A stretch of DNA of 64,000 nt from Oceanispirochaeta sp. (GTDB taxonomy: Bacteria; Spirochaetota; Spirochaetia; DSM-2461). This document shows, in pieces, positions 1 through 64,000 of this stretch. The notes under the pieces were generated by a model that saw nothing but the letters and a program-made list of their open reading frames with translations, had not been told where the DNA came from and did no database searches. The DNA lies in NCBI GenBank assembly GCA_963663385.2, contig CAXXXD010000002.1, forward strand, positions 1,216,001-1,280,000, in the 5' to 3' direction. The first letter of the stretch is position 1, and every line of letters begins with the position of its first letter. Made by a program: the position numbers and the translations under genes.

Positions 1-1
1 C

Positions 2-1483
2 ACATGGTCCGGTGCGATCCGGATGGAGTACTTTGTTTTTTATATCTCCCCGGCTGTTTTTGTCCTGTTTTTTAAAAATCTTTTTCCTGATGATATTAAT
101 AAGTGGTTTGCCCGTGTGGTAATCGGAATCAGTCTTGTTTTTTCCACTCTGGTATTCATCTTCAATACAATGATCCTCAGTCATACTGTTACTTTCTACC
201 AGGTCGTGTGGAATATTGAAATTCCCTACTATATCTATTTTATAATAAGAATTGCCCGAAAAAAACGGGCGGGTTCTTCCTATTTTGCACTTGCCACTCT
301 TATCTTTTTTTCCACTGTTGTAATCGAAACCCTGGTTATAAATAAAATCTCCGATCCGATTCGTATCAACTATCTGTATCCCCTGGAGATGATTACATCA
401 TTCGGATTTCTGGCTTATATTTTTGTACAGGCTATCTATCTGGCTTCCCGGTATTCCAGCGCCTTTGCCCGGGCTGAATCTCTGGCTGTAAAATTGAGAG
501 AAACAAACAGGGACCTTGAATACAGTGAAAAAAAATACCGTACCATCTTTGAAGAATCAAAGGATATGATTTTTATTACCGGGGTATTAAGCCGGGTACA
601 GGACTTTAATCCGGTGTGTACCGAGATTCTGGGATATACGAGAGAAGAGCTTCTAAGCTTATTCATGAAAGACATCCTTGCTGAATCTGATGATTTCTAC
701 CGGCTTAAAAATAAAATTATGGAACAGGGGTATATCAAGAATCTTGAGACCATTTTACTCAGTAAAAGCGGAAGACCGGTCAATGTTCTGGTTAATGTGG
801 TTCAAAGAAAAGGTGAGGACGGCCAGTTAAGAAGTTTTCAGTGGGTCGCCAAAGATATAACAGCCATGAAACAGGCTGAAGCTGAAAGACTGCGGGCTCA
901 GGAATTTGAACAGATGTCCATTACAGATCCGCTGACAAAAATCCATAACAGACGTTTTTTCAATGAAGCCATAAAAAAGGAAGAAGCCCGGACCAGAAGA
1001 ATTTTTAAACCCTTGTCCGTTATAATTTTTGATATAGATAACTTCAAAACGGTGAATGATACATTCGGACATTTTATCGGAGATCAGGTCCTTCAAAAAC
1101 TGGCTGCCCTTTGCAGGGATACAATGAGGGACAGTGATCTGTTTGCCCGTTTCGGAGGGGAAGAGTTCATAATCCTGACACCTGAAACGGATTCTCATAC
1201 TGCTATGGATATCGCAGAAAGGTTACGTGCCGTTGTTAATGAAACCATAATGGCTCGCTGTAATGAAGGCGATATCCTGATTTCTATCAGTCTGGGGGTC
1301 GCCAGCTGGAACCCTGCCGAATCTCCTGATATTTCAGCTGTACTGGATAGAGCTGACCGGGCACTGTATGACGCCAAGAACACAGGAAGAAACAAGGCTG
1401 TGCTCTGGGAGGATTTGGGTAATAAAGGGATGGTAATAAAGGGACGGAGGATTAATTTTATAGAAACTGAATCAGCCTTGTAA
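2..1483 (+). CDS. Membrane-anchored PAS-GGDEF diguanylate cyclase (7TM-DISM-like membrane region), 5' partial
   Basis: Frame open from base 2; several hydrophobic segments, then PAS (SEKKYRTIFEES...DIT), TDPLT, DIDNFK, RFGGEEF, ALYDAKNTGRN. Confidence 0.9.
   Translation, partial: TWSGAIRMEYFVFYISPAVFVLFFKNLFPDDINKWFARVVIGISLVFSTLVFIFNTMILSHTVTFYQVVWNIEIPYYIYFIIRIARKKRAGSSYFALATLIFFSTVVIETLVINKISDPIRINYLYPLEMITSFGFLAYIFVQAIYLASRYSSAFARAESLAVKLRETNRDLEYSEKKYRTIFEESKDMIFITGVLSRVQDFNPVCTEILGYTREELLSLFMKDILAESDDFYRLKNKIMEQGYIKNLETILLSKSGRPVNVLVNVVQRKGEDGQLRSFQWVAKDITAMKQAEAERLRAQEFEQMSITDPLTKIHNRRFFNEAIKKEEARTRRIFKPLSVIIFDIDNFKTVNDTFGHFIGDQVLQKLAALCRDTMRDSDLFARFGGEEFIILTPETDSHTAMDIAERLRAVVNETIMARCNEGDILISISLGVASWNPAESPDISAVLDRADRALYDAKNTGRNKAVLWEDLGNKGMVIKGRRINFIETESAL
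1441..1459 (+). repeat. Left inverted motif flanking RAYT (GGGACGGAGGattaatttt)
   Basis: Reverse complement of 2226-2244 (aaaatcaaaCCTCCGTCCC) with 2 mismatches. Confidence 0.75.
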
Positions 1484-1503
1484 TAATGACTGTTTCTACA
1501 GGT

Positions 1504-2001
1504 ATGAGAAAAGCAAGAATTATCCAGGAAGGCGCGACCTACCATGTAACGGGAAAGACCAATAGAGGCGAGTTTATCCTCTACTCCGATGAAGTTAAGG
1601 ATCTGTTTTTATCGGTGATCAGAGAGGCAAAGAATAAGTATGATTTCAAACTGATCAATTTCTGTATTATGAGCAATCATTTTCATCTGCTCATTGAACC
1701 AGGCCGAGGTACAAACCTTTCGAAGCTTATGCAGTGGATTTTGAGTGTTTTTGCCATAAGATTTAATAAAATCTATAAATTGATTGGTCATGTATGGTAC
1801 GACCGGTTTAAAAGCGTAATCGTCAGAACGTTTCAACACTATGTAAATGCCTTTCACTATATTTCTGACAATCCTGTAAAAGCTGGAATCTGTAAAAATG
1901 CCGGGGACTATTATTACAGCGGGTTATATGAATTAAAGAGACAAATCCGGAGGGTAATAAGCCCTCCGGATGACTGGATTAAACTGATAATCAGATTTTG
2001 A
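1504..2001 (+). mobile_element. REP-associated tyrosine transposase (RAYT, IS200-like Y1 HUH family)
   Basis: YHVT..N, FCIMSNHFHLL (HUH), GHVWYDRFKS, YISDNPVKAG motifs; MRKAR start at 1504 (alternative ATG 1486). Confidence 0.9.
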
Positions 2002-2140
2002 TAGAACACGCGTTTGCTATATATAAATCTCAATACTTTTCTTTATGGGAAGTATATCCTTTGAGTTGAAGAAATCGTATAAATAACCGGATTGATCATG
2101 GTAAAATCCAGATAATAGCGGTATTCAATTCAAATCATGT

Positions 2141-2247
2141 ACTTACTGTTAAATAATACTGATAAGGAATGCCATTTATGCCTGTATCTCTTATGATTTT
2201 CATGTAAAAAAGCCGTAATAAAGAGAAAATCAAACCTCCGTCCCCTG
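2141..2247 (+). repeat. RAYT right-end repeat, copy 1 (~100 bp imperfect direct repeat with 8812-8909)
   Basis: acttactgttaaataatactgataag ... attttcatgtaaaaaagccgtaataaagagaaaatcaaacctccgtcccctg. Confidence 0.85.
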
Positions 2248-2395
2248 ATCTTAACAATAAAATAGTATTGCCTAACAATCTTATTTCATGCTAATTATAA
2301 GTTGGTAAAAAATAAACACGGATAAAAAATGTCAACACTTATTAATTTCTAATGTTATTAGATAGGTTTTGTACATTTTTGATGTAGGGGACAAT

Positions 2396-3148
2396 ATGAG
2401 AAAAATAGCCCTGTACGGAAAGGGGGGGATCGGAAAATCCACTGTAACCAGTTCTCTTGCTGCGGCCATTGCAAGCAAGGGATACCGGGTTATGCAGATT
2501 GGTTGTGATCCTAAAGCGGATTCCACATTGAATCTAACCGGCGGGAAGGAAACTGTATCTGTCATCCAGTATTTACAGGACCATGGAGGATGTGACGCGC
2601 TGGATGAAATTGCCAATATAGGTTTCAAAAATATTGTCTGTTTTGAAGCAGGAGGGCCTACTCCCGGTATAGGCTGTGCCGGTCGGGGAATTGTCACAAC
2701 TTTTGAACTGCTTGACGAACTGGAGGCATTTGATGTCTATCAGCCCGATTTTGTCTTTTATGATGTTCTGGGCGATGTGGTCTGCGGGGGATTCGCCATG
2801 CCGATGAGAAACGGTTATGCCGATGAAGTTGTGATTGTCACCTCGGGAGAAAAAATGGCGCTTTTTGCTGCCGGGAACATCCAGACTGCGGTTGAAAATT
2901 TCCGGGAACGGAACGGCGTTGAACTTCTAGGGGTCATTTTGAACAAACGGAATGTGGCCGATGAAGAACAAATTGTCCGGGATTTTGTAAAGCAGAGCGG
3001 TACGGAACTGATTGGAATCGTTGAAAGGGACGGTAATATCCAAACCTATGAAAACCGCTGTCAGACTGTAATCCAGGGCGATCCTACCCTGCCCATTTCC
3101 CTCAACTTCATGGAGATCGCTGATCGGATTATCGGAGACAAATCATGA
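2396..3148 (+). CDS. Nitrogenase iron protein-like ATPase/reductase (NifH/BchL/CfbC family, group IV-like)
   Basis: YGKGGIGKS, GCDPKADST, EAGGPTPGIGCAGRG, YDVLGDVVCGGFAMP; ATG 2396 after GTAGGGG. Confidence 0.93.
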   Translation: MRKIALYGKGGIGKSTVTSSLAAAIASKGYRVMQIGCDPKADSTLNLTGGKETVSVIQYLQDHGGCDALDEIANIGFKNIVCFEAGGPTPGIGCAGRGIVTTFELLDELEAFDVYQPDFVFYDVLGDVVCGGFAMPMRNGYADEVVIVTSGEKMALFAAGNIQTAVENFRERNGVELLGVILNKRNVADEEQIVRDFVKQSGTELIGIVERDGNIQTYENRCQTVIQGDPTLPISLNFMEIADRIIGDKS

Positions 3149-4455
3149 CGGACGAATCTTCTCTCTACACGATTCCCGTTACACGCCTTATGGAAGAAAC
3201 GGAGAAAAGGAATTATCGGATCAACAGAGAAAGTTTTCCCCATTACTGCCCTCCCGGAGCGGGACATTGGGGGATGGTGAAAATGGCCTTTCAGGTTCCG
3301 GACGTTGCAGTAGTATTCGTTATCCCCATGGGCTGTGGCAGGCATGGAGGTATTGCTAACATGATGGACGGACTTCAGGGGATTCTGGCTTATCTGCCAA
3401 TAGCCGAAGTCGATATTGTCACGGGAGAGCATCTTCAGAAAACCGAAGATGCTCTGGCAGAACTGATTGAAGAGGATTCCCCCAAGGGGATTCTGCTGTT
3501 TACGACCTGTATTGACGAACTGCTGGGTTCGGATTTTGACAGTGTTATGGAACGTACGGAACAACAATACGGGATTCCTGTCAGGCGGGCCAAGATGAAT
3601 CCTTTAATGATGCTCTCCAGAAAATCGCCAGATTTGATGATCTATGTTTCCATGCATGATTTTCTGATTCCCGCAGAAAAAGAAGAAACCCTTTACAATC
3701 TTATCGGAACACCCTGCCCGGTAGATTCTGAATCGGAGCTGTATTGCCTGATAGAAAATGCCGGGTTCCAGCCCCTGCAGCATATTGCCGGTTTCAGGGA
3801 TTTTGAATCCCACTATTCCATGGGACGGGCCAGGGGGAATCTGCTTATCGGGATTGCCGGTATCCGGGCTGTGGAACACCTGGAAAAGAAGCTGGGTCAG
3901 TCCTGGATTGCTGTTTACGGCCTGTTCCGTCCTGAAGGGATTGCTGAGAATTACCAGGCCATGGAATCCTATCTCGGATGTGCTCTGGACTGGCAGCCTT
4001 ACGAAGAGGAACTTCATGTCTTTCTGGAGCAGGTCCGTCCGGCTCTGAAAGGAAAAACCTGTGTAATAGGAACAACATTGCAGGCCGCCCCTTTTGAATT
4101 AGCCCGTTTTCTAACGGAAATGGGGATGGAGGTCCGCTATATTACCGCCGGTTTAGTGCGTCCCTACGAACGGAAACACATGTCCTGGCTGGAAGAAAAG
4201 TCCCCGCAGATCAAAGTTATTCCCAGCGTGGATCCTTCACTCTCCATGACCGGAGGAATAGTGGATACGGTGGACTTCGGTTTCGGTCTGGATACTCCGG
4301 CCTATTTTAAAATTGGCAGTCTGGTAGATATTTCCGTTGATGATAACCTTTACGGATTCAGTGGAACGAGAAAGCTGATAGAGAAGATTCTGACCGCAGA
4401 ATCCTTTACCAAAACAATTAAAGAACACGTTTACAGCCTAAGCCTGGTTGTCTAG
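3145..4455 (+). CDS. Nitrogenase component-1 type oxidoreductase, alpha-like (NifD/BchN-like) subunit
   Basis: Three spaced Cys (HYCPP, PMGCGRH, TTCIDELLGSD), EVDIVTG motif; ATGA overlap with the nifH-like gene. Confidence 0.85.
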   Translation: MTDESSLYTIPVTRLMEETEKRNYRINRESFPHYCPPGAGHWGMVKMAFQVPDVAVVFVIPMGCGRHGGIANMMDGLQGILAYLPIAEVDIVTGEHLQKTEDALAELIEEDSPKGILLFTTCIDELLGSDFDSVMERTEQQYGIPVRRAKMNPLMMLSRKSPDLMIYVSMHDFLIPAEKEETLYNLIGTPCPVDSESELYCLIENAGFQPLQHIAGFRDFESHYSMGRARGNLLIGIAGIRAVEHLEKKLGQSWIAVYGLFRPEGIAENYQAMESYLGCALDWQPYEEELHVFLEQVRPALKGKTCVIGTTLQAAPFELARFLTEMGMEVRYITAGLVRPYERKHMSWLEEKSPQIKVIPSVDPSLSMTGGIVDTVDFGFGLDTPAYFKIGSLVDISVDDNLYGFSGTRKLIEKILTAESFTKTIKEHVYSLSLVV

Positions 4456-4464
4456 GAGAATTAT

Positions 4465-5616
4465 ATGAAAGGATTGATGCGTCATCTACCTCCTTTGGCG
4501 CCCGATTATTCCGGGGCCGTTTCGGTACTCTTTACTCTGGGGGGAGGAATAATTATCAATGGAGCCGACGGGTGTATCGGAAATGTTACAGGTTATGATG
4601 AACCCCGTTTCTTCGATCACCCTGTCCATATTTATAGTTCCGGGCTCAGGGAGATTAAAGCTGTAGCCGGTGATGAAGAAGTACTCCAGCGTAAGGTGGA
4701 AAATTCCGTGGGCGACAAGGATGTGCCCTTTATTGTATTACTGGGAACTCCCAATTCGGCAGTTATAGCCAGTGATCACCGGGGGGTCGCAAATATCTTG
4801 CGGAAAGGCCGCAGGATTCCTGTTTTAACCGTCAACACCACAGGAATCGATACATATGAAATCGGCGCTGCTAATGCCTACCTGGAACTTGCCAAAACCT
4901 TTTCCGAACCCATGGATGAACAATCGGGAATAAATATCATTGGCGCTTCCCCTATGGATTACTGGAGCTCTCGGCAGGTTGACGCCATGACGGAAGCCCT
5001 GGCCGGACAGGGAATCCATGTCCGGTCTGTCTGGGGAGCCGATAACTCCCTGGATAATATCCGTCGGTCTGCCGGTGCAAAAGCAAATCTGGTAGTATCC
5101 TGGTCGGGATTAAAAGCGGCTCGATGGATGGAGCGGCGCTATAAGATTCCTTTTGTTACCGGTGTTCCTCTGGGCAGGCAGTTAACAGAGGAATTATCAT
5201 ATGAATTAATGCATCTGGGTTCTGAAAGGCCGAAGAAAAGAAATCTCTTGAACGAAAGAAGAATGCCATCGGATTCACGGCAGGAACGGGTTCTGGTGAT
5301 TGGTGATCAGATCTGGGCTGATTCAGTCCGCCGGTATCAGCAATTGGAGCAGAACCGGAACGATGTCTACACAGCCAGCTTCTTTTCCCTTCATAAGTCA
5401 TTGAAGGGAGACAGGGATTTTTTTATTGAATCGGAAAAGCATCTGAAAGAACTGATAGCCGATTTAAAACCGGATATCCTCATGGCTGATCCATTATGTC
5501 AAATTTTTCTGGAAGATGAAAAAACGGAATTTGTCGCCCTGCCTCATCTGGCCGTTTCCAGCAGGCTTCACTGGGACCATGATCGTTGCTATACCGGATT
5601 AAATCCCGATTTTTAA
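4465..5616 (+). CDS. Nitrogenase component-1 type oxidoreductase, beta-like (NifK/BchB/BchZ-like) subunit
   Basis: PPLAPDYSGA, GADGCIGN, SGLRE..AVAGDEE, INIIGASP, A.ANLVVS..G..AARWME..Y.IPFV.G.P; AGGAG RBS. Confidence 0.85.
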   Translation: MKGLMRHLPPLAPDYSGAVSVLFTLGGGIIINGADGCIGNVTGYDEPRFFDHPVHIYSSGLREIKAVAGDEEVLQRKVENSVGDKDVPFIVLLGTPNSAVIASDHRGVANILRKGRRIPVLTVNTTGIDTYEIGAANAYLELAKTFSEPMDEQSGINIIGASPMDYWSSRQVDAMTEALAGQGIHVRSVWGADNSLDNIRRSAGAKANLVVSWSGLKAARWMERRYKIPFVTGVPLGRQLTEELSYELMHLGSERPKKRNLLNERRMPSDSRQERVLVIGDQIWADSVRRYQQLEQNRNDVYTASFFSLHKSLKGDRDFFIESEKHLKELIADLKPDILMADPLCQIFLEDEKTEFVALPHLAVSSRLHWDHDRCYTGLNPDF

Positions 5617-5623
5617 TCCTCTG

Positions 5624-5701
5624 AACATCTGTAATCCCTCAGATGTTTCTTTATAGGGAGAGAATAGCGGGGATCTCCAAAATATCGGCAGATTCCCCGC
5701 T
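5624..5701. terminator. Two hairpins between convergent operons (probable terminators)
   Basis: aacatctg/cagatgtt (5624-5647) and agcgggga/tccccgct (5666-5701). Confidence 0.45.
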
Positions 5702-5754
5702 CTTCCAACGACCTGTAACCGCTTTAGCTTGAGTAAATCGGAAGAGCTTTCCGT

Positions 5755-6501
5755 TTATCCGAATACTGGTATGATCGCCTGACGCACCGACATTTCATGC
5801 TCGAAGTTTAACTTTCTGATTTCCAATTCGTACAGGCGGCGCAGACTTTCGTCACTCAATGATTTCTCTGCTTTATCAAATATATATTTGCCGGAAGAAT
5901 ACATTAGAAGCGCTTTATCTGCGGCGAATACGGCCTGGTTCGGGGAATGAGTGGTAAATAGTACGGTCATACCCTCCTTCCTGCTCAGGCGGACAAGAGT
6001 CTGCAGAACTTTATTCTGATTCTTGAAGTCGAGAGCTGAAGTCGGTTCATCCAGAATCAGAATGGAACAATCCGAGGCCAGAGCCCGGGCAATGAGTATC
6101 ATCTGCCTCTCTCCGCCGCTTATTTCAGTGAAAGAACGGTTTCTGAATTCAGACAGCCCCAGTTTTTCAAGAATTGCTTCCGCAATTTCGTAGTCCCGTC
6201 TCCCGGGAGATGAAAAGGGAGCAATATGACGGGCTCGTCCCATTACCACCATATCCAGGGTGGAATAGGCAAAGGTGGATGTCACCTGCTGTGGGACATA
6301 ACCTGCGGCTCCTCCTAAAGTAACAGATCCACAGGATAGAGGAAGAATTCCCAGTAAGCACTTGAGCAACGTGGTTTTTCCCGTTCCGTTCCTGCCTAAA
6401 ATAGCCCCGATTTCTCCTTTTTCCAGGTGAAAGGACAGATCTTTGAATAAAGAATCTCCTTCAGGGGAGTAGGAAAAACGGATATCCTTTCCCTTAACCA
6501 T
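5755..6501 (-). CDS. Metal-chelate (Fe-siderophore/cobalamin/heme) ABC transporter ATP-binding protein, FecE/BtuD-like
   Basis: GRNGTGKTT, ISGGERQ, LILDEPTSALD, TTH; ATG 6501 overlaps the permease stop. Confidence 0.92.
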   Translation of the reverse strand: MVKGKDIRFSYSPEGDSLFKDLSFHLEKGEIGAILGRNGTGKTTLLKCLLGILPLSCGSVTLGGAAGYVPQQVTSTFAYSTLDMVVMGRARHIAPFSSPGRRDYEIAEAILEKLGLSEFRNRSFTEISGGERQMILIARALASDCSILILDEPTSALDFKNQNKVLQTLVRLSRKEGMTVLFTTHSPNQAVFAADKALLMYSSGKYIFDKAEKSLSDESLRRLYELEIRKLNFEHEMSVRQAIIPVFG

Positions 6502-7522
6502 TGCCCCATCCTTTGCCGCCGGTTTTTTTGAGAAGATAGGCAAAAAGGGGCGCTCCGATGATTGCCGTGATAATGCCTATGGGGATTTCAGCCGGTGTGG
6601 CGGCACGAGCCAGATTATCAATCCACAAAAGGTAAGTCCCGCCGATAAGAGCCGACGCGGGGAGCATCCGCCGATGATCGGGACCGACCAGCATCCTGGC
6701 GATATGGGGAACGACCAGTCCGACCCACCCGATGATTCCAGCCACGGAAACGACAGCCGAAGCGATAATCGCCACAGCAGTTAAGGCCAATCCCCTGATC
6801 TTTGCAGGATTGATCCCTATGGCCAGGGAGTCTTCGTCTCCCAGGCTAAGGATATTGATGCGGAAACGGAGCAGCATAAGAAATAGCATCCCCGTAATAA
6901 TAGGAGCCAGAGCGATAAGAAGCTGTTTATATGTGGCAGAGGAAAAGCTGCCCATAAGCCATATCACAATAGCCGGAAGCTTATCATAAGGATCAGCGGT
7001 ATATTTCATAAGCGATGTTAATGCTGTGAAGAAAGCGTTGGCAATAACTCCCGCTAATACAAGCATGAGGATGGAAGATCTTTTTCCGGAGCGGCCGATC
7101 CCGCAGACTAGAAGCAGGGATAAGATACCAAAGGCAAAGGCCAAACCCATCGTTGCAATTTGCGAATTCAGCAAAGAAATCGCCAGGGCGCCTCCGAAGC
7201 CGCTTCCCGATGTTACACCGATTACCTGGGGACTAACCAGAGGATTTTTAAATATCCCCTGAAGGGCTGCCCCCGCCATGGCAAGGGAGGCTCCGGAAAG
7301 AAGAGCCAGGGCCGCTCTGGGCATTCTTATTAATGTAACAACCCGAAAGTCCGTACTGCTCCAGAAAGAATCAATCGGGATCAGGAAAGATGAGAGGATC
7401 CCCAGAACTTTATGCGGCGAAACACGATACCTCCCGATCCCCAGGGAAAGAACTACCGAGATTATGAGTAGAATAAACAATAACACTGTCAACGAGGGAA
7501 ATCCTGTCTTTTTCATTTTCAT
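6494..7522 (-). CDS. FecCD/BtuC family ABC permease
   Basis: IRMPR, GAALQGIFKNPLVSP..IGV..G, GIIGWVGLVVPHIAR, EIPIGIITAIIGAP. Confidence 0.93.
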   Translation of the reverse strand: MKMKKTGFPSLTVLLFILLIISVVLSLGIGRYRVSPHKVLGILSSFLIPIDSFWSSTDFRVVTLIRMPRAALALLSGASLAMAGAALQGIFKNPLVSPQVIGVTSGSGFGGALAISLLNSQIATMGLAFAFGILSLLLVCGIGRSGKRSSILMLVLAGVIANAFFTALTSLMKYTADPYDKLPAIVIWLMGSFSSATYKQLLIALAPIITGMLFLMLLRFRINILSLGDEDSLAIGINPAKIRGLALTAVAIIASAVVSVAGIIGWVGLVVPHIARMLVGPDHRRMLPASALIGGTYLLWIDNLARAATPAEIPIGIITAIIGAPLFAYLLKKTGGKGWGNG

Positions 7523-7561
7523 CTCTGTCGCTGTTTTCCTGGCTTAACCCTGAACGGATTA

Positions 7562-8689
7562 TTATTTAAACATTTCGTAACTGGAGGAATCTCCGTTAAG
7601 ATCGATACGGAGAATGGAGTCCAATTGAGAATCGGATGGGACTTTCCCGTAAATCCATTTGTAATTACTTCTGATTTCTTCACGGATGTCCCAGCTGAAA
7701 CGGGACGGATGATTGACCATGGTCATCCATTTCCACATTAGGGGAGATTCCTGATTAGGGGGATCCCAGCGATACCCTCCCAGGGGAAGTTTATAAACTT
7801 TCCGTTCCTTCACAGCACTGACATCGGCCAGTTTGGGATTACTGTAGACGTCCTCGGGAGTCAAACTGGATTCAAATCCGTTTAAATAGATAATTTGAGG
7901 ATCCCAGGATATTATCTGTTCTTCGTTCACTTCGGTGAAGCCTTTAACATCCGCCGCTACGTTGGTTCCTCCGGTAAAGTTCAGGTAGAAATCATTATAT
8001 GTTCCCGATCCTGCAACCATCCTGGAAGAAAGGTAACGGAGAAAATAGAGTACCCGTGGTTTTTCTTCTGTTGGAATGGTATGGGTCAATCCATTGATTT
8101 CATCTAAGCTCTCTTTATGCCAATCGATGATTTTCCGGGCTTTTTCTTCCTTTCCGAGAATCTTTCCAAAGGAAGTAATCCAGCTTTCCAGATCTTCCTG
8201 GGTTCCGTACATTAAGAGAAAAGTGGTCAATCCCGCATTTTCAAGAGGTCCGATGACATTTACTCCCAGATGCCCCCATTGAAAAACAAGATCCGGGTTT
8301 ATAGTAAGCAGTGATTCTATGTTCGGAACAAAACCGTCACCCACAACATCGGAGTTGATATTCAGAGCTTCGGGGAAAAAGTCACCCAGTATGCCTTCAG
8401 CAAGGGCTGCTTTAGAAGACGAGTGCATTCCGGCAAGATGATCGGTTCCACCGTCAACGGCTATCATCAGACTGGCCGCGGGTATCGGGATTGTGACAAT
8501 ACTGTTGATCGGCTTTGGGATTATTACGGTTCTACCAGTCTGGTCTGTAAGTTCAAATGAAGAGGTGGTTGCCGCCTCTTCCGGCTGTGTCTCCCGGGAT
8601 CCCGTGCACCAGAGTCCGGTATTCAGACCCAGTAAAAGAAGGGAAAGCAAAAGAAATCTTGATGCGGCATTGTTAATCTGTTGTTTCAT
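7562..8689 (-). CDS. Class III (Fe-chelate/cobalamin) ABC substrate-binding protein
   Basis: Signal peptide, TDQTGRTVIIP, PNIESLLTINPDLV, V.EEQIISWDPQII, VSAVKERKVY. Confidence 0.9.
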   Translation of the reverse strand: MKQQINNAASRFLLLSLLLLGLNTGLWCTGSRETQPEEAATTSSFELTDQTGRTVIIPKPINSIVTIPIPAASLMIAVDGGTDHLAGMHSSSKAALAEGILGDFFPEALNINSDVVGDGFVPNIESLLTINPDLVFQWGHLGVNVIGPLENAGLTTFLLMYGTQEDLESWITSFGKILGKEEKARKIIDWHKESLDEINGLTHTIPTEEKPRVLYFLRYLSSRMVAGSGTYNDFYLNFTGGTNVAADVKGFTEVNEEQIISWDPQIIYLNGFESSLTPEDVYSNPKLADVSAVKERKVYKLPLGGYRWDPPNQESPLMWKWMTMVNHPSRFSWDIREEIRSNYKWIYGKVPSDSQLDSILRIDLNGDSSSYEMFK

Positions 8690-8811
8690 GATTGACTCCT
8701 GTTTTTCTGTAAGTTAGCTAAAGCAAATAATATTTGTATTAACTACATTAATGAATTAAAATGTCAAGACAATTGGAATGATTAAATAATGAAAGTAGAA
8801 ACGCATTTTAA

Positions 8812-8909
8812 ACTCACTGTTAAACAATCCTGATAAGCACTGTCTGTGTATCTTCCAATTTTCATGTAAAAATGCCGTAATAAAGAAAAAAAACAAACCT
8901 CCGTCCCTG
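8812..8909 (+). repeat. RAYT right-end repeat, copy 2
   Basis: actcactgttaaacaatcctgataag ... attttcatgtaaaaatgccgtaataaagaaaaaaaacaaacctccgtccctg. Confidence 0.85.
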
Positions 8910-8926
8910 CTATAAAGGAAAAAGTA

Positions 8927-9727
8927 ATGAAATACAGAGTTATAAAGGATTACAGCGAAGCTCCTTCCAATCCCATTATGATCACTGCTGGTGAAAAACT
9001 TGCTGCTATTAAGGAATCCGATCCTTCCGGAGACTGGCCTGATTGGATTTTCTGCAAAGGTGAGGGTAAAGAGGGCTGGGTTCCCCGGCAGATATTGACT
9101 ATTACGGGGACGGAGGCTGTTACTTCGGCTGTTTCTTCAGAAGATTATTGCGCCCGGGAGTTAAACCTGACGCGGGGAGAGGTTCTGACAGCGGAAAGGC
9201 AGTTGAACGGCTGGATCTGGGGAGCAAAAGAGATCGCTCCCTGTGAGAAGGGATGGGCTCCCCTGAACTGCCTGGAGCAGGTTGACCATCCGGATTATAC
9301 GATCCGAACCATGAAGATGGAGGATTATGAGGAAGTTTACCGATTATGGACCGAAACTGAGGGGATGGGTCTGCGTTCTCTGGATGACTCGGAAGAGGGG
9401 ATAGGCAGATTCCTCAAACGGAATCCTGCCACCTGTTTTCTCTGCCGGTCCGGGGAGAAACTGGCCGGTGTTATCCTCTGCGGCCATGACGGCAGGAGAG
9501 GGTATATCTACCATGCCGCTGTAGATAAAGCCTTCCGCAGACGGGGCATCGGAAAGGCTCTTGTAAATAAGGTCTTAACCGCTCTTGAGAAGGAGGGTAT
9601 TAATAAGACGGCTCTGGTTGTATTTGACTCCAACACTGCCGGTAATAGTTTCTGGGAATCCCTCGGTTTTACGGAACGATGCGATTTGATTTACAGGAAC
9701 AGGGCTGTCAACGAGTCAAATACATGA
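8927..9727 (+). CDS. Tandem SH3-like domains fused to GNAT N-acetyltransferase
   Basis: Two SH3-like units (W..W..C...EGWVP; DY..EL...GE...NGW.W...KGWAP), then GNAT (GHDGRRGYIYH.AV...RRRGIGKAL). Confidence 0.8.
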   Translation: MKYRVIKDYSEAPSNPIMITAGEKLAAIKESDPSGDWPDWIFCKGEGKEGWVPRQILTITGTEAVTSAVSSEDYCARELNLTRGEVLTAERQLNGWIWGAKEIAPCEKGWAPLNCLEQVDHPDYTIRTMKMEDYEEVYRLWTETEGMGLRSLDDSEEGIGRFLKRNPATCFLCRSGEKLAGVILCGHDGRRGYIYHAAVDKAFRRRGIGKALVNKVLTALEKEGINKTALVVFDSNTAGNSFWESLGFTERCDLIYRNRAVNESNT

Positions 9728-9807
9728 TGTGCAGCAGTGTTTGATTAATAGCCGCTCTCTTGTGTATCCTGTATGAAAATCTTTAATAATTGAGAAGGAA
9801 AGATAGC

Positions 9808-10095
9808 ATGATTGGGATAATGGCCGAGTTTGATATTAAAAGTGATTGTATTGATAAATTCCTTGAAGAGGTAAAACCTCTGGTTAAAGCATCTAACGAA
9901 GAAGCCGGTTGTATTAAATATGAGCTTCACAAGGCTTTGGGATCGGACAATATCTTTGTTATGGTGGAAGAGTGGAAAGATCAGGCAGCTATTGATTTTC
10001 ATAACAGTTCGGAACACTTTACAACAATCGTACCCAGGCTGGGGGCTCTGTCGGCTAAGGAAACCAAAGTGACTCTTATGGAAAGAGTCCTGTAA
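9808..10095 (+). CDS. Putative quinol monooxygenase (ABM domain)
   Basis: EAGCIKYELH...FVMVEEWKD.AA.DFH..SEHF. Confidence 0.85.
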   Translation: MIGIMAEFDIKSDCIDKFLEEVKPLVKASNEEAGCIKYELHKALGSDNIFVMVEEWKDQAAIDFHNSSEHFTTIVPRLGALSAKETKVTLMERVL

Positions 10096-10142
10096 TCTAT
10101 ACTTAACAGAACTAAATTGTTAGATACCAGATATTCTCTCCT

Positions 10143-10946
10143 CTATATCCAATCCCGGAAATACCCCATCCGGGACGTTCTTATTTTCATAACGTCCTCC
10201 GGTTCAATCCGGAAGCTGCAAAATGACTCTTCCATTCCCGCTGCTTCCGCCAGGATATCTCCCCTCGGGTTTATAATCAGGGAGGCCGCCGGGCTCCTCC
10301 CTTTATCCGGCCGGTCCCATATCTGATTGCAGCTGGCTATAAAACAGGTGTTGTCATACGCTCTGGCGGGCAGGTATTTCTTCATCCTCATCAGCTTCTC
10401 AGCCCCTGTTTCCCGGGGAGAGGCGAAGGGCATAAGCAGTAAACCGGCTCCCTTGTCAGCCAGTCTGCCGCTGATTTCGGGAAAATGGGTTTCGGCGCAA
10501 ATCTGGATGCCTATATGAAAGGGGAGTTTAAAGGGCAGCCGGTCATTTCTTAACACCTCGGCCGTCTTCCCCGGTGAAAAGACTGATCTCTCCGAAGGAC
10601 CGGGGATGTTTTTTTCATGTATATGGAGTATTTCCCCTCTGTATAAAACGTAATGGGCTATTATGATATTGCCGCCTCTGAAAAGAGGCGCTCCCGCCAG
10701 GACGATCCCCTGATAACCTGTTTCCCGTGTAAGAACCGCTAAATCATCCAGGGTCTGCTGAATCATTTTTCTATGGCTTAACAGCCACTCCCGGTTTTTA
10801 ACATATCCAGTCAGACTGAGTTCCGGGAACAGGAGTATCCGGGTATCTCCGGTTTTCTCCAGCCATTTCCGGTGTCCCGACAGGTTCTGACTCAGATCTC
10901 CGGGGCGGCAGGCGAGGTTTACAGTTGTAAGCTTGATCAGACTCAT
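10143..10946 (-). CDS. Nitrilase-related carbon-nitrogen hydrolase
   Basis: Glu-Lys-Cys triad: LFPELSLTGY, HEKNI, ICAETHFPE; ARAYDN; start uncertain (10946 or 10973). Confidence 0.85.
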   Translation of the reverse strand: MSLIKLTTVNLACRPGDLSQNLSGHRKWLEKTGDTRILLFPELSLTGYVKNREWLLSHRKMIQQTLDDLAVLTRETGYQGIVLAGAPLFRGGNIIIAHYVLYRGEILHIHEKNIPGPSERSVFSPGKTAEVLRNDRLPFKLPFHIGIQICAETHFPEISGRLADKGAGLLLMPFASPRETGAEKLMRMKKYLPARAYDNTCFIASCNQIWDRPDKGRSPAASLIINPRGDILAEAAGMEESFCSFRIEPEDVMKIRTSRMGYFRDWI

Positions 10947-11177
10947 CTGTTTAACCGCTGAATTCTGCCGCAATATACGGTATCCGTGTGTTTTCCTGCA
11001 TGGTAGTATTAATGCACTGTTTTTTAAAAAAGTAAAATATCCGGAAGCAGGTTGAGCCTCTCTGTGTGCGGCTGTTAACTTATATTGCGGTTTATCTGTA
11101 TACAGTTGTCTGACTTTTTAACAATATTCCAACAATCATTGACACATGCCTGAACATAGTTTTACCATTATATATCT

Positions 11178-12323
11178 ATGACAGGTATAAGCCTTCCAGG
11201 GGAAGGACGGTATTTTAAAGCGGTATTTTCCATTTCCATTCTTTTACTGAATGCTCTTATTATAATGGTATCGAATTCCCTTTTTTTTCAGGATCGATAT
11301 TTTACACAGCAGTTTGTTTTCGGGCGTATCCTGGAGGTTTCATCTGACAATCTGGATTCGGACCCCTATATCCCGGGCAGCAGTCTGGGCAAGCAGTCCC
11401 TGAAGGTGGAGATCCTGTCCGGCAGGGATAAAGGTTCAGTGTATGATATTTTCAATACACTCTCCAGATCCCATAATATCCGGGCGGAAAAGGGAAAAAA
11501 GTATGTCTTCTCCATAAGGGAAGAGGACGGGCGGGATAAGGTCGTCTGGCTTTACAATTATAACCGTCTGCCTGTCCTTCTCACTGTAGCGGCGCTGTTT
11601 ATCCTCTTCATAATACTGGTGGCCGGCAAACAGGGGTTCCGGTCTCTGGTCTCGCTCAGTTTTACAGCTGTTGTTATCCTGTTTGTAATTGTTCCCATGA
11701 TCCTGCGGGGGTATGACCCCATTCCCCTGGCTATTATCTGTCTGAGTATTATCACTCTGGTGAGCTTCCTTCTTCTGACAGGATGGAGCCGAAAAACCCT
11801 TATTGCCCTTCTGGGAACCATGGGGGGGATTATGGCAGCAGGTCTTATCAGTCTTGCCGCTTCCCGGGCCGCCCATCTGTCGGGGATTCACCTTGAGAAA
11901 GGGGAGCAGATTCTGTATATTGCCCAGGATTACGGGATCCGGATACACGGTTTCCTGTTTATTTCCATTCTGATTGCTTCACTGGGTGCCGTAATGGATG
12001 TGGCTATGAGTCTGGCGTCCTCCATGGAAGAGATTAAAAAACACAATCTCTCCCTGACTCCCCGGGAACATTTCCACTCCGGCATGGTTATAGGACGGGA
12101 TTTGATAGGAACAATGGTAAACACGCTGATACTGGCTTTTACCGGCAGTTCGTTTACTCTGATTCTCATGATCGCGGGACTATCTATGACATTCAGGCAG
12201 TTTATCAACATACCCCTGATTGCCATAGAAATTATACAGGCTTTGGCCGGGAGTATCGGAATTATCCTTTCAGTACCCCTTACCAATATAATAGCTACAT
12301 TATTACACACAAAGGAGACGTGA
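11178..12323 (+). CDS. YibE/F family membrane protein
   Basis: LGAVMDVAMSLAS, GRDLIGTMVNTLILAF.G, GSIG. Confidence 0.9.
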   Translation: MTGISLPGEGRYFKAVFSISILLLNALIIMVSNSLFFQDRYFTQQFVFGRILEVSSDNLDSDPYIPGSSLGKQSLKVEILSGRDKGSVYDIFNTLSRSHNIRAEKGKKYVFSIREEDGRDKVVWLYNYNRLPVLLTVAALFILFIILVAGKQGFRSLVSLSFTAVVILFVIVPMILRGYDPIPLAIICLSIITLVSFLLLTGWSRKTLIALLGTMGGIMAAGLISLAASRAAHLSGIHLEKGEQILYIAQDYGIRIHGFLFISILIASLGAVMDVAMSLASSMEEIKKHNLSLTPREHFHSGMVIGRDLIGTMVNTLILAFTGSSFTLILMIAGLSMTFRQFINIPLIAIEIIQALAGSIGIILSVPLTNIIATLLHTKET

Positions 12324-12326
12324 GTA

Positions 12327-14195
12327 ATGAAAAGAAGAATCTCTTATTCCATGGCAGGACTTGTCCTGCTCGTCATGCTGGTATTTGTCGGATGCGCCAA
12401 CAATACGGTAGCCCCCTCTGCGGCAAAAACGGAGAGTTCCGAACTCAGCCTATACGACAGCCAGAAAGATCTGGTAGAAGTTATAGGCGGAAAAGAACTG
12501 ACCGAGCAGACAATCGCCATCGGTGCGACTGCCGATATCCATGGAAGAATCTATGCCTATGATTATGCCATTGATTCACCCGATTCCGATGCAGGTCTGA
12601 CCAAAATCTATACCGCCATCATCCAGGAGAAAGCTGTCAATCCCGACATGATTCTGATGGATGTGGGCGATACGGTTCAGGACAACTCAGCCGAGCTGTT
12701 TAACGATCTGGATACTCATCCTGTTATTCAGGCTCTGAATAAAATGGATTATGATCTCTGGGTTCTGGGGAACCATGAATTCAATTTTGAAAAATCCTTT
12801 GTAGACAGGAATCTGCTGAATTTTGACGGTGCTGTCGTAACAGCCAATATCCGTGAATCCGCCGACGGCAGCCACTATGCCATGCCCTACAAGTTTTTTA
12901 ATGTAAACGGATGCCGGGTCGGGGTTATCGGTCTGATTCCTCCCCATATCCCCGAATGGGAAGCTTCTTCACCCTCTCACTTCAAAGGTCTGGAATTCAA
13001 GGGAACACTGGCTTCTGTTAAAGAAACCATGATGGAAATGGACGGTAAATACGATGTTCTGGTGGGAGCCTTTCACCTGGGCCGTACAGACGACAGAGGC
13101 GCTGAAGCTGTAAAGGATATTGCCAATGCCATCCCCGAATTCGATGTCATCTTCGGCGGACACGAACACGCCAAATATGTGGAAGAAGTAAACGGCGTTG
13201 CCATTATCGAACCCGGTGCCTACGGATGGGCTCTGGCCCGTGCGGATATTCAGGTTAAAAAAGAAGGGGACGAATGGAAGGTTCTGGACGTTAAGGCTTT
13301 CAATGTGGAAACAAGCCCTCTTCAGGAAAACCCTGTTCTTATGAACGATTTTGCTTTTGTTCACGAACAGTCAGTTGCCGATGCCAATGTGGTAGTGGGT
13401 AAAGTCAGCGGTGAATTCGTTGACGGTGTTGACTTCCTGACAGGTGAGGATGATGTTACAACCATGCCCCGTGCCCAGATTGAAGATACAGCCGTCATCG
13501 ATCTGATTAATGAAGTTCAGATGTTCTATACCGGTTCAGATGTTTCATCCGCCGCTCTGTTCAAATTCGGTTCCACCCTGCATGAGGGGGAATTCAAGAA
13601 AAAAGATGTGGCCTATATCTATATGTATCCCAATACTCTGGTTGGTGTGAATATTACCGGTAAAAACCTGAAAGCCTATATGGAATGGTCCGCTTCCTAC
13701 TACAACAGTGTAAAAGACGGGGATCTGACCATCAGCTTCAACAAGGATATCCGCGGATACAACTACGATATGTTTGCCGGTCTGGAATACGAAATCGATC
13801 TGACAAGACCGGCCGGAGACAGGGTCGTCAATGTTATGAAAGACGGCGCTCCCCTGGATATGGGAAAAACCTATAAACTGGCAATTAACAACTACCGGTT
13901 CGGTACGCTGATCGGTCTGGAACTGGTTACCCCCGATGATAAATACTTTGACTCCTATGAGGTAATGCAGGATGCCGGAAGAATCCGCAGCCTGATTGTC
14001 CAGTATGTACAGGAAGAGAAGGGCGGTGTTGTCGATCCCGTTGTGGATAACAACTGGGAACTGGTCGGTTTCGACTTCGACAATCCCATGATCGATACGG
14101 TTATTGAACGGATTAAAGCCGGAACTCTGACTATCCCCGCTTCCGAAGACGGAAGAACCCTGAATGTCAGATCTGTAACCGCTGCCGATCTCTAA
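12327..14195 (+). CDS. Bifunctional 2',3'-cyclic-nucleotide phosphodiesterase/5'-nucleotidase family lipoprotein
   Basis: Lipobox VFVGC; ADIHG, DVGD, GNHEFNF, FHLG, GGHEH; C-terminal 5'-nucleotidase domain (YMYPNTL, NNYR). Confidence 0.9.
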   Translation: MKRRISYSMAGLVLLVMLVFVGCANNTVAPSAAKTESSELSLYDSQKDLVEVIGGKELTEQTIAIGATADIHGRIYAYDYAIDSPDSDAGLTKIYTAIIQEKAVNPDMILMDVGDTVQDNSAELFNDLDTHPVIQALNKMDYDLWVLGNHEFNFEKSFVDRNLLNFDGAVVTANIRESADGSHYAMPYKFFNVNGCRVGVIGLIPPHIPEWEASSPSHFKGLEFKGTLASVKETMMEMDGKYDVLVGAFHLGRTDDRGAEAVKDIANAIPEFDVIFGGHEHAKYVEEVNGVAIIEPGAYGWALARADIQVKKEGDEWKVLDVKAFNVETSPLQENPVLMNDFAFVHEQSVADANVVVGKVSGEFVDGVDFLTGEDDVTTMPRAQIEDTAVIDLINEVQMFYTGSDVSSAALFKFGSTLHEGEFKKKDVAYIYMYPNTLVGVNITGKNLKAYMEWSASYYNSVKDGDLTISFNKDIRGYNYDMFAGLEYEIDLTRPAGDRVVNVMKDGAPLDMGKTYKLAINNYRFGTLIGLELVTPDDKYFDSYEVMQDAGRIRSLIVQYVQEEKGGVVDPVVDNNWELVGFDFDNPMIDTVIERIKAGTLTIPASEDGRTLNVRSVTAADL

Positions 14196-14222
14196 AATCA
14201 GTTATTCTAACTGATATGTGTT

Positions 14223-14268
14223 AAACCGCCCCCGGTTCCTCGAGCGAAGTCGAGAGGGGGCGGTTTTT
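14223..14268 (+). terminator. Intrinsic terminator with embedded REP-like hairpin
   Basis: aaaccgccccc/gggggcggttt stem plus T-run; inner ctcga-gcgaag-tcgag. Confidence 0.75.
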
Positions 14269-14484
14269 GATATCTGTGCATATATATAAACTTGACGATG
14301 CAGATTGCAGGGGGTTATTGTATGGATAGGATTCTTCAAGTGGAATTATTCACATTTGATAAACATTTCTTTTTGATGAAGGATCTGCATTCCCTGAACT
14401 TATTCATATAAACAATCTTCCCAAACTCCGCTTGCTCCCCTTCGTATTATGGCTATAATGGAGGAGATCTGAGGAGGTACCGGA

Positions 14485-15096
14485 ATGGACAGATGGGTTA
14501 AACCGGAACAGAGAAGAAAATTTATGGCTGATCAGGGTATCGTTTATCTGGAACGGGCCGTATTCTCCGCTCTTCCCGCTTTCAAACGGGCGCTTGCTGA
14601 ATCTCCCTACTATCTTGAGAACCGGGAAGAATTCGATCACCTTTCTGCCCTGTACGGACCTTCTATAAAGAATCACTCCCTGGCTCCCGTTTCCATTCGC
14701 TTTATCAGCAAAGAAGTAGGGTACGGCCTTTTTACGGAGGAGGACCTGGAGGCGGGTACTTTTATCGGTGAATATACGGGAATTGTTCAGGAGGGTCTGG
14801 ATCTGCCTCCCGAAAACCCCGACGCCGGGAGTTTTGATACCGATTATACCTGGGACTATCCCGATGCCTGGTACGATGATATCCTTTATGAAATCAACGC
14901 CCTGAAAAAAGGGAATGAACTGCGCTATGTCAATCACAGTTTCGAACCCAATCTGGCAGTAGAGCATACCCTGCTGGATAACCGATGGGTGATATTTTTT
15001 GTCTGTGAGCATCCTTTGAAAGCCGGTACTCAGTTAACAGTGGATTACGGGGAAGAGTACTGGTCCGGAGGATTCCGGGAACTGATCCTTTTTTAA
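14485..15096 (+). CDS. SET domain protein-lysine N-methyltransferase
   Basis: GYGLF, FIGEYTG, RYVNHSFEPN, QLTVDYG..YW; GAGG RBS. Confidence 0.88.
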   Translation: MDRWVKPEQRRKFMADQGIVYLERAVFSALPAFKRALAESPYYLENREEFDHLSALYGPSIKNHSLAPVSIRFISKEVGYGLFTEEDLEAGTFIGEYTGIVQEGLDLPPENPDAGSFDTDYTWDYPDAWYDDILYEINALKKGNELRYVNHSFEPNLAVEHTLLDNRWVIFFVCEHPLKAGTQLTVDYGEEYWSGGFRELILF

Positions 15097-15129
15097 TTTA
15101 GAAAACTACAGCTGGAGGAACAACTTAAG

Positions 15130-15978
15130 ATGAACGCCGGATGGATGAATGGAAAAATTCTGGATGAAAAGGAGATGGTTCTTCCCGTAAGGGATCTGGG
15201 AGTGCTCCGGGGGTACGGGGTTTTTGACTTTCTTCGGACTTATAAGAAAAGGCCCTTTCATCTGGAGGACCATATGGTTCGTCTGCAGCACTCTGCCCGT
15301 GAGATCGGAATGACTATCCCCTATAGCCTGGAAGAGCTTGAAAAGGCCATGATCGACCTGCTGGAATATTCGGATCAGGATGAAGTGGGACTCCGGATTG
15401 TCTGTACGGGAGGCTTCAGCCGGGACAGTCTGACTTCGAAGGATGGCTGCAACCTTTTTATTCTGATGGATCCTCTCAAGAAATTTCCTCCTATGTACTA
15501 TGAGGATGGAGTTAAAATAATTACCTATAGGCACATGAGATTTCAGCCGGAAGCCAAAAGCCTTAACTACATCCCTGCCATGGAAGCCATGCAGGAAGCC
15601 GATGATAAGGGCGCTGTGGAAGCTCTCTACTGCGACGAAAAAGGGCGCCTTCTGGAAGGGACAACATCCAATGTCTTTATCAGGAAGCAGGGGTTCTGGA
15701 TCACCCCCGGGAGGGATGTTCTGAAAGGGGTAACCCGTCAGGTAATCATGAATCTGATCGATCCTGCCGAACTTAAGGCCGAGGATATTTATATCAGTGA
15801 TCTGGATGGCGCGGAAGAGGTCTTTATCACATCCTCCTCCAAGGAGATAGTCCCCGTTACTCAGGTGGATGAACTCCGCTTTGGCGATGGGGCGGGACCG
15901 GAAACAAAAAAACTGATGAAGTTGTTCCGGCATTATGTCGATTCGCCCGAAAAATGGGGATTCAATGGTTCTTTATAA
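15130..15978 (+). CDS. Class IV PLP aminotransferase (BCAT/D-amino-acid aminotransferase-like)
   Basis: RGYGVFD, H..RL..SA, AKSLNY, EGTTSNVF, LKGVTR, EVFITSS. Confidence 0.9.
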   Translation: MNAGWMNGKILDEKEMVLPVRDLGVLRGYGVFDFLRTYKKRPFHLEDHMVRLQHSAREIGMTIPYSLEELEKAMIDLLEYSDQDEVGLRIVCTGGFSRDSLTSKDGCNLFILMDPLKKFPPMYYEDGVKIITYRHMRFQPEAKSLNYIPAMEAMQEADDKGAVEALYCDEKGRLLEGTTSNVFIRKQGFWITPGRDVLKGVTRQVIMNLIDPAELKAEDIYISDLDGAEEVFITSSSKEIVPVTQVDELRFGDGAGPETKKLMKLFRHYVDSPEKWGFNGSL

Positions 15979-16984
15979 TCCCGAAGCCGTAATCTCGTTC
16001 AGCCGGTACGGTATAGGCATCCCATCTCTGGACAGCCGTAAATCCAATACAATCAAAGCCCTCCTGGAAAATCCCCTTCTGGGCGGACTGTCCGGTCAGT
16101 GGTACAGAAGCGAAATCCCTTCTCTCATCGAAAGGGAAGATCTGGAAAGGGCGCACACACCGGAATATATCAATGCACTGTACGGGAGTCAGCTGGAGGA
16201 CAAACTGATTCAGGCCTATGAATTGATCGATGATACGGGACAGTATCATCGTTACAATCCGGATACCGCCGAAAAGCCCCTTTCCGGTCTTCTGGAGGAT
16301 GTTTTAAGAATCATTTCCGGATCCTGTCTGAATATCAAGCAGGCCCTGACAGAGGGGTTTTCCTATTACCTGGGAGGAGGTATGCACCACGCCCATCCCG
16401 GGTTCGGTCACGGTTTCTGTCTTTTGAACGATATCTGCATAGCCCTGCTGAAGGCTCAGTCCGAAGGGCTTTTTCAGACTGCCTGGGTTGTGGATGTTGA
16501 TGCCCACAGAGGGGACGGGACGGCGGAGATCCTGTCCGGTAGGAGTTCAATTACCAGTTTAAGTATACATATGGCGGAAGGCTGGCCTCTGGATACACCG
16601 GAATTCAATGAAGAGGGGATGCTGAATCCGGGTTGGTTCCCCGGGGATGTGGATATCCCTGTTCATTCCGGAGAAGAGGACAGCTATGTTCCCCGTCTGC
16701 TGAAAGCCCTTAAGGGGCTGGCCGCAAATGGTCTCCCCGATCTTGTTCTTGTCGTGGGCGGTGTTGATCCTTACGAAAAGGATGAACTGGCATCTACGGC
16801 TCCCATCGGTATGACAAAGGAACAGATGCTGGAACGGGACAGTTCCATCTATGACTTCTTTGATTCCCGCAGGGTCGCTCAGGCCTGGGTAGCCGCCGGA
16901 GGGTACGGGAGGTCATCCTGGGAGATTCACACACAGTTTCTCCAGCAGACCCTGCTGAAAAGATTGGGCTGTTCTCCGGAATGA
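15965..16984 (+). CDS. Histone deacetylase family (Zn-dependent amidohydrolase)
   Basis: GGGMHHA, GFCLLND, DVDAHRGDGT, GVDPYEKD, AGGYG. Confidence 0.9.
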   Translation: MVLYNPEAVISFSRYGIGIPSLDSRKSNTIKALLENPLLGGLSGQWYRSEIPSLIEREDLERAHTPEYINALYGSQLEDKLIQAYELIDDTGQYHRYNPDTAEKPLSGLLEDVLRIISGSCLNIKQALTEGFSYYLGGGMHHAHPGFGHGFCLLNDICIALLKAQSEGLFQTAWVVDVDAHRGDGTAEILSGRSSITSLSIHMAEGWPLDTPEFNEEGMLNPGWFPGDVDIPVHSGEEDSYVPRLLKALKGLAANGLPDLVLVVGGVDPYEKDELASTAPIGMTKEQMLERDSSIYDFFDSRRVAQAWVAAGGYGRSSWEIHTQFLQQTLLKRLGCSPE

Positions 16985-18528
16985 AGGATAAACTGCTTGC
17001 AGTTGACTGCGGAACCCAGAGTCTCAGAACCATTATCTTTAACAAAGCCGGGGAAATCCTTGATAAGGAGAAAATAGAGTACGACCCCTATCAGTCTCCC
17101 GAGCCGGGATGGGCCGAACAGCACCCCGATCTTTTCTGGGATGCTCTGGTTCAGGGGTGTGGTGCTCTGAAAAGCCGGAGCCCAGGTTTATTTGATCAGA
17201 TCGGCGGTATCGGTGTAACTTCCCAGAGGGATACAATGATTAATCTGGACAGTGACGGCCGTGTCCTGAGACCGGCTATAACCTGGCTGGATACCAGAAA
17301 GGCCGATGGCCCTTACCACCCCCGTTTCCCCATGAATCTGGCCTATAAGGCTGTAAAAAAAGATAAGGTTATCCTCAAAACCATGAGGGACGGGAAGAGT
17401 AACTGGATACGGGAGAATCAGAGGGAAATCTGGGAAAATACCTGGAAATATGTACAGGTTTCGGGATTTTTGAACCACCGCCTCTGCGGAGAGCCCGTAG
17501 ATTCGGTTGCCTCCATGGTAGGGCATATCCCTATGGATACAAAGCATCGCCGCTGGTCCGGAAAAAACAGCCTTAAAGGAAAAATGTTTCCCATCGAAAA
17601 GGAGAAGCAGTACCGCCTGACGGAAGCCGGGGAAGTGGCTGGAGCGGTTACCCGGGAAGCTTCGGAGGCAACCGGACTGCCTGCGGGGCTGCCTGTCGTG
17701 GCCTGCGGCAGTGATAAAAGCTGTGAAACCCTCGGTATGGGGTGTCTTGATACTTCCCTGGCATCTCTCAGTTTTGGAACAACCGCTACGGTGGAGGTGT
17801 GCAGCAAGCGTTATTTCGAACCCCTGCCGTTTCTGCCGGCCTATTGCGCTGCTTACCCGGGCGCCTGGGTGCCTGAGGTTGAAATCTACCGGGGATACTG
17901 GATGATCAGCTGGTTCCGGGATGAACTGGGACACCGGGAGATGGATGAAGCGCGCCGCATGGGAATCCTGCCTGAAAAGCTTCTGGACAGGCTTCTGGAG
18001 ACAGACCCTCCCGGCTGCCGGGGGCTGATGATGCAGCCTTACTGGGGGCCCAGTCTGAAAGATCCCTATGCCAAGGGTTCCCTGATCGGGTTCGGGGATG
18101 TTCATACAAGGAGTTCCATCTATCGGGCAACCGTGGAAGGTCTGGGTTATGCCCTCAGGGACGGTCTGGAAACCCTTGAAAAGAGGGGGCATTTCCATGC
18201 TCCCCGGGTAGCCGTTTCCGGCGGTGCCAGCAGGAGTGATCTGGTTTGTCAGATCAGTGCGGATATATTCGGAAGGCCTCTTGTCCGGGGCCGGACATAC
18301 GAAACTTCCGCTCTGGGAGCTGCCATTCTGACGGCTTCCGCCCTGGGACAGCATCCATCCATAGACCGGGCTGTCGAAAAAATGGTCGGGTATGAAAAAA
18401 CATTCGAGCCGGATAAAAAGAATGCCGGACTCTACTCAAAACTGTTCAGGGTATACAGGGGAATCTATCCGCGTATGCAGCATATGTACCGGGATATTCA
18501 GGAAATTACCGGGTATCCTGAAATATAA
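16981..18528 (+). CDS. FGGY-family carbohydrate kinase
   Basis: DCGTQSLR, PGWAEQ, ITWLDTR, SFGTT, SGGASRSD, ETSALGAA. Confidence 0.9.
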   Translation: MKDKLLAVDCGTQSLRTIIFNKAGEILDKEKIEYDPYQSPEPGWAEQHPDLFWDALVQGCGALKSRSPGLFDQIGGIGVTSQRDTMINLDSDGRVLRPAITWLDTRKADGPYHPRFPMNLAYKAVKKDKVILKTMRDGKSNWIRENQREIWENTWKYVQVSGFLNHRLCGEPVDSVASMVGHIPMDTKHRRWSGKNSLKGKMFPIEKEKQYRLTEAGEVAGAVTREASEATGLPAGLPVVACGSDKSCETLGMGCLDTSLASLSFGTTATVEVCSKRYFEPLPFLPAYCAAYPGAWVPEVEIYRGYWMISWFRDELGHREMDEARRMGILPEKLLDRLLETDPPGCRGLMMQPYWGPSLKDPYAKGSLIGFGDVHTRSSIYRATVEGLGYALRDGLETLEKRGHFHAPRVAVSGGASRSDLVCQISADIFGRPLVRGRTYETSALGAAILTASALGQHPSIDRAVEKMVGYEKTFEPDKKNAGLYSKLFRVYRGIYPRMQHMYRDIQEITGYPEI

Positions 18529-18542
18529 GATCCTTATCCTTT

Positions 18543-19532
18543 TTATACCGGAAATTCAGCAAAAGGGAACGTCTTTAGAAATAGCCCCAGATCCTTTTCC
18601 AGGTTCTCAGTGAATTTCCTGCCCTCCGGTGAATCGGGGAACCGGAGACGGTGGTTCCGTTTTTTACGAAGGGACTCCGCCATCTTCAGATAATCCGCAA
18701 GGGCGGAGGATCCCGCCGCCAGGCAGAATCGTTTCATAATGTAATGGACAGCCTGATCCGAGGGATGGGTCAGATCATCCGCATACCAGCGGTAATCCCG
18801 CAGCTCATCCAGCATGATTTCGTATGAGGGAAAGTAGTCTGCTTCAGCCCGGGTACGGCAGACGGCATCCAGACCGCAGCGGAGCAGAGCTTTGCTCAGG
18901 GAATTCTCCTCGGCGCTGTCTCTGAGGTGCCTGACAGGGCTGAGGGTGAAGATAATATGTATTTCCGGAAGAGAGCGGGTCAGTGTCCGGCACAGGTCTT
19001 CCAGAATCCTGTTTATTTCACTATAGGAAAGACAGACTCTTTCAAAATGGGAAGAAGGTCTCTTGTGGCAGTTGTTGACAGTGCTGCCTGTGGTTTCCTC
19101 TCTGTATACCCAGGCAGTACCCAGCGTAATAACGGCTGTTTCGCATTTCTGTAAATAGTCTCTGTGATTCCTCAGCCGCGTGTTCAGTTCATTCAGCAGT
19201 TCCTCTTTACCCGCTCCGGTTCCGCAGCTGTCAAACAGGCTGTGCCGCCATAGCCCCTTGTGAAAAAAGAGTTCTCTCTCTTCAATGGCTCTGTCTGAGA
19301 GGAGGAGGGCGAAGGTCTCCTTCAGGCTTTCGGGGTTATAGATATTCCCGAAGGGGGCGATCCTTCCGGGCAGAAAATGGTCCTTCCAGAAATGGTACAG
19401 GTTCGCGGCAAAGCAGGATCCGGCGAAATACACTTTACCGGAAGGTTCAATCAGCCTGGGTAACGGCAGTATGTCAACAGGAGTAAAGCTGCCTCTCCAG
19501 AATTCATCCGCCCCTGTGGTTTCCACTTTCAT
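18543..19532 (-). CDS. GSCFA domain-containing protein (SGNH-like)
   Basis: GSCFA, PFGNIYNP, ITLGTAW, FTLSPVRH, YFPSYEI..DELRDYRWYA.D..HPS. Confidence 0.9.
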   Translation of the reverse strand: MKVETTGADEFWRGSFTPVDILPLPRLIEPSGKVYFAGSCFAANLYHFWKDHFLPGRIAPFGNIYNPESLKETFALLLSDRAIEERELFFHKGLWRHSLFDSCGTGAGKEELLNELNTRLRNHRDYLQKCETAVITLGTAWVYREETTGSTVNNCHKRPSSHFERVCLSYSEINRILEDLCRTLTRSLPEIHIIFTLSPVRHLRDSAEENSLSKALLRCGLDAVCRTRAEADYFPSYEIMLDELRDYRWYADDLTHPSDQAVHYIMKRFCLAAGSSALADYLKMAESLRKKRNHRLRFPDSPEGRKFTENLEKDLGLFLKTFPFAEFPV

Positions 19533-20875
19533 AATCCCAGAATCTTTTTTGACACTTCAAAGAAGATGGTGAGACCGCAGACATCAATCACGGTAGACAT
19601 CAGGGGGCCCGCCGCAACAGTCGGGTCAAATCCGAGGCGGTGAATAAACATGGGGACCAGGGCGCCCAGCACTGTCGCAAACATAACAACACTGCACAAA
19701 GAAATGGCAATGGCGACAGCCGGCAGCAGTTCAATCCCCGGCGGGGTAAAATAGGCTCTTGTCAGAATCACCGCACCCGTGATAAACCCGATCAGCAGGC
19801 CTACCAGCAGTTCTTTCGTCAGCACTTTCCAGATATCCCGGAAGTGGAGTTCTCCCGTCGCCAGTCCCCGTATCATCAGGGTGGAGGACTGGGTTCCCGA
19901 GTTGCCCCCGGTCTGGGTAATAACCGGTATAAAGAGGGTAAGGAAGGCCGCTGTCAGATAGAGGGGCTCGTAGGAGCTTAAAACATTTGTGGTTATGGTT
20001 CCCGCTACCAGCAGAATGATCAGCCAGGGGAGCCGTTTTTTCACCAGGCCCCAGATGGATGTCTCCATATAGCTGAGGGTATCACCTACCATGGCACCCA
20101 TTTTGTAAATATCCTCGGTCTGTTCCTCCCGGATAACATCTATCACATCATCGAAGGTGATGATACCCAGGAGCCGGTTGAAACGGTCCACTACGGGAAG
20201 AGCCAGAAGATCATGGTTTTCCAGAACCCGTGCCGACTCTTCCTGGTCCGTATTATCGTTTACATAGATTACATTCCGGATCATAATATCGTCTATTTTA
20301 TCGTTATCCCTCGCCCGGAGTATATCCTTCAATGAAACAACGCCGATCAGCCTTTTCAGCTGGTCCACCACATAGATGTAGTAGACCGTTTCCAGGGTAT
20401 CCATGGAACTGCGTATAAAGTGGAGAGCCTGGGCTACTGTGATATCCGCCAGAATAGCCGCGTAACGCGGTGTCATCAGTCCGGCCGCATCATCCTCGTC
20501 AAAGCGGAGGAGAAAGGTCGTTTCCTTTCTGGCTTCTTCGCTCATGTTCTCCCAGACAGAACTGCGCAGTTCCGGGCTGAGGTCCTGTATAAGGTCTACC
20601 AGGTCATCCGGTTCCATGTCTTCCAGCAGGTCCCTGGCGGCCTGTTCGGATAGTTCGCTGATAAGGTGCTCCTGTTCAAAAAGGGGAAGCTCATGGAGAA
20701 GGTCTCCCCGGTTTTCGGGCAGGATAACCAGAAACAGGCGGAGTTTTTCCTCGGGAGTGAATTTATCCCAGACCTCTACAAGTTCCGCTGCGCTGAGGGA
20801 GCGGATCAGGTTCTTCAATGCCTCATCGTGGAGGGGATCCATATACTCTTTCAGGTTGTTAATCAGGTTTTCCAT
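19529..20875 (-). CDS. mgtE: Magnesium transporter MgtE
   Basis: MgtE N domain, CBS pair (AAGLMT, YYIYVVD), RLPWL, GGNSGTQS, DPTVAAGP. Confidence 0.93.
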   Translation of the reverse strand: MENLINNLKEYMDPLHDEALKNLIRSLSAAELVEVWDKFTPEEKLRLFLVILPENRGDLLHELPLFEQEHLISELSEQAARDLLEDMEPDDLVDLIQDLSPELRSSVWENMSEEARKETTFLLRFDEDDAAGLMTPRYAAILADITVAQALHFIRSSMDTLETVYYIYVVDQLKRLIGVVSLKDILRARDNDKIDDIMIRNVIYVNDNTDQEESARVLENHDLLALPVVDRFNRLLGIITFDDVIDVIREEQTEDIYKMGAMVGDTLSYMETSIWGLVKKRLPWLIILLVAGTITTNVLSSYEPLYLTAAFLTLFIPVITQTGGNSGTQSSTLMIRGLATGELHFRDIWKVLTKELLVGLLIGFITGAVILTRAYFTPPGIELLPAVAIAISLCSVVMFATVLGALVPMFIHRLGFDPTVAAGPLMSTVIDVCGLTIFFEVSKKILGL

Positions 20876-20904
20876 AATCCGTCTCCTCAGTCCGTTTTCT
20901 GCTG

Positions 20905-21840
20905 TCAGTCCCATTCTCCGATTTTCAGGACCTCCGGTTCCAGCAGGAATCCGGTTTCTCTCAGTACTGTTTTCTGAACGAGTTCGATCAGCTCCGCGAT
21001 CTCTGCAGAACTGGCATCTTTTTCATTAATAAGAATGTTTCCGTGCCACTCAGAAACTGCTGCACCTCCCAGGCGGGTTCCTTTCAGCCCGGCTCTCTCA
21101 ATAAGAACCCCCGATGGGGCTCCGAAGTCCCGGTTATTCTTAAAGGTTGAGCCGGCGCAGGGAGCCCTGAAGTGGCCCTTGGCGGCTCTGTCTTCCCGGA
21201 TCTGAGCCATTTTTTTCAGCAGCTCGACCCTGTTCCCTTTACTGACCCGGAAGGCCGCGGACAGTATAACACAGTCCCTGTCCTGAAAGGGGGACTTTTT
21301 ATACGCCCAGTCTTCCTCCGTAAAGAAAATCCTCTCCACTTCCAGCTTTTTATTCAAAATATCGGCCCAGCAGAAAATATGGGATATTTCTCCCCCGTAG
21401 CAGCGGGCATTCATCCAGAGGGCCCCGCCCACGGAACCGGGCATGGCGTATATAAATTCAATCCCTTCAAGACCCCAGCTGGCGGCTTTTTCCGCCCCCC
21501 GGGAAATGCCGAGTCCGGCCTCCATGATCAGGGTGTCCCCGGAGCAGGGATTATGGTCCAGTGCTATCCGGTTCAGCCGTTTCATATTGATTACAGCACC
21601 GCGGAAACCTCTATCCGAAATCAGTATATTGGCTCCTCCTCCCAGTATGAACCAGGGTATATTCTCTTCCCTGAAAGCCTTTAGTAGATGCAGCAGTTCC
21701 TTCCGGTTCACCGGTTCCGCATAGATGTCGGCTTTTCCGCCGGTCTGAAAGGTATTGTAGGTATTCAGGGGCTCATCTTCCCGTAAAATACCATTAATAT
21801 TGATTTTTCTGTTTAAATTCACTAATTTGTACACATACAT
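20905..21840 (-). CDS. murB: UDP-N-acetylmuramate dehydrogenase
   Basis: TGGKAD, LGGGANILISD, PGSVGGALWMNA, AGSTFKN, HGNILIN, LEPEV; true start may be GTG 21834. Confidence 0.95.
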   Translation of the reverse strand: MYVYKLVNLNRKININGILREDEPLNTYNTFQTGGKADIYAEPVNRKELLHLLKAFREENIPWFILGGGANILISDRGFRGAVINMKRLNRIALDHNPCSGDTLIMEAGLGISRGAEKAASWGLEGIEFIYAMPGSVGGALWMNARCYGGEISHIFCWADILNKKLEVERIFFTEEDWAYKKSPFQDRDCVILSAAFRVSKGNRVELLKKMAQIREDRAAKGHFRAPCAGSTFKNNRDFGAPSGVLIERAGLKGTRLGGAAVSEWHGNILINEKDASSAEIAELIELVQKTVLRETGFLLEPEVLKIGEWD

Positions 21841-21887
21841 ATGATAATTGCCCTGTATCCGAGTGGCAACATGGTTAAGGAGAAATT

Positions 21888-23303
21888 GTGAAGGTTAAAT
21901 TATTTAATTCCGATGGACGGGAACTGCAGGAGTTCGAGCCAATAGAAAATGGAAAAGCCGGACTGTACTGCTGTGGTCCCACCGTATACAACTACGCCCA
22001 TATCGGAAATATGCGCCCCTATACCTTTGAAGATGTTCTCAGACGAACCCTGGAGTATGCCGGATACAAAGTAACCCATGTTATGAATGTAACAGATGTG
22101 GGGCACCTGACCGACGATGGTGACGAGGGTGAAGATAAAATGATTAAAAGCGCCCGGGAACAGGGGATGACCGTATGGGAAATCGCCGAGTTCTTTACGA
22201 AGGCGTTTTTCCGGGATACGGAGCGTTTGAATATACACGTGCCTCACCAGGTATGTCTGGCTACCAAACATATTCAGGAAATGATAGATATGGTCAAGAC
22301 GCTTGAAGAGAAGGGGTATACCTATACTTCCGGGGGAAATGTCTATTTCGATACGTCAAAATTTCCTGAATATGGAAAAATGGCCGGACTGGATAAGCAG
22401 GAACTTCAGCATGGCGCCCGAACTGACGTGGACGAAAACAAGAAAAATGCCCAGGACTTTGTCTTATGGTTTACAAACAGCAAGTTTGAAAATCAGGCTA
22501 TGACATGGGAATCTCCCTGGGGTGTAGGCTACCCGGGGTGGCATCTTGAATGCAGTGCCATGAGCAGCAAATACCTTGGCCCCCATTTCGATATTCACTG
22601 TGGTGGAATCGATCATGTTCCGGTTCATCATACAAACGAGATTGCCCAGTCCGAAGCGGCAAACGGCTGCAAATGGGTCAACTACTGGCTTCATAATGAG
22701 TTTATCATTATGAAAAACGGTAAGATGTCCAAATCCAAGGGAGGTTTCCTGACTCTTCAGGATCTGGTTGATAAAGGCTATGATGCCATGGACTACCGTT
22801 ATTTTCTCCTGGCGGGACACTACCGCTCCCAGCTGATTTTCACCTGGGAATCTCTGGATGCCGCCCGTACGGCACGGGAAGGGCTGCTGAAAAAAACAGC
22901 TCAGCTGAAAGCGAAATGCAGCCCTGTCGATCCAGAGGATTTTACTGATGCCGCTGTCAGGGTGCGTCAGGACTTCCAGGATCATATCTCCCAGGACCTG
23001 AATACACCCCGCTGTCTGGCTGATATCTGGAGCGCCCTGAAGAACAATGAACTCACCGACGGGGAAAAACTGGGACTCCTGCTGGATATGGACAGGATAA
23101 TGGGGCTTAAGCTGGCTGATGCGGAGCTGGAAGAAGAAAATGCCGAACCCCTTGACAGTGAGATTGAACAGTTGATTCTTAAAAGGCAGGAAGCCCGTAA
23201 AAACAGGGATTTTGCCCTCTCCGACAAGATCCGGGACGATCTTCTGGCCAGGGGGATCCAGATCATAGATTCTCCCGATGGGCCTAAATGGAAAAAAAGT
23301 TGA
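21888..23303 (+). CDS. cysS: Cysteine--tRNA ligase
   Basis: CGPTVY..AHIGN, PGWHLECSAM, HHTNEIAQ, KMSKS. Confidence 0.97.
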   Translation: MKVKLFNSDGRELQEFEPIENGKAGLYCCGPTVYNYAHIGNMRPYTFEDVLRRTLEYAGYKVTHVMNVTDVGHLTDDGDEGEDKMIKSAREQGMTVWEIAEFFTKAFFRDTERLNIHVPHQVCLATKHIQEMIDMVKTLEEKGYTYTSGGNVYFDTSKFPEYGKMAGLDKQELQHGARTDVDENKKNAQDFVLWFTNSKFENQAMTWESPWGVGYPGWHLECSAMSSKYLGPHFDIHCGGIDHVPVHHTNEIAQSEAANGCKWVNYWLHNEFIIMKNGKMSKSKGGFLTLQDLVDKGYDAMDYRYFLLAGHYRSQLIFTWESLDAARTAREGLLKKTAQLKAKCSPVDPEDFTDAAVRVRQDFQDHISQDLNTPRCLADIWSALKNNELTDGEKLGLLLDMDRIMGLKLADAELEEENAEPLDSEIEQLILKRQEARKNRDFALSDKIRDDLLARGIQIIDSPDGPKWKKS

Positions 23304-23358
23304 ATTTTCCTGTAACAAACTTTGTAGAACCATGTTTTAATGTTAAAGGGTAAGATGC

Positions 23359-23871
23359 GTGTCGATAGAATTTGAACAGACTTACAACGAGCTATACCCC
23401 CTATTGATGCGTGTAGCCTACAGAATTACCGGTTCTACTTCCGTCAGTGAAGACTTATGTCAGGAAGCTTTTATCCGGTATTTCGAAAGGATTGATAAGA
23501 TCCCTCCCGGAGACCAGGCCAAATACTGGCTGATCAGGGTTATTAAAAACCTTGCGTTCAATCATGAAAAGCGTAAGGGGCGGGAGAGGAATGCTTATCA
23601 GAAGTACTACTACGAACCCAAACCCGAGATTACAAATCAGGGAGAAAAGGGTTTAATGGAGGACGAATCCAAACGGATGGTCCAGGATGCGTTAATGCAG
23701 CTGCCCTATAAAATGCGGGTAGTGCTTACACTGAAAGAGTATGGTGGTCTCAATTATAAACAAATCGGTGAGATTCTGAAAATCTCGGAAGGAAATGTAA
23801 AGATCCGTGTTTTCAGAGCCAGACAGAAAATAAGTGAAATCCTGAGAAAGGGGGAAGTCTATGTGCCCTGA
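23359..23871 (+). CDS. ECF RNA polymerase sigma factor (sigma-24/RpoE-like)
   Basis: EDLCQEAF, WLIRV..N, LP...R.VL.LKEY.GLNY.QI.EIL.IS.GNVK.R.FRAR. Confidence 0.92.
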   Translation: MSIEFEQTYNELYPLLMRVAYRITGSTSVSEDLCQEAFIRYFERIDKIPPGDQAKYWLIRVIKNLAFNHEKRKGRERNAYQKYYYEPKPEITNQGEKGLMEDESKRMVQDALMQLPYKMRVVLTLKEYGGLNYKQIGEILKISEGNVKIRVFRARQKISEILRKGEVYVP

Positions 23872-24433
23872 CAACACACTGTTGTCTGCTTTTTTTGACG
23901 GAGAGGTTTCCAGTCCCTGGAAAGAACAGATTGAAGAACATCTTGTAATCTGTGAGAAATGCCGTTCCATCGTAGACGGATATGCCGGACAGAGCCGTCT
24001 GCTTCAAAGTGAACCCGAACCGGCTTATATATCAACTTTCTCGGATCTGGAACATCTGATCCGCCATAAAAGTACGGTACATGTGGCAGAGTCTCTCTGG
24101 TCGGGTATCAAATGGCCGGCTATTCCCGCTGCCGCGGCGGCGGCAGCCGTTTTCGCCTTTGTCATGGGTTTTGTTCTGGCTGGAAACAACGGCGCTGCCG
24201 GAAGCTATATAGGCCAACCCATTGCTGTCTCCGAGGGATGGTCAATTCCTCAGGGAGATCTGACGGTTCCCGGAGAGGATATTAATGCTCTACTGTCGCT
24301 TCTTGAACCTTCAGACAGTCAATTATTCAACCAGGAATCCAGTATGGAACTACCTGTCGGTCTGAATCTGGAACTGTACGGGGATTCCCAGTTACTGAAA
24401 TCCGCCGGCCTAAGCGGGGGCTCATCGCGTTGA
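23861..24433 (+). CDS. Zinc-binding anti-sigma factor (zf-HC2)
   Basis: LSAFFDGE...HLVICEKC (HxxxCxxC), single TM; overlaps the sigma gene. Confidence 0.85.
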   Translation: MCPDNTLLSAFFDGEVSSPWKEQIEEHLVICEKCRSIVDGYAGQSRLLQSEPEPAYISTFSDLEHLIRHKSTVHVAESLWSGIKWPAIPAAAAAAAVFAFVMGFVLAGNNGAAGSYIGQPIAVSEGWSIPQGDLTVPGEDINALLSLLEPSDSQLFNQESSMELPVGLNLELYGDSQLLKSAGLSGGSSR

Positions 24434-24990
24434 TCAAAAAGCCCCTGACCCTCGGAATACTTCTCTGCCTGCTTACCGTAGCAATGGTGAGCGGACAGGA
24501 GCTGAAAGAGCCTTCCATAGAAGAAATTCTGAAAGAGGCTCTGTCCATTAATATTCATGCCAATCTGTCCCAGGACAAAAGAGAAATCATGTGGGAGTCC
24601 GAAGTCAGGAAACTGACAATACCCGGACGTCCCGTAACAATTCATCTGCAGAATCAGCAGGCGAAGCTTTCTGTGCATTTTACACCCTACAGGAAAAATG
24701 ACGGAGGTCTGATTCTTGTCGCTCAAAGCGAAATATGGCTGGTTCAGAATAAATCGGAAACTTCCGCAGAGGGAATCCGTTATTATACAAGCATGAAGAG
24801 CATTCCTCTTGAATTCGGCGAAACGGTACTTTTCTTTCCTCTGGGAAAAATGGATAATCTTACTAATCCTGAAAAACTGCATATTGAAATGGCAGTAATG
24901 ATCAGTCCCTATCATACGAATGATGATGGTGCATCAGTGGATGCTGCTCCTGAGAGCGGTGAAAATCCATCGGACGAATCGGTTAATTGA
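24430..24990 (+). CDS. Exported hypothetical protein
   Basis: Signal peptide; TTGA overlap with the anti-sigma stop. Confidence 0.7.
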   Translation: MIKKPLTLGILLCLLTVAMVSGQELKEPSIEEILKEALSINIHANLSQDKREIMWESEVRKLTIPGRPVTIHLQNQQAKLSVHFTPYRKNDGGLILVAQSEIWLVQNKSETSAEGIRYYTSMKSIPLEFGETVLFFPLGKMDNLTNPEKLHIEMAVMISPYHTNDDGASVDAAPESGENPSDESVN

Positions 24991-25022
24991 ACCGTTTCGC
25001 TTGCCGGAAGGTAAGTTAATCA

Positions 25023-26645
25023 ATGAAAAGAAGCGTCTTTCTCTATCATGTTGTTCCTCTATCCCTGTACGCTTGTCTGATGCTGCTTTTTCTGCTCAGC
25101 CTTTCCGTTTCGAAACGGCAGCCGGAAATTTCATCCATCTCTCCTGAGCAGGTCCGCTCGGGAGATCTGATGGTTATTTCGGGGCGTAACTTCGGTTTAA
25201 CCCGAAATAAATCAAAGGTATGGCTCGATCAGTCCCCCATGCCGGCGTCGGCCATCGAATTCTGGTCCGATACCAGTGTGAAAGTACGGATACCCTCCCT
25301 CTCCGGTTCAGGGCTTGTCTTTCTGGAAACAACTGGAGGCAGGAGCAATGGCGCTCTGTATATCCTTTCGGAAAGACTGCCTGACCGCTCCTCCGGTGCG
25401 TTCCTTCCGGGGAAGCCCTATCTGTCAAGGATTAACAGCAGCTTGTTCAAACCGGGAGAGCTGGTCGTTCTGGATGGCGATAAGCTTGGTACAAGAAAGA
25501 AGAACAGCGAGATTCTGGTTAACCTGACAGGAAAAGCTCCCGAAAGCATGCTGGATGAACCGGATACGGGAGACTATGTAGTCGTACCCCCGGAAAATAT
25601 CGCCGGATGGACCGATAACAGGATTTCCTTCTATCTCCCCGAGGAAGCCAACTGCGGGCCTGTTTATATTAAAACCACTGCCGGATACAGTAATCCGGTT
25701 TCCATAGAAGTAGAGCGAAGCGGAAGGGTTGTGCTTTCAGAACCCCGTTCATTGAAGATCCTGCAGGAAATCCTGGTAACCAGGGTAGGGGCTCTTCCGG
25801 GGAATAACCTTGTTCTCTGGGTGCCTCAGCCTTCTGACGGTCCCGGTCAGAAAACAGTAAATTACCAGTCGAATCGGGAAGCTGTCCGTGAAGACGGCCT
25901 GCTTAAGGTCTATAAACTGGATGAACTGGCCAGCGGATTTGAATACGATGTTCGTTCTGAGTATGAACTCTCCCTGAACAGTGTTGAGTATCAGCCTGTT
26001 CTATCTGAAATTCCCGACTACTACGAAAACGGGGAAATGCTGGAATCCTTTCTGAAGGATGAAGAAGATATCCCGGCTTCCTATTTTACAAGAACTGCTT
26101 CTGCCGTAATAAAAAGGGAAAAGAATCCTTATCAGAAGGCGCTGCTCCTGTTTGATTATATTCAGTGGAAGATGGATCCTGTCCCCGGATATCCGGATCA
26201 GGATTATACAAAATGGCTTACAGACCGGAAAGCCGATTCCTTCGGCTATGCCTCTCTGTTTGTCAGTTTGTGCAGGTCCGCAGGAGTCCCCTCACGGATT
26301 ATTTCGGGTTTATGGTTTCCAGATAGGGGAGAAAAAGGTATTATTCATTACTGGTCTGAGATTTACCTACCCGGATTTGGCTGGTTTGCTGCTGATCCGG
26401 GAGCGGCGGATGGTATTCTGGAATCCGTTCTGCCCGAAGGGGCTGAATCTCCGGGAGGTTGGGGAAGGCTGAATAACGGATACGTGGCTTTCTCCAGAGG
26501 ATCATTGCAAGGAACTCCCTACAGTGATCGTTCGATAAGGATTGACTTTAGGTCCTACAGTCAGCAGAATATATTTGAAGAGTGGATAGGAAATCTTGAA
26601 AGTTGTTCCATTTTTTGGGAAAACATTGCTATAATAGCGGAATAG
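25023..26645 (+). CDS. IPT/TIG plus transglutaminase-like domain protein
   Basis: PEISSISP...ISGRNFG...WSDT (IPT); LCRSAGVPSR..SG, HYWSEIYLPGFGW...DP. Confidence 0.8.
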   Translation: MKRSVFLYHVVPLSLYACLMLLFLLSLSVSKRQPEISSISPEQVRSGDLMVISGRNFGLTRNKSKVWLDQSPMPASAIEFWSDTSVKVRIPSLSGSGLVFLETTGGRSNGALYILSERLPDRSSGAFLPGKPYLSRINSSLFKPGELVVLDGDKLGTRKKNSEILVNLTGKAPESMLDEPDTGDYVVVPPENIAGWTDNRISFYLPEEANCGPVYIKTTAGYSNPVSIEVERSGRVVLSEPRSLKILQEILVTRVGALPGNNLVLWVPQPSDGPGQKTVNYQSNREAVREDGLLKVYKLDELASGFEYDVRSEYELSLNSVEYQPVLSEIPDYYENGEMLESFLKDEEDIPASYFTRTASAVIKREKNPYQKALLLFDYIQWKMDPVPGYPDQDYTKWLTDRKADSFGYASLFVSLCRSAGVPSRIISGLWFPDRGEKGIIHYWSEIYLPGFGWFAADPGAADGILESVLPEGAESPGGWGRLNNGYVAFSRGSLQGTPYSDRSIRIDFRSYSQQNIFEEWIGNLESCSIFWENIAIIAE

Positions 26646-26714
26646 ATCAATTATTGTATGTTTTTTTAATGATATTGTAAAAATATTGTTTTAGAAATGC
26701 AAAGGAGAGTAATT

Positions 26715-28001
26715 ATGACTGAGTTGAAGGGGTTTGATCCCGAACTGTTCGAGGCCATGCAGAGAGAGCTGAAGCGTCAGAAGGGCAATCTGGAACTGAT
26801 TGCTTCGGAAAATATTGTTTCTAAAGCTGTTCTGGAAGCTGCCGGATCCGTTTTGACAAACAAGTATGCAGAAGGCTATCCCTCCAAACGCTATTACGGT
26901 GGATGTGAATTTGTTGATGAGGCGGAAGTCCTTGCCATCAACAGGGCAAAAGAGATATTCAACTGTGAATACGCCAATGTTCAGCCCCATTCAGGCAGCC
27001 AGGCTAATATGGGTGTGTATTTTACCGTATGTAAACCCGGTGATACTGTTCTTGGTATGAATCTGGCCCATGGCGGTCACCTGACTCACGGCTCTCCCGT
27101 TAATTTTTCCGGTCAGCTATATAATATTGTCAGTTATGGCGTCGATCCCGAAACAGAAACCATTGATTATGACAATCTGCTGAAAGTGGCTAAAGAGTGC
27201 AAACCTAAAATGATTGTCGCCGGTGCGTCCGCCTATCCCCGTATCCTGGATTTTAAGAAATTCAGAGCCATTGCAGACGAAGTCGGGGCTTTTCTGATGA
27301 CGGATATGGCTCATATCGCCGGTCTTGTTGCCGCAGGTTGTCATCCTTCTCCTCTGGCGGATTCTCACTTTACCACAACCACAACCCATAAAACCCTCAG
27401 GGGGCCGCGAGGCGGTATGATTCTTATGGGAAAAGACGGAGAAAACACTCTTGGTGCTGTCGCTCCCAAAAGCGGAAGGGTTAAAAACTGGTCCGAACTG
27501 GTAAACGGCGCCATATTCCCCGGCTGTCAGGGCGGCCCCCTTATGCATATCATAGCGGCAAAGGCTGTGGCCTTCAAGGAAGCCCTTCAGCCCTCCTTTA
27601 AAGAGTATCAGCAGCAGGTAGTTAAAAATGCCGCTGTGCTGGCAGCCGAGCTGGAAGCCGGCGGTGTACGAATTGTTTCAGGCGGAACCGACAACCACCT
27701 GATGCTGGTGGATCTGACAAATCTGGGCACAACCGGTAAAGATGCCGAAGCATGGCTGGATGAAGCCAGTATCACGGTAAATAAAAACGGAATCCCCTTT
27801 GACAAGAAGAGTCCTTTTATTACTTCCGGCGTCAGAATCGGAACGCCCGCTGTTACATCCCGCGGTATGAAAGAGAAGGAAATGAAGCTGATCGCCCAGT
27901 ATGTAACGGAAGTATTGAAAAGCGGCGGAGAGAAAAATAAAATTGACGAAATCCAGAAAAAGGTTCAATCTTTATGTGGGGATTTCCCGATATATAATTA
28001 A
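26715..28001 (+). CDS. glyA: Serine hydroxymethyltransferase
   Basis: [40 protein letters not shown]. Confidence 0.98.
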
Positions 28002-28074
28002 ATCCGGATAATTTTTTCCGGTGAAGGGCAGGAAATCTTCACCGGAATTTCTTATAGTATAAATGGGAGATAGG

Positions 28075-29307
28075 ATGAACAATCCGTTGCAGCTTGGACT
28101 GGTAAGTTTTAAAAAAGGCTCATACATCACAGTTGAAGGAAAAAACTCTGACCAATTCTATATAATTCGAAGCGGCAATGTTCATTGCGGTAAGGAATTT
28201 GAGATCGAAGAGGAAACCGGCGGTGAGGTTTTCAAGCCGGGGGATTTTTTCGGTGTAGTTTCCACCATGTCTTCGCATAATCATCTGGAAACGGCAAGGG
28301 CTCTATCGGATGTTACCCTGATTTCTGTAAACAGGGAGCAGTATCCCCTTCTTATAGAGCGGAATACTCCGGTCGCCATGAAGATTATCAATGTATTCTC
28401 CCGCAAGGTAAGGATGCTGGATCAGGCTCTGACAAGGATGACCTTTAAAAATGCTGCAGAAATCGAACCGCCTCACCTGTTTCAGGTGGCTGAATACTAT
28501 ATCAAACAGAATCAGTATAACCAGGCCTACTATTCCTATTATCAATATCTGAAGCACTGTCCCCAGGGGGACAATGTCAAAATCGCCAGGGCTAAAATGG
28601 ATAAAATCAAACCTTATGCCACTGTAGCCTACCTGGATGTTGAAAAATCTTCCGAGTTTATCCGTCAGTATCCCAGGGATACCATGGTGTTCAGTGAAGG
28701 CGAGTTCGGTCCCGAGTTGTATATTATCCAGAAAGGGAGCATACGCATAACTAAAATTGTGGATAACAATGAGGTAATGCTGGCTCTGCTGAAACCGGGT
28801 GATATATTCGGAGAGATGGCTCTTCTGGAAAACAAACCCCGCAGTGCTTCAGCCATAGCTCACGAGGATTCCATACTGATGGCTGTAAACAGAACCAATT
28901 TCAAAAGCATGGTAGTGGAACAGCCCAAGATCATCTCCCGTCTGACTATTCTGCTGGCCGAGAGAATCTGGTCGATCTACAAGCAGCTTGAAAATACCAT
29001 GATCAGCGATCCCGCCGGACGGATGTGGGATACCCTTCTGCTGGAACTGGAAAAAAACAGAATCGACAGCAATATGAAGCGGTCCTATTCCTATCCCTAC
29101 GGTCCCAAGGAGCTGATCAATATTGTAGGGCTTACCAAGGAGGTAGGCGCTGTATCCCTCCGGAAACTGATGGAGAACAAGAAATTCAAGGTTGTGGATA
29201 ACAAGTTCTTTATTGATGATATCAGGGAAGTAAAGAAAAATGCGGACTACTTTAAAACCATGGAAAAGCTGAACCGTTCAAGACAGGCTGGCCGTCAGCA
29301 GGTGTAG
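28075..29307 (+). CDS. Cyclic nucleotide-binding protein (two cNMP domains, central TPR-like helices; Crp/Fnr-related)
   Basis: FYIIRSG...PGDFFG; LYIIQKG...PGDIFGEMALLENKPRSASA; GGAG RBS before ATG 28075. Confidence 0.85.
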   Translation: MNNPLQLGLVSFKKGSYITVEGKNSDQFYIIRSGNVHCGKEFEIEEETGGEVFKPGDFFGVVSTMSSHNHLETARALSDVTLISVNREQYPLLIERNTPVAMKIINVFSRKVRMLDQALTRMTFKNAAEIEPPHLFQVAEYYIKQNQYNQAYYSYYQYLKHCPQGDNVKIARAKMDKIKPYATVAYLDVEKSSEFIRQYPRDTMVFSEGEFGPELYIIQKGSIRITKIVDNNEVMLALLKPGDIFGEMALLENKPRSASAIAHEDSILMAVNRTNFKSMVVEQPKIISRLTILLAERIWSIYKQLENTMISDPAGRMWDTLLLELEKNRIDSNMKRSYSYPYGPKELINIVGLTKEVGAVSLRKLMENKKFKVVDNKFFIDDIREVKKNADYFKTMEKLNRSRQAGRQQV

Positions 29308-29329
29308 TATAGGTTAACCAGCGAGATAG

Positions 29330-29354
29330 AAAAGCCGCATTACGCGGCTTTTTT
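29330..29354 (+). terminator. Intrinsic terminator (likely bidirectional)
   Basis: aaaagccgc-attac-gcggcttttt. Confidence 0.8.
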
Positions 29355-29442
29355 CTGGCCTGGCAGCAAGTTCTGGTTTTTATGCTGCAACATGGCCTTT
29401 TTTTTACTCTCCCGATCTTTATGAAGGGCAAAACAAGCAGTT

Positions 29443-29517
29443 CCTCTCTCCAAACCCCACTGAATCTCCCCTCAGGGGAGACATCCATTAAGGATTCACA
29501 CCATTTGGAGGGGGAGG
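29443..29517. repeat. REP-like multi-hairpin element
   Basis: ctccaaa/tttggag outer stem, inner tctcccc-tca-ggggaga. Confidence 0.5.
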
Positions 29518-31101
29518 CTATGCTACTATATTTCCCTCGGAATCAATCTCTTTTCCAAGGTATCTGATCAGAACAACAACTGCCGCTCCTCCCAGGATAA
29601 GGCTGATCCAGGCGGGGCATCCCAGTCCGGCAGGGAGGGTCCCCAGCAGGAGGGCAATGCCGGCTGCTGTCAGGGCATAGGGTGCCTGTGTCCGCACGTG
29701 GTCGATATGGTCCGAACCGGAAGCTGAAGAGGAAAGTATGGTTGTATCGGAGATAGGAGAGCAATGGTCCCCGAATACCGCTCCTGTCAGAACACTTCCG
29801 ATGCAGGCCAGGATGAGGGGGGTAACCGAACCGCTTGCTGCGGATACATTGGCTGCCACAGGGATAACGATAGGCATCAGGATAGAGTTGGTTCCCCAGG
29901 ATGTTCCTGTAGAGAAAGCCACAAACATGGCTGTGATAAACACAAGGGTGGGAAGCAGGATGACAGCAAGGCCTCCTTCGTTAAAAGGAATAACTGCCAC
30001 AAGCCATTCAGCCAGCTGCATTTCAGAAATAACGGCTTTCAGGGCAAAAGCAAGGGCCAGGATGATGACGGCAACCAGCATGGATTTGGCCCCGCCGATC
30101 CAGGCGTCAACTGCCCCGGTGATGCTGAACTTCTTTGAGATCAGCCCCTGGATACCTGCTGCCATTGAGCTGATAAAGGCTGCCCAGGTCAATACGACAG
30201 AAGCGTCGGCATTTCCCATGGCATCCCGGAAACTCATTCCCTCTTCGTAACCGTTGTACCAGAGGCCGAAAAATGTAATAAGGATAAAAATCCCGATGGG
30301 GATAATTACTTCCAGGACAGATCCTTTCGTCCCGTCAGTCGGCATAAGAGCCTTATCTTCGGTAATCATGGGGTTGGAACCGGCCCGGCATACTTCTCCG
30401 GTCTTTCTGGCCCGGATTTCCGCTTTCAGCATGGGGCCGAAATCCCTCTTCATTCCAATCACCGCAAACAGAAGGATAAGGGAAAAGATGGAGTAGAACC
30501 GGTAGGGGATGGTCTGGAAAAATACCAGCATGGAGTTCCCTTCGATATTCAGTGCCTGCAGTCCGGCCGCAATCAGTCCCAGTTCCATGGCAATCCAGGT
30601 TGAGATGGGAGCCATGGAGGAAACGGGAGCGGCTGACGAGTCTACGATATAGGAGAGTTTTTCACGGGATATCTTCTGTTTATCCGTAATGGGGCGCATG
30701 GTGTTTCCCACGATAATGGAGTTGGCGTAGTCGTCGAAGAAGATGGCTACTCCCATCAGGGCCGTGGCCAGCTGGGTGGACCGCACGTCCCTGGCTTTAG
30801 TGGAAATGCTGTCCGCAATGGCTTTGGTTCCTCCCATTTTGCTGATCATGCCGATCATACCGCCGACGGCCAGAAGGAATACGATAATACCGATATTCCA
30901 GGAATCCGCCAGGGATTGACCCACAATATAGTTTGAAAAGGTTTCAAGGAGTCCCTTCAGAGGATTCCAGTTATTGATTATGGTGGCTCCGCCCCAGATA
31001 CCGGCCAGCAGAGAAACGATTACCTGTTTTTTCCACATGGCAAATAGGATGGCTACCAGAGGCGGCAGCAGAGCCAGGGCTCCGTATGTCAATTCTTCCA
31101 T
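29518..31101 (-). CDS. Na+/H+ antiporter NhaC family transporter (possibly amino-acid transporter)
   Basis: IFFDDYAN, SREKLSYIVDS.AAP, FSTGTSWGT, GAVFGDHCSPISDTTILSS, HVRTQ.PYA. Confidence 0.9.
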   Translation of the reverse strand: MEELTYGALALLPPLVAILFAMWKKQVIVSLLAGIWGGATIINNWNPLKGLLETFSNYIVGQSLADSWNIGIIVFLLAVGGMIGMISKMGGTKAIADSISTKARDVRSTQLATALMGVAIFFDDYANSIIVGNTMRPITDKQKISREKLSYIVDSSAAPVSSMAPISTWIAMELGLIAAGLQALNIEGNSMLVFFQTIPYRFYSIFSLILLFAVIGMKRDFGPMLKAEIRARKTGEVCRAGSNPMITEDKALMPTDGTKGSVLEVIIPIGIFILITFFGLWYNGYEEGMSFRDAMGNADASVVLTWAAFISSMAAGIQGLISKKFSITGAVDAWIGGAKSMLVAVIILALAFALKAVISEMQLAEWLVAVIPFNEGGLAVILLPTLVFITAMFVAFSTGTSWGTNSILMPIVIPVAANVSAASGSVTPLILACIGSVLTGAVFGDHCSPISDTTILSSSASGSDHIDHVRTQAPYALTAAGIALLLGTLPAGLGCPAWISLILGGAAVVVLIRYLGKEIDSEGNIVA

Positions 31102-31290
31102 TTTTTAGAATTACTCCTGCAATAGCAATAAGATGTATGCGGTCGATTCTACCTGTAGAGACGCGGCAAGGCAAGTAGGTTTTCGGTAAGAATCGTTATT
31201 TCGCATAAGGAAGATATAAATGTAGAAATGCAGAGGCCAGGATAAATGAAATTATCAGGGAGATTGAAACATCCTGAAAACAAAACCACA

Positions 31291-31370
31291 CCCCCTTCTC
31301 CCCGGTTGCCTGGGCGAGCAGTACGCGCAGCGTACGACCAGTCCTTTTGGAGAAGGGCCGGGGATGAGGG
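31291..31370. repeat. REP-like palindromic element downstream of ettA
   Basis: cccttctcc/ggagaaggg stem followed by ccggggatgaggg; inner gtacgc-gca-gcgtac. Confidence 0.6.
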
Positions 31371-31371
31371 A

Positions 31372-33054
31372 TTAATCCCGGGTAAGATTCCTGTATTTGA
31401 TCCGGTGGGGCTGATCCGCGTCAATGCCCAGCCTTTTCTTTTTATTCTCTTCGTACTCGGAGAAGTTTCCTTCAAACCAGTAGGCGCTGCTGTCTCCCTC
31501 AAAAGCCAGGATATGCGTGGCGATTCTGTCCAGGAACCAGCGGTCATGGCTGATAACAACCGCGCAGCCTGCAAAGTTCAAAAGTCCCTCTTCCAGGGCC
31601 CGGATGGTGTTGACGTCCAGGTCGTTGGTGGGCTCATCCAGAAGCAGTACGTTGGCCTCTTCCTTGAGCATCATGGCCAGGTTGATCCTGTTCCGCTCTC
31701 CCCCGGAAAGGACCCCCACTTTTTTCTGCTGATCCGCTCCCAGAAAGTTGAACTGGGAGACGAAGGCCCGGGAGTTCATCTCCCGTTTGCCCAGTTTGAC
31801 AATATCCAGACCGTCGGAAATCTGTTCCCAGACCGTTTTTTCCGGATCCAGATTGGCCCTGGTCTGCTCTACATAGGCCAGCTTCGCCGTTTCTCCCAGT
31901 TTCAGAGTTCCCGAATCGGGGGTGTCTTCGCCGGTAATCATCTTGAACAGGGTGGTTTTACCCGCACCGTTTGCCCCGATAATCCCGATAATTCCTCCGG
32001 GGGGCAGCTTGAAAGAGAGATTCTCATAGAGGAGCCTGTCTCCGAATCCTTTGCTTACATTATCCGCTTCAATGACAATATCACCCAGACGGGGGCCGGC
32101 CGGTATATAGATCTGCAGCTCTTTGGCATGCTCTTTCGTATCCTGATTCAGCAGGTTTTCATAGGAGCTGATGCGGGATTTGGACTTGGCGTGCCGTCCC
32201 TTGGGGGACATCCTGATCCATTCCATCTCCTGTTTGAGGGTCCGCTGGCGTTCGGACTCTTTCTTCTCTTCCTGGGCCAGGCGCTTCTGTTTCTGTTCCA
32301 GCCAGGAGGAGTAGTTTCCCTTCCAGGGGATTCCTTCTCCCCGGTCCAGCTCCAGGATCCAGCCGGCTACATTATCCAGAAAGTAGCGGTCATGGGTTAC
32401 GGCGATAATGGTCCCTTCGTAGCGCTGCAGGTGGTGTTCCAGCCAGGCTACGGATTCCGCATCCAGGTGGTTGGTGGGCTCATCCAGCAGAAGAATATCC
32501 GGTTTTTTCAGAAGCAGACGGCAGAGGGCTACCCGGCGTTTCTCTCCTCCTGACAGAACTTCGATTTTTGTATCTTCCGGAGGACAGCGCAGGGCGTCCA
32601 TGGCCAGTTCCAGGCGGGAGTCGAGATCCCATCCGTCAAGGGCTTCCAGCCGGTCCTGTACTTTTCCCTGTTTAATGAGAAGTTTATCCATTTCATCATC
32701 GGTCATTTCCTCGCCGAATCGGGCGTTAATCTCATCGTACTCTTTCAGAAGGTCAACCGTTTCCTGGGCTCCTTCCTCTACAATCTGTCTGACCGTTTTA
32801 TCATTATCCAGCCGGGGTTCCTGTTCCAGGTAACCGATGGTGAATCCGTCGGAGAGGACTGTTTCTCCTGAAAAATCCGTATCCACTCCGGCCAGGATCC
32901 GGAGGAGGGTACTTTTTCCGGCGCCGTTCAGACCGAGCACACCGATTTTTGCCCCGTAGAAATAAGAAAGGTATATGTTATTGAGAATTACTTTCTGGTT
33001 GTGTTTCTTGCTGACACCAACCATTGAATATATGACTTTTTTGTCGTCTGCCAT
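31372..33054 (-). CDS. ettA: Energy-dependent translational throttle ABC-F protein
   Basis: GAKIGVLGLNGAGKS, LSGGEKRRVAL, GNYSSWLEQK, IPAGPRLG, PHRIKY. Confidence 0.96.
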   Translation of the reverse strand: MADDKKVIYSMVGVSKKHNQKVILNNIYLSYFYGAKIGVLGLNGAGKSTLLRILAGVDTDFSGETVLSDGFTIGYLEQEPRLDNDKTVRQIVEEGAQETVDLLKEYDEINARFGEEMTDDEMDKLLIKQGKVQDRLEALDGWDLDSRLELAMDALRCPPEDTKIEVLSGGEKRRVALCRLLLKKPDILLLDEPTNHLDAESVAWLEHHLQRYEGTIIAVTHDRYFLDNVAGWILELDRGEGIPWKGNYSSWLEQKQKRLAQEEKKESERQRTLKQEMEWIRMSPKGRHAKSKSRISSYENLLNQDTKEHAKELQIYIPAGPRLGDIVIEADNVSKGFGDRLLYENLSFKLPPGGIIGIIGANGAGKTTLFKMITGEDTPDSGTLKLGETAKLAYVEQTRANLDPEKTVWEQISDGLDIVKLGKREMNSRAFVSQFNFLGADQQKKVGVLSGGERNRINLAMMLKEEANVLLLDEPTNDLDVNTIRALEEGLLNFAGCAVVISHDRWFLDRIATHILAFEGDSSAYWFEGNFSEYEENKKKRLGIDADQPHRIKYRNLTRD

Positions 33055-33232
33055 TGTATGTTCCTTTTGCTGTAATGAAATCCCATTATACTGAAATCCC
33101 CTGACCCCCGCCAGATCAGGGAGAAGGATATTCTGAAGGGATTTTATGAAATCCGTCCGAAAACCTGTTAATTTGTTATTTTAGGGAGTATATTTAGATT
33201 AAGCAGTATACTATTCAAGAGGAGGGGCTTTT

Positions 33233-34111
33233 ATGAAAAAAACCTTAGCAGTATTAAGCCTCATATTTATATTAAGCTTTACCCTGTCAGCAGATGACAA
33301 TAGTCTTGATTACCTTGAGGGGTATCTTGAATTTCAGAGCGGTTCCGGATGGGAGGAACTCTATATCGGCGATGCCATAGCATCCGATGCCCTATTGAGG
33401 TTGTCCGATAATGGTTATGCCGAAATCCTGATAGGAGATGCGGTAGTAACCCTGATCAAGGACGGAAGCTACCGCATGGCAGACCTTATCAGTGATGTGG
33501 CAGGGATTTCCAATTCGACCATTGATCTTAAGAAGAAGCTGACCCTGAGTACGGACTTTGAAAAATGGCAGCAGGAAGCTACCATGGGTGTGCGTGGCGC
33601 GGAACAGTCTGCAGACGATCTCGGCACGGGTATGGAGGATGCGTATACCTACCTCAATGCCGGTCTGGAACTGCTTGCCGAAGAAAAATACAATGATGCC
33701 CTTGTAAATTTTGAAGAGGGATGGGAGTTCTTTGAAGATGATAACTGCCTGTTTTTCTCGGCTGTCTGTTATGAGGCCTTAGGTCAGAAAAGGGCCTACG
33801 CTTCCAGTATTCAGGATGTCACTGTCGATTATCTGGATGAAGAATTTGTCGCCGCCTTTATAATCCGCAAAGGGGATCTGCTGATGCGTTCTCTCTCATT
33901 TGAAGAAGCCGTTTCTGTTCTGGAAAATTTTAATAAGAACTCTTTTGATTCCACCACAGAAGAAGATCAGAAGATCCATTATCTGTTGGGGAAAAGTTAC
34001 CTTGGTCTGAATAAGAGCAGTATGGCTCGTAAAGAATTTAACACATCCCGGGAACTGGATCCGAATTCGGAAGTCGGCAGAATGGCAGCTGATGCTTTAA
34101 ATAATCTCTGA
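33233..34111 (+). CDS. Exported protein with FecR-like N-terminus and TPR repeats
   Basis: Signal peptide, YLEG...GD.I, TMGVRG, TPR-like HYLLGKSY...A...F......DP. Confidence 0.65.
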   Translation: MKKTLAVLSLIFILSFTLSADDNSLDYLEGYLEFQSGSGWEELYIGDAIASDALLRLSDNGYAEILIGDAVVTLIKDGSYRMADLISDVAGISNSTIDLKKKLTLSTDFEKWQQEATMGVRGAEQSADDLGTGMEDAYTYLNAGLELLAEEKYNDALVNFEEGWEFFEDDNCLFFSAVCYEALGQKRAYASSIQDVTVDYLDEEFVAAFIIRKGDLLMRSLSFEEAVSVLENFNKNSFDSTTEEDQKIHYLLGKSYLGLNKSSMARKEFNTSRELDPNSEVGRMAADALNNL

Positions 34112-34125
34112 TATACTCCGAGGTA

Positions 34126-35295
34126 TTGTTTAAACGTTTTTTCTTTTTTCTAGTCTTGTTATTCTCTCTGCAGAACCTTGCAGCACTGACAGGAGGCAAT
34201 CTCTACCGGGTTATGATGACCCGGGACCGGGAGCCGGTCCGTCTGGTTTTCGTGCGTTCTCTGAAAGGGGTTAATCCGGAACTGTTTCTTATGGAGAATC
34301 TCCGTTATAACGGGACAGGGATAGAGCGGCAGGCAGATAAAACGATTTTTTACGAGAAACGGGATCACGGACGGGTTCCCGTCCTCTGTTTTCACCGTAT
34401 CGGAAATGATCCAAGGTATGAACTGACGGTCAACCGTACCCATCATCTGATGGCTTTTCTTGTTAAAAACCGTTTTTATCCGGTTTCCGACTTACTCTTT
34501 GCCGATGGGGATTTTTCCGGGATCCCTTCAGGATTGAAACCTGTCGTTATAGGTGCGGATGATGCTTCACGCGGGCAGATGATCTGGTCGGAGGAGGACC
34601 TCGAACTGATTGCCTCCGGGATTAATGTCAAAAACCCTCATATTGATCCGAACTGCCTGGCAGCCATTTTCTCCCGGTATTTCCCGGCAGTTCAGGGGCA
34701 TCATAATCTCACATTCTACGTCTCCTTCGATGCGGTTCCCTTCCGTCAGACAGGCGATATTCCTCATAGCGGTTTTCCCTATAGGGATCTTCCGGTTGTA
34801 GAACAGAAGCTGCGCTACATAAATGATAACTACCTTCTGGGGCACCATACGGTCACCCATACCTATCTGGGTGATCAGACTCCGGAACTTCTCATTGATG
34901 AAATCCATCAGGCTGAGGCTATTCTTTCAGACTATCTGGGTCAGCGTCCGAATCTGCCGACCATGGCCTATCCCTATGGTGTGGGATCTCTGGATCCCGA
35001 AGAAGAGACTGCTTTCCGTCATGCCGCCGACAGGGGTGTCTTTCCGGAATATGCCTATGATCTGGATGGAATGCTGTCCTGCCTTCCCTGGAGCCGCAGG
35101 TTTGAACCCTTCAGGATTTCACGGGTTTCTGTAGAAAACAGGAGTTTTGATACGCTTCTGGATCTTCTGGAATCACGGGATATTTATACAAGCAGGCGAA
35201 CGGTTCTGCTTTTTGCCCAGAACAAGAATCTGGATCTGGAATCCTACCATTTGACAATCGGAGGGGACGATACCGTTTATGTTTATATCCCCTGA
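34126..35295 (+). CDS. Polysaccharide deacetylase family protein
   Basis: VPVLCFH, GADDA, GHHTVTH, AYPYG. Confidence 0.75.
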   Translation: MFKRFFFFLVLLFSLQNLAALTGGNLYRVMMTRDREPVRLVFVRSLKGVNPELFLMENLRYNGTGIERQADKTIFYEKRDHGRVPVLCFHRIGNDPRYELTVNRTHHLMAFLVKNRFYPVSDLLFADGDFSGIPSGLKPVVIGADDASRGQMIWSEEDLELIASGINVKNPHIDPNCLAAIFSRYFPAVQGHHNLTFYVSFDAVPFRQTGDIPHSGFPYRDLPVVEQKLRYINDNYLLGHHTVTHTYLGDQTPELLIDEIHQAEAILSDYLGQRPNLPTMAYPYGVGSLDPEEETAFRHAADRGVFPEYAYDLDGMLSCLPWSRRFEPFRISRVSVENRSFDTLLDLLESRDIYTSRRTVLLFAQNKNLDLESYHLTIGGDDTVYVYIP

Positions 35296-35320
35296 CACTA
35301 TAGTAAGATCTGAGGAACAT

Positions 35321-36160
35321 ATGAAAAACAGAGTTGTTATAAAAGCTGACGAAATGGGTTTCTGCCTTGGCGTAAGACGGGCTGTCGGAACCCTGGAAGA
35401 AGCCGTTCATTCCGAAAACGGTCCTGTTTATACCCTGGGTCCCATTATCCATAATCCCAGCGTAATCCGGCATTTTGCTGATCAGGGCGTACAGGTTTCA
35501 GAATCACCCGAAGATATCCCTTCGGGCAGTACGGTAATAATCCGGGCTCACGGGATTCCGCCTGCCCTTCATGAGCGGATGAAAAGGCAGAAACTGAAGG
35601 TGCTGGACGGAACCTGTCCGAAGGTGATCGCTTCACAGAAGACCGTAAAGAAATATGATTCCCTTGGATACAATACGGTTATTGTGGGTGATGCCAATCA
35701 TGGAGAGATCATCGGTTTGGCCGGGTATGCCCGCCGTCCGATTGTATTAAGCTCTCCCTCGGAAGCGGAAGCTCTGGATCTGACCGGCCCCACCATGGTA
35801 ATCAGCCAGACAACCATCAAACAGGATGAGTTTGACCGTATCTGTAAAATACTGGAATCCAAGACGGAGGAGCTGAAGATTGTAAACAATATCTGTTCTG
35901 CAACCAACAACAGACAGGAGGCTTTAAAGCGTCTCTGTGACGAAGTGGATGCCTGTCTTATTATCGGCGGCAGGAACAGCGCCAATACACGCCGTCTCTT
36001 TATGACGGCGGAAGAGACGGGGATTCCCGTATGGCATATAGAAGATGCCTCTGATCTTCCCCCGGAAATAGCTGTTTATGAGAAGATCGGGATAAGCGCC
36101 GGAGCCTCCACACCGGATTCCGTAATCAGGGAAGTGGAGGAGGCTCTTCTCGGTATGTAA
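35321..36160 (+). CDS. ispH: 4-hydroxy-3-methylbut-2-enyl diphosphate reductase
   Basis: GFCLGV, IIHN, RAHG, TCP.V, SQTT, ICSAT..RQ, SANT, AGASTP. Confidence 0.96.
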   Translation: MKNRVVIKADEMGFCLGVRRAVGTLEEAVHSENGPVYTLGPIIHNPSVIRHFADQGVQVSESPEDIPSGSTVIIRAHGIPPALHERMKRQKLKVLDGTCPKVIASQKTVKKYDSLGYNTVIVGDANHGEIIGLAGYARRPIVLSSPSEAEALDLTGPTMVISQTTIKQDEFDRICKILESKTEELKIVNNICSATNNRQEALKRLCDEVDACLIIGGRNSANTRRLFMTAEETGIPVWHIEDASDLPPEIAVYEKIGISAGASTPDSVIREVEEALLGM

Positions 36161-36170
36161 ATTCCGGTTC

Positions 36171-36905
36171 CTAAAACTCCTCCAGCTGAAAATTCAGTTC
36201 GGCCAGGCAGGTATCGTTGTAATGGCTTCCCGGGTATACAGAGTCTATGGTCAGTCTTATTCCGAAAAAGCCGTAGAACTCCATAATCAGTTTGCGGTAT
36301 ATCCATCCGTCTCCCTCTTCCGGTGGAATTCCCAGATCCTGGAGAATCATGCTGTAGAATTCCGGATAGTCCCGGGAAAACTGGAGAATAACATCCTGAT
36401 AAAACTCGTCCTGTAAAGATTCCCACTGTCCTAGGCTGATCGTCTGATCCAGTCTTGTATCTTTGAGGTATATCGGTTCGGAAATTGTCTTCTCTTTGAC
36501 AAAGTAAAGGTTGTAATCCAACTCGGTTACCAGGCCGGGAGCGGTCAGACCTGCCACAAAAGAGACCGTTACTCCCCTGAGCCGGTTGTTACGTAAAAAC
36601 AGTCTCTCACTGGAAGCAAATCCATTGGTGAAACCGATGGCCTTGACTATTTTCCGGGAGAGGATGAGAATCGATTCGCCGACCCCGGCTCCTTTGTCTG
36701 CTTCCACCCAGGGAGTGGCGGGATTCCCGTCGAAGAGGTTTTCCGGTCCATAGGAAATTTCCTTTCCTTTCAGTGTTTCCCTGAGGACCGAACTGGCCCA
36801 GACAGATTCTCCTTCCTGTATCTCCAGCTCTGTCCAGTCCGTGTCCCGGGCTGTGCCTGCGGAAAGGGAAATGAATAAAAACAGAAAAGTAAAAAACTGT
36901 CTCAT
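36171..36905 (-). CDS. Exported discoidin/NADase-type glycan-binding domain protein
   Basis: ASS.L...YGPENLFDGN..T.WVE...G.GE; NNR; IDSVYPG..Y.DTC..E. Confidence 0.7.
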   Translation of the reverse strand: MRQFFTFLFLFISLSAGTARDTDWTELEIQEGESVWASSVLRETLKGKEISYGPENLFDGNPATPWVEADKGAGVGESILILSRKIVKAIGFTNGFASSERLFLRNNRLRGVTVSFVAGLTAPGLVTELDYNLYFVKEKTISEPIYLKDTRLDQTISLGQWESLQDEFYQDVILQFSRDYPEFYSMILQDLGIPPEEGDGWIYRKLIMEFYGFFGIRLTIDSVYPGSHYNDTCLAELNFQLEEF

Positions 36906-36925
36906 GGGGTATCTCCTTTTTCCGG

Positions 36926-37579
36926 TTATGAAATTGATTCCAGTACCCGGCGTGTATCTGCTGAGTAGATATTGTATCCCACCAGATCCGCGCCATCAAG
37001 TTTCGCTTCGTATTCATCCATCTGTTTCAGAATTCTCCCTGCTTTGTGAGCTGTTGATGCATACTGTCGGATAATGGCCTGGCGGTAAGGCAGATCCCCT
37101 CTTAGACGGATGATATCCTCTACCAGGGTTTTCGGTTTTTTCCCGGAGTAGAGAAGGGGCGAGGGAAATCCTGCTGTAACAGGACCGACTCGGCGTATAA
37201 GCCGGTTGGTGTAATTTATATCGAACTCCTCATAAAGGGTCCCGATCTGTCCCAGTAGCTCCCGGCTTTTGGAAACAATCTGATTGTTTGTAACGGAAAC
37301 GCCGGGAAGTTCCTTCCATACCCCGGGGAGGCCCTCTTTCAGAGTAAGAATATAGGTGCTTTGAAAAACCGTCCGGGACTGCCCTCCATCGGGGAAACGC
37401 CTGAGTCCCCGTGGCGCGAGATAGAGCCTGTATGCTGCAAGGAAACAGATCTCATCCTCTATCTCATAGGCAGGGCCCGCTTTAAAAGAGGTATAAATCT
37501 CTTCAGAAAAACCGCTTGCTCCTATTGATGCGGGGAGCAGGAAAAGGAACAGAAATACGATCGGAATCTTTGTATTCAT
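36926..37579 (-). CDS. Exported hypothetical protein
   Basis: 217 aa ORF with signal peptide, co-oriented with neighbour. Confidence 0.65.
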   Translation of the reverse strand: MNTKIPIVFLFLFLLPASIGASGFSEEIYTSFKAGPAYEIEDEICFLAAYRLYLAPRGLRRFPDGGQSRTVFQSTYILTLKEGLPGVWKELPGVSVTNNQIVSKSRELLGQIGTLYEEFDINYTNRLIRRVGPVTAGFPSPLLYSGKKPKTLVEDIIRLRGDLPYRQAIIRQYASTAHKAGRILKQMDEYEAKLDGADLVGYNIYSADTRRVLESIS

Positions 37580-37649
37580 CTCTTATAATTTTAATTCAAT
37601 AATCTTTCTTTTCAGGCTATACTTTGTTTTAATTAAAGGAGATAAGTGT

Positions 37650-38123
37650 ATGAAGATAGAGACAGCCGGGGGATTCCTGAAAGAGGGCGTATCTCAACAG
37701 GAACTTGTCACAAAGCTGAAAGAGCTGAATGAGGAAAACGACTTTCTGATTCTATCGGATCATAACCTGTATATTCAGTGTGCCCTTTCAGAAGAAGGGT
37801 TTACTGCCGAATACCAGGATACGGAGGGGCATTTCTCTTCAGATTCCGAATTGAGCGCAGATGCCATTGAGAAAATGTTCTCTCTTTATCTGGCCGGGGA
37901 CGGTACCTGGAAGGGTTTAACCGGATGGAACCGGGAAGGGGATTCGACCCAGACAGGTGCAGCCGGTGGCGGCGAAGGGATTACCGGGGACCAAATGCCG
38001 AACTTCTCTCCCGGTAATATCCTTAATTCTGTAAAAAAGCAGGTGGAACGGGAAGTCAGCCGGAGCATTTCCCGAAAGACTTCCGGAATGATCGGCAAAA
38101 TTATCCGGAAGTTTCTCGGCTGA
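37650..38123 (+). CDS. Hypothetical protein
   Basis: AAGGAG RBS, 157 aa ORF. Confidence 0.7.
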   Translation: MKIETAGGFLKEGVSQQELVTKLKELNEENDFLILSDHNLYIQCALSEEGFTAEYQDTEGHFSSDSELSADAIEKMFSLYLAGDGTWKGLTGWNREGDSTQTGAAGGGEGITGDQMPNFSPGNILNSVKKQVEREVSRSISRKTSGMIGKIIRKFLG

Positions 38124-38172
38124 AGGAGCTGGCTGTTTCGACTAAGGGAACACTCTTCTGATAAGAAGGGCT

Positions 38173-39600
38173 TTAGCCTGACTGCCTATTTGGTTCTGTA
38201 AGAGGTTCTTCCCGGCATGTGTATCCTGACTCTGCGGGGATAAACCGGAGATGACGGCTGATGCCCTCGATTCTGTCTTCCCTGTGATGGGTCACATAGA
38301 GCAGGGTCGAATCCGACTGGTAGGCAAACTCTTCCAGCAGCTTCAAAACCTTCAGGCGGTTTCTGTCATCCAGCCCCTGGCAGGGCTCATCCAGAATCAG
38401 CAGGGGAGGATGCTTGATCAGTCCCCGGGCAATCAGCAGAAGCCTCTGTTCTCCATAGGACAGACGTTTTATAGGACGGTCCGCCCTGTCGCTCATCCCG
38501 AGGTAGGCCAGCCATTTATCAGCAAGCGCTCTCTGTAGGGGAGATACCTTATCGTACACACCGATAGAATCGAAAAGTCCCGAAATGATACACATCCTGG
38601 CGGTTAGGGATACCCGGTAATTCAGCTGCAGGGCGGGAGAGATTATCCCGACTTTTTCTTTAATCTCCCAGACCGTCTCACCGGATCCTCTCCTTTTGCC
38701 GAACAGGCTGACTTTATTGCTGTATGCCTGGGAGTTATCCCCGCTGATCAGGTTAAGCAGGGTTGTTTTTCCTGCTCCGTTCGGTCCGCTTATCTGCCAG
38801 TGTTCCCCCTGTTTCACTTCCCAGAAGAGATCATTCAGTATGGTCTTGTCTCCGTACCGGACTGTAACCCCCTCCATATGAACAAGGGACGCGCTGCCTT
38901 TATATCTGACAGAATCAGATGGCGGATCGGGAATAGGCAACCGGTTATTGATCCTGTCCGGATTCTCCTTTTCATAGCGGATCCATTCCTCCCGTGATCC
39001 GGTAAACGCCAGTTGGTGATCCCTGAATACTCCGATATGGCTGTGTTCCTCCAGAATCTCACTCTTTCTGTTGAGAATCATTAAAACCGCATGGCCCTCC
39101 CGGATAAGAGAGACAATCAGTTCTTTCATATCCGCCGCCGCCTCTACATCCAGGCCGTCAAAGGGTTCGTCCAGCATAAGAAGGGTCGGTTCGGCCAATA
39201 CCGCTCTGTAGATTAGCGCCCGCCGCATCTCTCCGGTGGAAAGGGTTCTGATCCCCTGGTTCAGAAGATCACCGTATCCTTCACTTACTTTAAAGGGAAG
39301 AGCTGAAATCTCATTGGATTCCAGTCCCAGAAAACGGTACAAGGGAGTTCCCGTATCAATCCTTCCCAGGAATTCCGAATCATCCTGATGGATCTGTTCT
39401 TCCAGTATCCGCTCCAGATTTTCAAACGAGACACTCCGGGCCTCTTTGCCGGCTTTCTCTTCCAGCAGCTCCAGAAAGCGTGTCTTTCCTGAGCCGTTTT
39501 CTCCCAGAATGACCCATTTTTCGCCTTTCTTCCATGTCCAGTTTATATTTGTCCCCTTTTGAAGGGGTTCATTTTCCAGTTTAAGAATGATGTTATCCAT
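38173..39600 (-). CDS. modF: ModF-like ABC ATPase with duplicated ATP-binding domains
   Basis: GENGSGKT, LSTGEMR, LDEPFDGLD; GPNGAGKTT, GSGETVWEIK, LSYGEQR, LDEPCQGLD. Confidence 0.85.
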   Translation of the reverse strand: MDNIILKLENEPLQKGTNINWTWKKGEKWVILGENGSGKTRFLELLEEKAGKEARSVSFENLERILEEQIHQDDSEFLGRIDTGTPLYRFLGLESNEISALPFKVSEGYGDLLNQGIRTLSTGEMRRALIYRAVLAEPTLLMLDEPFDGLDVEAAADMKELIVSLIREGHAVLMILNRKSEILEEHSHIGVFRDHQLAFTGSREEWIRYEKENPDRINNRLPIPDPPSDSVRYKGSASLVHMEGVTVRYGDKTILNDLFWEVKQGEHWQISGPNGAGKTTLLNLISGDNSQAYSNKVSLFGKRRGSGETVWEIKEKVGIISPALQLNYRVSLTARMCIISGLFDSIGVYDKVSPLQRALADKWLAYLGMSDRADRPIKRLSYGEQRLLLIARGLIKHPPLLILDEPCQGLDDRNRLKVLKLLEEFAYQSDSTLLYVTHHREDRIEGISRHLRFIPAESGYTCREEPLTEPNRQSG

Positions 39601-39687
39601 AATTCAGGAGTTTAGCACCTCCTTATCTTTTATGAGAATACGGAGGTGCTGGATTTTCCGGGAAATGGGAGATATAGTTTGAAGAAC

Positions 39688-40656
39688 ATGAAAAGAACCT
39701 TTTGTTTACTGTTTTTAACCTTCCTGCTTGTTGTTGATCTCACTGCTCTTCAGGCTGATCCGGGAGCGGATCTCTCCGGAGATAAACTGTCAGGCTTTTC
39801 TGTGGCTCCTGTCGTTTCATGGTTAAACGGACGCAGTATAGAGCTGGTAATGAATAATTCTTCTGCCGATCAGCGCTACACGAGCAAGCTGAACTGGGAA
39901 CTGAATCATATCTGCCTGGCCGGGGCCAAGGGTTCTTTAAATCTGGGGAATTATCTCTATTTTAATTTTGCCGCTCTGACCGCCCTGAACAGCGGGACCG
40001 GCGAGATGAACGATTACGACTGGTTATACTCCACCTATCCCCAGGCTGACACTACAACATGGACGAACTGGTCTCAGAGCGATACCTATCTTTTGAATTC
40101 CTACCAGATCGATTACAATACATCCCTCCGTTTTTTTCGCAGGCAGGGCTGGAATCTGGATCTGTTTTTTGGATTCCAGATATTTCAGTGGGCCTGGACT
40201 GATGAGTTGACGGACATTGATTACCCGTACTCGTCTTCAAATTACAGTGACCTGATTGGGGAGAACGGGATCGATTACGATATTCAGTACCGCATTCCCT
40301 ACCTGGGTACCGGGTTTTCCTGGAACCATGGTCCTGCCGGCGCGGGATTATCTCTCCGGTACAGCTGGAAGGTGAGTGCCGATGACCATGATTATCATAA
40401 ATTCCGGGATATTCACTTCTATGACTATTTTGAGGACGGGCAGTACCTGGGTCTTTCCGCTTACTGGCGCTGTGACTGGGGAGAAAGCCTGTCTTTCTCT
40501 TTAAGCTATGACTGGGATGAAGTCTTCGAAGTAGGGGGAGATACCCATATTGTTGAAGAGTCTTCCTTCGGCAGAAGCTACAGTTACGACCCCGGCGGAG
40601 CGGGGATCGCTTATTTTGCTTCTTCCCTGAGTGCAGCGCTGGAATACAACTACTGA
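39688..40656 (+). CDS. Omptin family outer-membrane protease
   Basis: Signal peptide, E.V, SKLNW, MNDYDW, D.HDYH..R, C-terminal aromatic (YNY). Confidence 0.8.
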   Translation: MKRTFCLLFLTFLLVVDLTALQADPGADLSGDKLSGFSVAPVVSWLNGRSIELVMNNSSADQRYTSKLNWELNHICLAGAKGSLNLGNYLYFNFAALTALNSGTGEMNDYDWLYSTYPQADTTTWTNWSQSDTYLLNSYQIDYNTSLRFFRRQGWNLDLFFGFQIFQWAWTDELTDIDYPYSSSNYSDLIGENGIDYDIQYRIPYLGTGFSWNHGPAGAGLSLRYSWKVSADDHDYHKFRDIHFYDYFEDGQYLGLSAYWRCDWGESLSFSLSYDWDEVFEVGGDTHIVEESSFGRSYSYDPGGAGIAYFASSLSAALEYNY

Positions 40657-41354
40657 ATCAGTTCGGGGTAGTCTGAAAAGAAGCCGTCCACTCCGCATCG
40701 GCCGACCAGCTCCGCCGCGTCGGGGCTGTTGACGGTGTAGCACATAACTTTCCATCCCTCTGCATGAGCTTTGTCCACATACTCTTTCGTAAGGTAGGAA
40801 GCTTCCGGGTGAAGGCTGTAGGGATTTAACCCTGTTGATTTGACATAGGAGGTAAAATCAATCATATCGCTTCCCGTCAAAATCCCTATTTTCATCTCCG
40901 GATCCCTTTCCCTGACCTCTTTAAGGCAGTTGTGGTTAAAGGATGAGATGAGAATGTCTCTCCCCCCCTCCTGCTCAAGCATGTCCAGTACAATCCGGGT
41001 TGTGGGTTCCTGAAACAGGGAGATGGATTTCACTTCAATATTCAGACAGACATCCCGGGGAATTAAAGCCAGAACATCCTCCAGTGCCGGTATCCCGGTT
41101 CCCCTGAAATCATTTCCAAACCAGCTCCCTGCATCCAGTTTGCTGATCTCCTTCCACTCCAGACTGCGGACCATTCCCGAGGCTTCGGTTGTTTTGTTCA
41201 GAAAAAAATCATGGATAACCACAGGTATTCCGTCTGCGGAGAGCTGTACATCCAGTTCTATACCCCGGGCCCCCATTTCGAGCGCTTTTTTGAAAGAGGG
41301 AATGGTGTTTTCAGGAGCATGTGCTGATGCTCCTCTATGTGCATAAAGAGTCAT
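40650..41354 (-). CDS. Glycerophosphodiester phosphodiesterase
   Basis: AHRGAS..APENT, IELDV, VIHD, NIEVK, ISSFN, YTVN, SDYP. Confidence 0.93.
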   Translation of the reverse strand: MTLYAHRGASAHAPENTIPSFKKALEMGARGIELDVQLSADGIPVVIHDFFLNKTTEASGMVRSLEWKEISKLDAGSWFGNDFRGTGIPALEDVLALIPRDVCLNIEVKSISLFQEPTTRIVLDMLEQEGGRDILISSFNHNCLKEVRERDPEMKIGILTGSDMIDFTSYVKSTGLNPYSLHPEASYLTKEYVDKAHAEGWKVMCYTVNSPDAAELVGRCGVDGFFSDYPELIQ

Positions 41355-41382
41355 GGTGTTTTCCTTTATTGTATTGATTCAG

Positions 41383-43143
41383 TCACTGGCAGAAATCATT
41401 GATCTGCTTTTTTATCATATTAAGGCTTCCCTGCCAGAATGCTTTATCCCTGATATTCAGTCCCGCAGCTGCGGCGCACTCTTCGGCAGAGGCCTTTCCT
41501 GTCATGGTCAGTACTTTTCTGTACAGGGGTTCAAAGTCGGATCCCATCTGTTCATAGAGGCTGTACAGACCCCATCCGAAAAGCAGCCCGAAAGCATAGG
41601 GGAAGTTGTAAAATCCCAGATCCTGACTGTAGTAGTGACCTTTCACCGCCCACATCCAGGGGTGCCGTTCTTCCGGATTCAGGGCATCCCCGTACGTCGC
41701 ATCCTGTGCCCGTAGCATCATGTCTTTCAGTTCCTCTGCGGGAATCTCGCCTTTCCCTCTTTTCTCCATCAACTCTTTTTCAAAAAGGAAGCGGGACAGA
41801 ATATCCGTGATTACCTGATTGGAATCGCTTAAGGTGCTTTCCAGTAGTCCTTCTTTTTCCGATGGTGCAGCCTTGGCGTAATAGGCCTGAAACACCAGGA
41901 TTTCCGAGAATATGGAGGCCGTCTCAGCCAGAGTCATGGGGTAGTCCCGATGCAGACCGGGGGCTTTTTTCAGAACCTCATGATGCCAGCCGTGTCCCAG
42001 TTCATGAGCTATGGTGGATACATCCGTAAAAGCACCGTCGAAGTTGGTCAGTATCCGGCTTTCCTCCTGCAAAGGAAAGCTTATACAGTACGCGCCGCCT
42101 ACTTTTCCATCCCTGGGGGGAGCGTCAATCCACCCGCCTTCGTAGGCTTTCCGGGCAAAATCGGAGTAGCTCCGGCTGAGAGATCCGAAATTTTCAATAA
42201 TAAAGTTCCGGGACTCCTCCCAGCTCCACTGCCTGGCATCGGAGCTCATGGGGGCTATAATGTCATACCAGGACAGTGATTCAAGATCCATCTTTCGGGC
42301 TTTTGATTTCATATAGCGGCGAAAGTCGGGAAGGCTGTCCTTCATGCTTTCGATCATGGCCTCCAGGGTTTCCGGGGCGATTCGTGCCTGAATGGTGGAG
42401 CGCTGCAGGGCGGATGTATACCCGCGGCGGGAGTTTATGGTATGGGCAAACCCCTTTACCCCGTTCAGGGCTGCCGCAAAGGAGGTTTCCGCAGACTCCC
42501 AGCACTTCAGCTCTGCCTGCCAGGCTTTCTTCCGGATATTCCGGTCCGGGTTGCTGCCCATCAGGCGCAGCTGTGTAACCGTTTTCCACTCTCCCTCTTC
42601 CCATTCTGTTTTCAGAGAGGAAGACAGGACTTCCTGAAGCCTTCCCCAGGCAGAGCCCCCCGACCGGGACAGGTCCGCAGCCAGATCCTCTTCGGCGGGA
42701 GACATCTGGTACTTCTGCTCTTCCAGGCTCTTCTCAAGAAAAAAAGTGAAATCCTTCAGTACAGGAGATTCTTTCCAGTCCTCCATTTCTGTTCCGCTTT
42801 CCGCCAATCTGTTATTAAACAGTACCATAGCCTGTTTCAGAGGGAGAGCCGCCTCTTCCAGGCGGTTCAGTTCGTTTATTGCTCTATTGTCATCTGTTTT
42901 TGTGGAATACCGGCAGTAGGTGTAGGATTCCAGGTTCTCATAAAGGTCAAAGGCCCTGTTGATCACGGGCAGAAGCGATTCCAGAGAGAAAACGGGGGAG
43001 TCTTTCCACAGAAAATCCTTCTGCAGGGTTTCTGTTGCAAGCCTGGTTTGCTCTTTCAGTTCCATAAAGTCATTATTAAAGGAAGTACATTCAAAATCCT
43101 CATACATGGAAAGTCGCCATTGGGACGGTTCCTGTCTATTCAT
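41383..43143 (-). CDS. M3 family oligoendopeptidase (PepF-like)
   Basis: GKVGGAYC, AHELGHGWH, LAETASIF.E, FYNFPYAFG. Confidence 0.93.
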   Translation of the reverse strand: MNRQEPSQWRLSMYEDFECTSFNNDFMELKEQTRLATETLQKDFLWKDSPVFSLESLLPVINRAFDLYENLESYTYCRYSTKTDDNRAINELNRLEEAALPLKQAMVLFNNRLAESGTEMEDWKESPVLKDFTFFLEKSLEEQKYQMSPAEEDLAADLSRSGGSAWGRLQEVLSSSLKTEWEEGEWKTVTQLRLMGSNPDRNIRKKAWQAELKCWESAETSFAAALNGVKGFAHTINSRRGYTSALQRSTIQARIAPETLEAMIESMKDSLPDFRRYMKSKARKMDLESLSWYDIIAPMSSDARQWSWEESRNFIIENFGSLSRSYSDFARKAYEGGWIDAPPRDGKVGGAYCISFPLQEESRILTNFDGAFTDVSTIAHELGHGWHHEVLKKAPGLHRDYPMTLAETASIFSEILVFQAYYAKAAPSEKEGLLESTLSDSNQVITDILSRFLFEKELMEKRGKGEIPAEELKDMMLRAQDATYGDALNPEERHPWMWAVKGHYYSQDLGFYNFPYAFGLLFGWGLYSLYEQMGSDFEPLYRKVLTMTGKASAEECAAAAGLNIRDKAFWQGSLNMIKKQINDFCQ

Positions 43144-43419
43144 TTTTATCTCCTATCTCCTGTTGGAGCAGTTGCGTTATCCTGTCAATAAAATCCGGAT
43201 CTTCGATCAGGATATATTCCTGGTTATCATGACTTACATCCTGACAAAAAGGGTTCCTTTTCACAAGTGTCTTTTGCTTTTTCCAAAGGGGCGGTTTACA
43301 CTTTTTTCTATATTAATTTGACAACTTGCCAAACTATTATTATTTTGTTATATATTAAAAATAATATATTAAGAAGTCTTTCGGGTAATGCCGTTAAAGA
43401 TAAAACAAGGAGGCCTGAT

Positions 43420-43776
43420 ATGGCTGAACATTTGACAAAGCAGGATTTTCTGAACAAGGTTTTTGATTTCGAGAATGAAAAAGAATGGAATTTCAAGGGG
43501 GATCTTCCCTGTATCATCGATTTTTATGCGGACTGGTGCGGTCCCTGTAAAATGGTGGCTCCCGTTCTGGATGAGCTTTCGGAAGAATTTACCGGTAAAA
43601 TGAATGTATATAAGGTAAATACGGAATCCGAACAGGAACTGGCGGGAGCCTTCGGTATTCAGAGTATACCTTCTCTTCTTTTCATACCCAAGGACGGAAA
43701 GCCCCAGATGGCTCAGGGCGCTCTTCCCAAAGACGGATTTCTTTCGGCCATGAAAGACGTTCTGGGTGTCGAATAA
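43420..43776 (+). CDS. trxA: Thioredoxin
   Basis: DFYADWCGPCK; AGGAGG RBS before ATG 43420. Confidence 0.95.
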   Translation: MAEHLTKQDFLNKVFDFENEKEWNFKGDLPCIIDFYADWCGPCKMVAPVLDELSEEFTGKMNVYKVNTESEQELAGAFGIQSIPSLLFIPKDGKPQMAQGALPKDGFLSAMKDVLGVE

Positions 43777-43831
43777 GCAAAAAAGCTAAAAACAGTTTTC
43801 TTTTAGCGGCCTTTAATGGATAATTATATTT

Positions 43832-46237
43832 ATGAAAGGTCGTTTTGTTTTAGTTTTTCTGCTGATCTCCCAGTATGCGTTCGGACAGGAGACCTATCCT
43901 TCTTCAGAGGAATGCCTAAATCTGATGCGGAAGGGAACGGTTTATGAGGTCGACTCCTTTTTGGTGAAGTATGAAGGGGAAACCCTTCTGGAAGGGGGAC
44001 TGGATGCCTGCCTGTATGAAGCGGCATTCTGGAATAGCGATCCTTCTGTTCTGGACTCTCTTTACTCAAGGGGGGCCGATCCCGACTCCCGTCAGGATTT
44101 CGAGCGGACTCCTCTGATGGCAGCAGCCAGGCATAACAGATCTCCTGTTGTAGAAAAACTGCTGGAACTTGGGGCTGATCCCGATCTGCAGGATCGAAAC
44201 GGGCAGACGGCGCTTCATTTCGCGGCAGCATTTGATAAAGAGGGAGATAATGTGCTTGCTCTCCTTCTCCGGAATGCTCCCTGTGGTATAAGGGATAATA
44301 CAGGAAGAACCCCTCTGGAACTGGCTCTGCTCAGAAGGCTATACAACCCGGCCAGACACCTGATTAAAACATCCTGTTACGCAGACCTGAACACCCTCCT
44401 TCCCTCCGGAAATTCGCTATATTCTCTTGTTTTCAGGATTGAGGAGACAGGACCGCGTGTCCTGCTGACAAATCTTCTTTTTCATCAGGGCGCTTCTCTG
44501 AATCTCCGAAACGGAGATGGATTAACACCTCTGGAAGAGGCGGAATCACTTGGTTTATCCCAGATTGTCCATGAGCTGGGCATTCTTAAGCAGAACCTGC
44601 AGGAGGACCTGTTTCTGGAGCTGCAGCTGTTTACGGATTCGGAACCTTCCTATGTAAGGGTCAAAGGCTTATTGGACCGGGGAGCCGATCCCCTTGGTTT
44701 GAACCGGGATAAACTGACGCCCTGTCAATTGGCCGTAATAGGGGGATATCCCGAAATACTCGCTTTGCTTATAACCTATCTGGACGGAAGGGCTCCCTTT
44801 GAATCCGGACTGCAGGATTTTAATGCGAATATGCCCTTTTTTGCGCTCTCTCATCCTCCGGAAACGGCCTATACCCTTATGCAAATCCTGCTGAATGAAG
44901 GGTATTCTCCCGATCTGACGGATCCTGACGGGAATCCCCTTGTAACAGAGAGCCTGTACAGTTCCCTGAACGTAACGGAAATGCTTCTAGAAGCCGGAGC
45001 CGATGCCAATGTCCGGGACAGTTACGGTGTTACGCCCCTTATGCGGGCGGGTTCTCTGGAATACGGATCGGAAGCTCTGGAACTGCTGATGGATTACGGC
45101 GCGGATATTGAGGCCGAGGATAAGGATGGATGGGATGTCCTTTTTTATACGGTCCTGTTTGGAGGAAACAGGGACGCCATACAGACCCTGATAGACAGGG
45201 GGGCTGATACGAATGCCCGTGACGGGTATGGATCCGGTATTATCCTGTGGGCTTCAGCCTATAATACGGATCCTTCCCTTCTTGCCTTTCTGGCCGGGAA
45301 GGGCGCCTCACTCGACAGCCGGGATAAGGACGGCTGGATACCTCTGATGGCAGCATTGAACTGGGGAAATGTTCCGGAAGTTGTGGAGTATCTCATTGAA
45401 CACACCCGGGACGGGAGGATTAAAGACGGAGCCGGCCGCTCTCTGAATACCGTTATAGAAATGTACTGTGAAAAAACAGACGGCGATGTGATGGCGTCTC
45501 TGGAATCCCTCTACCGGCGGCGGGTGTATCCGCCGGATAGCATCCCTTATGCCGATCTGGATCTGGCCCTGCATGAAACAGCGGAATGGGGCCGGGACCC
45601 CGCTATGGTGAGAACTCTTCTCGATGCGGGAGCCCATATGGGCTCAACAGATGAAAACGGCTGGACGGCTTTAATGAAAGCGTCTGCCTACAACAGCCCT
45701 TCCATGGTTGCGGCCTTCCTGGATGCAGGCAGTGATCCCCTCTATGCCGATGAACAGGGCTGGACGGCTCTGCATACGGCCTCCTGGTCGGATTTTCCCG
45801 AAACGGTTGATCTTCTTCTTGAGGGAGGGGGGGATGTCAACTTCAGAGACCGGGATGGCTGGACACCTTTTCATTGGGCCTCCCGGAATCAGGCACCTCT
45901 AGCGTCCCTGGAAAAGCTTATAAACGCCGGAGCAGATAAAGCCGCCCTGACAAAACGGGGAGAAAGCCCCCTTTTTCTGATGGCATCGGGATGGGTGGAA
46001 CCGGAAGCAGGGATCATTGAGCTGCTCCTGGAAGAGGACAGAGACGCGGATCAGGCGGATGACGATGGGGTGACGCCCCTGATGAAAGCGTCTGTTCTGG
46101 GCTATGAGGAAGCCGTAAGGGCTCTATTGGAGGCCGGCGCCGATCCCTACCGGGAGGACTCCTTCGGAAACAATGCTGTTGAGTATGCCGAATCGGAAAA
46201 TCTGGATAATATTGTCAATATCCTGAGAACCTATTGA
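43832..46237 (+). CDS. Exported ankyrin-repeat protein
   Basis: Signal peptide; many G.TPL..A / LL..GAD.N.RD units. Confidence 0.9.
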   Translation: MKGRFVLVFLLISQYAFGQETYPSSEECLNLMRKGTVYEVDSFLVKYEGETLLEGGLDACLYEAAFWNSDPSVLDSLYSRGADPDSRQDFERTPLMAAARHNRSPVVEKLLELGADPDLQDRNGQTALHFAAAFDKEGDNVLALLLRNAPCGIRDNTGRTPLELALLRRLYNPARHLIKTSCYADLNTLLPSGNSLYSLVFRIEETGPRVLLTNLLFHQGASLNLRNGDGLTPLEEAESLGLSQIVHELGILKQNLQEDLFLELQLFTDSEPSYVRVKGLLDRGADPLGLNRDKLTPCQLAVIGGYPEILALLITYLDGRAPFESGLQDFNANMPFFALSHPPETAYTLMQILLNEGYSPDLTDPDGNPLVTESLYSSLNVTEMLLEAGADANVRDSYGVTPLMRAGSLEYGSEALELLMDYGADIEAEDKDGWDVLFYTVLFGGNRDAIQTLIDRGADTNARDGYGSGIILWASAYNTDPSLLAFLAGKGASLDSRDKDGWIPLMAALNWGNVPEVVEYLIEHTRDGRIKDGAGRSLNTVIEMYCEKTDGDVMASLESLYRRRVYPPDSIPYADLDLALHETAEWGRDPAMVRTLLDAGAHMGSTDENGWTALMKASAYNSPSMVAAFLDAGSDPLYADEQGWTALHTASWSDFPETVDLLLEGGGDVNFRDRDGWTPFHWASRNQAPLASLEKLINAGADKAALTKRGESPLFLMASGWVEPEAGIIELLLEEDRDADQADDDGVTPLMKASVLGYEEAVRALLEAGADPYREDSFGNNAVEYAESENLDNIVNILRTY

Positions 46238-46270
46238 TCCGGCCAGGGGGGATCCTCTGTCGTTTATTAA

Positions 46271-47257
46271 TTACTTTCTGCACTCTTTCCTTAACTGGTG
46301 GATCAAGGCAAGAGATTTCACACCATCCTTGTAGGAGGAAACAGCAGATGCTTCCGGGTCCCTGCAGAGTTTTACCGCATCCTGAAGCATCCCGGAAAAG
46401 TAGGCTGTCTTTCCTATGGGATCAACCGGCACAGGGTAAAGGGAGCGCATATTTTCATAGAATGTGGAAGGACGGCTCTCCCACTCTTCGTATATACCGT
46501 TTCCTATGCGGATCCTTCCTTCCGTAAAGGACAGTTCCAGTTCAAAAACCAGATGGTCCCTCGAATTCCCGAACTCACAGAACACAGAAACCTCTCCGCT
46601 CTCGGCTTCGGCATGCAGACTGTGCCCGGCCCCCGAGGGTTTCAGTACTCTGAGGTTTGTCAGGGGGACTCCGGTTAGAAAGGGGATTATATCCAGCATG
46701 TGAGTCCCGTCATGAAGGAGGATGCTTTTTACCGGGTGTTTCATCCCCATATAGAGCCTTCCGCTGACAGAGAGCAGGTCACCATAGGTCCTATTTCCTA
46801 TATGCTTCCGGACACGGAGGTAGTCGGCGGAATAACGCCTTTCATGGTTTACCACAACACGTGTCAGGCCCAGCTTGTTCTCCATTTTTCTGGCCCGGCG
46901 GAGGCTGTCGCTGACAGGTTTTTCCAGAATAACAACAGGAACTTTCGCTTTGACGGCCAGCGCAAGGTATTCCAGATGGGAATCCTCATGAGTCGCTATG
47001 TGCAGTATATCCGGCTTTTTTTCTTTAAGCAGGGAGGGGGCGTCGGAAAAGAGATCTTTTTCCCTATCCAGGTTCCACTGTCTGGCAAATTCCGTGCGGG
47101 CTTCCAGGCTTATGTCAAACCCGCCGCAGATTTCCGTATCAGGGCAGGCATAAACGGCCCCTGCATGGGAGGCCGGTTTCTCCCGGAGCGTATCGTTTTC
47201 CAGGGTGGAGGCAATCCGGCCCAGCCCGATAAGGGCGCATTGAATTTTCTGGCTCAT
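46271..47257 (-). CDS. Gfo/Idh/MocA family oxidoreductase
   Basis: IGLGRIA, EKP, VNHERRY, HDGTHMLD. Confidence 0.88.
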   Translation of the reverse strand: MSQKIQCALIGLGRIASTLENDTLREKPASHAGAVYACPDTEICGGFDISLEARTEFARQWNLDREKDLFSDAPSLLKEKKPDILHIATHEDSHLEYLALAVKAKVPVVILEKPVSDSLRRARKMENKLGLTRVVVNHERRYSADYLRVRKHIGNRTYGDLLSVSGRLYMGMKHPVKSILLHDGTHMLDIIPFLTGVPLTNLRVLKPSGAGHSLHAEAESGEVSVFCEFGNSRDHLVFELELSFTEGRIRIGNGIYEEWESRPSTFYENMRSLYPVPVDPIGKTAYFSGMLQDAVKLCRDPEASAVSSYKDGVKSLALIHQLRKECRK

Positions 47258-47333
47258 CCTTTCATTTTCGGGAGAAAACTGTCCCTACTCAAGGCATCTT
47301 CCTATTCCACGTTTTCCCGGTTATGCTTAACCC

Positions 47334-48317
47334 ATGAATGAAAAAGCTATCCCCGATTTTCAGGACCTTACTCCGGACAGGATTATCCATGCCGTGGAAT
47401 CCCACAGTGAATTAAAACTGACCGGACTGACCAGTCCGCTTCCCAGTTATATTAACAGGGTCTATGAGCTGCAGACGGAAGAGGGAGAACGCTATGTTGT
47501 AAAATTCTACCGCCCGGGCCGCTGGACTCCGGAGGCTCTTGCGGAAGAGCATGATTTTATGGAGGACTGCTATGATATGGATATTCCCGTGGCAGTTCCG
47601 GAAATCCTGAAAAGCAATGACACACTGGGCTGTACGGAAGAGGGAATCTACTTTGCGCTTTTTCCAAAAATGGGCGGTCGTCTCTGGGAATTCCGGGGAG
47701 ATGAGGAACAGTGGTTTCGTCTGGGGCAGCTTCTGGGGCGGATGCATACCGCCGGAGCCAGGGAGAAAGCGGTCCACAGACCTGTGTTGTCACCGGATGG
47801 AACTTTTTTAAGGGACAGCCATGAAATCCTGGAGAAGGGCTGGGTTACATCTTCCTATCGAAAGGATTTTGAGAAAATCACGACAGGAATTCATGATCTG
47901 ATTACCCCTCTTCTGAAAGATGAACCCCTGCTGCGGATCCACGGGGATTTTCACTGTGGAAATATCCTTGACCGGATGGAGGAGGGGCTGATGCTGATCG
48001 ATTTTGACGATATGGCGACCGGCCCGGCTGCTCAGGATATCTGGCTGCTCCTCCCCGGTTCGGCTGCCGAATGCCGCAGAGAGTTTTTTATGTTTCTGGA
48101 CGGTTATCAGGAGTTCCGCTTTATCTTTCCCGATGTGATCCGGCAGATTGAGCCCCTCCGGGCTATGCGGATGGTATACTACATGGCCTGGTGCGGCCGG
48201 CAGAAGGATGATTACCGTTTCCGTCACAACTTTCCCGACTGGGGAAGTGATTCTTTCTGGGAAAGGGAGATCCGGGATCTGAGGAACCAGATGCAGGAGA
48301 TCCTGGATTTTGAATAA
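47334..48317 (+). CDS. srkA: Stress-response Ser/Thr kinase (SrkA/RdoA/YihE)
   Basis: SYINRVY, KFYRPGRW...EEH.F, HGDFHCGN, DFDD...GPA.QD.W, IEPLRAMR. Confidence 0.9.
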   Translation: MNEKAIPDFQDLTPDRIIHAVESHSELKLTGLTSPLPSYINRVYELQTEEGERYVVKFYRPGRWTPEALAEEHDFMEDCYDMDIPVAVPEILKSNDTLGCTEEGIYFALFPKMGGRLWEFRGDEEQWFRLGQLLGRMHTAGAREKAVHRPVLSPDGTFLRDSHEILEKGWVTSSYRKDFEKITTGIHDLITPLLKDEPLLRIHGDFHCGNILDRMEEGLMLIDFDDMATGPAAQDIWLLLPGSAAECRREFFMFLDGYQEFRFIFPDVIRQIEPLRAMRMVYYMAWCGRQKDDYRFRHNFPDWGSDSFWEREIRDLRNQMQEILDFE

Positions 48318-48337
48318 ACCCGGCTGAAAGTGAAAAA

Positions 48338-48772
48338 TTAATCAATCATTTGCGATAAAATCCTGACTGAAGTTTTTATTGCCAGAGGGCATGTGCTGTT
48401 AAACAAGTCTTTTTTCAGTATGTCTTCCCTCTGGTCCGGTATAGAGGGATCCAGCCCCAGAATTTCACGGCAAATGATACTGGATTGGGTTTTCCTGAAT
48501 TCCTCATGAAAACTTTGCACAAGTTTGTTTGTCTTTTCTTTGGCTTCCGGATTCATTACAGTTCCATAACCGTATTTCTGGCCTATTGCAAGAACAGCTC
48601 CGGATACAGCGCCACAGATTTCCCCGGTTTTAACTCCGCCGCCGAGCCCGGATGCTACCTTCATTGCTGTATTTCTGTCTAACCCGAGATCATCGCAGAA
48701 TGCTCCGAGAACAGCCTGAGCGCAGTTGAAGCCATTGCTGAAAAGTTCTATAGCTCTATTTTCTTTGTTCAT
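48338..48772 (-). CDS. C-GCAxxG-C-C family putative redox protein
   Basis: GFNCAQAV, GLGGG, ICGAVSG, IICREIL, TCP. Confidence 0.9.
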   Translation of the reverse strand: MNKENRAIELFSNGFNCAQAVLGAFCDDLGLDRNTAMKVASGLGGGVKTGEICGAVSGAVLAIGQKYGYGTVMNPEAKEKTNKLVQSFHEEFRKTQSSIICREILGLDPSIPDQREDILKKDLFNSTCPLAIKTSVRILSQMID

Positions 48773-48883
48773 GATTCATTATTAATAGAATTTCAGTACT
48801 ATGTCAAAAGGCTGACGACGGAATGTGTGTCTTCACCGGTTTGTGAGTTGACTTTTTATACGAGTTTGATCATATTAAACTCA

Positions 48884-49189
48884 AAGCCCAGACGGAGACG
48901 AGTAACAGAACCTCCGGATTACCAGAGAAGCGGCCCCTCGGCTGGAAGGCTGCCATTCCGGATTCTGTGAAAACCACTCCCGAGCTGCTCCCCGAAATGG
49001 ATAATTCCTTTGGAATGATCCGTAGTAGACGGAGACGAGATCCCGCGTTAAAGGAGAGCTAAGCGCACGGCCGTATGGAAAAACTAGCGGCAGTGAAGTA
49101 AGGTGGTACCGCGGAGAGCCCTTTTGTTCTTCGTCCTTATGCTGAAATTTAATTTTTAGTAGCAGGACGGCGAGTAAAAGGGTTTTTTT
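48884..49189 (+). promoter_or_regulatory. T-box riboswitch (Thr specifier ACC) with terminator
   Basis: Stem I with AGTA, AGAGA and GCTGGAAG loops; specifier GAAA-ACC-AC (48973-48975); T-box AAGGTGGTACCGCG (49100-49113); terminator ending in T7 at 49183-49189; upstream of thrS. Confidence 0.92.
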
Positions 49190-49218
49190 ATGTCCCGTCC
49201 TCGTACCGGAGGTACATT

Positions 49219-50973
49219 ATGACCAGTAAAGAGAAGAAGAAACTGGAAAAACTGGAGATGATGCGTCACTCCATGGCTCATGTCATGGCCGGCGCTGTTC
49301 TGAAAATGATGCCCGAAGCCAAATTCGCTATCGGTCCGTCTATCGACAACGGTTTTTATTACGATTTCGATCTGCCCCGCAAGCTGACAAACGAAGATCT
49401 GGAAAAGATTGAAGAGGGAATGAAAGAGATTATCAGGGAAGGAGTCCCTTTTGAACGGGAAGTCCTTAACCGGGATGAAGCTCTGGATCAGTTCAAAAAT
49501 CAGCCCTATAAGGTCGAATTGATTAACGAACTCCCCGAACATGAAGAGATAACCATCTATAAAATGGGGCACCATTTTACCGATCTCTGCCGCGGCCCCC
49601 ATGTTGAAGATACCAGCCGGCTTAATGCGCAGGGGTTTAAACTCCTCTCCATTGCCGGAGCCTACTGGCGGGGAGATGAAAAACGCCCCATGCTTCAGAG
49701 AATTTACGCTACCGCATTCGGCGACGGCAAAGCCCTGAAGGCTCACCTGGAGTTTTTGGAAGAGATGGAGAAACGCGACCATAGAAGGGTCGGAAAAGAA
49801 CTGGATCTATTCTCCCTGCATGAAGAAGCAGGCCCCGGACTGGTCTACTGGCACCCCAAGGGAGCCCGGATGAGGGTAACCATTGAAGATTTCTGGAGAA
49901 AAGAGCACTACAAGAACGGTTATGATATGGTCTTTACTCCCCATGTCGGTAAATCCTGGCTGTGGGAAACCTCCGGTCACCTGGATTTTTACAAAGAGGG
50001 GATGTATCCCAATATGGTTATGGATAATGTGGATTACTATACCAAACCCATGAACTGCCCCTTCCATATCATGATCTACAACAACGGAAAGCACTCCTAT
50101 AAGGAGCTTCCCTTCCGCTGGGCCGAACTGGGAACCGTATACCGTTATGAACGGTCCGGAACCCTTCATGGCCTTCTTCGGGTAAGGGGATTTACCCAGG
50201 ATGATGCCCACCTGATCTGTACACCCGATCAGATGCAGAGTGAAATCTCCGAAGTCCTGAGATTCAGTCTTTTTATGCTTCGTTCCTTTGGTTTCGAAAA
50301 CATCTCCGCTTACCTTTCAACCATGCCGGAAAAAAGTGTGGGAGAAAAAGACAGGTGGGATGCGGCAACCGAATCCCTCAGAAAGGCTATTGAGGATGAG
50401 GGCCTTGAATACAAGGTTGACGAAGGGGGCGGTGCTTTCTACGGTCCCAAAATCGACCTGAAAGTAAAAGACACCATGGGAAGGGAGTGGCAGCTTTCTA
50501 CGGTTCAGTTTGACTTCAACCTTCCCGAACGCTTTGATATGACCTTTGTAGACAGTGATGGTGTGGAAAAGCGACCCTATGTTATTCATAGAGCACTGCT
50601 TGGTTCCATCGAACGGTTCTTCGGTGTGCTGATTGAGAATTACGGCGGAGCTTTTCCGGTCTGGCTGGCTCCCGTTCAGGTTAAGGTCGTTCCGGTAAGC
50701 AACAAGTTTGACGACTATGCCAGAGAGGTGGAAAAAGCTCTCAGACAGGCGGAAATCCTTGTGGAAGGCGACTATTCTGATGACAGAATGAATGCCAAGA
50801 TACGTAATGCCCAGAACAAAAAGATTCCCTATATGCTTGTTGTCGGGGAGAAAGAGATGAATGAAAAGGCTGTCAGTATCCGTGTCAGAACGGGAGAGCA
50901 GACAAACGGAGTTCCTCTTGATGATGCAATCAGACTGATTCTGGAGAAAATTGAGAAGAAGGAAATGCCCTGA
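49219..50973 (+). CDS. thrS: Threonine--tRNA ligase (short form lacking N-terminal TGS domain)
   Basis: RHSMAH, DLCRGPH, KPMNCP, YRYERSG.LHGL.RVRGFTQDD, HRALLGS.ER. Confidence 0.98.
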   Translation: MTSKEKKKLEKLEMMRHSMAHVMAGAVLKMMPEAKFAIGPSIDNGFYYDFDLPRKLTNEDLEKIEEGMKEIIREGVPFEREVLNRDEALDQFKNQPYKVELINELPEHEEITIYKMGHHFTDLCRGPHVEDTSRLNAQGFKLLSIAGAYWRGDEKRPMLQRIYATAFGDGKALKAHLEFLEEMEKRDHRRVGKELDLFSLHEEAGPGLVYWHPKGARMRVTIEDFWRKEHYKNGYDMVFTPHVGKSWLWETSGHLDFYKEGMYPNMVMDNVDYYTKPMNCPFHIMIYNNGKHSYKELPFRWAELGTVYRYERSGTLHGLLRVRGFTQDDAHLICTPDQMQSEISEVLRFSLFMLRSFGFENISAYLSTMPEKSVGEKDRWDAATESLRKAIEDEGLEYKVDEGGGAFYGPKIDLKVKDTMGREWQLSTVQFDFNLPERFDMTFVDSDGVEKRPYVIHRALLGSIERFFGVLIENYGGAFPVWLAPVQVKVVPVSNKFDDYAREVEKALRQAEILVEGDYSDDRMNAKIRNAQNKKIPYMLVVGEKEMNEKAVSIRVRTGEQTNGVPLDDAIRLILEKIEKKEMP

Positions 50974-51003
50974 TCTTATTCTGAAATATACAGTTATTCA
51001 ACG

Positions 51004-51031
51004 AACGGGACCCTGCAGGGTCCCGTTTTTT
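51004..51031 (+). terminator. Intrinsic terminator after thrS
   Basis: aacgggaccc-tgca-gggtcccgtt plus T-run. Confidence 0.85.
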
Positions 51032-51118
51032 ATGGATTTATGCTTCTGAATCAGAAGATTCGGTTCGATAATGAGAGGGACGGGGTTCCATGCTCACATC
51101 CCCTGGAGAAAAATAAAA

Positions 51119-52597
51119 ATGAAAATAAACGAAATTATCAGACAGAAGGAGCAGGATATATTCCGTCTGGAAGAAATCCTGGCTCTATTAAGTTGGGATC
51201 AGGAAACGGGAATGCCTCCCCAGGGGATAGAAGACCGGTCGGATCAGATGGCCTGGGTGCAGCAGCAGATATCCGATCGTATCACAAACCCCGAATGGGA
51301 CAATCTGTTGTCGGAGTTAGAAGAACAGGCCGAATGTAATGAAGAAAAAATCTGGTATGCCAATCTGAAACGTCGGTATATATTGAATAGATGCCTGCCG
51401 GACGATTTTATGGCTCAATTTGTAAGGGTGACATCTCTGGCAAGGGATGCCTGGGTTAAGGCCCGGAAAAAGGACGATTTTACCCTTTTTCAGCCCCATC
51501 TCGAAAAGGTAGTCGATCTTGTGCGAAGAAGAGCCGAACTGACCGGTTTTGACGGGGAACCCTATAATGCTCTATTGGATCTGTATGAGCCCGGGGTTAC
51601 TGCGGACCAACTGGAAGGCATATTTAATCCTCTTCAGAATGCTTTAATCCCCCTTATAGACAGAATGATACAGAAACAGGAGGGCAAAACTCTGAATGAT
51701 GAGTTTCCTGTTTCGGAACAGGAGAAAATTCATCATGAACTGCTGAATGCCATGAACTATGATCTGACCCGGGGGCGGATGGATTTTTCTGTTCATCCAT
51801 TTACAACAACGACAGGGCCGAAGGACATTCGCATAACAACTTCTTTAGTGGCTGATGATTTTCTGAACGGGCTGTACAGTACAATGCATGAAGCAGGACA
51901 CGGTCTGTATGAACAGAATCTTCCTGCTGAATGGGGCCGAACACTTAACGGTCAGGCCTGTTCTTTTGGAATCCATGAATCCCAGTCAAGGATGTGGGAA
52001 AATATTATCGGCCGGTCAGAGGCATTCTGGGAGTATTTCACACCTGTAATGAAAAAGGCTTTTCCTGTACAAATGAAGAAAAAAGATGCCCGTTCTCTCT
52101 ATGCAGCATCGAACAGGGTGCAGAGGAGTTTCATTCGTATTGAAGCTGATGAATATACCTATAACCTTCATGTGCTTCTCCGTTTCAGGATAGAAAGGAT
52201 GATTGTAAATGGTATAGCGGAAGTAGCAGATCTACCGGAAATCTGGAAAGATGAATCAGAGAAGCTTCTGGGTATCGTGCCTGAAAAAATGACAGATGGT
52301 GTGCTTCAGGATATTCACTGGTCTCTGGGAGACTGGGGGTATTTTCCCACTTATACACTGGGTAATCTTTATTCGGCACAGATCTGGCAAACCATGGAGC
52401 AGGATCTGGGAAAACTGGATGAAAAGATAAGGGCGGGCGAGTTCGGGACTATTCTGGGCTGGCTTGTCAGTAATGTTCATAGCCGGGGAGCATTACTCAG
52501 TCCGGGAGAATTGATAAAAGAAATCTCAGGAGAAGAACTCAGTTCCCGTTACTTTATAGATTACCTTGAAAGGAAGTCGAACAAACTTTATGCTTGA
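51119..52597 (+). CDS. Carboxypeptidase M32 (Taq-type)
   Basis: WDQET.MP, HPF, DIRITT, HEAGH, HESQSR, IRIEADE, G.LQDIHW, YFPTY. Confidence 0.95.
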   Translation: MKINEIIRQKEQDIFRLEEILALLSWDQETGMPPQGIEDRSDQMAWVQQQISDRITNPEWDNLLSELEEQAECNEEKIWYANLKRRYILNRCLPDDFMAQFVRVTSLARDAWVKARKKDDFTLFQPHLEKVVDLVRRRAELTGFDGEPYNALLDLYEPGVTADQLEGIFNPLQNALIPLIDRMIQKQEGKTLNDEFPVSEQEKIHHELLNAMNYDLTRGRMDFSVHPFTTTTGPKDIRITTSLVADDFLNGLYSTMHEAGHGLYEQNLPAEWGRTLNGQACSFGIHESQSRMWENIIGRSEAFWEYFTPVMKKAFPVQMKKKDARSLYAASNRVQRSFIRIEADEYTYNLHVLLRFRIERMIVNGIAEVADLPEIWKDESEKLLGIVPEKMTDGVLQDIHWSLGDWGYFPTYTLGNLYSAQIWQTMEQDLGKLDEKIRAGEFGTILGWLVSNVHSRGALLSPGELIKEISGEELSSRYFIDYLERKSNKLYA

Positions 52598-53321
52598 CGA
52601 TCCCCGTTTCTGGTTATATTGGGTTCTCTTCTTTTCAGCTGCCGGTCTAACCCGGCTGGTGATCAGTCTTTTCCGTAAGAAAAGTTGCGCTTCCTCCTGT
52701 CTGTACTTCGCTCTGTCCCTTGCTTTTCTAACCATGTTCTGGCTGGTCAGGGGGAATTTCTTCTTCAGAACCTACCGGGAAGGTGCATTATTCTGCTTTA
52801 GTGCCATGCTGCCCGGGGGGGTAGCTGGATTGCATTTTATACTTTTACTGCTTCCTGTACCGCTTGTTGCTGGTTCTGTAATGTATCTGAACCTCAGTCT
52901 TGCTCCTCCGTTCCGTGCAAAAGAAAGTACTCTTGGCACTCTGACCTGTTATCCCGGTAGAGAGAAATCGCTTTTTGTAGAATGGACAGGACAAGACGGA
53001 AAACCTGTTCTAGGGTATCTTGAAGGAGAAAAATGCTGTATCTATCTAAGGAAAACCGTTTTACCGGACTACTTCTTCTTTCTGGAAAGTCCCTGGGAAG
53101 TTCTTGGAATACTGTCCCGGTATGTAAATCCCGCAGACCTTCCTCTAGACGCAGCTGAATACTACATACCGATTCTGTCCCCCGAAAATAAAAACCCGAA
53201 AATTAAAACATTCGAATACCCTGCCCTGCGATTTCTTGACCCCGGTTATTTCAATTCCTATACCTATGTTATCCGTAATAACCGTGATTTGGTTATTACG
53301 GAAAGGAAATCCACTGACTGA
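52590..53321 (+). CDS. Hypothetical membrane protein
   Basis: N-terminal TM segments; start overlaps the M32 stop. Confidence 0.65.
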   Translation: MLDDPRFWLYWVLFFSAAGLTRLVISLFRKKSCASSCLYFALSLAFLTMFWLVRGNFFFRTYREGALFCFSAMLPGGVAGLHFILLLLPVPLVAGSVMYLNLSLAPPFRAKESTLGTLTCYPGREKSLFVEWTGQDGKPVLGYLEGEKCCIYLRKTVLPDYFFFLESPWEVLGILSRYVNPADLPLDAAEYYIPILSPENKNPKIKTFEYPALRFLDPGYFNSYTYVIRNNRDLVITERKSTD

Positions 53322-53368
53322 AATCACAGCCCGTTGACAGCTTAAGCAGGTATACTTAAGATTTCAGA

Positions 53369-53962
53369 ATGAATTTACCAAATAAATTAACTGTTGGAAG
53401 AATATTCCTGACGCCTGTCTTCTTTATTGTATTTGCCCTGACTGTTTTAAAAGGGAACCTTTCACTCCCCTGGATCATTGTTCTATGGATTATACAGATA
53501 GTTATCGAAATCTCGGATGTTCTGGATGGGCACATTGCCCGCTCAAGGAACCTGGTTTCCGATATAGGTAAAATCCTGGATCCTTTTTCGGATGTTCTCA
53601 GCCGTGTAACCTATTTTATCTGTTTTACAGCTGTGGGACTTATGCCCCTGTGGGCTATGATTGTTATTGTCTGGCGTGAATTCTGCATTATGTTCATCAG
53701 GATGGTAATCGCAAAGGAAGGTACTGCTCTGGCGGCAAAAGGAGGAGGGAAAGCTAAAGCCGTATTCTATTTTATCTCCGGAGTTTTCGCACTAATAATA
53801 CTGACATTCCAATCCCTCGGAATCGATTTATACAGGAACGAAATGCTTCTTACCGGAAGAATACTATTCTCCCTGGCGGCAGTCAGTTCTGTTATCTCTT
53901 TTATCCAGTATTTTATTCTTTTCATGCGGACGGATACTATGAAGCAATTTGTTAAGGAGTAA
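53369..53962 (+). CDS. pgsA: CDP-diacylglycerol--glycerol-3-phosphate 3-phosphatidyltransferase
   Basis: MNLPNKLT..R, SD.LDG.IAR, GKILDP..D, GK.K. Confidence 0.92.
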   Translation: MNLPNKLTVGRIFLTPVFFIVFALTVLKGNLSLPWIIVLWIIQIVIEISDVLDGHIARSRNLVSDIGKILDPFSDVLSRVTYFICFTAVGLMPLWAMIVIVWREFCIMFIRMVIAKEGTALAAKGGGKAKAVFYFISGVFALIILTFQSLGIDLYRNEMLLTGRILFSLAAVSSVISFIQYFILFMRTDTMKQFVKE

Positions 53963-53966
53963 GTAA

Positions 53967-54089
53967 ATAGTATTTTTTTAATATTTTTTTCAAACATTCT
54001 GTTGACAAAAAAGCGCGATAAGTTATATATTCACGGAGCGTTCAACGCACAGCGCACTGAACGCAGCGAACTTAAATGTTCTTTTACAA
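53967..54089 (+). promoter_or_regulatory. rRNA operon promoter (AT-rich UP element, TTGACA -35, TATATT -10) and boxA-like site
   Basis: TTGACA 54002-54007; TATATT 54026-54031; tgttcttttacaa 54077-54089. Confidence 0.75.
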
Positions 54090-54349
54090 AGGAATTAGAG
54101 AAGGGAAATTGAAGTATTTGACGAAAGTCAAGCCGATTGCGTACCGCAAGCCCGAAGGGTTGAGGAACGCAATAACTGGTAGTATGAATCGATTTCATAG
54201 AGTAGGCGGATGCTGAAATATGAAATCACGTTAGAGTTCTTTTGAATAAAAAGGGTTCTGACTCTTACTGGGACGGATCAGGATGATAACATCCGATTAA
54301 TATCTGTTCCGGTTTTACAATGATAGTAACCACTTTTGTGGTTAATTAT

Positions 54350-55891
<1,542 letters not shown>

Positions 55892-56085
55892 AGCGTGAAA
55901 GGTATAAGTCTTGCAGTTTTGTACATTGTAAGCAGTTAGACATCATTTTTACGAGTGATGCCTGCTACAGAGTTGCGTTCCCCGGTCTTCGACTGTTGTA
56001 CGCAACGGGCTTGGCTTTCGTCAATTACTTCTAATTTCCCGTCAGATAATTCCCAAAGGGATCTGTTTTACTGATTCCAAAACCG

Positions 56086-56159
56086 GGGGGTATAGCTCAG
56101 CTGGCTAGAGCACTAGATTTGCATTCTAGGGGTCTGGGGTTCGAATCCCCATACCTCCA
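56086..56159 (+). tRNA. tRNA-Ala (TGC), CCA not encoded
   Basis: GGGGGTA/TACCTCC acceptor with G3:U70, anticodon arm ctaga-TTTGCAT-tctag, GGTTCGAATCC T-arm. Confidence 0.96.
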
Positions 56160-56240
56160 AAGCCTGGTTTAAAACATTTTAGATATTTTAGTTCAGGCGT
56201 TCTTTTAAATAGGTAATAGCGAAGGGATAAATAATAATAT

Positions 56241-59164
<2,924 letters not shown>

Positions 59165-59276
59165 ATATTATTATTTATCTCTTCAGTTTTATATAAATTG
59201 CAATCGCTTTGGAAGCTAGGAATACTTCTGGAGAGTGAATGCTTCTTGTCAGGGTAAGACTTGATAAGATTATTAT

Positions 59277-59374
<98 letters not shown>

Positions 59375-59383
<9 letters not shown>

Positions 59384-59572
59384 TTATTTGCCCCTTGTCT
59401 TAGGATGAGGGGCTTTTTCTTTTATAACCAGCTGCAACGACCGTAGCCAGTGCGGCTTGAGCGAAGCTCAAACGCACGTTGACGAAGCCCGAAAGGGCGA
59501 AGTGAGTTGCCAGTTTATTTGCCCCTTGTCTTAGGATGAGGGCCTTTTTTTTTATAACCGGTTGCAATGACC
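59375..59572 (+). repeat. Direct repeat (~67 bp, period 131) of the 5S 3' end plus terminator
   Basis: gttgccagtttatttgccccttgtcttaggatgaggg..tttt..tataacc.g.tgcaa.gacc at 59375 and 59506. Confidence 0.9.
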
Positions 59573-59737
59573 CTGTCGTTGTGTTCCTCATTCTTCCGGT
59601 ACGCATCTGATGCAGCCGTTACGGTTGATACCAGCATAAAATCCGGCCGGCGAATCTTAGATACATAATAACGGATACCGGGAAGGTGCAGCGTGTTGAC
59701 TTCTATTTAGAACAATTGTATATGTGTAGTAAAAAAA

Positions 59738-60620
59738 TTACCGTCGAGTTGATCGGATTATTTGTCTCCCTTCTACCGTTATGGAGAGGCCGTAACGGTT
59801 TTTCTCTTTCGAACACCAGCCCTTCTGTTTAAAATCTTCAATAATTCTTCTGGCCTGAGCCGGGGTAAGGTTAATGCCTTTTCGGGTACAGAATTCTGAC
59901 AAACGCTGCCGTGTAGGGATGAGCCCGTCAGACAATAGGGATTCAATAGATTCAAGGGCAGTAATTTCCTTCTCTGATACCGCCGATTGTTTGGATCTGT
60001 CCTCCATCTCATACTGATTTTCCGGTTCAAAAAAGTCCAAAATAAACATCCCGTCAGGAACATCTTTCAATGAGATCGTATCAGAGCTTGAGATTGCCAT
60101 CATACAGATTAGAATGTTCTTCAGTTCTCTTATATTTCCGGGCCAGATATAATCTGTCAATTTTGATTTGAGGGCGGGGGTAATCTTTGTTTCAGAAAAG
60201 GATTCCCGGTGGATTAAATGATCAATCAGGATCGGTATATCATCCTTTCGTTCTCTCAGTGACGGCATTCGGATGTATCCCTGTTTGATTCTATAAAGAA
60301 GATCCTCGCGAAACAGGTTATCTGGAGCCATTTTTGTTAAATTACGGTTTGTAGCGGCTATTATTCTCACATCCACTCTGCGGATATGATTCCCTCCTAT
60401 CCTAAGAACTTCTCCTTCCTGAAGAACTCTCAGAAGGCCCCTTTGAATTCTGGGGGAAATATCACCTATTTCATCCAGAAAAAGTGTTCCTCCGTCTGCC
60501 TGTTCAAAAAGACCTGCTTTACCTTCCCTGGATGCTCCTGTGAATGCTCCCGGCTCATAACCAAACAATTCACTTTCCAGCAATGATTCATTAACTGCAC
60601 TAAGGTTGACTGCAACATAG
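59738..60620 (-). pseudogene. N-terminally truncated sigma-54-dependent transcriptional activator (AAA+ half plus C-terminal domain)
   Basis: YVAVNLSAVNESLLESELFG..GAFTGA, GTLFLDEIGD, RIIAATN, WPGNIREL; Walker A and sensor region missing; frame closed by a stop at 60638-60640. Confidence 0.8.
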
Positions 60621-60626
60621 TGGAAG

Positions 60627-62126
60627 ATGCCAGATACTTACATCATCATCTTTTTTGTGGTTATAGCTGCGGCTATTTTAACTATGATTGTGCCGGTTGG
60701 TGTCTTTACAGCAACTCAGGAAGCGGAAAACGGTAAGACTGTTCTGGACCCCTCATCCTATACAAATCTCTTTATAGAAGATGATGGTGTCCTTAAAGCC
60801 GATTTATGTGGTACGACTCATCGAAAGCCAATTGCCCTGTTTAAACCATTTGGCGGAATGGGGGTTCTGAATTATGTTTTTGAAGGTTTGACTTCCGGTT
60901 CCAAATGGGGGACAGCAGTCGGTATTATTGCTTTTATTCTGATTGCAGGTGGATCTTTTGGTGTTGTTCTCAGGACCGGTGCCGTTGAAAACGGGATACT
61001 GACTATGATCCGCAAAACAAAAGGGAAAGAATCTCTTCTACTGCCCCTTTTGTTTCTCCTTTTCTCTTTGGGAGGAGCCATTTTCGGAATGGGCGAAGAG
61101 GCTATTCCTTTTGCCATGATCATTGTTCCTATTGTCATCGCCATGGGTTACGATGCGGTAACGGGTATTTTAATTACCTATGCGGCTACACAAATAGGTT
61201 TTGCCACTTCATGGATGAATCCCTTCAGTGTTGCTATTGCACAGGGCGTTGCCGGTGTTCCTCTAATGTCGGGAGCCGGATTCAGGATTTTCATGTGGGT
61301 TTTCTTTACAGTTCTGGGAATTGTGTTTACCTGGTTTTATGCCAAAAGAATTAAAAAGAACCCTTTGAAATCTGTTTCATATGAGAGTGACCGGTATTTC
61401 AGGGAAGATTTTGAGGCCCGGGAGATGGAAAATCGGGAATTCACCATAGGTCATATTCTTGTGCTGCTGACAGTTCTGGCTGCTGTGATCTGGGTTGTCT
61501 GGGGAGTTGTCGGATACGGAGTAGGAAACGGTTATTATATTCCTTCCATAGCAACTGTGTTTTTTATCATGGGGCTTGTAACTGCCATTATCGCCGGTAT
61601 CTTCAAGCTGAACGGCATGACATTCAATGATAGTGCAGATGCTTTCCGGAAAGGTGCCGCTGATCTTGTGGGTGCTGCTTTAATTGTCGGTATGGCAAAA
61701 GGCATTATCCTGGTTCTCGGTGGTGACGATACGGGAACTCCCAATGTGTTAAATACGATTCTATACGGAATGGGATCGGTTCTCTCCGGTCTCCCGGAAG
61801 TGCTCTCTGCCTGGTTTATGTATTTATTCCAGTCTATCTTCAATTTCTTTGTTGTTTCCGGTTCCGGTCAGGCAGCACTGACTATGCCTTTGATGGCTCC
61901 TCTGGCTGAAATAGTAGGAGTTACCAAACAGGTAGCCGTTCTTGCCTTCCAGTTGGGTGACGGTTTTACCAACCTTATCGTTCCCACTTCCGGATGTTTG
62001 ATGGGTGTTCTGGGCGTGGCCCGTCTGGACTGGGGAAACTGGGTGAAATTCCAGATAAAATTCCAGGGTCTGCTGGCTGTGTTCGGAACGTTATTTATTA
62101 TTTTAGCCGTTCTTATCGGTTTCTGA
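60627..62126 (+). CDS. yfcC: Putative basic amino acid antiporter YfcC (DcuC/YfcC family), probably missing first codons
   Basis: MPDTY.IIFFV, GMGEEAIPF, TQIGFATSWMNPF, SGSGQAALTMP, FQLGDG. Confidence 0.9.
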   Translation: MPDTYIIIFFVVIAAAILTMIVPVGVFTATQEAENGKTVLDPSSYTNLFIEDDGVLKADLCGTTHRKPIALFKPFGGMGVLNYVFEGLTSGSKWGTAVGIIAFILIAGGSFGVVLRTGAVENGILTMIRKTKGKESLLLPLLFLLFSLGGAIFGMGEEAIPFAMIIVPIVIAMGYDAVTGILITYAATQIGFATSWMNPFSVAIAQGVAGVPLMSGAGFRIFMWVFFTVLGIVFTWFYAKRIKKNPLKSVSYESDRYFREDFEAREMENREFTIGHILVLLTVLAAVIWVVWGVVGYGVGNGYYIPSIATVFFIMGLVTAIIAGIFKLNGMTFNDSADAFRKGAADLVGAALIVGMAKGIILVLGGDDTGTPNVLNTILYGMGSVLSGLPEVLSAWFMYLFQSIFNFFVVSGSGQAALTMPLMAPLAEIVGVTKQVAVLAFQLGDGFTNLIVPTSGCLMGVLGVARLDWGNWVKFQIKFQGLLAVFGTLFIILAVLIGF

Positions 62127-62187
62127 TTTAAGCTACTGGGGCTGCGGCAGCAGTCCCATTCCCGGAGGTAAGAGGATTGGCAGGAGA

Positions 62188-63369
62188 ATGAAGCAGAAGT
62201 TACAGATCATCCAGGGCGCTGAGATATATGCACCCGAAAAGCTTGGTAATATGGATATCCTTTTTGCCGGAGAGAAGATCCTGGCTGTGGAGGAATCGAT
62301 TCGGCTTGATGCCAGTGGTATCGAAGTTGAAATCATTTCCGGCGGGGGACTGATTCTTGTACCGGGCCTGGTAGATTCCCATGTGCATATCTGCGGTGGC
62401 GGCGGAGAGGGAGGATTTTCCACAAGAACACCGGAAATTCAGCTCTCCTCCATTTTAAAGGGGGGAATCACCTCAGTCGTCGGGGTATTGGGAACTGACG
62501 GTACTACAAGAACCATGACGAATCTTCTGGCAAAGGCATCGGGTTTGACCGAAGAAGGGATTAATACATGGGTTATGACCGGCAGCTATCAGATCCCGGT
62601 AAGAACCCTGACAGGCTCAATTCCGGATGATATTATTCTGATTGAAAAGATTCTTGGTACAGGAGAAGTGAGTTTGTCTGATCACAGATCTTCCCATCCT
62701 GATGTGAATACCTTTATCAAGCTGGTTTCAGATACCCGCCTGGGCGGAATGCTTTCCGGTAAAGCCGGTCTGGTGAATATCCATATGGGAGACAGCCGCG
62801 ATACCATCTCACTTTTACTGGAGGCTATCGAGACGTCGGATCTTCCCATCTCCCAGCTGCAGCCAACTCATATGAACAGGAATCCCTGGCTGTTCAATGA
62901 TGCTGTTCTTTATTCAGAAAAGGGCGGATTTCTGGACTTTACGACCAGTACGACACCACAGTTTGTAGAAGAGGGTGAAATCCCCGCAGCAGAAGCTTTG
63001 AAGCTGATACTGGATAAGGGGATAGACATATCGCGAATATCCTTCTCTTCAGATGCTCAGGGCAGTTTGCCTCTTTTTGACGATGCGGGTAATCTTAAAG
63101 GGCTGACAGTCGGAAAATCCCAATCACTGCTGGAATCATTTATAGAAGCAGTCCTGAAATGGGGTATTCCCATAGAAAAGGCGATTCTGCCGGTTAGTAC
63201 TACCCCGGCCGGCCGGTATAAACTGCCTGGTAAAGGTAAAATCTGTGCCGGATATGATGCGGACTTTCTGCTTTTGAATAAAAAAGATTTATCCATGAAT
63301 ACTCTTTTTGCCAGAGGTAAAAAGATGGTTGATAAGGGACAAGTGGTAAGTTTCGGAACATTCGAATAG
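62188..63369 (+). CDS. iadA: Isoaspartyl dipeptidase
   Basis: D.HVHICGGGGEGG...RTPE, G.LGTDG, GSY, SDHRSS, HMGD, PTH.NR, SSDAQGSLP. Confidence 0.95.
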   Translation: MKQKLQIIQGAEIYAPEKLGNMDILFAGEKILAVEESIRLDASGIEVEIISGGGLILVPGLVDSHVHICGGGGEGGFSTRTPEIQLSSILKGGITSVVGVLGTDGTTRTMTNLLAKASGLTEEGINTWVMTGSYQIPVRTLTGSIPDDIILIEKILGTGEVSLSDHRSSHPDVNTFIKLVSDTRLGGMLSGKAGLVNIHMGDSRDTISLLLEAIETSDLPISQLQPTHMNRNPWLFNDAVLYSEKGGFLDFTTSTTPQFVEEGEIPAAEALKLILDKGIDISRISFSSDAQGSLPLFDDAGNLKGLTVGKSQSLLESFIEAVLKWGIPIEKAILPVSTTPAGRYKLPGKGKICAGYDADFLLLNKKDLSMNTLFARGKKMVDKGQVVSFGTFE

Positions 63370-63465
63370 AACCGGGACGCCCATTTGGTTTTTCTCAAGA
63401 TGATTTAATTTCTTATAAAATATGCCGGTCACGGATTTTTATGAAGCGTCTTTGAACAGGAGCTT

Positions 63466-64000
63466 CTATTTGGAGAATTCTCTGGGAGGAAGAACTATAA
63501 CAACCCTGCCCTGTTGCAGAAGCTCCCTGTTGTGGGAAGAGGATGTTATCCGCCTGACTGCATCGTCCGAAAGGATCAGATCGGTTTTGTTTTTACCATA
63601 TATCCCCCGAGCCATGGTTCGGAGAGGGTATACACCAACACGTTCGGACATCTCGCCAATATTCATGGAGTAACTATACCCGGTATTCCCCCATTTGCTG
63701 ATTACCGAGGGCAAGGTTAATTTTTCACTGTGAATTTCATTAAGGGAAGAATCAAATAAACGCGGAAAGAGACAGGGATTAAGTATTACGCTTTCTCCAT
63801 TGGAACCCTGCCAGGGCAAAGGTTCGCCTGCATATATGACAATCCCGGTAAAATCCTCATTAGGCGTGTAAATCGGATTCAGCGGATAGGAGTGGGGTCT
63901 TTCGTGCCTGATCAACAGATCGCCGATATGAGGGAAGAGAGGAAGTTCGTAACGGACGGTGAGAAATTTACGATCCGGAGTAGCTGTTGTGAAAATTTTC
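63466..64000 (-). CDS. Conserved hypothetical protein, 5' partial (runs off window)
   Basis: Frame open to the window end; FTGIVIYA, PCLFPRLFD, RVG..PL...ARG..G...TDLI, LLQQGRVVIV. Confidence 0.7.
   Translation of the reverse strand, partial: KIFTTATPDRKFLTVRYELPLFPHIGDLLIRHERPHSYPLNPIYTPNEDFTGIVIYAGEPLPWQGSNGESVILNPCLFPRLFDSSLNEIHSEKLTLPSVISKWGNTGYSYSMNIGEMSERVGVYPLRTMARGIYGKNKTDLILSDDAVRRITSSSHNRELLQQGRVVIVLPPREFSK

Follow-up and report, generated by a model that had tools for sequence, protein, structure and literature searches.

At positions 2396-8689 of the Oceanispirochaeta sp. window (the whole 64-kb stretch of DNA analysed here), NifH-, NifD- and NifK-like genes lie convergent with the genes of a FecCD/BtuCDF-type ABC importer. 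The same set of genes recurs in many unrelated anaerobes, which supports the view that reductase and importer form a conserved unit and that their pairing is not due to chance. We consider it moderately probable that this unit works in strict anaerobes as a two-part system of import and reduction, in which an ATP-driven reductase would act on the cargo of the importer. The finding is a testable lead, and is interesting as such.

The features of the locus, including those that flank it, are the following:

2141..2264, no strand assigned: left copy of a two-copy direct repeat, 132 nt 5' of the H start codon
2396..3148, plus strand: H, NifH-like ATP-dependent [4Fe-4S] reductase subunit, 250 aa (Fer4_NifH, 281 bits)
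3145..4455, plus strand: D, NifD/NifE-like catalytic subunit, 436 aa (Oxidored_nitro, 99.8 bits)
4465..5616, plus strand: K, NifK/BchB-like partner subunit, 383 aa (Oxidored_nitro, 93.8 bits)
5617..5754, no strand assigned: convergent intergenic spacer with hairpins, between the two operons
5755..6543, minus strand: ABC importer ATPase, 262 aa counted from TTG (ABC_tran, 94 bits)
6494..7522, minus strand: FecCD/BtuC-type permease, 342 aa (FecCD, 289.8 bits, full profile)
7562..8689, minus strand: class III substrate-binding protein, 375 aa (Peripla_BP_2, 82.8 bits)
8812..8926, no strand assigned: second (right) copy of the direct repeat, whose end falls at the start codon of the gene that follows
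8927-9727: gene for a GNAT/SH3 protein, the next one after the right repeat

The stop of H and the start of D overlap by four bases and the gap between D and K is 9 bases in the ORF listing, where the NifH-like frame runs from a TTG (2369-3148); the ATG at 2396, which is also where the first-pass annotation began, gives the protein of 250 aa. Together with the Pfam assignments, this agrees with the first-pass annotation, which had described a tight H-D-K operon facing a complete importer. The two operons of the window are convergent and not co-transcribed. The minus strand of the spacer has a single terminator-like site (5700-5688), a weak signal since such sites are no more numerous in the region than in shuffled sequences. 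The repeats that had been said to bound the module are real: a BLASTN search of the whole 5.3-Mb genome returns two copies only, 77% identical over 105 nt, and the window contains a core of 28 nt two times, with an expected count of zero. Apart from the six genes and frames antisense to them, the ORF listing has no frame of at least 80 aa between the two copies.

H is a predicted ATPase of the NifH/frxC family. Both its P-loop (GKGGIGKS, residues 8-15) and the two putative [4Fe-4S] cysteines, Cys94 and Cys130, are found as initially noticed, the latter in the contexts GIGCAGRG and VVCGGFA and aligned with solved NifH (237.6 bits to 1cp2). The protein is 47-48% identical to clostridial NifH, and falls short of the curated cut-offs for nifH (297 vs 394 bits) and CfbC (287 vs 402 bits); its scores of 177 bits for BchL and 166 bits for BchX are far under these values.

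D and K are two distinct component-1 subunits of the nitrogenase superfamily (PF00148), and their sequences are not significantly similar to each other (best E 0.33). The best solved relative of D is a NifE, at only 30 bits, and NifE is also its best NCBIfam match (40 bits), while BchB takes both places for K (40 bits for the solved structure, 46 bits in NCBIfam). The predicted structure of D, modelled alone, with K compared by sequence, has the nitrogenase component-1 fold (pLDDT 87.1), with TM-scores of 0.58-0.67 to NifK, NifE, NifN, MarD and BchN/B.

The cysteines of both subunits are reduced in number with respect to a P-cluster. In D, Cys64 and Cys122 occur in every one of the 33 family members, and Cys35 in 23 of 33. 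In K, Cys37 is invariant in all 31 sequences and shares its alignment column with a P-cluster cysteine of NifK and with the BchB aspartate, and the next NifK cysteine position is occupied by proline in 31 of 31. Only four of the six P-cluster positions thus hold a conserved cysteine, one of them in just 23 of 33 D sequences. Read from these alignments, two invariant cysteines and a frequent one in D, plus one in K, make a single [4Fe-4S] cluster at D/K likely. The ligands of FeMo-co in NifD are Cys275 and His442, and none of the 33 D-family sequences has a residue in the column of the NifD/NifE cysteine.

These patterns bear on whether the module could be a true, if unusual, N2-fixing nitrogenase. 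Only the H-D-K order and the NifH similarity of H speak for such an enzyme, against which stand the incomplete P-cluster ligands, the missing FeMo-co cysteine and the fact that every nif equivalog score is far below its cut-off. No credible NifB match was found genome-wide (best 20 bits, with stops), and NifE/N are absent from the genome, because PF00148 is confined to this module and one paralogous module. Because of the ligand pattern and the lack of NifB, N2 fixation is excluded, in line with the earlier annotation, and the nitrogenase reading is refuted as far as sequence can tell. Equally, the claim that the 64 kb contain no nif, bch, cfb or mar genes holds among the ORFs scanned (11 of the 27 of at least 80 aa in the first 12 kb and 40 of the 53 of at least 150 aa in the remainder), a range in which genes the size of cfbA would slip below the 150-aa cut.

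The importer is a type II ABC system with a class III binding protein, as given by its FecCD permease, ATPase, Peripla_BP_2 domain and export signal. The N-terminus of the binding protein looks like a signal peptide followed by a putative lipobox cysteine, Cys28. The ATPase, with its Walker A motif at residue 50, may have its true start downstream of the annotated TTG, since 50 nt of the ORF as listed lie within the permease gene. In NCBIfam, the ATPase comes closest to zinc AztA and haem ABC ATPases (about 145 bits each) and the permease to archaeal-type BtuC (229 bits), all of them below cut-off. The binding protein shares 36% identity (212 bits) with 4OVK, a binding protein from Veillonella parvula, and its model (pLDDT 87.1) superposes on it with a TM-score of 0.88. 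Among structures with a bound ligand, those closest to it are of MolA (molybdate), CeuE with Ni-His and YiuA with Fe-catecholate, ahead of the haem and B12 binders (BtuF stands at about 20 bits, and at rank 47 by fold). A BtuFCD cobalamin importer was rejected on these grounds and for lack of a cobalamin riboswitch, none being detected in window positions 1-12000 at E <= 1 or before the module in the 8 loci tested, which argues against a corrinoid cargo. Peripla_BP_2 matches number only 7 in the genome at E <= 0.001.

The linkage of reductase and importer was surveyed in 28 loci encoding relatives of D. Genes for binding protein, permease and ATPase adjoin H-D-K in 24 of them; one further locus (L033) has binding protein and ATPase only, in another (L029), K is directly followed by an ABC importer of the Opp/Nik type instead, and the remaining two (L019 and L030), on contigs of about 3 kb, are uninformative on this point. 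The linked loci span Bacillota, Actinomycetota, Spirochaetota, Thermodesulfobacteriota and Acidobacteriota as well as a methanogen, and the linkage is also seen in a genome of the same genus, in one of the same class and in Treponema saccharophilum pTS1. A second set of the six genes, deeply diverged from the first, is present in the genome studied here, Enterocloster citroniae has two further modules with the same linkage, and up to three paralogous modules are found per genome. The term 'orphan', used at first for this reductase, is therefore unfit, given the second module and the 385 representative clusters of the D family at E <= 1e-30.

The absence of any functional coupling, with reductase and importer being neighbours by descent or shared regulation only, would agree with the two convergent transcription units of the window and with the idea that both could sit in a metal-starvation regulon. 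However, the gene set stays constant over at least six gene orders (BCE-HDK, HDK-BCE, B-HDK-CE, BCE-DKH, divergent and convergent), in several phyla and a methanogen, and most arrangements are co-directional with short gaps. This explanation is disfavoured, and we give it hardly any weight.

Genes related to metals are found near several modules, among them those for a TonB-dependent receptor (L028), TonB (L027), DtxR-type repressors (L024, L095), flavodoxins (L018, L024), CobW-type GTPases (L018, L092) and a DUF364 'heavy-metal chelation' protein (L095). A CobN/ChlI/ChlD chelatase and CbiZ are encoded beside a more distant ABC-linked homologue (L096). No substrate-specific gene is common to all loci. 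The two CobW-type metallochaperones could point to a cofactor-assembly scaffold, an idea offered by Dos Santos et al. 2012 (PMC3464626), where a NifEN-like D/K would build or hold a metal cofactor from imported metal, in place of a reductase role in catabolism or salvage, and H would act as maturation ATPase. The NifE matches of D and the resemblance of the binding protein to MolA and Ni-His binders are in keeping with this idea, but the genome lacks NifB, the FeMo-co/L-cluster cysteine position is a gap throughout the D family, no candidate client enzyme is conserved nearby, and the paralogous modules of single genomes are more easily explained by differing cargoes than by one cofactor. Such a scaffold is unlikely.

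In the preferred reading, that of import followed by reduction, the class III (BtuCDF/FecBCDE-type) importer, made of lipoprotein binding protein, FecCD permease and ATPase, would bring a metal-bound ligand into the cytoplasm. The NifH-like dimer would then hydrolyze ATP and pass low-potential electrons to the D/K component, whose interface probably holds one [4Fe-4S] cluster bound by three D cysteines and one K cysteine, similar to that of DPOR but all-cysteine. With these electrons D/K would reduce the imported cargo, so that the metal is freed or the ligand converted. As it was first put forward, this reading gains from the conserved unit and from the position of the proteins outside Nif, Bch and Cfb, while the reduction of the cargo itself is what we infer.

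The clues to the cargo conflict with each other. The precedent of [4Fe-4S]-only nitrogenase-like enzymes and the likeness of K to BchB favour a tetrapyrrole, whereas the relatives of the binding protein favour small chelates, or even an oxyanion. Within the import-and-reduce reading, a small metal chelate or metallophore that undergoes reductive metal release is tentatively suggested, and a metallated tetrapyrrole such as haem, with reduction of the ring, is a somewhat doubtful candidate. Against the import-and-reduce reading, ordinary siderophore reductases need no ATP, and no nitrogenase-like enzyme, those of a 2026 review included, is known to act on a non-tetrapyrrole chelate.

A different kind of cargo would be expected if the module were a reductase of small organic molecules similar to Mar or Isr, for instance one cleaving C-S bonds for sulfur acquisition, with the ABC system importing the organic substrate. 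Most uncharacterised Group IV systems are tied to sulfur metabolism in the literature, SAM methyltransferases flank 9 of the 28 loci (one partial), and an O-acetylhomoserine sulfhydrylase-type gene lies about 2.4 kb away at one of the 28 (L040). On the other side, binding proteins and permeases are of class III metal-chelate types and not Ssu/Tau, no cysteine or methionine synthase is encoded among the scanned ORFs of the window, and D reaches only 19.9 bits (E 0.003) against solved MarD of methylthio-alkane reductase (9fmg_A, 9d9u_A). MarHDK was thus rejected by a sequence comparison made outside the trees, with P-cluster and L-like cluster ligands as well as MarB/NifB lacking, and a Mar- or Isr-like function is very unlikely. 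MarHDK and IsrHDK (isethionate reductase), of Groups IV-C and IV-F, share with this module the H-D-K architecture and their presence in anaerobes, and Isr, too, has genes of an ABC importer with it, in its case for sulfonates. The class of the importer sets both apart, by description only for Isr.

Phylogenetic trees were built with Nif HDK/EN, BchLNB, BchXYZ and CfbCD references, the Bch ones coming from Roseobacter; Mar, Isr, Nfa and Group VI were not among the references. H, D and K each fall in a well-supported clade of their own outside these references (in the tree of H, a 28-row clade with support 99). None of the three is placed inside one of these characterised clades.

CfbCD resembles the module in that H scores nearly equally for CfbC and NifH and in that the module, like CfbCD, is probably [4Fe-4S]-only and works without NifB. 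However, CfbD is a homodimer with no K subunit, while here D and K are distinct and form separate clades. CfbCD was rejected given the CfbC score of H and the lack of any CfbD match of D or K at E <= 0.001 (CfbD cut-off 268 bits). As a control, Methanospirillum CfbC and CfbD reach 415 and 530 bits on the same models, and Methanospirillum stamsii encodes true CfbC and CfbD alongside this module.

The lettered Group IV subgroups A, D, E and F seem different by description: in most of them, according to the 2026 review, P-cluster-like ligands are retained and homologues of NifB and genes of sulfur metabolism accompany the system, which is not the case here. The Group VI NFL (Elusimicrobia type) has a neighbourhood rich in radical SAM genes; here one such gene was seen among the neighbours scanned, at L093, and none in the set of 95 proteins encoded around the 28 loci. 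The scores of H lean to NifH and CfbC, which argues against membership in this NifH-like branch beside BchL/BchX Group V.

DPOR (dark-operative protochlorophyllide reductase, BchL/BchN/BchB) also combines an ATP-dependent NifH-like reductase with a heteromeric D/K-type component. In both systems this component probably holds a single [4Fe-4S] cluster, with three ligands from D and one from the partner subunit, and the best matches of K are BchB. The differences are the cysteine of K at the position of BchB's ligand aspartate, the lack of chlorophyll genes nearby and the tie to an importer and not to a biosynthetic cluster. DPOR and COR were rejected, as D (32 bits for BchN) and K, like H for BchL and BchX, stay far from cut-offs that all exceed 320 bits, and lie outside the Bch branches.

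The importer has the FecCD permease, ABC ATPase and class III binding protein of the type II importers BtuCDF, HmuTUV and FecBCDE/FhuBCD. It differs from them in reaching no curated equivalog cut-off and in having no cobalamin riboswitch, and its binding protein groups with 4OVK, 4PAG, 4HN9, MolA, CeuE and YiuA, and not with BtuF or haem binders.

No assigned function for this system was found in the literature searched. The system had been called undescribed, which is not so: one paragraph of Dos Santos et al. 2012 (BMC Genomics 13:162; PMC3464626) reports nitrogenase-like genes co-located with ABC transporters, giving no function there, with Methanocorpusculum labreanum Mlab_1039/1040 and Desulfitobacterium hafniense Dhaf_1539/1540 as examples. 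By that description, these loci match the module studied here, with two conserved cysteines in the D/E-like protein, one in the K/N-like protein and no FeMo-co ligands. What the present analysis adds is how far the linkage extends, that the importer belongs to class III, which accessory genes recur, and that single genomes hold paralogous modules.

The module's six genes fill window positions 2396-8689 and, according to the ORF listing, form two convergent operons. One encodes the NifH-, NifD- and NifK-like proteins of the reductase (H, D and K), and the other a class III metal-chelate importer:

2396-3148, + strand: H, NifH-like, 250 aa counted from the ATG
3145-4455, + strand: D, NifD/E-like, 436 aa
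4465-5616, + strand: K, NifK-like, 383 aa
5755-6543, - strand: ABC ATPase (Pfam)
6494-7522, - strand: FecCD permease (Pfam)
7562-8689, - strand: binding protein, Peripla_BP_2 (Pfam)

The first-pass annotation had described a tight H-D-K operon facing the importer, a NifH-like protein with an intact P-loop and both cluster cysteines, and bounding repeats, and all of these features were recovered. The ORF listing and Pfam confirm the arrangement, with a four-base overlap between H and D and a nine-base gap between D and K, while H keeps the P-loop at residues 8-15 and the cluster cysteines Cys94 and Cys130. All six proteins have a clear Pfam assignment, and none reaches an NCBIfam equivalog cut-off: H scores 297 bits on the nifH model (cut-off 394) and 287 on CfbC (cut-off 402), and D and K at most 46 bits against every Nif or Bch model. 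The direct repeat that brackets the module (window 2141-2264 and 8812-8926) occurs nowhere else in the 5.3-Mb genome, and its two copies share 77% identity across 105 nt. The right copy reaches the start codon of the following gene, which looks as though cassette insertion had duplicated a promoter region. Just upstream of the left copy lies a gene for a REP-associated tyrosine transposase (RAYT; window 1486-2001, 92 bits against a cut-off of 80). Promoter and terminator scans gave site counts not above those of shuffled sequences.

The remainder of the window holds housekeeping genes. These include a threonyl-tRNA synthetase gene preceded by a T-box leader (48880-49141) and a complete rRNA operon (16S, tRNA, 23S, 5S) at 54350-59384. 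The named relatives of the synthetase all belong to Spirochaetota, the nearest named species being Spirochaeta isovalerica (79%), in line with a spirochaete host. The ORF at 56424-57077, which sits within the 23S gene, is spurious.

The association between reductase and importer extends well beyond this genome. A profile of D relatives retrieved 28 loci in contigs, with one genome per species, on which the six window proteins were placed by phmmer. H-D-K is accompanied by binding protein, permease and ATPase in 24 of them. In one further locus (L033) the binding-protein gene is split and the ATPase is present without a permease; another (L029) is without a FecCD system and carries an Opp/Nik-type ABC importer that begins 12 bases past K. 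Leaving out two uninformative contigs of about 3 kb (L019 and L030), class III importer genes are found in 25 of the 26 informative loci, and some ABC importer in all 26. This neighbourhood survey strongly supports the linkage to class III importers that had been proposed from the window alone. The gene set is constant and the gene order highly variable. The carriers belong to Bacillota, Actinomycetota, Spirochaetota, Thermodesulfobacteriota, Acidobacteriota and Chloroflexota, together with a methanogen, and the D family is not tiny, with 385 representative clusters (of 1.84 billion) at E <= 1e-30. The pairing is also present in one genome of the same genus and one of the same class, on plasmid pTS1 of Treponema saccharophilum, and in two additional modules of Enterocloster citroniae. 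Three more distant nitrogenase-like loci, from Wukongibacter and Methanospirillum, likewise adjoin such importers. At the locus from Wukongibacter sp. M2B1 (L094 5589-7678), the FecCD permease beside the distant operon is broken into four ORFs, which may reflect a decayed gene or sequencing errors.

Besides the module in the window, its genome holds a deeply diverged second copy of the six-gene set, encoded on a single strand of another contig (C4:34922-41518; locus L013 6923-13519) and sharing 54% (H), 27% (D) and 32% (K) identity with the first. For its first gene, which occupies the position of the binding protein, Pfam gives only a weak dockerin-like match of 19.7 bits that stays under the cut-off, and the likeness to the window's binding protein is faint (E 0.012). 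Opposite the end of this operon lies a gene for an esterase of PF00756, a family that includes enterobactin esterases. Three importer-linked nitrogenase-like modules per genome are found in E. citroniae (including L092 and L093) and Methanospirillum stamsii (including L095 and L096). Many modules contain two binding-protein genes, which look as if intended for several cargoes.

The first-pass annotation had regarded the system as a candidate undescribed one. The phylogeny places H, D and K outside the Nif, Bch and Cfb reference clades. Annotated plasmids and one genome supplied the references: Nitratidesulfovibrio vulgaris gave NifHDK, Roseobacter litoralis BchLNB and BchXYZ, and M. stamsii NifHDKEN, CfbC (415 bits) and CfbD (530 bits); Mar, Isr, Nfa and Group VI sequences are absent from the trees. 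Both trees come from a quick search, with a program warning on long branches among the references. In the H tree (41 rows), the family forms a 28-row clade (SH-aLRT 99), including both H proteins of the window's genome, separate from NifH, CfbC, BchL and BchX. The D/K tree (54 rows) draws on 13 of the 28 loci; there the D proteins make up one 18-row clade and the K proteins another, each with a support of 100 and a stem of about 1.5 changes per site, outside NifD/E, NifK/N, BchN/Y, BchB/Z and CfbD. The module is not a nitrogenase, DPOR, COR or CfbCD. It is also without the Mar-defining features; D matches the solved methylthio-alkane reductase alpha chain with 19.9 bits (E 0.003).

The window's H, D and K and their counterparts from a Spirochaetales MAG are nested within Bacillota sequences in both trees, which suggests that the module was acquired from clostridia. 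It is patchy among relatives: a D-family match occurs in three of 61 genomes, counting the window's own, with one among the 10 other genomes of the genus and none among the 26 others of the family. The GC content of the module (0.480) is close to that of the window (0.481; genome 0.465), and composition therefore gives no hint that the module arrived recently. The flanking repeat and the adjacent RAYT gene are compatible with cassette insertion. When an empty insertion site was sought in same-genus genomes by way of the downstream GNAT/SH3 protein, the GNAT half alone found matches, and at 60-66% identity these are too diverged for a comparison of flanks.

From the window alone, the pair had been read as an import-and-reduce system acting on the imported ligand. 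The gene arrangement and the linkage behind this reading hold, and ATP-driven reduction of the importer's cargo is probably the role of the reductase. Its main rival is a NifEN-like assembly role for D and K. Under cargo reduction, the NifH-like/DK reductase would use ATP to "unload" metal chelates after uptake. Its targets might be complexes of ferric iron or other metals with potentials too low for ordinary reductases; alternatively, it might reduce a haem-like tetrapyrrole macrocycle so that the metal is released without oxygen. Where one genome holds several paralogous pairs of importer and reductase, these would handle different cargoes. Strict anaerobes of at least six phyla could, tentatively, share this unloading of imported metal chelates as a so far uncharacterised catalytic role of the nitrogenase superfamily.

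As for the cargo of such a system, a small metal chelate is a possible candidate, to be held loosely, and a metallo-tetrapyrrole a somewhat less likely one. The smaller complex is favoured by the relatives of the binding protein, which is 36% identical to 4OVK from Veillonella parvula, listed without a named ligand. By structure it is next closest to MolA (molybdate), CeuE with Ni-His and YiuA with Fe-catecholate; haem binders appear from rank 29 and BtuF at rank 47. The PF00756 esterase opposite the second module points in the same direction, as do metal-related genes in the neighbourhoods: TonB and a TonB-dependent receptor, two each of DtxR-type repressors, flavodoxins and CobW-type GTPases, and a DUF364 protein. 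For the 28 loci, the neighbour scan covered 95 of the 134 ORFs within 2.8 kb of modules, labelled importer parts and some farther ORFs being omitted by eye. A trio of CobW-type GTPase, ABC ATPase and SBP_bac_6 binding protein adjoins the modules of two unrelated clostridia (L018 13815-16231 and L092 5559-7947), and Crp/Fnr-type regulators lie upstream in six of the 28 loci and one E. citroniae module.

A tetrapyrrole, in turn, is suggested by the characterised [4Fe-4S]-type relatives DPOR, COR and CfbCD, all tetrapyrrole reducers according to a 2026 review, and by K, which is closest to BchB among NCBIfam models and solved structures. Class I SAM methyltransferases or O-methyltransferases beside nine of the 28 loci (one partial) also argue for it, as does the chelatase and CbiZ at a distant ABC-linked locus of M. 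stamsii (L096; G001:C1:1711000-1730999). This locus, which has the look of an island for salvaging or remodelling tetrapyrroles, combines a distant nitrogenase-like pair and a FecCD importer with a CobN/ChlH-type chelatase, ChlI- and ChlD-like subunits and CbiZ; its H and D are apparently merged into one 671-aa open frame. Against a corrinoid counts the absence of a cobalamin riboswitch before the module in the window and in eight loci. Cobalamin control was rejected, the sole riboswitch found (L018) preceding a separate transporter.

Dos Santos et al. 2012 (PMC3464626) note that some nitrogenase-like genes adjoin ABC transporters. In the literature searched, this co-location is mentioned only in passing, in that year, and neither a functional study of the clade nor anything on 4OVK was found. 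The 2026 review counts the many uncharacterised nitrogenase-like systems among the field's greatest challenges, and finds gene context of little help beyond links to sulfur (Group IV) and tetrapyrroles (Group VI). The module's clade differs in that a dedicated metal-chelate importer accompanies it very consistently, so that in place of an unknown function there are a few candidate cargoes to test. The binding protein can serve as substrate bait. The structure of a close homologue (4OVK) has been solved, and carriers in culture include E. citroniae DSM 19261, Paramaledivibacter caminithermalis DSM 15212, Anoxynatronum species, M. stamsii Pt1 and T. saccharophilum. If the reductase does process imported chelates, the superfamily would gain a new class of reaction, which would also offer an oxygen-independent route of metal acquisition in guts, sediments and digesters.

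Compared with known systems, D is alike in fold and remote in sequence: its model (pLDDT 87.1) has a predicted component-1 fold about equidistant from NifK, NifE/N, MarD and the DPOR subunits (TM 0.58-0.67, 13-18% identity). In an alignment of 33 D and 31 K sequences, Cys64 and Cys122 are present in all D proteins, in columns that hold cysteines of NifD, NifE, BchN, BchY and CfbD. Cys35, kept in 23 of 33, lies near, not within, the column of the first P-cluster cysteine of NifD, and all 33 are gapped where the FeMo-co cysteine would stand. K retains a sole cysteine, Cys37, aligned with a NifK cysteine and the BchB aspartate, and has proline at the next NifK cysteine position in 31 of 31. This pattern, together with the absence of NifB from the window's genome, is consistent with one [4Fe-4S] cluster at the D/K interface. 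It is also the pattern that Dos Santos et al. 2012 give for the nitrogen fixation-like pairs Mlab_1040/1039 and Dhaf_1539/1540. The predicted cluster would resemble that of DPOR, with the difference that in the module K supplies a cysteine.
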